The notes under the pieces were generated by a model. The model was given only the letters and a program-made list of their open reading frames with translations, searched no databases and was not told where the DNA came from. Both the position numbers and the translations under genes were made by a program. DNA of 64,000 nucleotides from Zygnema circumcarinatum SAG 698-1b (lineage: Eukaryota > Plantae > Zygnematophyceae). The DNA is taken from the NCBI GenBank assembly GCA_037447605.1, contig CM074804.1, forward strand, positions 2,790,001-2,854,000, written 5' to 3'. Below, piece by piece: positions 1-64,000 of this stretch (positions are counted from its first letter, which is position 1; each line of letters opens with the position of its first letter).

Positions 1-22
1 CAACTTTCTTCAAGAGGAGAAG

Positions 23-100
23 ATGTGGCAGTGATCTCACGGTGGCGATGCAATCAAATGTACATGGACAAAATCAGCATGGGGAACCACGAAAACTGGT
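23..100 (+). repeat. Dispersed intergenic repeat, copy 1
   Basis: ATGTGGCAGTGATCTCACGGTGGCGATGCAATCAAATGTACATGGACAAAATC.. matches 39498ff and the reverse complement of 46577-46654. Confidence 0.8.
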
Positions 101-1614
101 CACATCTCGAACCTCGGGTCAAACTAACGAAATCTTAAATCACCATTGAATTTTCGACACGTGGCACACCGCGCCAGCATCTCACGGGCAATCCAGTCAC
201 CACGTGGCGCTTAGCTTTCGCTTGAAGGTTAAAGGTCAACCAGTTGCACCGGATCGAGAAAACTTTCGTTGAGGTTGGAAACTCGCCACGCCGGTTTGCA
301 ACCCGGAAAAGCTTCGAGCAGAAATCGCGTCATTTTGCGGTTATGTTCGCGGTTTTTGCGCGCCTTTTTTTTTTTTGGCGGAACGGCCCGCGGTGAGGTG
401 AAACGTTTCCTTTCACTGACCGGAGACCGGCGGAGACAGCGGCAAGTGCGACGGGCAGCGGCTGATGGCCCGCACCCGCGCCTAAGAACCTACTTTTCGG
501 TCACCTCAAAAGTTTACTCGACTCGTTCTTTCCGATTTCACAAAAACAATTCACATTTCGGTTTCTGGCGGGCGTTCCTCGACGGCAACGTGGCAGCCTC
601 GGAGTGGCTGCGGCAGGCTGGCGGCATGCAGAATTTCTACCCGAAACAATTTGACGCCCTACCGTCCAACTGGTCCGTACGGCCCAAGCGATCGAAGGAA
701 AAGTGCGAGAAAAATTCGGACGGCCGTACAGCGCCACGTCACTCGCGCTGAAATGTTGAAATTCCACTTCCCAAGATCCACTCCTCCGTACACGGTTCAG
801 GTTTCGGTTGGGCCCTGCCCGTTCTCCTGCCCGACTGTTCAGGGGCTTTCCGCTCCGCCTCCGAATACGACGAACGGCCAAACCGATAAAAGTTCTGACC
901 GACGGATCTTTAATACTTCAGATAGCCTGGCTGCTGCCATGCGTCCGAAAGAGACAAACAAACGCGCCAGGTTTAAGATTCTTCTAGAATCTAGTGCGTA
1001 TCATTTCAACCAGTTCAGATTCTAACTAATGAAAAAGACAAACGAATTCGTACAAAGTCGTATCAGATTGCGCTATCTATTGCTGCCTGTACAGGCTCAG
1101 ATAGATTTGACCGCAAGACGACAAGCTACCTTGGACTTGCCCTCCCTTTACTCCTGCCGCTTCCGCTACCCGCCCTCATTTTGTCGTTTAGTTCATATGT
1201 TCGTACGCATCATGCAGGGAAAAACGGCGGCGCATTCCCTTGTCGGCAGAGATTGTCGGTAGGGCGTGTTCGTACATCCCTTTGTCCGCACTAGGCCGCC
1301 CACTTGTCGGTCGGGCGCCCGCCCCTGCCGCCCGTACACTCAGCATACATAATCCTGCGACTTCGTGCGACTTAATGCGACCGAATGCGACGCACGTTTT
1401 CCTCGATGCGACGCGCAGCGTCTGTCGCAAGCGGCTCCTGGCCAGCGCGGGCGCGTGACGCCTGTCACGCCCCCGCCTGGGCCTGCACCTGGCGGCCGCA
1501 ATTCCCCTCTAAGAGCGACAGCAGCTGCTCCCGCCAATTGCCACTACTCTCCCTCGCCCTCTCCATCTCGCTCTCCCTCTCCGCTTCCCCCCGCATGCTC
1601 GACAGCCTCTAGCC

Positions 1615-6778
<5,164 letters not shown>

Positions 6779-8118
6779 TTAACCGCTTGGAGAGCGGAAG
6801 ACTATGGACTTCAACTGCTTTTTCAGAGTCAATGGGTTGGCTGGTACTGGAGAGGAAGTAAAATATTGTATCTGTTGTTGGGTCCTTCCCTGGAACGGTG
6901 ATGTAGGAGGTGAAAGTTGTGATGTAGCAGCTGAGAACTGTGTAGTAGAACAGATTGTGCAGGTGGGAGCAGGAGCAGGAGTCTGAACGTGTGAGGGGGG
7001 AACTTTTTCGAAGTTCCTTTCCCTTCGACGGCCCACCCCCCTTTCCTCCACCCCGGCCTTTATTTTTCCTTCTTTAAATTTTTGAACTATTTATTTAGTG
7101 AGGTGCCCACTCTCATAAGACGCGGATCGCATCTCGGCGATCTGCCGCCCTCCCTCAGGGAAGCGGCAGAGCGACTTCAAATGAAGCCGCTAGGGGGGGA
7201 GGCGGCGCTTTGAGGAGACCCTCTGCTTGTGGGCCCCTTGCACTGTACTTTGTATGAGATCAACTTTTTCTTGTAAAAAAAAAAAAAAAAAAAAAACCCA
7301 GTGTATGGATTGTCGATGGGAAATGTTGTTGTTAGGCTTTCATGTTGTAAACGACGATTGTGGTGTTAAGAAAAACCAAGCAGCAGAGGAAGGAACAGAT
7401 CGGTTTGAAACCGGACGGAAGCGACAAAGTTTTTTTCGCAGCATCCCATGTGATTAACAAATCAGTCCAACTCTAAATAAGAACAAGAATGTTTTAGTCA
7501 TTGCACATAACGAGAACAGACCAGTACCTCACGTCAAGGTCCAATCACTTTGACAGTATGTGCAACCCAAGCTCCCCAACCTTACCTTTAACTTTAGTTT
7601 AACACAATTCTTTTGTTGAAGGTACAGAAAGCTTCAAAACAACAAATTTCTCCGTTTGGGAGTCACCAACTTGACATATAGTTCCTAATTCAGTTTTACA
7701 CAGGCCCTACCAAACCACAACACGAAACAGCTTCCACATAGTCATCCTACCAATAATAAGGCTCTTCCCCTTGAAGACTACCTCCCTGTACACCGGACTT
7801 AAACTCCCAGTCTACCCACAGTAACATTCTTCATTCTATTTCTGATTCACTCCCACCTCTCACACTCCCTTCCACTTCCCCCCTCACCTCCCCTTCTCCA
7901 ACTCCCCATCCGTTTGCTTTTGCAAACGCTTTAAAAACAGAAGAGGGCCTCTCTCCTCGCTCTCTCCTCGCTCTCTCCCCCTCTCTGTCTCCTCTCTACC
8001 GAGCTCAGCTGCCCTTCCCAAACTCTCACCTCCCAAGACCCTTTCCAACCTCCCCCTATGTACCCACAGGTGTCCTCCCCTCCGTTATACGGTGTGCACG
8101 CGACATGGAGCCTCCGTT

Positions 8119-11100
8119 TCAGAGCGCCATCTCGGCCTTGAGCGCGGCGAGCTCGTCGTCCTCCTCCGCCCTCTGCGGCTTCTTCTGCGTCTGCGAAGAA
8201 GCTGCGGCCGCAGAGGGGGCCTTTGTGGGGACGGAGGGCAGCGGCTGCGCAACCTCGCCGGTGGCGGGCTGCAAAAGCTGCTCGTCCAGCTCAAGCCCCT
8301 CCAGCTCCTCCAGCTCCTGAAGCAGCTCATCCTGTAATGGAGAAAGGGAAAAAGGGGAGGACAGGAGAGGGAGGAAGGGAGGGAGGGAGCGAGACAGAGA
8401 GAGAGAGAGAAATTTAGGATGCAGCAAAAGTTGATACGAAGGTAAAGGAAAAGGCGACATTTAGTGGCGGGTTTGGGCGAAGGATGAAAGGGTCGCTACT
8501 AGCTTCTACTAGCTGCGCTTTAGGGCTTGTGGTTGATTTTAGGGTTTCGGATGTCTAGGGATCGAAGGTTGAAATTTCTCCAGAACAATACACGAAACGT
8601 GTAGGTGCGCAATCTCTCTCGCCCACTTTCCGTCTATACTTCAATTGCTACCACCTCACTACAGCCCCTCATTCACCCACTCTCGTCATTATCTCCCACT
8701 TATCTCTCGCACAAAACTTTCCCTTGAGCCCTCTCCCTTGCTTTCTCACCCCTGCCTTCTCTCCTTCCCTCCTCTTCTCCTCCCCCTTTCACCCCTCGTC
8801 CGTGTCTCTTTTCCCTCCCCCTCTCCCCACATTCCCAATCGTCCAAAAGGCTCTCCCACATACACACGCGCACCTTCCAAATACTCACAAGGATACCCCA
8901 TCCTCACCGAGAAAAAATTAAGCGTGGCCCAAACCCGAAAAGACCCATACTGCCATTTACCTCCCCTACCCAGTTTGATAACCTAAAATGCACGTTACAT
9001 AAGACCATACTCAATGTATATATAAACACAACGTAAACAATATATATATACATGAAACAATATAATCTAAAAATGATATATTATATAAAGGGAAATGCTA
9101 TTTTCACACCTTTTTTTGTCGAGATACACACCTTTCTCGCCAGTCAGATATTATTTTAGGGTTTTTAGGGTATTAGGGTTAAAAAAAGGTGTGTATCTAG
9201 ACAAAAGGTGTGTAAATAGCAATTCCCTATATAAATACATATATATATTTATCAGTTTTATCGAGAGTCCTCACCTCATCGAAGTCTGCCGCAGAGCCGA
9301 TCGGCTGTGAGAGCGCGTCTTGAATCTGCTTCATGTTCTCCGTCTGCTCGTTGATCTCGTCCATGGTCTTGTCGACGTCGTCGATGTTCCTGCGAGCCCC
9401 CCCTCAGACTTCAGAACCCTAAAGCCTGCGATGCGTCACCTCAGAAGATGCAGCGACGCAACTCAAACCCTAACTGCTGCTTGTTCCACATAGTGATGTG
9501 CTCTCTCTTTCTCACTCTCTCTCGCACTATCTCGTAGTTCCAATTCTGACTCACATTTGCTTCTGGACGCCCTTCAGAACCTGTGCAGAATCGCGCATCG
9601 CTCCCACCACTTCTACCGTCGCGTTTGCTCCTTCCAACATCACTTCCTGCATCGCACGATTTCAAACCCGCATTTGAATGCCTTTGGAGAAAAACTGCTC
9701 TTGGTGAAATCGATTATGCACAGCAAAACATAACTGAAAAATCAAACTGAAAGCACCAGGAGCGAGAGGAGCGCACCTGATCTTGGAGGCGGAACTGGTA
9801 ATTGCTCAAAGCCTCAATCTGACTCTCATAAAGCTTTTTCTTTTTTAAGCACTGAATAGCAGCTGCGGAAAAGAAAACATAACGTAATTAAGCACCCGGC
9901 ATATGCGCTCGCACCACATCAATTGAACAGACCTAAACTAAATCATCAAACACTTCGTTTTTAAGACCTCTGAAAGTTGATTCCTCTACTTCCATTCATA
10001 CTCATTCACACATTCATTGCTACTCCAGTTCGGAGGAGACTTCAATTTCGTTGTCTGAACAGGGACAAAAGGAAATTTCTATGGTTCTCCACTGCTACAT
10101 TCGCAGAAACAAAGAAAAGTCCAACCCCAAGTTCTGCAACTCGCTGTTTGGAACTCTTTTGACTGCCTCCCTTCAAAGCCTAGCATATTTTCCACTTTAA
10201 TTCTCGACAAAAGGGAAAAACATTAGAAAACCACAACCTGCTGAGTTGAATATTGCTTTGTCTTCCACGGTCAAACGAACATGAAGACGAAATACAGGAA
10301 TGACTCTGGACCTGGAGAGGGAGGGAAAACGAGAAAGAAAGAGGGGGCGAGAGAGGAAGCGGGGGACTGCCCAAAAACCCTAACCCTAAATTCAGGAAGA
10401 CACTCATTAAAGTCCCCGCCATCTGACAATGACGAGCTTCCTCTCTTTGCTCACCCTCCCTCCTCCGTCTCTTTCCACCGTGCAACTCGCTCACCCTCTC
10501 CTCGCGGTATCTCTCCCACTGACTCTCCTTTGACCCCTCTCACCTTCCCGCCTTTCCTCTCTCCCTTTCGTCCAGCCCCTTTTTCTCCAGCTATCTTGCT
10601 ATCTTGTTGCTCCTGCAATTCAGCCTACAGCAGAAAAACCAATACCTCTCTTATTCTTTTGCTTTGTAAATTCCTTTGCTTTCTCCAGCTCCAGCTGAAT
10701 CTTTTTTTGCAAAAACACTTCTTTCTTCTCCAACATGAGCCGCGTCTGCAGTGAACTCAAAAAACAAGGAGAAAAAATCAGTCACCGAAAAACACAATCA
10801 CATGAAAACCCACCTCATATTTCTTGCGAAGAGAAAAAGCACCCAAGCAACCGCTGAAATACATGTGAGCGAGGGAGGAAGGGAGGCAGACAGAGAGGGA
10901 CTGGGAGAGGGAGAGAGAGAGGGAGAGGGGGAGAGAGCGAGCGGGAGAGAGGGAGCGAAGGAAAGAGAGAGACGGGAGACGACGAGGAGTTAGGAAGTTG
11001 GGCATTAAGAGAAAGGTGGGGAAAACGAACGAGTGAAGGAGAGAAAGAGAGGGAGAATGAGTCGACACAGCGAGAGAGAGAAAGAGAGCGAGAGCGACAC

Positions 11101-11325
11101 ACAGTGCGCGAGACAGTTCATGAGAGGTGGGAGGAGAGGCAGACAGCGAGGAGGGCGAGAGAGAGAGAGAGAGGTGGAGGGATCGGCAAAAAAAGAAAGA
11201 GACAGACAGAGAGAGGGAGAGGAGGAGAGAGAGAGAGCGAGAATGAGACGCACTTCTGCCAGCTTGTCGAGAGACTCCCGCATGGTGGGAGTCTCTTTGG
11301 GCTTTCCAAACAATCTTCCAAACAT
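8119..11325 (-). CDS. SNF7: ESCRT-III subunit SNF7/VPS32 (CHMP4 family), 6 exons
   Basis: Exons read MFGRLFGKPKE..SLDKLAE | TRLMLEKKEVFLQKKI..KNKR | AAIQCLKKKKLYESQI..FRLQDQ | EVMLEGANAT.. | MNIDDVDKTMDEINEQTENMKQIQDALSQPIG..DFDE | DELLQELEELE..ELAALKAEMAL*. Confidence 0.95.
9090..9227. mobile_element. 138-bp MITE in a SNF7 intron, with ~45-bp TIRs, 8-bp TSD TATATAAA and a telomere-like core
   Basis: Left end GGGAAATGCTATTTTCACACC.. and right end ..GGTGTGTAAATAGCAATTCCC are inverted. TATATAAA lies at 9082-9089 and 9228-9235. Confidence 0.85.
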
Positions 11326-13182
11326 CTTGCCCCCCTTTTTCTTCCTCCTCCTTCCTGTCTCCTTTCCTCCCGCTCTCCCTCCTCTCCTTCCTCTCACTCA
11401 CACTTCCACCTCCCAATGTCACCCCTCTCCCCTCTCCCGCAGAATTCCAACTGCAGGAGCGTCCTTGAAGACCCTCCCTGGAAACCCTAACCCTAATTCT
11501 ACTGCAAATCCTGAAAAAAAGGCTGTTTATAAAAGAGCAAAAAAACCAGATGGTTCACAGGTAGCGGAAGTGGAGGGTTTCCTGGGAGGGATGAGGGTGA
11601 GAAGAGAGGACGAGGGAGGGAGAGGACGAGGGAGGGAGAGAGAGAGAGCAAAGAAGGGACGGAGGGAGGAGATGCGATACCGTCGCCCGTAGCAGAGCGG
11701 ACTCTGCAAGACAGGTACGGCGCAATTTCCGCCGAACGGGAGAGCGTGGATCGGAAGGAATTTACACGCGAAGGTCCACGGAAGTAATAAGTTCAGACTC
11801 CCAAAGATTAAAATCTCAATTGAGGGTAAATTCCAAGCTGGGAGTCCAATGGCTTCCTGGCCTGCATGGCAAGTCGCCTCGCGGGACTGGAATTGAAATC
11901 GATTCGGCCGTCGTGAGAATTTCATGCATCTGTGCATGAGGGGATTCATTTTTTCTATCTTTTTGCCATTAATTTGTCCCCATAATGCAAGGTCTTAGGG
12001 TCCAAGAGGCTTCTTTGGTCTCATTTTGAGAGAGGTTGCACAACAGAAATGACTTTGAGTGCATAAGCGATCGTAAAACTGGTCAGGTTAATAAACCTTT
12101 CCACTTTTGACTGAAGTCGAAAGTCAAGTCAAGTTTCACCTTATAATAAAAGCTTCAGTCGCTTTTCAAATGCTATATTTGTAGTTTTTTTTAACCATTC
12201 TGCGCTTTCTTCCGTGACTCGAGACATCCCTTTGATCCCAATTCCCTTGCGGGATATTTGGGTGGCACGCTCCAATGGGTTTGGCGAAACATTCACTGCT
12301 CGTTTCCACAAGGGTGGCTCCGCAGGATTGATTATCCCTATCTCTATTGGTGGAGGCCATCACAAGCTTCACAACAGGGCTTCAAGAAATCTCCCCATTT
12401 CCTCCAATTCGGCAAAAAAACTGGCAAAATCAGAGGACAGACCAGAAGTGGCATTTCTATTTCAGATAGCTTCTGACCTCGTTCCTATGTTGTAAAATTC
12501 TCGTTGACGTAAACCAGCATAATTTGACAAATTTAACAAGCCTCACTAATTTGAGAAAGACAATTACATGTTTAACCCCAAAACTGAAACAAAACCTTAT
12601 TTTTGAAAATTGCACACAACTAAGCGATGGAATGCACGTTCCACAGGTGCCCTCCTCCGTGCCCAGAGACGGCGGCGTCCATAGGACTCAGAGTTCACAT
12701 TCCTCTTAGGCAACTACGAGGACTCCTCATACTCACCTCCTACTGTGCGTCAGCATCCGTATCAGGCATCACTTTATTCGCTGCTGTTACAATGAATGGA
12801 GTGGCTACACATGGAGTCAAGGACCTGTCCGGCCGAAAAAGCCTTTCAAGTTCGGCCGAAGACAGCAGGAAGGCTCCAGGAAGGAGAGGGAGGGAGGGGG
12901 ACCCTACTGGTTGCATAAAAAAAACCCAACCAGAATAGGGAGGCTCTAGGAAGGAAAAAGAGAATGGGAGAGGGGGAGGGGGGAAGGGGAAGGGAGGGAG
13001 GCCGGGAGAAGGATCATACTGGCTGCAGACTAGAGATATGCAGACGTGGAGGCCATTGGAGTGCACTACGCTAAAACAGAACTTGAAACTCAGGACATTT
13101 CACATAGTGCTGTACTCTCTCTCCCCTCCCCTTGCTTCCCTCTCCCCCCCACCCCCCGGCCTCCCATGTCACTGTGGCCCCA

Positions 13183-16100
13183 TCATGGCTTCATATCGTA
13201 GTTCGGCTCTTCTGCCTCGTCTCCTTCTGGATGAGTAGGAGGCGCATGCTGGGAGCCTTGGTCTTCTAAGCCTTCCAATGGGGGATGCTCCTTAATGTCA
13301 GCCCAGCTATCTGGAAAATGGGGTCAAGGTGGCTCTCCACTCAAAAGTGTTCGTGAAATAGAGTACAACATTGCACTCCTTCCCGCAACCTTAAAAAATC
13401 AAAGGAGCTCTGTAGGAAGGAGATTAAAGGAGGCTCTAAGGAGGACTCAGATATAAGCCCCAGTGGATGGAAGGGAGAGCATAGACCTCACCATGTTGAA
13501 GGCATTCGAATGAGATGTGCATGCATGCCAACTGTCCAAAGGCGGCCACTTCACACCGTAGAATATGAATTCACATGCAACACGTTCAGTAAAACTGATT
13601 GGTTAACTGATGAGCAGATGACTCCGAACCTGTCCTTATCTGTTGCACCGAGTTCTGTGAATAATTCATACATAATAAGCGTCCGATTATTTACTGCTTA
13701 GCCGTGTGAACTGACTCGACACCCAAATGAATAAACTGAGAGAGGAGGGAGGCGGGCATAATGGATACAGTCGGTCCATAAGTCCGTCAAGGGAACAGTC
13801 GTCTCAGACTTGAACCAATAGTCGTTATTCAACTGCACAGGGGAAAGTAATAAAGTAAACAAAACGGGAAAAGAGACAAAAACACAAAGCATGGAAACAA
13901 AGTCCCCGCTCCACTTTCCCCTCCTGCCTCCCGCATCCCGCCTGCCAAGTCTCCCTCGCCCCCCTCCTCTCCTATGTCCGCTGAAGTAGCACCAATGCTT
14001 GACAAAAGCAGCCCCTTTCTCCTTCAGGAAAATCCTCCGACTTTTTTCCATATTCCCACAAAATAGAACTGAGGCGTTAATACGGCTAAATCTGCCACTT
14101 ACCGTGTTGGGCGTTATTCTCATGATGCCCCCCATAAGCTCATCCATGGGGCTGCCGGGCCCTGAACCCAAACCCTCCCGACCCATCTGATGCGCGACTT
14201 CATTTGGAAAAGATTGATGTTCTTGTAGACGTGATGGAGAAGAATCGTTTTGAAAAGGAGGAAAGTGAGGCGGCATCCCCATTTCATGATCAGCTGCACT
14301 GTGATGCTCGGATGATTGTTGGCTCTGTTGGGGGGGAGGCTCGTCATGGCTGGGCACATCATGAAACTTCTCGAATCGGCTGAAATTGTTCTAACATCAT
14401 GCCCCACAATCACAGACCAACATCAACCCCCCAGAATTACGCTTAACGGCACGCCCTGCGCTAATGCCCATTGGCGAATAAGAAAGGAAGAAAAAAAAAG
14501 ATAAGATGAAGAAGAAAGAAAACTAGGGAAAAGAGCGAGGTCGTGAATTCCACTGTCTGGAATATACGAATTCAACATGAGTCGGATTCTACAAAAATCT
14601 TTTACGTGAAGTTGTGGACGTACAAGCAGTGTTCATTGAACAGTATGGGGGACGAATGAAGTAAATCGTGAGGATAACTCCAATAATGGAACATGGCCTT
14701 GTCAGAAATTATGGAACAGAGCAATCTCTGCTACGGCAATAAAGAAATACAGTCAAGAAAAAGGGCACACAGATCAAATTGTGGTTCCTTGTCGAAAGTT
14801 CCCCTACAAGTGTGAAGCGTGGATTGGAAAAGAAATGGAGGAGAGCACACACCTCACAAGGTAGACATGAATAGGACCTGTCGTACTTCGCAGCAATATT
14901 TGAAATCGCTTGTGAGGATAATCCAAAGCAGCCTGCTTGCGTTCATCTCCAAACGAGGAGAATCAAGAGTTCAAAAGTAAGAACTTGACTCTGTATCAAA
15001 CCATGATGCTCACTGTGCTACAGCTCGCCTCAATATATAAGATCAAACTATTTGACGCGGTCGCGCGTCAAAAGCAGAGGGTTAGAGGGGCCGTGCCCAA
15101 GGTCGATGGGGTAGGAGAAGGTGGGGAGAGAGAGAGACGGGCGGAGGTAGAGAAAGAGGGAGTTGAGAGGGAGAGGATTTAAAAGCAAAAGAGATGGGAT
15201 GAGGGGGACTTGGAAAATGGAGGGAGGGGGCAGAGGGAGAGGGAAACAGTGAAATGAAGGGAAAGTGGCGGGCAGAGGCGCGAGAAAGTGCAGAAGTAGA
15301 CGGAACGAGAAAAGCAGCTTTGCCTATTCTCTTCAACACAATATGTACCTCATCAGGGTCAGGCACTTCCAGCATTGTGCCATGTGGAGCTTCGATGGCG
15401 ATGAGAGTGTCGTTCTGTAGCAGTAGCAGATAAGAAGTAGAATACGATCATGAAGAATGAAAAGGGAAACGAATTAACAATAATGACGCACGAGGATGAA
15501 AAGTAGTGATAGAAAGATATGAAGCAGAATCCAAGAAGATAAGACATACTGGCTCTCTAACTGTAGTGGCGCCAGAGGGACCTCTTTGCAGAAAACAAGT
15601 GACGAAGGAGAAAATAAGCGCCAGCATTCAGAACAAACAATGGAAAACGTTTGACTTCTGGAAGAAAAACGAAAAGAGAAGAAAGGTTTCCTGGGCCCAT
15701 TGCTGCAAAAGTGTTGCCCACTTGATTATAGGAAGGAAAGTGGATAACTCAGAAAATAACTCGACTTTTTGTGTGGCTGAGATACATCCAAATGGAACAC
15801 TTACCTGAAAGCAGGGCAAGCTCTTGATATCCTCCTCAGTAACATACATGTACCTGATGGCCTTAAGAGTTAGGGAGAGACAATAATTCGAGATCTAATT
15901 TCATTAGGAACATTGCAATGCCTTAAAACCATTGGAATTTCGACCAGCCTCTCCCTTTCCCCACTCCAATTCCTAAACCAATCTTCGTTCACCTCCTCTC
16001 CCTCCTCCTCTCTCCGCCTTGCTCAATTCCCCTGTCAAATGCTTTCATCCCATTGCTCTCTCCTCTTCGCCCTATTCTCCTATTCCTGCCTCTCCTCTAT

Positions 16101-19100
16101 CCTGTTTCAACTTTTCACATATATTATCGCCTTTCTCCTCCCCGCTCCATCTCTCATCTCCTCACAGCAGCTAACAATAACTGCAATTAATTGTCATATA
16201 CGTCTTTTGCAAGAATCATAAAAAACTTCAAACATCCACAGTCACAATCAGAAACCAAAGTGCAAAACATATCCTCCACGCGGTAAAATAGTCCCAGACA
16301 AAAACCATGTCCAACGAGAGGATACTGTCGTGTGCTCTCCGTTTCGAACATGCTTGAAAGTTTTTCCCTCGCCTTGCTGCGACAAAGGGATAAAGAAAAA
16401 AAGCCTAATTTCAGGCCAATGCATTCTAAATCTCATTGGCTCCTAAAAAGGCTGCTACTTGAAGGTTACGTTCCCAGAATCGATTTCAGCTCTCGTCAAC
16501 CTCCCAGGAGACATCAGTCACGCTAGTTATTTGCACAATACCCTCATCCATCCACCCACCCTCTTTAGTCCAGGTCACTCTCTTACATCAAGAGACGAAA
16601 AGGGAAAGAGAGTGGAGGGGGGAAGGGAAGGGGGAAGGGGGCAGCGACGAGGAGAGAGAGGGGAGGGAAGGGGAGTGAAGGGGAGTGAAGGGGAGTGGGA
16701 GAGGGAGAGGGAGAAGCAGGGGGGCGGTGATCTTAGAAAATGTCACCCACCTGATTGATTCATCCAGCACTTTCTCCGCCTCTTTCAAAATTTCCTGCTC
16801 TGCCTGCCAGTGGAGAAGCAGTGCCAAGCATGAAAAATAGGTATACACAATATGGATATGACCAAGTACGCCTTTCTCCAGAACAGAAACCTAAAGAACT
16901 GACTGAACTGAACTGACTGACAGAGAAATTGGCATTCGAATGTGGCCCGCGACCGTTTTTCCCAACAAAGAGTCACAACCACGAGCGATAGTTCTAGCCT
17001 AAGTCACCTCTCACTCGACGAGGTGAAAATTCTTTCAATGACAAAGCAGTTCTCAAACAAGGAAAAAGAACTGGCCGACTACATTTTCATTTTGTCCTGA
17101 TCACCCCCAAAGGGCTTGAAGAATGAAATTTCAAAAAACTCCAAACCGAAGTGTTGTCAGCGTAGCATTGTATTTAACGGTCGCAGGACAAGGAAAAGGA
17201 TGCATAAGTACTGATAAGTGCAACTATACATCTATACTAATAACGAAACCCATGTTCATACTCAAACTCGTGAAACTCTCCTTTTACACAGTTCAAAATG
17301 CGTGCACTCCATCGTTCGACAGCATGACACAAAGACCACGGGCAGACTGATACAGAGTAATAGATAGGAAAAGCCAGAGGACCGGTCCTTGCAAATGAAT
17401 GGCAGTAGGCACTAGATAATACAAGAAACTCAACCTGCATATTCAAATAGTCGTCGTTCATTCCTGTTTCGTCAAGGCCTTCCAGTCCCCTGTGTCCCCC
17501 ATAGAAGCCATTTGAAAAGTCAGCTCTCGTAGGCTTGTCTATTGTTGGTAAATGTGTCGAGAACAATAGAGAGCGTCAGCTATGTGTATCAGGGTCGTTT
17601 TTGACAGTTCATGGGGATCTCTATAGGATGATAATTGGAGTTCCTGAAGAGGATGAAACTAAAAAAACTGCTTTGCCGAATGAATTGCATTCACCAGGCA
17701 TCAAAGTAGTTGTTAAATATCGCTTCACATGCACACACATATGTCTGTCGAAAGCCGAGGAAAAGGGATCAAAAGAGAATGCCGATCTCAATTCAAACTC
17801 ATCATGAGGCACTTCTATCGTTCTGTGTGGTATTCTTCGTTCCCTTACTCAAGTTCCGCACTACTTGTCGGTGTGTGCTGAAACCGGAAATCAACAAACG
17901 ACTGAACTTACTTCCACTGGATGTTATTTTTTGATTTTTTTTCAATGAGTCCTATTCCTTCAAGTACGTTTGTTATATCGTATATCCTCCGTTTTTGCAC
18001 CTGCAAGAAATGCCGCAAAGATGAAAATCAGAGCAGCATTCAGAATTCAAAAAAGCATTGGTAGAATAAATCAGAACGAAGGTTGTAAAAAAAGCAAGCA
18101 ACAAGTCGAAACCAAAGTCCATCCTTGCCAGAACGAAAACAGGTGAGACAACAACACGCAGAGTATTGCTTCCAGCACGTTCAACGTGACTAATTCCAGA
18201 AGCCGCATCACGCAGATGACAATTCTCCTGAAAATGAAAAGTTGAAGAGGAAGGATGAACTTCAAGCAAATTGTCTGAATCATCTCCAACAGATTGAAAC
18301 CATATGATACAGACAAACAGATGCAAGTGAGTATAGCTGACAACGACGCTGGAAGTGTTAAAAGGCATATCAAAGAACGTACATGAAGGGTTTGCGCTGC
18401 TGTGTTAAGGTCCAGCACCCCATCTTCTGAATTTCTTACAAGTTCAATGAATTTTCTAGTCAACAAACCTGGAAAACGGACGAAAAATCAGCATGGCATG
18501 TCAGCTTTGGTCAAAGTGCTCGATGAAAATTGACGAAAACAAACATTGACAAAGATGCTGAAGCATTATAACGAGCACAATCGTCGACAGGTTTTCCAGA
18601 AGAATTTCTCAATTACCAAGAGAATTGTCATAACGGCAAGCTGCTGCTGCATTGCCGGTTGGGGAATCAGTAGACATGGTTGCGGGTTCATTTCCCTCCC
18701 AAGCACCTGCGGCAATCACTAACTGTCAGATGTGTAGCCAAATAGTAGCATTGCCAACAGCACTGCTTCAGTTAGTGGCAAACTACTGACAAAGACGTCT
18801 TCCTGTGGGGGGGGGAAGAGAAGCAAGGCAAAGGGAGATTGGCATTGATGTTCACAGTTCATAACGTGTGTCGTTACACTAGCATCATAATATTCAAATT
18901 TAAGGCACAGCTAAAGTACCTAGCCATTCAAAAAGTCAACAGACTGACATATTGAAAGAGACCTGAAAGATAGTGACTGCTCCTCCCTGGTCGGTTGAGT
19001 TTTCGATTTGGGCGAAACGCAGAGAGAACTGCAGGGCTTGCATCAGAGGCTCCGGCGCTCATATGTCCGGCATTCCAACCTTCCACTTCCATGTTGTGAT

Positions 19101-20283
19101 TGCCACTTCGCTGTAAAAACAAAGGTAACATATAAATGCAGTCAGGAATAGAAGCATCGGCGAATGCCTAAGAAAACGTGCTCAAAAAGTGCCAAATGTG
19201 TACAATTATGCGGAGAGTTTTCATCACAGTCTCGCCCTATCAAGCATAATAACACGAGCGTAGCCCTCGAAAAAGTCTTCTTCCTTTCCTTCAGGCAAGA
19301 AAGTTCCTTGACTTACTGGTGCCAGCTGCGTGTAGGTCTCACCAAAAAGACCTCCATTTATTTGGCGACGAGAAAGATCCTGCAGGTTCCAGAATAAACG
19401 AGCGACTCAACACTTTGCCAACAGAAAAAGGTCTCTGGACAATCATATTAATTAGGCAAGCACATTCACCCTCAAACAATGGTAACAGCAAATAGCAAGT
19501 TGAACTGATGTGCATTCTTTTGACAAGAAACGGCCATCTTTAGATGAAAAAAAACTCAATAATTGTGTTTCCATCTTCTTCCCTTCGCATCTATCAGCCT
19601 TTAAGGAAATTCAGAAACACAATCAAGCAAATACTTGAAAGGTGCACAAAGAAGCAATGCAATGCCGCTAGACAATTGACACGTACAATCCATAAAAACG
19701 ATCTACGGACTTTCCATTTCTACTGCATATACAACTCTAGTGACAAAACAACGAGCATGTTAATGTCAAATATTTTAAGCCTACATCAAATCAAGATTAT
19801 CTACCTCAAACCCCATAATTCCATTCCATTAACACCTTAACTATTAACTGCCTCAAGGAATAGAAAAGCGTTAAATCGCATAATTCACATATTTGCAGTG
19901 CCACGACAGAATAGACTACCTATCCACCTCACCATTATCATCGACATCAGTATCACATCCTCATCATTTTTGTCGCAGTCATTATCATCATCATCATTAT
20001 CATCAACACTCACAGAAAATTTCGAAACAAGAGCTTCTTCATCAGGAGAACCGATGGTTCTCGAATGGCTGCTTGTTGCGCCGCTAGGATCGCGGAACCT
20101 GTGGAACTCGTCCGGTGATGCAAACGATGGCCTTGAATGAGTGAAAGCAACATGATGATGATATGGAGGAGAGGAATATTGCGCTACAGATGGAGTAACG
20201 ACGTGAGCGATCTGCTGCTGCTGCTGCAATGCAGGTGTTAGGGGTCTCTTTCCCGAAGAAGTTCCAGCCATGGCTGCCTTCAT
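13183..20283 (-). CDS. E2F: E2F transcription factor (E2Fa/b-like), multi-exon. Last exon inferred as 13183-13310.
   Basis: CRYDNSLG|[22 protein letters not shown]|[29 protein letters not shown] (DNA-binding domain); [14 protein letters not shown] and LEVPDPDE (marked box); [20 protein letters not shown] (RBR-binding motif). Confidence 0.93.
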
Positions 20284-21063
20284 GCAGGAACTCCTGCAAC
20301 TAATTAGCTTTTCTAAAAAAAAACAAGATCCATAACCAAGACTGGGGACCTGCTGGCACAACACTGTGAACAGGAGCGAGTCTCCATGCTTCCTGCTCCT
20401 CGCTTGGAACCCCTAATTACTGCCAACTACGAAAATTCCGAGATTTATGACTCATATCATGCAGCACAGGTCGAGACGCTGGACACTGGGAGTTCCCTCT
20501 CGGAACAAAAACCATTGCAGGCTTCCAAAACTTCAGAAAAGTTGCAGTAGTTGCACAGCTGGCAGAGAGGTGAAGCCATGTCCTGCAAATTTTCCTTGGT
20601 ATTTCAATGGCAGCTGCAAAAAGAGCTACAATATCCTGGTTGCGGAGGGGAATGGCCGCCATATTTGACTGCCATGACTGCCTGCAAACCGGCTCGTGGA
20701 GGAGCCTCCAGCTGCCTCCAGGGAGGCAAGGTCCTTCCCTTCAGCACTTTGAATCCGACATTCCCAGTCTCGCGCCTTCCGATTTTATTCACAAATCTGG
20801 TCCAAGCCCATTTCCTCCAATTCCGCAATCGTCTACAAAACGTTTTCCAGTCAGAAAGTTTCGTCCATTGTATTTTCAACATTGGTCCATTTCAGGGGAC
20901 GAACGATTTAAGGGTTCACGAAGGCGGCCTTTTCACGGCATGCCTTGCCCAAACCTGTAAAAACTATTTCATCTGCCCAGAACTGCTTTTCGTAAAAACA
21001 ACTACGCATGCAACACCAAACGTACGGCCTGTCCCATGTTGTGTGTACAGTACAGTACAAAAG

Positions 21064-23047
21064 GGAAAATTCTATTCTCACACCTTTTTTGCCTACACAC
21101 AGACCTTTTTTCGCCGGGCAGGTTCTATTTTAGAAAATCGAAAAATGCTTTTTTAACACCTTTTTTGTCTATACACACTCCTTTTTCCGTTGGGCAGATT
21201 TTACTCCTGACTTTTTTTTGGAGTGAAAAACAATATCGGCTTGCCCGAATCCACTGAAGCGGAAGATCCGTCCGCCACGAGAATCGTTCGCGGGTGTGCG
21301 TCCCTTCACAGGCATTGAATCCCGTCGACTAACTCGCAGATCGCAACACGGCAGATCACCGTTCGATCTGCAGTCGGGCTCTGTCCCAGCGAATGGCACG
21401 TGCCCACGTGCCCCACCAATGCCGGCTGGCACGTGCTAGAGCGCGCGTCCCACGGCCCGAGATCTCCACAAAATATGAGCTTGACTGGCCAGCCTGCGGC
21501 GGCTCTCCAACTAACAGCCAACACCATCTCCCAAGTGTACCCTTAATCACGTGGCAAATTATAATTGGTCCAAGCATTCAATGTACGGTATTTCGCCTTT
21601 CCTCGAGGAAAATTCTATTCTCACACCTTTTTTGTCTACGCACAGACCTCTTTTCGCTGGGCAGGTTTTAAAATAGACAAAAAAGGAACACACCTTTCAC
21701 ACCTTTTTTTTTTCACCTTTTTTTTCACATCTTTTTGGAATCGATACACGCTACCAGTCCTGAGCGGCCGAGCGCCGTGAGACCTTTTTCTGTCGGGCAG
21801 ATTTTACTCCTTATCATTTATTTTCAGAGAAAAAAATATCTGCCTGCCCGAATCCGTTCGCAGCGGAAGATCCGTCCGCCACGAGAATCGTTCGCGGGTG
21901 TGCGTCCTTCACACGTGCATTGAATCTCCCCCGTCGACTAACTCGCAGATCGCAACACGGCAGATCACCGTTCGATCAGCAGCCGGGCTCTGTCCCACGT
22001 GTCCCACCCAAGCCGGCTCCAAGGACCGTACAAAAGGCGTACGCCCGCAGCTTCGAGGAAAGTCAAAAAACGTAATAATTAAAGTTGAGTGCCTGTACCA
22101 ATCACAGTTTGCCACGTCTAAAAAGAGCACGCGGCAGATGGTGATTGATTCAAGCTCGCAATGTAAGGAATTTAGACCTTCCTCGAAGCTGCGACCGTAC
22201 GAATTGTGTACGGTCCTCGAGCCTGCTCGGGTGGGACACGTGGGCGTGTGCCATTCGCTGGAACCGAGCCCGGCTGCCGATCGAAAGGTGATCTGCCGTG
22301 GTGTGATCTGCTCTAGAATCGACGGTGTATAGTTTCTGCACGTGTGAAGGACGGCCACCCGCGAACGATCTCGTGGCGGACGGATCTTCTGCTCTGAGTG
22401 GATTCGGGCAGGCCGATATTTTTTTCTTTGAAAAAAACAAGAAAGGGTAAAATCTGCCCGATGGAGAAAGGTGTGTATCGATTTCAAAAAGGTGGGAAAA
22501 AAAAGGTGAAAAAAAAAAGGTGAGAAGGTGTGAAAGGTGTGTTCTTTTTTTGTGCTATTTTAAAATCTGCCCGGCGAAAAGAGGCCTGTGTGTAGACAAA
22601 AAAGGTGTGAGAATAGAATTTTCCTTCCTCGAAACTGTGACCGTACAGTTTTTGTATGGACGGTTTGAGCCGGATTTGGCGGGACACGTGGGCCCGTGCC
22701 ATTCGCTGGGACCGAGACCAACTGCAGATCGAACGATGATCTGGCGTGGTGCGATCTGCGAGTTAGTTGACGGCGGAGATTCACCGCACGTGTGAAGAAC
22801 GCACACCCGTGAACGATCATGGGGCGAACGGATCTTCCGCTCCTAGCGGATTTGGGCAAGCCGATTTTTTCCTCTCCAAAAACAAAATCAGGGGTAAAAT
22901 CTGCCCGACGGAAAAAGGTTTGTATCGATTCCAGAAAGGAATGAAAAAAGCATTTTTCGTTGTTAATCCTTTTTTTTCTAAAATAGAACCTGCCCGACGA
23001 AAAAAGGTCTGTGTGTAGACAAAAAAGGTGTGAGAGTAGAATTTTCC
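21064..23047. mobile_element. Non-autonomous long-TIR (Mutator/Foldback-like) element, outer copy, 8-bp TSD TACAAAAG
   Basis: Ends GGAAAATTCTATTCTCACACC.. and ..GGTGTGAGAGTAGAATTTTCC. TACAAAAG lies at 21056-21063 and 23048-23055. The inverted arms are ~370-420 bp. Confidence 0.9.
21607..22624. mobile_element. Second copy of the same family nested inside the first, 8-bp TSD TTCCTCGA
   Basis: Same TIR ends. TTCCTCGA lies at 21599-21606 and 22625-22632. The ~450-bp inverted arms surround a ~115-bp spacer. Confidence 0.9.
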
Positions 23048-23236
23048 TACAAAAGTCCAAATCCTTTTCGTACCGTACCGTACACAAGTGATGTACAACT
23101 ATTGCTCGTGGTTTCTGCAGGATGTACGGATATCGACTGTGCGGCCGATTCCCGTGGGGTCGAGGTGCAGGGCGGCCCCTCCGCTCCGCGAAGTGGGAGA
23201 AAGGGGAAAGGGAGAAGGGGGAGTGGGGCGGCAGCC

Positions 23237-26200
23237 ATGGGAGCTGCAGCTTCGAGGAGCCGCCATGGGGGCGGGGAGGGGAGCTCGGAAGACTTGCCTC
23301 CCTTACCGCCGCCATGGCACCGAAAAGCCTCAGTGCGAGGAATTGGTATTACAGTTGGGCTGGCGTGGCCGGACCCTCCGCCGCCCGTTGGTGTGTGAAT
23401 CTCTCTCTCTCCCTTTTTCTCTCTCTCTCTTTTCCCATTTCCCTATCTCCCTCTCCCTCTCCCTCTGCCTCTCCCTCTCCCTCTCCCTCTCCCTCTCCCT
23501 TCCTCTCCCTCCCTCTCCCTCTCCCTCTCCCTCTCCCTCTCCTCTCCCTCTCCCTCTCCCTCTCCCTCTCCCTCTCCCTCTCCCTCTCCCTCTCCCTCTC
23601 CCTCTCCCTCTCCCTCTCCCTCTCCCTCTCCCTCTCCCTCTCCCTCTCCCTCTCCCTCTCCCTCTCCCTCTCCCTCTCCTTCTCCCTCTCCCTCTCCCTC
23701 TCCCTCTCCCTCTCTCCCTCTCCCTCTCCCTCTCCTCTCCCTCTCCCTCTCCTCTCCCTCTCCCTCTCCCTCTCCCTCTCCCTCTCCCTCTCCCTCTCCC
23801 TCTCCCTCTCCCTCTCCCTCTCCCTCTCCCTCTCCCTCTCCCTCTCCCTCTCCCTCTTCCTCTCCCTCTCCCTCTCCCTCTCCTTCTCCCTCTCCCTCTC
23901 CTTCTCCCTCTCCCTCTCCCTCTCCCTCTCCCTCTCCCTCTCCCTCTCCCTCTCCCTCTCCCTCTCCCTCTCCCTCTCCCTCTCCCTCTCCCTCTCTCCT
24001 CTCTCCCTCTCCCTCTCCCTCCCTCTCCCTCTCTCCCTCTCCCTCTCCCTCTATCCTGCTCTTTTCCAACCTCTCCATCCTCTCCATTCGTTTATTTTCA
24101 CTTTTTCATTTATCTTTTTCAATCGTTCTTACAGGAAAAAGCGCCTCCTCTCTATCTTCAGTGAACAACGTCTCTTCTTTTTCACCGCAAGATGCCACTT
24201 CCAACCAACCACCTTCGAGCGAGACCGTCCACTCCAAGCCTGCGACTTCAGCAGATTTCTCGTCAACCAATGCCCTCTCAGCAGAGCAATTCTACCAACA
24301 CCTGGCCATATCAGCATCAGATTGTCCCACTTTCCACTCCGCCCATATATTAAACCTCCCTCCGGAGTGTCAGCTGGCGATCCTCGGAAAGCTTCAGAAG
24401 CTCGCCGATTGGTGCAGCTTCAAATCTGTGTGCAAACAGTTTCGTAATTTGGCAAATTTTTCCGTTCAAAGCATCGAAATCATGGAACAGCAGGAGTTGA
24501 CAGCGATCCGTCTGGCCAATGGCGTGAAGGAACTAAAGAACTTGGTGGATCTCCGACTTGCTTCCACAAGTGTGAACGATTCGGAGGACGGTTTAATTTG
24601 CGCTCTCGCCCTATGCTGTCGGCAGTTGCGAACGCTCCATTTGGGAAGGTTCTGGAACTGGGTAAGTTTCCTAGCAAGCTTTTGGTTTTGGGTTTTTTGT
24701 TTGTGTGGCTTTTAGGGCTTTTCCGAATATGGGGCCTGAGTGAACTGTTTTATTGTTTAAAGTTTAGTGCTTTCGGGTTTCAGGATTTTGGTTGTTCATG
24801 AGGTCTTCAGATGCTTGTAAAGCTCAGCAACTAAACTTGTGATGTTGGGGATGTTGGGTTTGGGTTTTGGGTTTTGTGGTTTGGTTTGTGGTTTGTGGAG
24901 TTCAGAGCCCATACACCCCTTATGACAATGTTGCATTTGCACTGTTGTTTTTCCAATGTCGAAATTTAGAAGAAGTTGAGATTGTATGGGAAGGAAGTGA
25001 TGGCCCGGCTCCCTCATCTCTATGGGAGCTCCGGCATTTGAGGAGATTGGTGGCTGGTGATTGGCCGGCATTTGATCGGCTTCCTCGGGAAGTGGCCCAA
25101 TTATCGTCCTTGAAGGAGCTTGAAGTTTTTGGGGCAGAAGTGAAAGAAATTTCACGGGAGTTTTGGAGGCTCACCAAGCTTGAGAAGTTAGTATTGGAAT
25201 CTGTGTTGAAGGTATGTAACATTTGGCGCAGATTCTTTTGTAGAGAATAATCTATAAACACACACCTATCCTTCCATTCCTCTCTTCCTCCTATACTTTC
25301 GCTCTCTTCTTTTCTCTTCCCCTCTCCTCACTCCTTGTTCTCTTTTCCCTTCTTTTCCGCTCTCTTTTCTTCTCTCTCTTTTTCGCTCTCTCCTCTGTCC
25401 ACTTTCCTTCCTCTCCTCACTCGCTCCCTCCCCCCCTTCCCCCGCCCCGCCCATCTCCCCCTCTTTCCTCCTCTCTCTCCCTCTCCCACCCCCTCTTCCC
25501 CTCCTCCCCTCCTCCCCTCCCCCCCATCCCCCCTCCCACCCCATCAACCTAACCATTCCCCATTCCCCCCCATCCCCCCGCCCTCCCTCCCCCATCCCCC
25601 ACATCCCTCTCCCCTCATCGCATCCCCCTTTCTCCCCGTCCCCCTCCCCCTGTCCCCTCGGCCCCCCGTCCGCCGCCACCTCCCCCCCTCCCTCCATCCC
25701 CTATCCCCGATGCCCCATCCCCATTCCTCCCTCCCCCCATCCCCCATTCCCCTCCCCNNNNNNNNNNCCCATTCCTCCCTCCCCCCATCCCCCATTCCCC
25801 TCCCCCTTCCCCTCCCCCTTCCCCTCCCCCTTCCCCTCCCCTTCCCCTCCCCTCCCCTCCCCCCCCCTCCTCTCCCATGCCCTTCACCGCCTTGGCGACC
25901 TTTGTTGTCCTTCGCTCCTCTTCTAATTCAGTTTTTTACGTGCGCTATTTGCAGATGGGCGACGTGGCTAAAAATGTCGGTGCCTTGACAAATTTGCGCC
26001 ATTTAGCAATTGAAAATTTGGGTAAACCGAGTAAGGCAAGCCAGGTACATCTTGCATCCTCTTTAGGACAGCTAGGAAAACTCGAAACCCTAAAAATTAT
26101 TAACTGTTTTGGGCCCCTTTCTCCCCATTGGAAATCCGTCCAAAAATTTCAACACTTGACGGAATTTTTCCTTTCAATACACAACTGCTCGTCGGTTCCC

Positions 26201-27376
26201 GACATTTTTTGGCAAAGTGATTGGAGGAATACTCTCACTTCGCTGACGATAGAGGGTGAAAAATTTGAGTTGCTACCCGACTCAATCTTTTTTCTGCTGC
26301 CCAATTTGAGAGTTTTTCGAGCGATCAACTGCGTCGCAGTCAATTGGCTTTCTCCCCAAATCTCCAATTTGTCGAAATTGGAAGAATTGGAATTAGATGG
26401 AGGATTTGTTTCCTTGCCCGAGTCGATAAGCCGCTTGAATCTGCTAAAGAAATTCAGAATTGGACCCAGTACGCCAATTTTAGAGCTTCCTGATATGTTC
26501 GGAACCTTAGGCAAGCTTCAGATAGTTTCATTAGACTGCCCGAATCTGCTCTCGCTTCCCAGAAGTTTTTTTGAGCTGCCCGAGCTGGAGGAACTCAGGC
26601 TTGTCACAAAGTCACTCCGTCTGCTGCCCGAGTCCCTAAAACTTTTGACAAAGTTAACGACGATTGAAATTTTGAGTGAGGAGGTTACTTGGCTTCCTGT
26701 AGCGCTTGGCTCATTAGAGAACCTGCAAAAGCTTTCCATTTCTGGACCGCAAATTGGCTATCTCCCGGCGAGTTTAGGAAATTTGAAAAATTTGAAAACA
26801 TTGACTTTGACCAACTGTAAGGGACTGTTCGCTCTTCCCTCGAGTCTTGGGGACTTGGCCTCTCTCCGGAGCCTGGAGTTGGACTGCGAAAAAATTCGGT
26901 CATTGCCCCCAACCTTGGGCAGCTTAAAGAGTCTCACCCGGCTGCTGATTTTGAACGGCGCGAGAATTTCGGAAATTCCGGAAGAAATTGGCAATTTGAG
27001 TCGGCTTCGGAGGCTCGCATTTGTGAACTGTGTTTCGATTTCGAGTCTTCCGCGGAGTATCGGCTCTTTGTTCAATTTGGTGAGGCTGGACATCCTCATG
27101 TGCACGTCCTTGGCATCGATTCCGGATTCGATTTGTGGGCTCAAGAACTTGGCGTTCCTTGTGTTACAGTCTCTATGGAGCTTGCATTCCCTTCCAGTTT
27201 GTCTCAACGGAACGATGGCATTGACGACGTTCCATGTTCAAGACTGCCCCAAACTGGACGTGGTGCCTCTGTCGTTGAGTCGCTTGAAAGGGATGAGAGA
27301 TGCGGTGGGGACGGAGGGAGAGAGAGAGGGAGAGGGAGGGGGAGGGATGGAAGTGGCAAACAGGAAAATAGAATAG
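23237..27376 (+). CDS. F-box + multi-LRR protein with predicted N-myristoylation. Exons 23237-23390, 24135-24661, 24906-25211, 25955-27376.
   Basis: Start gcagccATGG gives MGAAAS. F-box-like [25 protein letters not shown]. More than 15 LRRs of the LPxSLGxLxxLxxLxL type. Splice phases are compatible. Confidence 0.85.
23450..24050 (+). repeat. (CTCTCC)n hexamer satellite in intron 1 of the F-box/LRR gene
   Basis: Direct reading; it produces the spurious LPLP/SPSP/EGEG ORFs. Confidence 0.95.
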
Positions 27377-28084
27377 GGAAGAAGATTTTTGGTTCGGAGG
27401 TTAGGGTTTAGGTCAAACAAAAACGTCGTAGAATATGATTTTTGGCAAATGTTCTGTCTTTGTTTTTTCAAGCAATGTCGATATCAATTCTTTTGCTTGT
27501 CTCTTTTGTTTGTTTCTTATAGTCTTTTTTTTTATGGTCGTGGTTGCGATTGGTTTGGGGATGTGTTTTGCTGGAATCAAAAGACTTGGCTTGACCTGAC
27601 TTGGCTTAACACTCTCGGCTTCTCTTAACTTGACTTTGGTTTTGATTTCACTTGAACTTGACATATTAACTTTGCTGTAGAATTCCTCCAAAATGGGGGA
27701 GGGCATAGATCGAAGATTCGAAGGTTTACGTGGTGGAAAGGTTGAGTTCTGAGGTCATTGCTACCGAGTCCACTGTGAAACTGCTTAGGTCAAGAATGAA
27801 AGCAGACCCGATCACCAGAAAGAATTCGATCAAAAACAGAAACCCGAAAAGTTGATCTAAAAAACAGGGTGTTCCAGCACGTTTTTTTTTTTTTTAGGAG
27901 TTGATATGACGCGCTCCGCGGATCAACAAACGAAAGCTTTAAAGAAAAACGAAAAAGAAAGAAAGAAGGGCATGAAAATGGCCAAAAGGAAGGGGGGAGG
28001 GGGGGTGGGGGGGGGGAAATAATTACATGATTTCGGAATCAGGGCAGAAATGTGCCCATTCTTTAGAACAACACTTTTTTTTTA

Positions 28085-31832
<3,748 letters not shown>

Positions 31833-32101
31833 GGCGTTGCAGCAGCCGGAGGCAGGGCCCTGAGGAGCGCCGGGATGGGGCGAGGATTAGGGCTGAGGGG
31901 CAAAGCGTAGCACAAGAGTGGGTGGACCAGGTCGGACAATTGGACCAACCATTGTGCCAGACATTGGACCAACCGTTGGAATGCGATTGTGTTGCGGAGG
32001 TCAAAGAATGGGACAACTGTATGACGCTTTCAACGCATGCTTTTTATGCCACACCTCTACTCCCCCTTTAAACCGCATGCTGTTCTATTCGTTTGGATCT
32101 G

Positions 32102-32250
32102 CAGGTGATCACGGCGACCTTTACGGTTTGGAGCATGACAAAAATATCGTGCTTGGATACACAGCCGTGGGGTCGAAGTGGGCCAGAATTCTGAGAGAAT
32201 GCCCGAACAGACGGAAAATACAATGAAGTCGGTTTTGCATTTGTGAAATT
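32102..32250 (+). pseudogene. Isolated MYB-repeat exon with a 1-nt frameshift
   Basis: After the acceptor tctgcag the frame reads YGLEHDKNIVLGYTAVGSKWARILRECPNR. Adding one A continues it as TENTMKS. This aligns without gaps to the MYB R3 pattern WTEEED..I......[21 protein letters not shown]. Confidence 0.6.
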
Positions 32251-32894
32251 TTGTTTAATTCAACCTTAGAAGTGTTGCCTTCTACAGGAGCTCATTGGCT
32301 TGGATGGGAAGTGCACAAGAGTGGTTTGGTTTGGCTTCGGGGCACTAAACCAATCTGTTCGTTGTGGTTTTTGGGCCGGTGGAGAACGCGCCGAACACTG
32401 GCTTTGTGCGCGGAAAAATAACTATTCGGAGCTTCTCGAAAAGTATCAGAGCGAGCAAGTTCGTGGGTTCACGTAACCGACCCTTGAGCTGATACAAACT
32501 ACGACACAGCTTTTAGGTTTGGGCAAGACGGACGACAGTCACAACTTCTTTTGGAAAGTTCAGGCAAGACCCAATTTGGAAGGCAAACGGAGTGTTCACC
32601 GCAGTCCCATAGTAAGAAAAAATGTCCCAATGGGAAGCATCCATGGATGCTCCTTTTTTATTTCACAAAAACATAGGGATGTTTGTGGGGGGGGGTGTAA
32701 GCGGTAGGTTTGCTCGTAATTGGAATATCCTCGAAAACTCTAAAACATTGTTTTCCGAATGGCATGTGCGCCGTCATTAAAAAACGCTCCTAAGCAGACA
32801 CACCCACCGGACCCAATTTGGAGAAAGAGGAGAAACAAAAAAATCCAACAAAGAATTAGATAGAGATTCTCATGTTTCTTTGCTGCCCGCCCGT

Positions 32895-35800
32895 CTACTT
32901 CCTCCGCCCCACCCTCCTCTCGTTCGGGTTCCTCTTCCCTCTCAGCAGCAGGGCCGGACTGCTCCCGTGATTGGTTGCACGGCTTTTCGAGTCCGCCCCA
33001 TGAAACCACGTGTCAAAGTCTGGAGAAAGTACATCCACCTGCGTGCAAAAAAAAAATAATAATAAATTAATTAATTAAAAGTAAATACGTAATGCTAACT
33101 GATGCCCAGTGTTTGAGTAACTCCCACAGTACACTATATATAGTATACTCTCTCTCTCCCTCTCCCTCTCTCTCCCTGAGAAAACCTGCATGGTTGTCAT
33201 GGTTTTCCATACTGTCGTTGGAGGCAAAGACCTAAACGCGAACTATGACAACGATGAAGAACATAAGACCAAAGCACCTATAAAGCACTTCTCAGTACTG
33301 TCCATCCGTCCGTCAGTCCACCCGCCCCGCCCTCCCTCCCTCATCCCCCCTTCTCCCTCCCCCTCCCATCTCTCCTCTCCCCCTCCCTCCGTTCCCTTCC
33401 CCCCCCGGGCCCCCTCTCCCCACTCTCTCCCCCACCCCCCCTTCCCTCCTNNNNNNNNNNCTCCCCCACCCCCCCTTCCCTCCTCCCATCCCCCCCCCCC
33501 CCTCCCCTTCTCTCCCCCCTCCCACCCCCCCTCTCCCTTCCATCCCATCCCCCCTTCCTTCCCCTCCCTCCCTCCTTCCCTCCATTCTCCCCACCCTCCC
33601 GCTTCCCCTCTCTCTCCTCCTTCTCCCTCCCTCTCCCCCACTCCTCCCTCTCTCCCTCTCCCTCCCTGTAAGCTCACCTCCCCCGCCTTCTTTCTATATG
33701 GGCGGTTTGGAAGCTGGTCTTCTCTCAGAACGGGGTTCAGGGCCGCTCCCTCCCGCCCTCCTTTAGGGAGAGGCAGCGAATACTGCCATACACAAAACAA
33801 AACAGACTGTCAAAACCGAGCATGTATGACCGAAGAAAAGAGACAATCTATTGACTTAGACAAAAGAAGAAAAGAGAGTCGGAAGGAGAGCGAGGGCGAG
33901 AGAGGCAGAGAGAAACAGAGAAAGGGAGAGAAAGCGAGAGAGGAATAGAGAGAGAGGGGAGAGAGTGACCCGTGTTCCACGCAGGTTGAAGCGGCGCGGC
34001 ACTCCCGCCTGCAAGGTTCCGTCCTCTCCCACAGTGACGGCCACCCTTCGGAGGGTACCGCCGTTGCCGCAGCTCTGACAAAAGAGGCGGCCCGACTGCC
34101 GGGACACGGCGGCACAGGCGGTACACTTCAGGGCCCACCTGAAGGGAGAGGGAGGGGGAGGATGGGGAGAGGGAGAGTGGGGAGAGAATGTTAGAGGAGT
34201 GGAGGGAGAGGGCGAGGAGGAGAGGGAGATAAAGGAGAGGGAGAGGAGGGCGAGAGGAGAGGAGGGAGAGGGAGAGCAGGGGAAGAGGCTGTTAGAGAGG
34301 ACGAGGGAGACGGAGAGAAGGGAGAGGCTGTGAGGAGATGGACGGGAGAGGAAGTGCAGAGGGAACCTGTTAGAGGAAGGGTGGAGAGGGAGAGGACGTT
34401 AGAAAGGAGTTGAGGGAGAGGAAGAGGAGTGAGAGGCGGTTACAGGAGGGAAGTGGGGGGGGAAACGAGGTGGGACAGGTTAGACGAGGGAAGGAGGACG
34501 AGGGAGCTGGGAGAGTGGCTGTGAGGAGGCGGAGGGGAAGGAGAGGAAAAGTACCCTACGACGAAGAACCAACATTTAACAAGTTTATAAAACTCCACAC
34601 CTGTGCAGCTCTCTTATGCGAACTCCGTCGACAGAAACGAGGCGCAACCCCATTTGGATTATGACGTTCTGCATTGCAAAATCTGAAGTCATAATCGCCA
34701 CTGAAGACTCCCACAAAGGCTGTAAGTTCCAGCTGGCTTCACTCTCGTCTTCCCCTCCCTCTCCCTCGTGAGAGACTACCCCCTCCGACACACTCACATG
34801 CTCTCCCTCCCCATCCAGCTCTTCTCGCTCTCTCTCATCGTCCTCTATCTGCATAAGTCCCCCTGTGATTCCTGCTTCCATATCTCCTTCTACTCCTTCC
34901 ACACCGTCATCTAGATATTCCACTTCTTCAATTTCTTCCTCAAGATGGCCCCCCTCTACGTCGACCTCTGCCACTTCCGTCTCCTCTCTATCTTCCACCC
35001 CACCGCTTCCGATATTTTCGAGCTCTAGCATTCCATCGATCCCCTGTTCTCCTACCATATGGCTCTTTGCTTTCTCCCTCTCCTCCTCTTCGTTTCTGAT
35101 GTCTGTCTGCCCCTCCCCCCCCTCTTTCCTTTCTCCTTCCCTCACTCTCTCCTCTCTCCTAGCTTTCCTTCGCAAGTAGTTCCTCCTTGTAGTCCGACAT
35201 ACCGCCTTCTGCCACTCGTCTCCCTCCCCCTCGCCCTCTTCCTCTCCCTCTCCCTCCTCAGTCGCATCAGCGCGAGAGGCATTAACGCCCACCGCCACAT
35301 TCGACTTCCCTTCCACATTCACAACTACTGGCCCTCTCCCTCTCCCTCTCCCTCTCCCTCCCCAACTCCCCCTCCCTCTCCCCCGCCCCCCCCTACTGCT
35401 CCCCTTCCCCCTCCCTCCACCTCTCCATCCCTCCCCCTTCATTTCCCCTTTCCCCAAACCGCCTTCCACCTTTTCCACGCTCACTCCCTCTTCACCCCCA
35501 TCTCTCTTCTCTCCCTCCTCCCTTTTTTCCCTCCCTCCCTCCCCATCACCAACCTCCTTCTCACCTTCCTCCCGCTTTTCCTTCACACTATCCTCCTTCC
35601 TCTCTCCACTAGCTTTCCACCCCTCTATCTCCGCTAACTCGACCTCCCTCTCTCCCTCCCCGACCAATGGACTCACTCCCAAAATCCTCGAACCTCCAGC
35701 TCCTCTCCCTCCTCTCCCTGCTCTCCCACCTCTCCCTCCCCTCCTCCCCCCTCCTCCTCTCTCTCCCTCTCCACCCTTTCTCGTCCCATCGTCCCCCACT

Positions 35801-36797
35801 TCATCAATTTCGGTCCACTCCTCAGGGTTTGCCACGTGGCCCCACCCTGGCGGATTTTTCAAGTTTCTAACAAGTTTCTTTGTGACAACCGTTGGAGGCG
35901 GCTGTTTACGGAGATGGGCGGTTCCATGCGCCTCCTCCTCCAGCGTATACGCGAGCGCCATCAGTTTCACATCCGCAGACGAGAGAGAGTGCAGGTCCCC
36001 GGTTGCTCTTGAAAATCGCATCACTGCAAAAAGCAGAGGAAAACAACAAATGGATTCATCGATTAAATAAATAATTGCCTGATAAATGAAATAAACGTGA
36101 AAAAAAAGAGGGAGATTAAAAAAACGTACGAAACCCCCACTGCGTAACTAATGAGTACGTATGGAAAGAAAGAAAAGAACAACCTAAAAATGAAATTGTA
36201 CGTGACACGACATTACGTGAATTGGTAGTGAAGAAGCATTTAAAATGGACCCAAAACCCTACAAGCTAAAACCCTAAACCCAAACCCTGAATTTCAAAAC
36301 CCACCCGCCCTCAGCGCCTCCTCCGACGGCTCTTCCACCTCCACCGAGTACGGAAGGACGGCCATCCGCCGCCTCGCCTCCTCGTCCTTCACCTCCGCCA
36401 AAACCTCCGCAATCGTCACCACCCTCCCTAAAACCCTAAACCCTAAACCCTGCAAAACCGTGCCCTTGATAATCGCATTCGCATCAATGACCACAACCCT
36501 AATTTCCGCCTTCCCACCGCCCGCACGTGCGTCCAGCTCTGTGAATTCGCGGCCCTGAACCCTCTCTTTCTCATCTGCAAAGTCTTCAATTTTCGGAGCT
36601 TCCAAAGAGGCGCCATGGCCGCTCTCAGAGGCTGCGGAGGAGCCACGTGGCGGAGGAGGAAGAGGAGGAGGGTCGGTTCGCAGCGCCTGAGTGAAGGAGA
36701 GAGGGGCGCGGGTAGGGGGCCTTGGAGGCTCCAGCGGGAGGGAGGGAGAGGAGGAGGGAGTCGACAGGGGAGGGAAGGCGGAGGCGTCCATGGCCAT
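32895..36797 (-). CDS. NOB1: NOB1 20S pre-rRNA endonuclease (PIN domain + Zn ribbon)
   Basis: VVVIDANAII..VTIAEVLAEVKD; TGDLHSLSSADVKLMALAYTLE; TSDFAMQNVIIQMGLRL; FCQSCGNGGTLRRVAV; NLRGTR; PVLREDQL; C-terminal GKRNPNERR. Confidence 0.95.
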
Positions 36798-36903
36798 GGC
36801 GCCCAGAGCTCTGAGGAGAGAGTGCGAGGGGGGGAGGCTGGGTAAGAAAGGGAAAAAGAAATAAAAATTGTAAATAAATTAATGAAAGATCCTCTGTCGT
36901 GCA

Positions 36904-36975
36904 GGGTGTTTGGTCTAGTGGTATGATTCTCGCTTCGGGTGCGAGAGGTCCCGAGTTCGATTCTCGGAACACCCC
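36904..36975 (+). tRNA. tRNA-Pro: tRNA-Pro(CGG)
   Basis: 72 nt. Acceptor stem GGGTGTT/AACACCC, anticodon arm CTCGC-TTCGGGT-GCGAG, T arm CCGAG-TTCGATT-CTCGG, followed by a downstream T-run. Confidence 0.97.
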
Positions 36976-38448
36976 TCAAAATCCCCCCAGCACAACACTT
37001 TTTGTCATATTTCGGGTTTTTCCAGACTCTCTCTACGCCTCTCCGAACGGCAAGAACAGTTCGCACTCATCGGAAGCACTCACCCAAGTTAGGGGCGCTT
37101 AGCCCCGCTTCAGGTTTTCAAAATTCAACTTTTGTTAATTTTATTTTATGCTGAAAGAGGGCTTATCCCCCCTCAGCAAAAATCTTGGATCCGCCACTGG
37201 CGAGGAGCGAGTAGAGAATGCCATCAGTGGACATCACAGATAAAGGTAGCGATAGCTGGATGATATATATTCTATTGATATTGGCTTCCAACTTGTAAGC
37301 GAGTCCACTCTATCGACACGCCCATGCACATAGTGCTCTTGAGCATGCGTGATGGTGATCGATCAGAGAGACCACTGGTTTTTCTCGCACATTAAATGAA
37401 ATTATTTTGCTACTATTAATGAAAATGAGTTCATGAATGGAAAGGAGAAGGGTAGCCTTTCGCCCACTCGGACTCGTCCTCATCCTCAATCTTAAGTCCT
37501 TGCTTTCACTGTTCAACTTGTTTGACCCGACTCTGACCGCCGTACTCAGACCAGTCGTAGCACGCGGAGGATCGAGCCCTTAGTTCAATCAAGTTCAACA
37601 ACCGCAGTCTCTTTTGCCCTAATGGCTTGCAGTTCAAGGTCTTGTGAGCAGGTCAACAAACCCTGAAACAGGATAAATTGGCGCATCTTCAAGAAAGCAT
37701 GGCAATGGGCAGGGAGATTCGAACCACGAGGAAGCCTAAAGTAGGAAAGCAGCATGCGGTGTATGCAGATTTGAAACATGGTCATATCAGTACATATTAT
37801 AGATAGATAAAGGTATGTGGCCATGCCCCTGTACATACCCATACATGGGTGGCCAATCCAGCACACAAATTGAAATACGTAATCATTTGGGGAGAACAGG
37901 GACATTTCATCAGCTGCACATACTGCAATAAATGACACGCGATCATTGAAGACCATGGCAGATGTATGCATGTGACATATAAATACCTCATCGCAATTAG
38001 AGACAGGTTATCACCTTATGGAGAATTACCTTCTCTTTTCTCCATAAATCTTCCTCGAAGCATATACAGAACCATCCTTTTGAGACTCTCAGAACACTCT
38101 TAACTTTTCAGGGTTTCTCACCATTCTGAAGTTTCTCAGGTTTCTAAAGGACAAAGGCCTACAGGGAAAGTGAGTCTAATATTTCTTCCATGAACACTTG
38201 AGATACCTAAAAGTTCTAATCAACAATTCTAATTGTCTAAAAACGCTCTGCTGTACACAATCTCCCTCACCCCCATTCTCGTTTCTCCTTTGATTCCAAA
38301 CCCTAATTTTCGAACAACCACATCTCCATCTTTCCCCTCTCATACCTCCCTTCCCCAAACCCTCATCTCCAAATAAACGCACACTTCTCAAAACCCTGAA
38401 TGTCCACCCTAAAGCCCCTTCATGCTCCTTAAATCCCTGAGAACCAGA

Positions 38449-38757
38449 TCAGGACCGCTTCCTCCCCGCCCCCTTCTCCTTCCTCGCGCCTCGCGAAGGC
38501 GCCGAAGCAGAAGCCGCAGCCGCAGCCGGAGCCGGAGCCTGCGGAGGCCTGGCAGGCTGCCAAGACAGCGGATGCTGGTTGAAGTAGGACCAATCAGGAA
38601 GCGCCACGACCATGGTCAGTACGGAGCCGCCCAGAAAGAGCAGCATCATTGTGCGGTATGATTGGAGGAGGTAGCCGGCGAAGAAGGCGACAAAGGCAGA
38701 GGCGACGATCGTCCATTGCATCAGCTGCTCGGAGAGCTTCTGGCCCTGCCAGTCCAT
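38449..38757 (-). CDS. SPCS1: Signal peptidase complex subunit 1 (SPC12); intronless CDS, probable 5'UTR intron
   Basis: MDWQGQKLSEQLMQ, two hydrophobic segments, then LPDWSYFNQHPLSW. Confidence 0.93.
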   Translation of the reverse strand: MDWQGQKLSEQLMQWTIVASAFVAFFAGYLLQSYRTMMLLFLGGSVLTMVVALPDWSYFNQHPLSWQPARPPQAPAPAAAAASASAPSRGARKEKGAGRKRS

Positions 38758-39497
38758 GGCGGAGGGAAGGAGGAAGGAGGAAGAGTGGGGGGTGGCGATG
38801 GAGGGGGGGGAAGAGTGAGGGAGGGACGGGGGATGCTTGATACCCTGAATTACTTTATGAGGGAGGCGAGAGAGGAGAGAGTGAGTGGGATGGGGGAAGG
38901 AGAGGGAAGCGGAGGGCGTGAGTGTGGGGAGGGGAAAATAGAGGGAGATAAGGGGGAGAGGGAGAGCGGAGGAGAAAGTTAAGAGAGAAGGGGGAGAGTG
39001 GAGGACAGATGGGTAGTCGCGGCGGTGGGTAGAGAGAGAAAATGGCAGGTGGAGAGGGACAGCCCGGGAACCAGAAGTCGAAGGACAGGCAGAAGGCGGA
39101 GTTATCAGCGGCGAGGAGCGAGAGGCGAAGGGCCGGACAGGGCGGGGGCCCTCCACGCAGCGCAGCGCTGACGGGAGCAGGGACGTGCACCGGCTCGACC
39201 CTTCGGGCACACTTAACTTTTTTAGTTGAGGGAGGGAGGACTGCAGACAGAGACCAAAGTGGTTTGTTCGTACAAGCAGCTTGTCAACTCGTTTGACATT
39301 TTTTCCTTCACAATTGTTGGCTGTTGTTGATCACGCTCAGCACGCTTGACGCATAGTCGACATTTTTCGATTAAGTCAAACGCAGGCCGTGGGGCAAACT
39401 AAGCATAAACGTGTAGGAATGCTTTGTTTGCTTTGTTTGTTTGTTCCATCCCTGCGTTTTGAAGGAATTTAAGCATCCACTAGATGGAGGGGTAAAA

Positions 39498-39630
39498 ATG
39501 TGGCATTGCTCTCACGATGGCGATGCCATCAAATGTACGTGGACAAAATCGTCATAAGAAGCCACAAGGAAGTGGCCACAAACGACCTAAGGTCACAAGA
39601 AAAAAGCGAGGCCTAGGCTCGACAACGCGG
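39498..39630 (+). repeat. Dispersed intergenic repeat, copy 2
   Basis: ATGTGGCATTGCTCTCACGATGGCGATGCCATCAAATGTACGTGGACAAAATC, then CTAAGG..AAGAAAAAAGC shared with copy 3. Confidence 0.8.
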
Positions 39631-39779
39631 CCGTAGAAGCAGCTACGAAGCTCGCCAGTACACAGCACGTTTCTTTTTCTTTTTCGAAAGAGAATAACGA
39701 GTGCCTGCCAAAACTTTAACTTGCTTGCCTTTCATGCTACAAATGAAAATGAAAAAGAGATGTGCTGGGGGGATTTTGA

Positions 39780-39851
39780 GGGGTGTTCCGAGAATCGAAC
39801 TCGGGACCTCTCGCACCCGAAGCGAGAATCATACCACTAGACCAAACACCC
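39780..39851 (-). tRNA. tRNA-Pro: tRNA-Pro(CGG), identical to the copy at 36904
   Basis: Exact reverse complement of 36904-36975. Confidence 0.97.
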
Positions 39852-40335
39852 TGCACAATCCCACTTGTTGCTTTAACAAATATATTACTTTACCACACTT
39901 TTCTTTATCCATAGTATATCATTTTCGAATTCTTTTGTGGCTTACGATATATAGACATTTCATCACGGTATTAAGTCCCTCTTTAATACCACGAAATTCA
40001 TCCCAAACATTTGGCCGCGCCATTTTTATTGGAAAAGTAATAGACTCCCACCAATCGTAAACAGTACAAATGCCATCCCTGCCAGTCGGCGGGCCCATCT
40101 CTTTCTCCCACATTCCCTACAGCCGCCTGCACTACCTAAGGTACAGCATCCGCAATCACTCCTCTACCACATATCCTACTTTTGTAAAGCTCCTAATTCT
40201 GCCGATCTTTCCTTTGTTTCAGTCAAAACTTGAATAGATAACTTGAGCTATAACTCTCTTCTCTTCCTCCCCGCCCTCTCTATCTCTACCACATCTCCCT
40301 GTCCCCCTCTCTCTCTCTCTCTCTCCCTCTCCCTC

Positions 40336-43300
40336 TCACATCGTGATTCCGGGCACAGAGGGGATGCGGCTCCCCGACTTCCTGGTCTTCTCCACCACAA
40401 TGGCCTGCGTGGTGAGCACCATTCCTGCCACCGAGGCAGCGTTCTGCATCGCGCACCGGGTCACCTTGGCGGGGTCGATCACACCTAAAAGGAAGAAGAG
40501 GGAAGGGGGGGGAGAGAATCGAGTGAGATAGGGGGAGGTTAGGGATTCCTACCTTCAATAGACAAATTAAACGGCCAAACCCTGGAATCCTACTCAGACT
40601 CCTAACCCTAGGGTTCAGGAGGCTTCCAGCAACTTTCCGCAACCCTCACTGTTCAGGACCATATTTCAAGTTAAAGTTTCAACAAAGCCGCATGCCATAC
40701 CAGTTGCCAGTAGGTCCTCGAACTTGTCCGTCATGGCGTTGTAGCCCATCTCCCATGAACTCTCCAGAATCTTCTCTACTACTACCGCTCCCTCCACTCC
40801 CGCATTCTGCGCAATGAGAGATGCAGGAGCCAAAAGCGCCTGCAGCAAAACACAAAAAAAACAAGGATTAGAAATAAAGTAAGATGAAACTGTATGAAAG
40901 AATGCCTGTCTGCCAATCAAAGCAAAAGAAAAAGTGAAACCCAAGTCAAGCTACGGATGAGTGGAAGCTCACCTTCTCAACAATGGTCGCTCCGATCTTC
41001 TCTTCCGGATCAACGAGAGAGTCCCTAATAGCAGACACAAAGGTTGACAAGTGGACCATTGCTGCGCCGCCACCTGGAACAATGCCCTCCTCAATAGCGG
41101 CAAATGTGGCATTTTTCGCATCCTCAATTCTCAATTTCCTGTCCTCAAGCTCCGTCTCAGTAGCAGCTCCAACCTGCACATGTAACAGTCCGTCAACTGA
41201 CATCAGCGAACCACTTATTTCTAAAACGAATGAACTACGTTGACTGCCCATCAATTCTAAACAACTATTCAAAAACCACTTCGACTGAAATGTAGATTTC
41301 TCCAACATTATCTCTCCCCTGCGTCGTCTTCTCTCACCCACGCCAACTCTAAGCAACTCCTTCGATACCCAAAAAATACCCCTTACCCCTACCCTAATCC
41401 TCGCCATACATAGTCCTAACCCTAACTTCTTAAAAGGAAACCACCGACATACACCACCCTTACCTTGATCACAGCCACACCTCCGGACAACTTAGCGATT
41501 CGCTCCGAAAGCTTCTCCGAGTCGTAGACAGAGTCTGTCTCAGAAAGCTCCTTCTTGAGCTGTGCTATGCGAGCCTGAATTTCGTCTTTAGTGGCGGCGT
41601 CAGCAATGAAAGTGGTGGAGTTGTTTGTGATTGTCAGCTTGCGAACTGTTCCGAGCTGGTCAATGGTTGCGTTCTCTATTTTGAGGCCCAAGTCGCTGGC
41701 AATGAACTCCGCACCTGCATTAACAAGGACAAATTGTCTATGAGCAATCGAATGCTTCTTCTGTGTATGTGTAGTTTTTTAAGCTTCACAGGTACATTGT
41801 ATTGCAAGTTTCAAGTTTCAGCCGCAGAATCGAAATCCAAGCGCTTGCAGTCCTGGTAGAGGTCGGAAGATAGAAACGACTCAAAGGGGAACCATAAACA
41901 GACCGGCAAAAGCTAACCTAACAAGTGATCCCAACGGCGAACAACCCAACGAAATTCTGAAAAAACGTCAAACCCAAAAAAGGTTGACCATGAAAGTAAA
42001 CACCAGAAAAGGTAACCCCACAAAAAACCCCCAAAGACCAGCCTAGGGAGAAAGTTGCAACAAACGGACGCCCTAAAGATACCGCGAGGTCGTTACCGGT
42101 CAAGATGGCGATGTCCTGCAGCAGCGCCTTCCGCCTCTCCCCGAATCCTGGCGCCTTTATCGCCGCCACCTGGAGGACCCCCCGCAGCTTGTTCACCACC
42201 AGCGTGGCGAGCGCCTCGCCCGCCACGTCCTCCGCCACGATGAGCAGCGGCACGCTGAGCTGACTCGTCTTCTCGAGGACGGGCACGATGTCGCGGATGG
42301 ACGAGATCTTCTGGTCCGTCACGATCACGCGCGCGTTCTCGAACTCCACCACCTGCTTCTCCTGGTTCGTCACGAACTGCGGGGAGATGTACCCGCGGTC
42401 GATCTGCGGGAAACAGGAATGTCGGGGAGAAGGGAGGGTTATAGCATCTGCATCCCTCTCTCTCTCTCTCGCTCTCGCTCAATCTACACCATTTCAGCCA
42501 GCTGTCTATGTCAAAGGTTTCTTTCTTTGCATTCCCGCACGCTTGCTAGGCCCATTTTTCGGCTCTTCGCTTCTATTCTCTTCCCTCTCGCTTAAGTGTC
42601 ACAAAAAAAAATCACAAAAAAAATCACCAAACTTGGACTATCGGACATGGATATTGCACTTCTGCCTCGCTTGAGTCGGCTCGGCTCAAGCTCAGCTCGG
42701 GCGAGCCGAACAGAATCTAGCTCAATTTGCGTGCGTGCAGGCTCGTGTCAGATTGGAGTCGTTTCATATTAGTTCGGCTCGGTTCGCCACTCGTTGACCC
42801 AAGCCCATGCAAGCCGAATTGGAGCCAGGACAGAAAAATATCATACGCGTCCAATTTGGCTCCAATTCGGCTCGCGAGCCTGCGAGAAGCGAAGGATACA
42901 GAGCCTGCACGAAGCGACTCCGGCCCGACACGAGCCTGTACAGACACGAGCCGAGGCAGATCCTGCTCGAGCAACCCAGGCACTGCTCGAAGGCGAGCCT
43001 GCTCCAGCTTGACTCAACTTGAGCAATTCTCACCCCGACCTACCTCCCACCCGCCTGTCACGCTTCCTTCTCTTTTCTCATGCCTTCTCCCTCACTCCGA
43101 ATATCTTCCCCGCCCTCTTCTCCGTGTCCGCATTCCCAGCCCCCCTTCCCTTTTATCCTGTATCTACCTCCCACCCACCAATCCTCTCTACCCACCCCCG
43201 CTCATCAGTGCTCCCTCCTCACCTCCATGCCCTCCTCCACCTCCACTGTTGTCTCGAAGGAGGAGGATGACTCAATCGAGAGAACACCATCTGCTCCCAC

Positions 43301-43563
43301 TTTATCGATAGCATCCGCAATCATCGTTCCGACAAATTCATCATTTCCCGCAGAAATCGTCGCAACAGCTGTATATATACAGACACCAAAAAAAACACCA
43401 ACAGTGTCAGGAGTTTGCAGTCTTTCTTTCATTAAGGCCTCAGTCATCCCGAAAGTAAGAAAAAACTGCAGTCATAGAGAGTGCAATATCCACGTTCAAA
43501 TGTCCAAACTTTTGTGAAATTTAATGTTCGCAAGGGGGGAGAGAGGGAGAGAAAGAGAGAGAG

Positions 43564-43657
<94 letters not shown>

Positions 43658-45719
43658 CGAGAGAGAGAGAAAAAAGAGAGAAGAAAAGAGAGAAAACGAG
43701 AGAGAGGAGAGAGAGCGAGAGAGAGAAAAAGCGAGAGAAAGAGAGCGATTTACCCTTGATGTCATCGCGGCCCTTCACTGGACGCGCATTTTTCTGAAGC
43801 TGCTCCACAAGTGCTGCCACCGTCTTGTCAATTCCCTTCTTCAAAGACACGGGGTTCGTGCCTGCAGTCACATTCATAAGTCCCAGTTTGATCATTTCAC
43901 GGGCCAGAACCGAAGCTGTCGTAGTTCCATCACCAGCAGAATCGTTTGTCTTGCTCGCAACCTGCACTCGCATAATCATAAAAATAGTTTAGAGAGATGA
44001 GAATATGCAAGAGAGCATGTTTCTTTCAAAATAGGAAAGAACAGAGTTATGTAAGGGGATAGGTTTGCTTCATAATTGGAAAAGACGAGAATCTGCCGGA
44101 GGAATGTTCCGAGAGAGAGAGAGAGCGAGAGAACGAGAGAGGGAAAGAGTAGGAGAGAGAGGGAGAGAGGTAGATAGGTACCTCACGAATCAAAGCGGCT
44201 CCTGCATTTTCCATGGGATCCCTCAGTTCGATGGCCCTCGCAATAGTGACTCCGTCGTTGATCACTTTCGGGGCACCAAACTCATCCAAAACAACATTGC
44301 GGCCTGAAGAAAAAACAATGAGAGGATGAGAGAAAGAACGAGAAACCTCACGCACATCATCATACACAAACGAGTCAGTTCAAGCAACTTCAATAAATCA
44401 ATCTCAATAGAAACTTGCAAACCCCTAAAAACTGCTCGAAAGCAATAGTTCTACATCATTTGCTTGTTAGGAGCCGCTTAAAACAAAAGGGAGCAAAACT
44501 AACGTACCACGGGGACCAAGAGTGACGCCCACTGCGTCAGCTAATTTGTCAATTCCGGCGAGCATGGCGGACCGTGAGTCCTGGTCAAACCAAATTTCTT
44601 TCGCCTCCGCGCGAACTCCAACTGAAAACTTTGGGGCCTGGCCGGCCCTCTGCTGCCTGCCAGCTGGCAGCTGGCGGACAAGCGCATTTCGGCCCTGGGA
44701 GTAGCCAGAAACTGCGTTCGACCCCTTCAGCTGCCCAGACAAATACAGCAAACAAAAAATGATGATGTGATGGGAAAATGCTGTGCAAAAGAATAAACAG
44801 ATCTGAGGAAGACTTTAAAAACTCAGAGATAAGTACTTCATAAGGCTACCACATGAATACGACTATCGCTCTAATGAAACGACCACAACCTCTAGCTTTT
44901 ACCCAGCTCTCCATCCGTTCCTCTTCCTCTCCCTCTCCCACTTCCTTCCCCGCCCCTACTCCCATCGCCTTCATCTCTCCCTCTCCCACGCTTCTCCTCC
45001 AATGGCTCTCTCTCCGCAATCCCATCATACCTTCCATTATCTCACACTCTAAACCTACCCCGACACTCCCGTCATCCCTCTCCATTCACCTCTTAACTCT
45101 CTCTCTATCTCTCCCCTCCCCCCCCCTCTCACTCTCTTCATCAACAGCCTTCCCTTACACCCTCTTCCCTCTCTCGCCCTCCCTCTTTCCTCAATGCCCC
45201 ATTTCACCCGCTTTCTCCTTCCACTCTCTTTCTCCCCCTTTCCTCATGATTTTCAGTCTCCCCTCCCTCCCCCTCCACCCGCCTCCCTCTTTCCTCTCTC
45301 CTCTCCCGCGCTCTCCCTCTCCCTCGCCCCCCCCCCCCCCATCATATTATCGATTCGGTCTCTTCCATACTTTAGTAGCAGTGAATTATCATTCACTCTA
45401 AGCAGCATTCATACTCACACTAAGAACCTGTGATTATTAAGGGTGTGATTATTTACAAACAAAAGGCGGAAAAAAACTTAGAAAACGAAAAAGTTAAGCT
45501 CTAATCATCCGCCACCTCCCCCACTTCCCCCTATTCCAACGCCCCAAGTGCCAAAAAATACGGTGCCCACTATTCATATTCGAAAGCCAAAAATTGGACA
45601 GAATTAACCCATAACATAAATAGAAAAACGATCCGCACGAACTGCATTCTCACCTTCAAGCCCAAAGCGGCATCAGCGGAGCCGAGAGCGGCAGACGTCA
45701 ACGACTGCGCGAAAGCCAT
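40336..45719 (-). CDS. CPN60A: Plastid chaperonin 60 alpha subunit
   Basis: Transit peptide; [20 protein letters not shown]; [15 protein letters not shown]; [19 protein letters not shown]; [20 protein letters not shown]; [33 protein letters not shown]; [23 protein letters not shown] (alpha-type C-terminus). Confidence 0.96.
42670..43025. mobile_element. Palindromic MITE-like insert in a CPN60A intron
   Basis: Perfect inverted repeat GCCGAATTGGAGCCA (42813-42827) / TGGCTCCAATTCGGC (42857-42871), with AGGCTCGTGTC/GACACGAGCCT further out. GGCTCG motifs dominate the left half and CGAGCC the right. No TSD was found. Confidence 0.6.
43545..43745. repeat. (AG)n and degenerate AG tract in a CPN60A intron
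   Basis: Direct reading. Confidence 0.95.
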
Positions 45720-46499
45720 TGCAAACGAACCCTAACTCGCTTCCTTGGCGTAAGAAAACCTTAAAATTCTCCCTTTCTTCTTCCTGGATCAACACTCTCC
45801 GCCTTCAAAGACGATGAAACTCGAAAATATCGAAGATATAGCACAATAGTGCGCTACAATTCCCTTAGTGTAGAAAAGTGCAAGGCGCTTCTAAACCCCC
45901 GTGCTTTAGGCTCAGGAAGGAAACGAGTGGAGGGGCGGAGGGGAAAAGGAGGCGCGCAGGGGCGTCTAGAAGCTCCAGGACTCGCAGGGAGGTATGAACG
46001 TGGCGGATCGGACGGCAGATAAGCGAGCACTCGCCAAGAAGCGCGGGAGATCGACGGCGCGCAGGAAAGCGAGCGGGTTTATCCGGAAGGCGGGGAGGGG
46101 GCGTGTCGGCGGGAAGGAGCCTTCTAGAAGGGCGCGCGGGCGCGGACAGGAAATATGCCCGTTCACATAGTGTGACACGCTCTGTGTGGTTTGGTGGTGT
46201 GATCGCTTGGGTTCGTGTTGGATGGCTCCATGTGGGTGGTTGGGTTCATGGTTCCTGAGGGAGGGGGGAGGACAATGTCTGACTGCAGAAGGCTTGTTTG
46301 ACATAGTCTAGAACTTAGTTTGAAAAAATCGAGTCAAAGGGACAAGTCGAGAGAATGTGTCGTAAGTTCACTCGGGTGCACTTGCTTTGTGACCTTTTGA
46401 TACATTTGATCAAGTCTATTTTTTTTTTCTTTCCTCCTTTTCCTCTATGAATCGTAACATTATTGGCCAACATTCAAGTCAAACATTGTAGCAAGATGA

Positions 46500-46654
46500 A
46501 AAATTCAAAAGCTTGTTGAGCTTAGGGGTAGCTTTCCGCTCCTAGCTTTTTTCTTTTGTCCTTAGTTCCTTTGCGCCCAGTTCTTCGTGGTTCCCCATAG
46601 TGATTTTGTCCATGTACATTTGATGGCCTCGCCATCGTGAGATCAATGCCACTT
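46500..46654 (-). repeat. Dispersed intergenic repeat, copy 3
   Basis: Reverse complement reads GTGGCATTGATCTCACGATGGCGAGGCCATCAAATGTACATGGACAAAATCACTATGGGGAACCACGAAGAACTGG. Confidence 0.8.
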
Positions 46655-47257
46655 CCATTCAGTTCTTGTCAAGCCAATGCATAAGGAGGTTACTAATGCA
46701 TGTGTAGGACCCATCCCATTCCTCTTGTGAACTAGACATGCATGACATTGTACGTTCAACTCATGCACCAGTTTCTCGCCGCCGCGACCCTCGTTGCACG
46801 AGCGTATCGGCAGTCCACGCGATACCGCCATTTGAGATATCGATCGATATGCATCGAGTATTGCTAGTATCGCCTTTATGCATGCCTACGCCTTGCCCCA
46901 TGCCACTCTCCAACATACACATACATGCGAATTGAAGACCGATGCTGTAATTATTTTCGGTCACCGCAGCTTTTACATTGCTGCCCGAAGTGAGTTTCAC
47001 GTTAAACCGCCAATCCACGGACGCGCTCCTCACCGTCGATTTTTTACCGTTCCGCGGAACGTCCAACTTTGGAAACGTCTCCGCCGTCGATCAAAGGGCT
47101 GGCGGCAAATTAAGGTGATATTTTCACCGTATTCTTGGCTCCGTTCCGCGGAACGGCTAGGGTTCTGTCCGAGTATATAGGGGGGCCCCTCCACCTTCCT
47201 GACCCTCTTTTCGCGCCTCCTGCAGCCCTTGTGCAGGAGCTTTTGCATTCCGCCACC

Positions 47258-48489
47258 ATGGTACGCCGCTTGCTTTCATATCATGTGTTTTGTCAGTAAG
47301 ATAGTGTCATGCTACATATATTTACGGTTAATTATGACACATTTTGGCAATGGGAAGTGGGTTTTAGGTTAAGTGGATGCTTCCGCACGTTTGCAGTTTT
47401 AGGGTTTGAAGTCATGCAGGAGTGGAATCGGAGAAGGTTTAGAGCTGAGACTGTTTTGCCACGTGGGTTTTTTGTGGCGAATTGAAATGGGGGACGTTTG
47501 CATCGCCTATTTAGGGTTTCGAGTCACGGTTCTGAGTGGCTTTGGGCTGGATGTGAGGGACTTTCTGGTAGTGAAGCTTATGGAGCAGAATATTAGGGCA
47601 ATAGGTCATCAAGCCGACTCAGATGCATTCATGCAGTGGTCACAACTTCCCGTGCTTTTTCTGATTTTTCTTTTCTGTTTTTGTGCTGAATTTGTACTGT
47701 GGCAGGTGCTCTCAAACGATATTGACTTGCTCCACCCCCCTGCTGACTACGAAAAGAGAAAGCATAAGTTGAAGAGACTTGTGCAGTCTCCCAACAGCTT
47801 CTTCATGGTAGGGTTTCCCAAACATCTTTCAAGAACCACAATTGCCGGTTTATCAACCTAGTTTCAATATTTGTTAGAATTTCACTGTCCCGAAGGCCAA
47901 GCTCAGGGTTTGAATGTGACCCTCGGTATTTGTTGGCTTCCGGACGAAGACCTGCTTAATTTAGCTGTGAAATGCTATGCATGTCTCATGTTTGCTAGTT
48001 ATTTAAGTTGATGTGAGGGGATCGGTGCGTGTCCTGCAGGATGTGAAGTGCCAGGGCTGCTTCAACATGTAAGCCCCTTCCTCCCATCCTCCCTGCCTTC
48101 TTTCTCCCTGCCTTTTCTCCCCTCTTCTCTTTTCCTTTTTCCGATTGTTATCTAGATTGACTTAGAGAATCGGGAACTAATTGGTAGTAGAAATTCTTTT
48201 CAATTCAAGGATTTGCGGAATTTATTACGTACTTTCTCTCTCTTTTATCTTGCACCTTAATTCATTTCTGGACATAAAGCTTCGTCTTTCGACGACATGC
48301 ACTGTATGCTACGCGGCTAACACATGTTGTTTTATGCTGTCCTCCAATGTTTTTCGTTACAGTACAACTGTGTTCAGTCACTCGCAAACGGTGGTTCTCT
48401 GCGGGAGCTGTTCCGCGGTGCTCTGTCAGCCCACTGGGGGACGGGCCCGCCTCACAGAAGGCTGCTCCTTTAGGAGGAAGGGCGACTAG
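47258..48489 (+). CDS. RPS27: 40S ribosomal protein S27 (eS27), 4 exons
   Basis: ATG|[34 protein letters not shown]|[10 protein letters not shown]|[41 protein letters not shown]. Confidence 0.98.
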
Positions 48490-50476
48490 AGCTCAGTCAT
48501 GTAGCTGCAGGAGCTACATCATGTGATAATGATGATGAAGATGAGGATGCAGATTTTTTGGCTCGGGCAGGAGGAACATACAGCAGGCTAGGAGCAGGGG
48601 GCAGGAAAAATGCTTCATTGCGACGACTAGCTGGGCTGCTTGTCAAAGGTTTACGACGATTATTGAGAAGGAAAAGCGTCGAGATCAGGAGAGAAGAGAA
48701 CAGAGCACATGGGATGATGGATGGCTGTGTCTCCGTGCTTCGTTCTCGCTTCAGTTTCAGTGATTTGTAGAGTTGTAAATGCCTTTGCGATTATCGAGCA
48801 TTTTGGCCACTGAGGTTTCGGAAAGGCCTACAATGAAAGGGGATACGGTTTCTTTTTCTTTCTCTCTGGGATTGGGGGAGGGGAGGGGGACGGGTGGGGG
48901 GGGAGAGTGTGAGGAGGGTTATGTGGTGGGAGCTACCCATTTCATGCAAGGGAAGTGCTGCAGGGGAGTGGGAGGTCTTTTTCTATCGGGGATAGTATAC
49001 AATAAAGGGGCAGTGGGATGTCGAGGGGAAGGGTAGAGGGCACACAAGTGCAGTGAGAGGGAGATAAGGTGTAGCAGCAATAAAGAAAATCAAGTAACCA
49101 TTGACTAGAGACGTAGTTTCTTGGCCTGATCACCTTGTCTCACATGTGAAATGAAAGAAATCAGACATTTGGTTGCTGGAAGAATGGAAATATCTTCATG
49201 AGACAAGGTTACCAGGTCGGCAATGTCGTCTTTAGGAGATGGATGCTGTCTTTAGGGTTGGTGGTAGATGGCTTGCTGGGAGCGCCTCTGGGTATCTGGA
49301 AATTAGTCGCGCCTTAGTCGCATCCTTTTTCCCTTGCAAACTTGTTTTTGGGGTAAGCCTGCCCACTCCACTTGCGATTCTGGTGTCATGGCCTTTACAG
49401 AAAGGTTCACGAACATTGAGAAAACTAGAACCATTACTGGCTTAGCTCTGGCGTGGACCCCACATTCAATGTTCTGCTTTCTTGTATAGTTTTTCAAAGC
49501 CGTGTTTCGAAACTCGCTTTGTTTTGGCTCACACGGACCCCAACCTTCGAAGGATATGACGTCCCACAAGTTAGGCAGCACATGACATTGTCAGATGAAC
49601 AACATGTCAATCTGAGTACCAGTCAGTTCAGTATCTGTAAATGTCGGAGTATTGCATAACTTGTGAATGTCGAAATCTAACATTACGGTCGACCCATGAA
49701 TCGTTAAAAGTGTGGCTCTGGCTTCGAAAGTTGGAAAGGGTCGGCAATGCCATGGACAAAAATCCACGAAATGTTCATTCTTAAAGTAGGGCAGATAATT
49801 CCTTGTGAAGCTTTGGTTGTTATACTTTTGTTTGACTAAACCCAGCAGGAACAAGAATCTCGCGTCATCAGAATGGCACTGCGAGTGTCCTCCAAGACAA
49901 CAGTGATGAACCAAACACAAGTCATTTGTCAATGGTTTCCAACAAGTCATTTTGCGAAGTACTGGACTTTTGATGGGCCAATTTACCGAGGGAACTTGGC
50001 GCCAAAAAGGAGCTGAAAAAAGTTCTGAAGTTTGACATTGCAGCTCCTGCACTTTACAATATTTCAACAGCATTACAGTACTCGACCGCGTGGCTGTGCA
50101 CACACTGGATATCGAATCGGAAACTTCTGAACCTGAACCTTCTGTTCGGACCTGCCTGTCTCTTGCGCGATGCAGCTTTTAAAAACGATAAAAATACTTT
50201 TATAGCACACTAAACACTTTACACGGCCTGATTTGAAGATTCATCTGAAGCTCTCACATACAAAACTTTCATTTCCTAGCCTATCAGTGTTGATGTTGTG
50301 GGACACCGTTCCGCAATTTTAGGGTTAATAACGGGCAGATTTCAGGCAATTTTTCTGCAACTTCGGCCCCTCATTTACTCCCATGAGAGTTTATTCTGCA
50401 GTTGAAAAAAACCCACTATCTGGTGATGCACTAATTTGAAATAAAGTGAGATGGTTCTTACCTCATGACCTAATCC

Positions 50477-52064
50477 ATGGCGGCAGAAGCAGACCGCTGC
50501 TACTCTGCAGTTCCGCCTCCAGGGTCTGCAGCTCCTGCAGAGAGTGGGAGAGAGAGAGAGGAGGCAGGGGGAGGAGGAGGGAGCGGAGGATTAGTTCGCT
50601 CCGATCAGTTGAAAAAGTTTCAGGTTTGGAGAAGGAAGATTTTTCTTGGATGCTGAAGTGGGAGGGAGAGGGAAAGGGATTGCGAGAGAAGAGAGAAGGA
50701 GAGAGAATGTATACGTATGCTATTGAAACAGTCCTGAAGATGAATCCCATCGTGCATACTCATCGCATGACGTAGATGAGCGAAATATGGGCAGCGAACT
50801 CTCATTTTTTTACTCCTGAAGAATTTGTTTGCATATGCAAATTCCTTTTCCTCTGTATCTTTAATTTTGAATTCCACACAGGAGCTACAAGCTCGGAGAT
50901 TGCAAATCCAGCGAACATTTTCGGGCCGCAGAGTGAAGCGTCTGGTGACTCAAGCTGTGGAAGCAGGTTAGAACTTTCCGAACCCTAATTTTCTATTTCT
51001 GGGTTTAGTTGTTTGCGTCTCCGCATAACAGGGACCAATATTGTGTGCACCCTATGCAGGTTATGTTATCGGAGGGCCTAAATTTGAGAATATGATAGTC
51101 CGATAACAGGAGAAGAAAATGTTGAGTCTCAACAACAAGTCGTGGGGTCGTTTTCTTTTTGCAGCTGAAAATGCCCTTCAAGAACCGGATCAGGTATTTG
51201 AGAGAAGTCCAGAAACAGTAAGAGAAGCCAGCGCAAGGAAAGAGAAGAAGTCCGAGATGCTCAAGCTTACATCTCGAAACGAAGAAATATTGAACGTCAT
51301 GAAAGACGACGCTCGTTTCGATGAAGTACCCTCGGATGTTTTGCAGCGGAAGGTGCACTTTTTTTCTGAACCTGGAGACCAAATTTGACGTTGGCCGCGG
51401 GTGCTGATCTTCTCATTTACATTGTTCGCTTCGTCTCTCATTCTCATCCTGTTGATCCTTTCGAGCTTACCTTCGTCTTGTTCAACTTGCCCATCTTGCA
51501 GATCTTTTCGTTGCTGCAATGATCTAAGTTTCCCCATTTCTGCTCTTGTTTGAAGCGCAGAGCAAAACGGAGCAAGCTTTGGACGAAGCTGTGAAGGCCG
51601 GACGCTACACGGAAGCGCAACAGCTGAGTGAAAAAATGAGCGAGGAGAGCCTGCAGCAGAAAATGGAAGGACTTTCAAAGAGGGCCCGCGAGATAGACCG
51701 AGCAAAGGTGTGCGCGCATCTGTTCACCAGATGCTTCCACTTGCCGATACAAGGCCTCACCCTTCTTCCTTTTCCTTCATTAGCAAAGCTTCGTGGAATG
51801 CTTTGCTTTGTGCTTTGAGCATTCATTTTAACCTTTTCACCTTTTCTGTTGCGGTGTAGGAGGAGGCCTCATTCAAATCAAGGAAAACGAAGAAACTGCA
51901 TTGGGGGTTAGTGCTGTTCGCCTTCCTTCCCCACATGCTTATTTTCTTGCGACGCTTTTCGAATATTAGCTATGACACTCAATGTAGGCATTTTGTAAAC
52001 CTCTTTTAGTTCTTTTTGCAGGTTGGGCATTCGGGAAAGGTGGGAGCGGAAGGGTAACATGTGA
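50477..52064 (+). CDS. FAM204A: FAM204A-like protein, 6 exons
   Basis: Manually spliced. It contains ALDEAVKAGRYTEAQQLSEKM and ends KKLHWGLGIRERWERKGNM*, which resembles the FAM204A C-terminus. Confidence 0.7.
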
Positions 52065-52339
52065 CAGTCAACTCACTCAACCCATGATGTCAACTTTTTG
52101 GTGGAGGGTTTATGGTTTTAGGGACCCCTTACAGAAGTCATGGACTGTACCATGACACCATGACAGCATTGACATTGATTTGATCCATATATCATGTAAA
52201 CGCGTCGTTCAGTTGGACTGTAAACGGAACGGCGCGCTCATGTAGTTGAAAAATTGTCATGTCATGCATGTTGGCAAGGCGAGAGCACTGTATCTGCGAT
52301 ACGATATATATCATTAGGTTCGATACGACACTGTTGCAG

Positions 52340-52770
52340 GCCGCTCGTGTGACGTTGACCAATGGCGTACGGCTTTAAAGTTCGTTGGTTAATCCGCGCC
52401 CTGATTGGCCCGCTCTGTGAGGCTCCTTATCGAGCCACATGGCAACATACTATTCGTCCACGTGACTGTTCCATGTACTTCAACAGCCGGCTTAACAAAA
52501 TATCTGTCGTCCACGCAACAACAGCATAGAGACCGAACCTCGACACCGACGTTAAGGTCTATTATCTTGATGTCCCAACCTAGTCCGAACCAAATCATCC
52601 CAATCAGATGGCTCCTCCAAGCTTCGGCCCGAGCCTAAGTGGATTGAAAAATCAAGAGTTGGACCAATGAAGCTGAACTCCTTCCTTCCGTACGGAATGT
52701 CTTGAACAGGAGGTGGATCCGCAGTGTGAACGTGGATCAAGCTTTTTCAAGGCCCCAGTATATAGCCCTG
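52340..52770 (+). promoter_or_regulatory. Probable CRF promoter: several CCAAT/ATTGG boxes and a TATA-like TATATAG at ~52760
   Basis: Motifs read directly. A donor (aag|gtacgg, ~52897) and an acceptor (tgcag, ~53602) bracket a 5'UTR intron. Confidence 0.5.
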
Positions 52771-53620
52771 CCCCGCCCTTGGGTGGCTCTCTTTGGCAAC
52801 CAGGGTGCCTCCGGCCCCTGCAGGCCCAGCTCCGCTGGGAGGGCCACTTTCCAGCTGCCACGTGGCAGCTTCTATTGGTGGGGTTTCTGCGCAAGGTACG
52901 GATTGCAGAATTGCCAGGGTTTTGGAATGCAGGCAGAGGGCTTTGGGGCATCACGGGTTGTGTTGATGTGAAGGTCAGGGGTAGACAAAGGAATGATTCA
53001 ATTAGGTTTAGGAGTATGGTAGGGGTGGAGCGCGGGTGTATTGGGGGTAGAGCTAGCGAGAGAGAGAAGAGGAGAAGAGGGAGAAGGAGAGAGGGAAGGA
53101 GGGGAGAGGAGCAGGACGGAGATGGGGGTAAGGCGTTGGAGTATCTGTTGGGTTAGATGGGCATGGGCAGAGGTGGAAGTAGAGGTAGAGGTAGGTGTAA
53201 GGTAGAGGTAGAGGGGCGGGTTAGGGTTAGGGGTAGGGATAGAGTTCCTCAGTTGAAGACTGCATGTGTGATTGAACATGTGTGATTGAATATATGGCAC
53301 AGAAAAACTCTGAATTAGTGCCTGTTTCTACTCTAATGTTCTAGCACATGGGTCGATTGGAATACCTTTCTATGCCTTCTATTCTCGCGAATGCTGAAGT
53401 CCTTCCACCATGCTTCACAACAACAGCATTGCTAATCTTTGAATTGAATCGAATTTGTGGTCAGGCACATGTTCGATCAAACATTGTACTCTTGTCTTAT
53501 GAAAATCTAACACTTTCTTCATATGGATTTTCCCTCATATCCTATGAGAGTCCAATATTTCTTTCTCATGGGTCTCTCTTCTTTCATCTTGTTTGGGTGC
53601 AGTTTGGACTTGGCAGAGTG

Positions 53621-54943
53621 ATGGGGCTGCAGGAATGGCAGTCCTTTTTGCCGTCTGATGAGGAGGCGGTGGCCTCTCAAGCGAAGAAGGAGAAGGCTCT
53701 CCCACCTCCTCTCCCGCTGTCGGGAATAAAAATAGCTATTAGGGCGGGAAGGGCAGTTCTACTCAACACTGACCCGGACGCAACGGATGATTCTTCTGAC
53801 GACGAAGAAATGATTCACAACGGAAAAAGGGCCTCTCAACGGCGCCGGTTGACATGTAATCAAGGCTTGAAACCGTTAGGGTTACTGGCTCAGAAAAAAG
53901 CAGCAGCTTTTGCTGTGATGGAAAAATTGCAGAAACGAAATGGAGATGAAACGGATGCAGCAGCAGCCGCTCTGGAAGGCGAGGAAATCCCTGCACTGTT
54001 TAACGGAGGAGAAAATAAGGAGCATCAGTTCGGTGGTTTCTTCGCAGCTTCAGTAGAAAGGAACGCGGCAGAAACCCTCGGATGGGCTTCAGCAGGACTT
54101 CCAAATTCCATGCACTGTCTTGCAGAACAGGGTTTGGGAAAGTCTGTTGAAAAGGTTTCGGGAATTGTCGAGGACAGCGAGAGAGGAGTCGGAGGTAAGG
54201 AGCAGGGGAAGGGAGGCAAAGTTGGAGGGAAGGAACCACGAGGAACAACGCGCATGTATCGAGGAGTAAGGCAGAGGCCGTGGGGAAAGTGGGCAGCGGA
54301 AATTAGAGACCCTATGAGAGGAATTCGCATTTGGCTCGGAACTTATGACAGTGCAGAGAGGGCGGCTCGTTCATACGATGCGGCTGCCCGGGCTATCAGA
54401 GGACCGCATGCTCGGACAAATTTTCCGGACGAGGGAGTTTCTGTGGATGGAAATGTGTATGAGGGCGGAGGAGGAGTAGTGCTGAGTGAGGGCGTCAACA
54501 ATGCAAGTGATGGAGACGCCTTTCTGGCTTCGCTGAATTCTTCCAGGAAGAGGCAAAGACGGAGCCCGCAGAAACAGAAGAAGGCCGGTGGAAGTTTTAG
54601 CAAGCTAGAGGTGGAGAAGGTGGAGATTGAGGTGGTGAAGGAGAGGGAGAGGGAGAGCGTACAGGATGTAAGTGAGAAATCGGTGTTTTCGGAATGTGGC
54701 GTCTCTAGCTTGTCGGAGGAGTGGGAGGAGTGCCAGAGCTTGTCTGAGGAGGGACCCCTCTGGGAACTTCCGAGCAGTGAAGAGTTTGGGGAACTGATGC
54801 AATGTGAGATGTCAAGCGATCTTTTCCGCATGCTTCCGGAGGAGGATGAGAGCTGCCTCGGATTCATGGCGGAAATCGACGACATGCTGCTTCTCGACGG
54901 CTGCGGTGAAGACTTTTCGGATATTCCATCGAAGTTCTTCTGA
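53621..54943 (+). CDS. CRF: AP2/ERF factor with an N-terminal CRF-type motif; single coding exon after a 5'UTR intron
   Basis: [21 protein letters not shown] plus the AP2 domain [52 protein letters not shown], and an acidic C-terminus. Confidence 0.85.
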
Positions 54944-56750
54944 GTCAAGGATTTCCAAGTCCCCCTTTGTGAGCTTAAGTTTCCTGTTCAACTTATAATA
55001 AGGTCTGATGTTGTTGCAGTGCATTAGGGTTCAGAAGACGGTGTGGGAGACCTCTCTGTGGAGAGAGGGTGTAAGGGAGAGGCTTTCATTTATGGTCGGT
55101 TGGTCGAACAGGATCTGTAGAAGCAGCTAGGTGGACTATTACTGTATACCAGTTTTGACCGTGGGTGTCGTGACATTTACATTCGTTTCCCTTTGAAACT
55201 GTCACTATTTCATTGATTCTCTTAGAATTAGGGTTCGGTCTTTCAGGGTTCAGGGTCACACTTGCCTTATCAAGCGCTGTACGAGTGCGACAGGTCGTCG
55301 GTCCGTTAAGGTTTAGAGTTCAGGAGTTAGGATTCAGGCGCGCCTTGTTTTAGTGCACCGAGTCCACTTTACAGGAAACTGTCTGCTTGTAGCAGCTAGA
55401 GCCTATGCCTTCTCTTCATTGTGGGAGCAAACGTACCTGGTTTTAAGCCTGTTCTGGATTGTGGTTTGCAATTTTTCGTTTTGACAACTCTTTGTTTGAC
55501 GTCGTTATTTTTTTGTTTGAACTGAGCAAGTATTGTGTAGTATATGCACTTCCGAAAGACCCAAAAACGCACCCTTATGTAATGAAAATGTAAAATGTAA
55601 TGACATTTCCCTTGGCTTGGAGAAGATGTCCATAAATCCAATCCAAGGTTTGAAAATTTGAAAAAGAAATACTTCGATCCAATATTTAATAAGGGAAATG
55701 TCCGTCCAACATTGGTAGGGAGAGGGTGGGGGAAGAAGGGAGGGAAGTAGGGGCAGAAGGGGAGAGGCAGTGGGGTAAAGGAAATATGGGGAAAGGAGGG
55801 AAGCGGGAGGAAGATGGGATGACGGAGAGGAAGGCGGAGAGAGAGAGCGAATTGAGAAGGGAGAGGGAAGAGGGAGAGGGAGGCTAGGGGGGAAAGAAAG
55901 GGGGAGGGGGAAGCGGGGGGGGGGGGGGGNNNNNNNNNNGGGGAAGGGGAGATTGGAGGGGAGGGAGGGGGAGAGGGGGGAGTGGGGAAGGGGGAGGGAG
56001 TAGGGGAGGGCCCCGATGGGGGGGAGGGAGAACGGGAGGGGAGAGAGGGGGAGAGGGGGAAGGGAGATTGGAGGGGAGGGAGGGGGAGATTGGAGGGGAG
56101 GGAGGGGGAGAGGGGGGAGGGAGTGGGGAAGGGGGAGGGAGTGGGGGAGCCCCGATGGGGGGGAGGGAGAGGGGGAGGAGAGAGGGGGGGAGAGAGGGAG
56201 CTAGTTGGAGTGGAGTGGGAAGACGTGTGGCGCGAGGGGGATGGGGGAGGGGCAAGGGGGGAGAAGGGGGAGAAGGGGGAGAAGTGGGGGGGAAGGGGGA
56301 GGGAGGGGGGGGGATATGGGTGAGGGGTAGATGGGAAAGGGGACGGAGGAGAGGGAGAGAGTGTGGGAAGAGGGAGAAAGTGAGGGGGACAAGGGGAGGG
56401 GGAAAAGAGAGAGGTAGAGGGGAAACGGGAGAGAGAGAGTGGAGGGAGGGAGAGGTATAGGATGAGGGAGAGGGAGAGAGGGAGAGCAACTGCAAAGCAT
56501 GCAACGGCGCCCGCACCAGCCACATTTGAACTTGGGGATGAGCTTTTAAAAATGTGACGAAAATTCAGCAATTGCTACTTTACAAACTGTCATGTACAGT
56601 TGTCAGTTGCTCACAACAGCTCAACAATTCTACCGCACCGCAGTCAGAAGCAGCTAAACCACAGTTAATAACAACGCAAAAACTTCAAAAAAGGAGGACC
56701 TGTAATGGCACTTCTGACGAGCGTCCGTCCATCAAAACTGCATGTTCTCC

Positions 56751-58167
56751 TCAATATTTGTAGCCCTTCACGTGGAGGCTCTCTGTGGCAGCGTCGGAGG
56801 CAGCACCACCTCCGTACGTGCCCAGAGTAGCTTCTGAATTGGCCTTTGCGCGTTGCAAAAAGACTGCCTGGGCCTTCTCCACATTCTCATCCTTCCCAGC
56901 CCAAGTAGAAAGAGTGCTCTTCTGCAGAGCTCGGCCATAAGAGAAGGAAAGTGTCCATGGCTTCTTCGTCTCCAGCTTATTCATCGCATCCAAGTTGAGG
57001 GTGGCGTCCTCTTCACTTTGGCCTCCGGAAAGAAAGACAATTCCAGGCACCGCCGCAGGAACAGTCCTCTGAAGGGTTCGCACAGTGAATTCTCCAATGG
57101 TTTTATTGTCGACCTTTGGACCTTCCGAGCCGGGAGTGATCATGTTGGGCTTCAGCAGGCTTCCCTCCAAAAGCACTTTGTGCTCATTCAGAGCCTTATA
57201 CACAGCCGCAAAAACGCGTTCCGAGACTTCCGCACACTTCTCAATGCTGTGGCTTCCGTCCGTGAGAATCTCCGGCTCCACGATCGGAACAAGTCCATTT
57301 TCCTGACAGATGATAGCGTAGCGAGCCAGGCCCTGCGCATTCAGCTGAATAGAAAGTTCGGAGGGCTCCAACTCCCCGATCTTCAAGACTGCCCGCCACT
57401 TTGCAAAGCGAGCTCCCGCCTTGTAATACTCTGCGCAGCGCGCTCCCAAGCCATCGTGACCCTGCGTCGTGGTTTCTCCATTGGTTCCAGCAATATCCAC
57501 AACGCCCTTGTCGACTTTGATGCCGGGCAGAACGCCGGCTTCTGTGAGAACATCCACGAAGGGCTTTCCGGCTGCAGTCTTCTGGTAGAGCGTCTCCTCA
57601 AAGAGGATGACTCCGCTGAGGTATTGGAGAGCTCCGGGAGCTGTGAAGAGGAGCTCCCTCAGAGCTCTCCTGTTCGTTTCAACATTCTCCACATTGATGC
57701 TGGCGAGACGCTTTCCAATGGTGCCGGTGCTCTCATCGGCTGCAAGAATGCCTTTGCCAGGAGTGGCGATGTATTTGGCATTCTTGATGAGTTCATCTGC
57801 AAACGAACGCAGAGATCTAGGTTTCAGATTTTGAGGATTTGTAACAATATTCAAATGTCGGAATACAGGACGAGAAACGTAGTAGTGAGGAACTCATGTA
57901 GATTGCGAAATAATCGCCTAAGCCAGCATTTCAAGAGAAAAAAGGGTCTTCACCGTTCAGCTTCTACAAGATTTTATCACAAAATAGGAATCAAGAGTGA
58001 CTCCAATGGAAAAAGAAAATGAGCATATCTAAGCAAAAAAAAAAAGGGCGGAGGACTGCATCCACATAACTGTAAAAAAAAAAAAAAAATAGATCTTGGA
58101 AATTGCATACAGCAAGAACCTGTCTTTTTCTCACACAAACTCTCTCTCTCTTTCTCTCTCTCTCTCG

Positions 58168-58198
<31 letters not shown>

Positions 58199-58332
58199 CC
58201 TATCTCTCTCTCTCTCTCTCCCCCTCCCTTCAACTGATTCTGACTCACAGGGCAACGCTCTGATCCAGAACAAACCCTTCCCAGTCAACCTGTTTCCCGC
58301 TCACCTGCATACTTTCCCACATACGCAGACAT
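56751..58332 (-). CDS. FBA: Cytosolic class I fructose-bisphosphate aldolase; exons 58305-58332 and 56751-57796
   Basis: MSAYVGKYA|[62 protein letters not shown]; no transit peptide. Confidence 0.97.
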
Positions 58333-59172
58333 CTTGTCCGAAATGCGCGCGTGCAATGACAGCGCGGAGCACTAGCAGGTAGGTGATCTCCTCCAAAAAT
58401 TTGCTCGTTTCAAAATTTTCCTGCAGGTCGCTCGCGAGTCTTGAAGCAGCCGTGCCTGCACGCGTGCTCCAACAGGGGGGCTTCCAAAACCTTTTGCTGC
58501 CCCTGCCCCTCGGGCAGGGGCAGCAACAAAAAACGGGCAGCATAAAACCCGGCAGACCTCAAAAAGTGGGCACCTCTAAACACGTTTCCAGTGCCACCCA
58601 GCGCTTCCGGGCAGACAAATCTTTTGTGCAGGATCTTCATAGAGTTTTTCTCCTGCCCGGAAGAATGCGGTCAGCTGAGTCTAACCCTTGGAGCCACTCT
58701 GCGCCATTCGTCGCACGTGCGAAGGCGACAACGATTCCGGAATGGAATCTCGGAGCGCTGCCCGAAGGCACTTGCAGAATCGACGGCCAGAAGGTCGTCC
58801 GTACGAAATCCAGTCCTCGGCCACGCGCCACGTGGCACTTTCGGGATGCGCCGTACCGTACCCGAGAATCCGTAACCGCGCATGGGTGAGTCACACATGT
58901 AAGTTCCATGTGCAGTTAGTTGCATGCAAATGGGAATGACGCAGATTTCGCATTAGGCTCACATGGAAACTGAACCTCAAGCCTCTTGTGGGCGTGGAAC
59001 CACCCGGTCCTTAGAAGCCCAATTCTTTGAATGAATTTTCAGATTAATGCGCATGTCATTGTATCCAATGTACGTCTTATTTCCGAATGGCAACCCTCAA
59101 CTCCAAACATATAGACAGAATCTCTTGAACGAAGAGGCAAGCCCTCTGAACATACTGAAGAATACTGTCACG

Positions 59173-61023
59173 TCACGGATCCCTTGTCAGATCGTTCAAC
59201 TTTTGCAACTCCTCCAGTCCGACCACTTTTGTGGATCGGGGGTGTTCTCTGAGAGCAACTGACTCAGCAACTGAGAGCGAACTGGGTTCAACATGGAACC
59301 ACATGGAAAGGGCGTTTTCAACAGATTCAATGAATCCAGTCCGGGAAGCGACGTGGTCCTTCATTCGCGAAACGAAAGCGTCGTGCCCTCGGCCCTGCAT
59401 TTGCTCCAACCCCCCCTCCCCCCATAAGGATCGCAAGGTACAAACTTGCTACTATTGGGGGCCATAAAGCAAAAAAAAACCCACAAATGTTAAGCCCCGG
59501 CTATGTTTTAGGGATCAAAATGAAAGCCTCCAAAACTAGCACGCTGTAGGGTTTCATATAGAGCGTAAAACCTAGAGATTTCGAACCCCAAAATGCGTTT
59601 TTCCCGACCTTTGTTCACAAGGCAGAAGCATTGACCACCTTGAATCATAGAATTTAACTTCTCGGTCGTTGTAACCGCAACAAACGGATGGCTGACGAAC
59701 ACATTCACCTTGGAACAAAACGGGGAGGGCGCTCACCTGACGGTACTGAGGAGCCTTTTGGGGTATCTTCAAGTAGGACATCCGACGATCGTCGTAGTCC
59801 CAAAGGAAAGACGTGTGATGAAGCCATCGATTCTTCGTAATAGATTGCGCATTTCCTCCAAACTTTTTCTCTCCCAGAACATAATCTACGAAGACGCAAA
59901 TCCATGCTCCGCAACCGTTATCAGTTAAGCAAACAAGGACACAGACTTGCGCACAGTTGTACTGAAGACAAAACTGTGCCATCAGATGTTGCCAGCACTC
60001 CCTCTTCAAGAGCCACTCATCACAACACGATGTCCCAATTGCACCTCAAACCCTCATCGCATCACTTCCCTTCCAACTTCAGTCCCTCAAACTTCCTCCC
60101 TTCCTTACTCCTTCCCAACTGAGCGCCCTTCATATGCTCACCGTTCTCCCGGAGTTGAAAGCCTGGCACATTCTTGAAGGCCGGCACATAGAACTGCTCT
60201 GTCCACTGCATTATCGGGCGGGGGTAAAGAGCTACATGCGGAATGTCGCTAGCAGAGCAAATTAAAGTTACAAAAATGGTTCCCTCATCGACCACTACGG
60301 TGCCGCCACCACTGAAGCGTCTGATGACCTGGCAACCGTCCTGCATGACAGCTGGCAGCTCCAGAAGCTGAGCAGGTTTCCTGCACTGCAACGCCAAATG
60401 GGGAAAGCCGCACATTTAGAAGCCGTGATTAAGGTTTGGAAGTTTAGGGTTTTCAAGATATGTGCAGTGTCCATAGTTAAGGGATTTAGGAATGTAGGGT
60501 TTGCGCAAAAAGCAATCCAAAATCTCAGTCTTTCGACGTTCTGACAGGAGAAATTGGTGGAACTTCAGTTTTCCTCCCTCTCTCTCTATCTTTCTCCTTC
60601 TCAGGTATTTTACCTCCTGTCCTCTCCCTCATCCCTATCCTTCTTCCTCATCTCTCTCAGTATTCCCTCTCTCCCCTCCTCGTTTTTCATCTACCTGTCG
60701 GTTGTCCCTTTTCCCCTGTCCTTTTCCTCTCCCCTCTCTCCCCTCGCCCCTCTTACCGCTCCCCTCTCGCCACTCCCCTCGCCCCTCTCCCCGCTCCTCT
60801 CTCCCCTCTCTCCTCTCCCCTCTCCTCCCCCCCTCCCTCCCTCCCTCCCTCCCTCTTCTCACCCCGAGATGCCCATGACGACAGCGGGCGAGGCGGCCCC
60901 GTCGTTGATAAGGCACCAGCTGCGCGCGTCGGCGCGGAGGAGCGCTTCCTCCAGCTGCAGCTGCCGCAGGATGGGGAGCCCGCGCACCCGCACCAGCTGC
61001 ACGCTCGCCGCCCGCGCTGCCAT
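59173..61023 (-). CDS. LPLA: Lipoate-protein ligase A family protein, 4 exons
   Basis: LPILRQLQLEEALLR..VVMGISG|KP..IRRFSGGGTVVVD..|DYVLGEKKFGGNAQSITKNRWLHHTSFLWDYD..P.YRQ|GRGHDAFV. Confidence 0.9.
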
Positions 61024-61922
61024 GGCGCCCCCCTCCTCGCGCTGCTCCCTCCCTCCCCTCCCTTCCCGTGCTTCCCCCGAGCGCCCCCTTCCCCCTGCCA
61101 AGTCGAGGCCCCGCGCCGCGCCGGCCGTGCCGTGCCGTGCGTCCGTACAGCGCGCTGCCGCACTTCGTTCGTTCGCCCTGTACGGCCGGACCGGTCCGGT
61201 CAGGTCGGCTGCTGCCGCCGCCTGTCGCGAACAGGCCCCGCTCCGCCCCGCCCCGCCAGCGGCTCCACCAGGGAGGGAGGGCGGGAGGGCGGGAGGGTGG
61301 AGTGCGAGGCCCTCAGGGGGGGGCCCGCTGGAGCTGCCACGCGGCGGCCGCGTCCCTGCGCCACGCGGCAGTCGACCCGCGACGCGCCGTGACTGCCGGG
61401 CCGGCCGGGCGGGGTTCGAACCGCGCTCGCCCGCCCGCCAGAACAGGCCGCACGGGACGGCGCGGGGCGGGACCTCTCGCTCCCTCCCTCGCCCTGGAGT
61501 GTCGCCGCAGGGTGGCCAGTCAGCGCTTTTTCAACAATCGAAAAGGCGCGTCACGTTGCGAGCTTTCCTCCCCGGCAGCGTAGTCCAATGCGCCCTCGCC
61601 ACGTGGCGATTTTGAGCGTCCGCCGTGGCGGCAGGCTGCCGCCCCCGCGATCCGGACGCGTGCCAGCGTGGCACCGCGACCGCGTGCGGCGGCCAGGCTT
61701 TATCCTTTCGAGTCATGTGGCGCCGCCCTATTGGCATACGCGATCGCGTTCTGTGGAGCTTTCCACGGAGCGTTCCACCACGCGCAGACGTGGCAGCCAC
61801 GTCGGCGCCACGTCGACCAAGCCCGCCTTGCTGGAGCCTGAAACCCGCCCGCTCCCCATCAGCATCCACAGCCCTTCCTCCTGCAAACCTGGTGACGTCC
61901 CGGGCCGGACGCTGCAGTAGCC

Positions 61923-64000
61923 ATGAGGGCGGGCGCGGGGGCGCGGGGGCGGTGGAGCGCGCTGGCGGGGGCGTTCGCGGCCGCGCTGGCCATGGCGGCG
62001 GCGGGGGGAGGCGCGGGGGCAGGTGGGTGTGGCAGCAGCAGGACATTGCGCTCTTGCAGGAGGCGCTGGTGTGCGGAGGAGTCTGGTGTTCAAGCTCAGA
62101 TTTAGGGAGGGGGTCTTCTTTGAGCGATTTCATTGAAAATTTAAGTATTCAGGCTTCACAGAGCCAACAGTAGCAGAATTGAATTCAGATAAAAGGAAAA
62201 GTAATGTGGAATACATCAATTATAATAACTACAAAATGTATAAACCCCATCGCCAAAGACTGTTTGATCCACGTCTATAAGCTTCTAGCAGTTTGTATCT
62301 CGAAAGTTGAATGGCCGTCAATTCAATCATGAAGCCAGTCATCATGTGGCTTCATGTTCACATTCAGATAAGCCTAAAACGTAGCTTTTTGTCCTTTATC
62401 GACTGGATAGACTGATAGACAAACGTTACTTGTTATTCTTATATTTTCCAGGAGATTCATGTCCGTACATTACCAAAGTATTTGAAGGCGGCGATACAAA
62501 ACTGCTCCAATTCGGGGAAACCGATTGGCTCCCGGATGGCCGCATCATCCTTATTGACGGAACCAAGCCGTGCATTGTTAGTTTTTCGCCCTCCAAATGT
62601 CCAGGTACAATGCATCTTTCTAACCTTCAGTTGAAAGGAAATCGCTCGATTTCGAGTCCTGTGGCCTTGCGGACATTTGGGTTCTCGTTGGTATGTTGAT
62701 GCAACGAAATCATCATCTTTGACCACCCATCATGCATCATGTGTTGACTGTCATGCATTGACGTTTCTCTCATCATCATGCATGACCCATCATTACACAT
62801 CAGATATCACACACATCATTCGACAAGCTTCAATGCATCAACAGTCATCCATCCATCATCAGTCCATCATCCATCGTAGATCACACATCACATATCGCAT
62901 CATTCATCAGTCATCAAGCATCAAGACACCAATTTAGGATCCTTCACCAGCCACTACCTATCGTGCATCACACACCATTCAATATTAGCCGCAATCATGC
63001 ATGATCATCTTTGAATTGTTCTAAAGCGGCAATCCACGATTTCTCTATGTGATAGTAGAACCTTGTGGTTCGCGTATTAAAAAGTAGAGAACTAGTCTTT
63101 TCGCCGGCCTTGCAGAATGCACAATGGAAACTTTTGCAGGCGATTGTAACGTATCCGGATATGATGACGGCCGCGCAACATTGGCCAAATTTGGAACACT
63201 TTCTGACTTAGTCGCCGACCGACACGGCAACGTCTTCATCCTTGATAAGACGAATCATGCAATTCGCATGTACGTTGCGGCAACAGGTAGTTGTTGACAT
63301 CTTGAGGATAGTAATTGACTCATTCTTTCAGCTTTTCTATGTCTTGTAGGGGCTTCAGTCAAGTATTTGAAGGAGTAATTGATTGCATTTGTCATTATGT
63401 GCTGCAGGCAATGTAACAACTCTTGCAGGCGGAAAGTCCGAGTGTGAACCAGGTGATGACAAGTTCCATGAAGGTCTTGGTTACGTGGTCTATAACGAGG
63501 CCAACTGTTCGCTACTAGTGCTGGACAACTGGAAAAAGCAGATATGGGAAGTTAGACTGCCTGGAAACTGTAGTGATGCTGCTGCAGACGACAAAGCAGG
63601 AGACAACGATGGTTGGAATAACACCGGTGAGGATCATCCCCTTATCTTTTTAAATGTCATACTGTTCGTTCCAGAATATGTGGTCATGTTCCTCTGGTGT
63701 GTTTATGTGTGTATGCTGAGATTTGAATGGTTCTAAGGGTTTGCAGGATGGGCGAATATTGTTTTGGAGTGTGCCAAATGGGGAGGAGCGGCTCTGCTCG
63801 GCTCCCTCCTTACGTTGCTGGCAATGCGACCTGGCGGGGTCCGAAATGTATTTTTTATTCCAGTAATCATTGTGGTGAGCTACATGGACACTCTTATGCC
63901 CTAAACTTTTAAGACCTTTTTATGAGCAATACTTAAATAAATTAAGGAAAAAAAAGAAGGGGGAACATTTGGAACCAAATGCTATGTTATATAAACAAGA
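61923..64000 (+). CDS. NHL-repeat secreted/membrane protein, 3'-partial
   Basis: Signal-like N-terminus; ETFAG..GYDDG..AKF..LVADRHGNVFILDKTNHAIR..GNVTTLAGG..VVY..CSLLVLD..QIWEVRLP, resembling plant NHL-domain proteins; a hydrophobic exon at ~63746-63850. Confidence 0.75.

Follow-up and report, generated by a model that had tools for sequence, protein, structure and literature searches.

In a 64-kb stretch of the genome of the streptophyte alga Zygnema circumcarinatum (the whole of which is called the window here), a palindromic structure of about 2 kb with four inverted arms lies between two divergent genes. This raises the question of whether one transposon entered another of its own family at this place and, if so, which transposase might have moved them, in which order they might have arrived, and whether such a family prefers itself as a target. 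We found that the structure is very probably a nest with two levels, formed by non-autonomous DNA transposons of the foldback kind that belong to one family.

The outer element (21064-23047) has the ends GGAAAATTCTATTCTCACACC...GGTGTGAGAGTAGAATTTTCC and lies between two copies of TACAAAAG, which were read directly at 21056-21063 and 23048-23055. Within it, a second element (21607-22624) repeats these ends and lies between two copies of TTCCTCGA, the left one (21599-21606) being sequence of the outer element and the right one (22625-22632) again read directly. Both target-site duplications (TSDs) are identical in 8 of 8 positions, in agreement with the preliminary description, which had given an 8-bp TSD for each level. 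A 28-nt terminus (GGAAAATTCTATTCTCACACCTTTTTTG) follows directly after the left TACAAAAG and its near-perfect inverse ends at 23047; in the inner element the terminus follows the left TTCCTCGA and its inverse ends at 22624. All four ends have this terminus in common, with 111 of 112 bases identical and the single mismatch located in the right end of the outer element (23020-23047). Nowhere else in the window does the terminus occur: its four copies, of which three are exact and one has a single mismatch, are those at the ends of the two elements, at a chance expectation of 0. When the window was scanned blindly for inverted 14-nt termini with an exact flanking repeat of 7-10 bp, only the outer and the inner pairings were returned, and shuffled windows yielded none (0/10). 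The crossed pairings of ends, 21064-22624 and 21607-23047, showed no TSD in the blind scan of the window.

We restored the outer copy in silico by removing positions 21607-22632, i.e. the inner copy together with one TTCCTCGA, which left an element of 958 bp. This restored copy and the 1018-bp inner copy aligned over their entire length, with 700 of 923 aligned bases (76%) identical. The alignment was continuous over the restored target, where GGTATTTCGCCTTTCCTCGAAACTGTGACCGTACAG of the outer copy matched GGAATTTAGACCTTCCTCGAAGCTGCGACCGTACGA at 22166-22201 of the inner copy, and the target site itself aligned with 22180-22187. Because of this smooth alignment over the restored target, the outer element can be described as an ordinary member of the family that was interrupted by a sister. 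Shared termini, paired TSDs and the colinearity of the excised copy thus confirm the earlier proposal that one family member is nested in another. A third, older level of nesting was also considered, with the outer target GTACAAAAGG resembling positions 22027-22036 of the inner arm. This candidate was rejected as a chance resemblance, as the restored empty site of the outer element aligned with the two elements no better than shuffled sequence did (local alignment; 71 and 140 of 200 shuffles scored as high).

The four arms, about 430-450 nt each, showed a mean column identity of 79% when aligned. Each starts with the terminus, which forms part of a unit of about 76 bp made up of GGAAAATTCTATTCTCACACC, TTTTTTG, YCTACACACAG, ACCTTTTTTCG and CCGGGCAGRTT. 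The outer copy has this unit in tandem; behind the unit of the inner copy come three 14-bp repeats of CACCTTTTTT. The left arm of the outer element (21064-21430) accordingly comprises the 28-nt terminus (21064-21091), two tandem units at about 21064-21139 and 21140-21215 as delimited by alignment and repeat search, and then a conserved core with G-boxes. The core is better conserved, with 46 nt identical between the two left arms and a further stretch of 68 nt that is 97% identical. The left arm of the outer copy is without its innermost 90 bp or so and carries there instead about 118 bp of unrelated sequence (21431-21548), for which the alignments showed no counterpart in the other arms. In the right half of the outer element, the innermost stretch up to the insertion point (21549-21598) is homologous to 22118-22179 of the inner copy, and the right arm proper (22633-23047) ends in the terminus with the one mismatch. 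The inner element is a near-complete palindrome with 468 aligned pairs, 88% of them complementary, and its left arm alone carries an insertion of 32 nt (21750-21781). Its palindrome reaches the midpoint, with the centre at 22122/22123 and mirrored CCAAT-N9-CCACG boxes in the central stretch 22098-22148. Since the inner copy is palindromic up to its midpoint, the positions at about 22055 and 22178, which had been named as the inner ends of the arms, lie inside the palindrome and do not delimit it.

The elements are thus of the foldback type: apart from at most a small loop, nearly all of their length is taken up by two inverted arms that contain internal tandem repeats. The predicted fold of the inner copy had an energy of -697 kcal/mol compared to -305 kcal/mol for mononucleotide shuffles, and that of the composite -1297 kcal/mol compared to -614 kcal/mol for shuffles of the same kind. 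In the predicted fold of the inner copy 433 pairs form out of at most 509 possible ones, and in that of the composite the outer arm pairs with the outer arm and the inner with the inner.

The nest is non-coding. Nine long ORFs in and around the element encoded no Pfam domain, ten ORFs from the same region were absent from the protein collection that was searched, and the largest ORF of the element (192 aa) had no relative in that collection. No transposase was encoded among the long ORFs of the 64-kb window. The arm alignment and the Pfam scan of ORFs are thus in line with the previous characterization of the element as having long G-initiated inverted repeats without a transposase ORF. In exact-pattern scans of a metagenome collection, neither the terminus nor a conserved 20-mer of the arm core was matched, and a search of the arms for tRNA genes was likewise negative. 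The sole Rfam match in the arms, to the RNA gene MIR5048, was rejected as noise with 23 bits against a threshold of 160.

A further insertion in the window is related to the nest. This MITE of 138 bp (9090-9227) has the related termini GGGAAATGCTATTTTCACACC..., which can be aligned with the family's terminal unit, and TATATAAA on either side (9082-9089 and 9228-9235) with 8 of 8 positions identical. The window contains two copies and one related MITE, and all three insertions of this terminus group have a TSD of 8 bp. Zygnema genomes have been described as containing MITEs and simple repeats as their main repeat classes (PMC11096116).

No autonomous partner was seen in the window, and the superfamily is read from the features of the ends. 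On these features, the chances that the transposase would be Mutator-like are about even. Pointers in this direction are the long inverted repeats with their subterminal units in tandem, the GG/GGG termini and a site close to a promoter. Mutator-like repeats are expected to span at least 100 bp and often to contain subterminal repeats, and we found arms of about 430-510 nt with 76-bp units and 14-bp repeats. Plant MULEs usually have TSDs of 9 bp, and for Mutator-like systems a length of about 9 bp with a range of 8-11 bp is expected, whereas 8 bp were found here in three of three insertions, which is at the lower edge. The comparison with these systems is one of end features, and no MURA-type transposase is encoded among the long ORFs of the window.

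A transposase of the Merlin (IS1016-like) or hAT type might have driven these insertions instead of a Mutator-like one, a reading that we regard as rather unlikely. An 8-bp TSD is a hallmark of hAT elements and would agree with all three insertions. Inverted repeats of hAT elements are about 10-25 bp long and begin with YARNG, whereas the ends found here begin with GGAAAATTC / GGGAAATGC and are part of repeats of hundreds of bp, and a hAT transposase is therefore very improbable. Merlin elements are characterized by a terminal 5'-GG, TSDs of 8 or 9 bp and inverted repeats of 24-462 bp (PMC8101967), and the locus shows all three, with GGAAAA / GGGAAA termini, 8-bp TSDs and arms of about 440 nt. 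The distribution of the superfamily speaks against it, as a blastp survey gave no significant matches in Streptophyta and the one Repbase entry was from Selaginella (PMC8101967), and we judge a Merlin transposase to be improbable.

With a Mutator-like transposase as the favoured driver, the following history can be proposed for the locus. An element of about 0.96 kb would have entered at TACAAAAG in the spacer of about 0.9 kb between the divergent E2F and F-box/LRR genes, and a diverged sister of about 1.02 kb would then have entered it at TTCCTCGA, to the right of the first element's palindrome centre and at a distance of about 60 bp from it. A transposase supplied in trans may recognise the 28-nt terminus and probably also the tandem subterminal units of about 76 bp; it would excise the element and cut the target with a stagger of 8 bp, and fill-in during repair would give rise to the TSD. 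This would imply either at least two insertions at the locus or, in case the completed nest was transferred as a whole, one elsewhere and one here. In the latter case, the nest would have been built elsewhere and brought here as one composite by its outer termini, and the order of outer before inner would be wrong for this place. Both TSDs are equally perfect, so that neither event can be dated after the other at this locus, and mobility and amplification have been described for MULEs with two inverted-repeat pairs in tomato and Arabidopsis (PMC3310237). Yet the composite is known from a single copy, and the simplest history consists of just two insertions in one place, which makes a transfer of the finished nest unlikely in our view.

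The age of the insertions can be bounded from the preservation of their ends. Over the four termini (4 x 28) and the two TSDs (2 x 8) we found one difference, i.e. 127 of 128 positions intact, which by a simple Poisson bound corresponds to a decay since insertion of no more than about 3% per site, provided that the termini had the family consensus at insertion. In the first 70 alignment columns the two arms within one element were 96% and 94% identical, and arms of different elements 87-89%. Farther inward the identities dropped to 64-88%, and arms and interiors differ by 12-36% with many indels. Since termini and TSDs are almost intact and the interiors are only 64-88% identical, the insertions should be younger than the diversification of the family. 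The family had been called recently active in the preliminary description. This holds in so far as the near-perfect termini and TSDs let the insertions look young; the two copies, however, are only about 76-80% identical and must therefore be diverged subfamily members and not recent twins.

The genes on both sides of the nest were identified by Pfam searches in which their exons and ORFs were submitted singly and not as a joined spliced model. To the left, an ORF on the minus strand (18074-18466) encodes an E2F/DP winged-helix domain (PF02319, E 1.3e-05); its score of 25.2 bits is just below the Pfam cut-off of 25.7 bits, since the ORF contains only part of the domain, with its residues 1-30 as the matching portion. 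An upstream ORF on the same strand (19888-20364) is probably the first coding exon of E2F. To the right, on the plus strand, follow an F-box exon (24161-24712, F-box-like, E 2.4e-07) and LRR exons (24867-25247 and 25877-27373, LRR_14, E 2.6e-36), and the best relative of the 499-aa LRR ORF in the protein search showed about 33% identity, with Closterium among the top matches. The nest thus does lie between divergent E2F and F-box/LRR genes as had been noted earlier. The ATG at 23237, 190 bp from the element, is also present, has a good context and is plausibly the start codon of the F-box gene. A CT microsatellite of about 650 bp (23400-24052) was observed after this ATG.

The two genes would be separated by roughly 0.9 kb if the nest were absent; the nest triples this spacer and is rich in promoter-type boxes. 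Ten of the 27 CACGTG boxes of the window fall into these 2 kb, for which shuffles predict about 0.2, and one such box is invariant in all four arms. An exact CCAAT-N9-CCACG is found at the centre of the inner palindrome (22098-22116, plus strand) together with a decayed mirror with two mismatches (22130-22148), and the outer copy carries an exact one at the homologous place (21550-21568, minus strand). The nest might act on its neighbours, either as a hairpin source of small RNAs or by supplying promoter boxes to the divergent E2F / F-box-LRR promoter. The very strong predicted fold of the composite (-1297 compared to -614 kcal/mol shuffled), the ten CACGTG boxes where about 0.2 are expected, the exact CCAAT-N9-CCACG at 21550 and 22098 and the tripled spacer would all agree with such a role. 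Then again, the boxes may serve the element rather than the host, and the only Rfam match, MIR5048, is noise, and we consider an action on the neighbouring genes doubtful.

It had further been suggested that the inner element landed in a motif of its own family, i.e. that the family targets itself. The argument was that TTCCTCGA recurs in the inner copy, where it is found at 22180 with its complement at 22053. We could not follow this argument, as these two sites represent the homologous position in the sister copy and its mirror, and because the two copies are relatives, the recurrence is silent on any preference. A preference of the family for itself, or for hairpin-prone DNA near the centre of a foldback, would let nests arise above chance and multi-arm composites build up. 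The insertion is indeed located about 60 bp from a palindrome centre, and frequent insertion into members of their own family has been described for some rice MITE families (Jiang and Wessler 2001, cited from the review PMC5172404). Several observations weaken this idea. The locus provides a single event, which is insufficient for a preference, homology accounts for the recurrence of TTCCTCGA, the three targets TACAAAAG, TTCCTCGA and TATATAAA are without a common motif, and the sequence flanking the outer element shows no relation to the family, given the 71/200 and 140/200 shuffles that scored as high. Nests would also be produced if insertions clustered in promoters or if neighbouring copies hopped over short distances. 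Self-targeting is therefore improbable on the present evidence. It is extremely improbable that the structure arose during assembly, or as an inverted duplication through recombination instead of transposition: chimeric long reads are known to yield palindromes and other parts of the window contain 10-N gaps, but the element is without internal gap, it has precise termini and two exact TSDs, and because its arms diverge by 12-36% with many indels, where artefactual palindromes are near-identical, it cannot well be an assembly-made palindrome; a divergence of 12-21%, as also obtained between arms, leads to the same conclusion.

Nested insertion is an already described kind of event for small DNA transposons, and the locus alone is a well-preserved case of such an event, a small DNA transposon inside a relative, with a modest value of its own. 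It adds three clean 8-bp insertions to what is on record for GG-ended foldbacks, be they Mutator-like or Merlin. It also places ten G-boxes and two ERSE-type boxes in the divergent promoter of the cell-cycle regulator E2F, and could thus offer an uncomplicated setting, in an alga closely related to land plants, in which to examine promoter modules carried by transposons. Three more far-reaching readings can be named, namely that the family and the wider group of GG-ended foldbacks with 8-bp TSDs in this alga prefer to insert near the centres of foldbacks, that a Merlin-type transposase drives them, or that the elements spread a CCAAT-N9-CCACG / G-box module, and we think it improbable that one of them applies. 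If the first were true, nests would be the first step to multi-arm tandem-TIR composites, the origin of which was left open for plant MULEs. The second would mean a large and active radiation of Merlin in the plant lineage, and with the third, the elements would carry and spread a CCAAT-N9-CCACG / G-box promoter module of the genome.

Among known systems, Drosophila FB, Galileo of the P superfamily and the plant elements FARE, Hairpin and SoFT are similar to the nest in their inverted arms with internal tandem repeats, their tiny loop and their strong hairpin potential. The name foldback describes a shape and not a transposase family, and TSDs are 9 bp long in Drosophila FB and 7 bp in Galileo. 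A sequence relationship between the foldback elements proper and the nest is not given. Merlin elements resemble the nest in the terminal 5'-GG, TSDs of 8-9 bp and repeats of up to several hundred bp (Feschotte 2004, summarised in PMC8101967). Merlin is almost absent from the plant lineage (PMC8101967), whereas the nest is algal. No transposase of the IS1595 type was encoded among the long ORFs of the window. Tandem subterminal units and full-length palindromes are, to our knowledge, not typical traits of Merlin.

The closest parallels to the event itself are found among the MITE multimers of rice and maize. In rice, more than 10% of 6,600 MITEs are multimers, and some families self-insert often (PMC5172404). 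These multimers are likewise small non-autonomous elements inside members of their own family, with an own TSD at each level, and they arise from independent insertions (Jiang and Wessler 2001, reviewed in PMC5172404). The multimers are of the Tourist/Stowaway type with TSDs of 2-3 bp and short repeats, whereas the elements found here are algal foldbacks of about 1 kb with TSDs of 8 bp.

In their architecture, tandem-TIR MULEs, Tm1 and the derivatives of Muta1 come nearest to the nest, with which they share long repeats of tandem subterminal units, a non-coding state, four-arm layouts, TSDs of 8-10 bp and insertion near genes. Muta1, a MULE of Aedes, has TSDs of 8 or 9 bp and 145-bp repeats of subterminal tandem units (PMC5225508), and the Mutator/Foldback elements Tm1 of Meloidogyne have TSDs of 8-10 bp (PMC3169594). 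MULEs with two pairs of long inverted repeats are present in tomato and Arabidopsis, and Ferguson and Jiang named nested insertion as one possible origin of such tandem-TIR MULEs, which was undocumented there as TSDs of the inner pair were missing (PMC3310237). While the inner pair of tandem-TIR MULEs is thus without TSD and its origin open, the inner pair of the nest described here has an exact 8-bp TSD and is therefore a plain nested insertion. A four-arm structure formed by nested insertion with both TSDs intact represents a clean example of the first step proposed for these elements (PMC3310237).

At the junction of the inner element of the nest, which consists of two foldback transposons of one family, the 8-bp target (21599-21606) and the first four bases of the 28-nt terminus shared by the elements together form a perfect 12-bp palindrome, TTCCTCGAGGAA (21599-21610). 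This symmetry is probably a coincidence, arising where the GGAA terminus meets a target that starts with TTCC.

Promoter-type boxes were also found outside the transposon nest. A convergent pair of CCAAT-N9-CCACG-type boxes, spaced about 130 bp apart and accompanied by one G-box, is located at 61585-61734 in a GC-rich stretch (65%), and this arrangement looks like a promoter module. A second local cluster of G-boxes comprises four CACGTG motifs within 130 bp (31647-31774).

Between the putative first ATG (23237) of the F-box/LRR gene and its F-box exon we found a CT-rich microsatellite of about 650 bp (23400-24052), composed of CTCTCC/TCTCCC units with about 54 copies of a 12-mer, which probably lies in an intron or leader. 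Four scaffolding gaps of exactly 10 N each are present (2936-2945, 25758-25767, 33451-33460 and 55930-55939), one of them inside this gene region. Further along, two inverted tRNA-Pro(CGG) genes about 2.8 kb apart (36904-36975, plus strand; 39780-39851, minus strand) flank a gene with an SPC12 (signal-peptidase) domain on the minus strand (38452-39210).

The window additionally contains a 138-bp MITE (9082-9235 including flanks) with the 8-bp duplication TATATAAA and, internally at about 9155-9180, three TTAGGG(T) units that resemble telomeric repeats; its termini are related to those of the foldback family.
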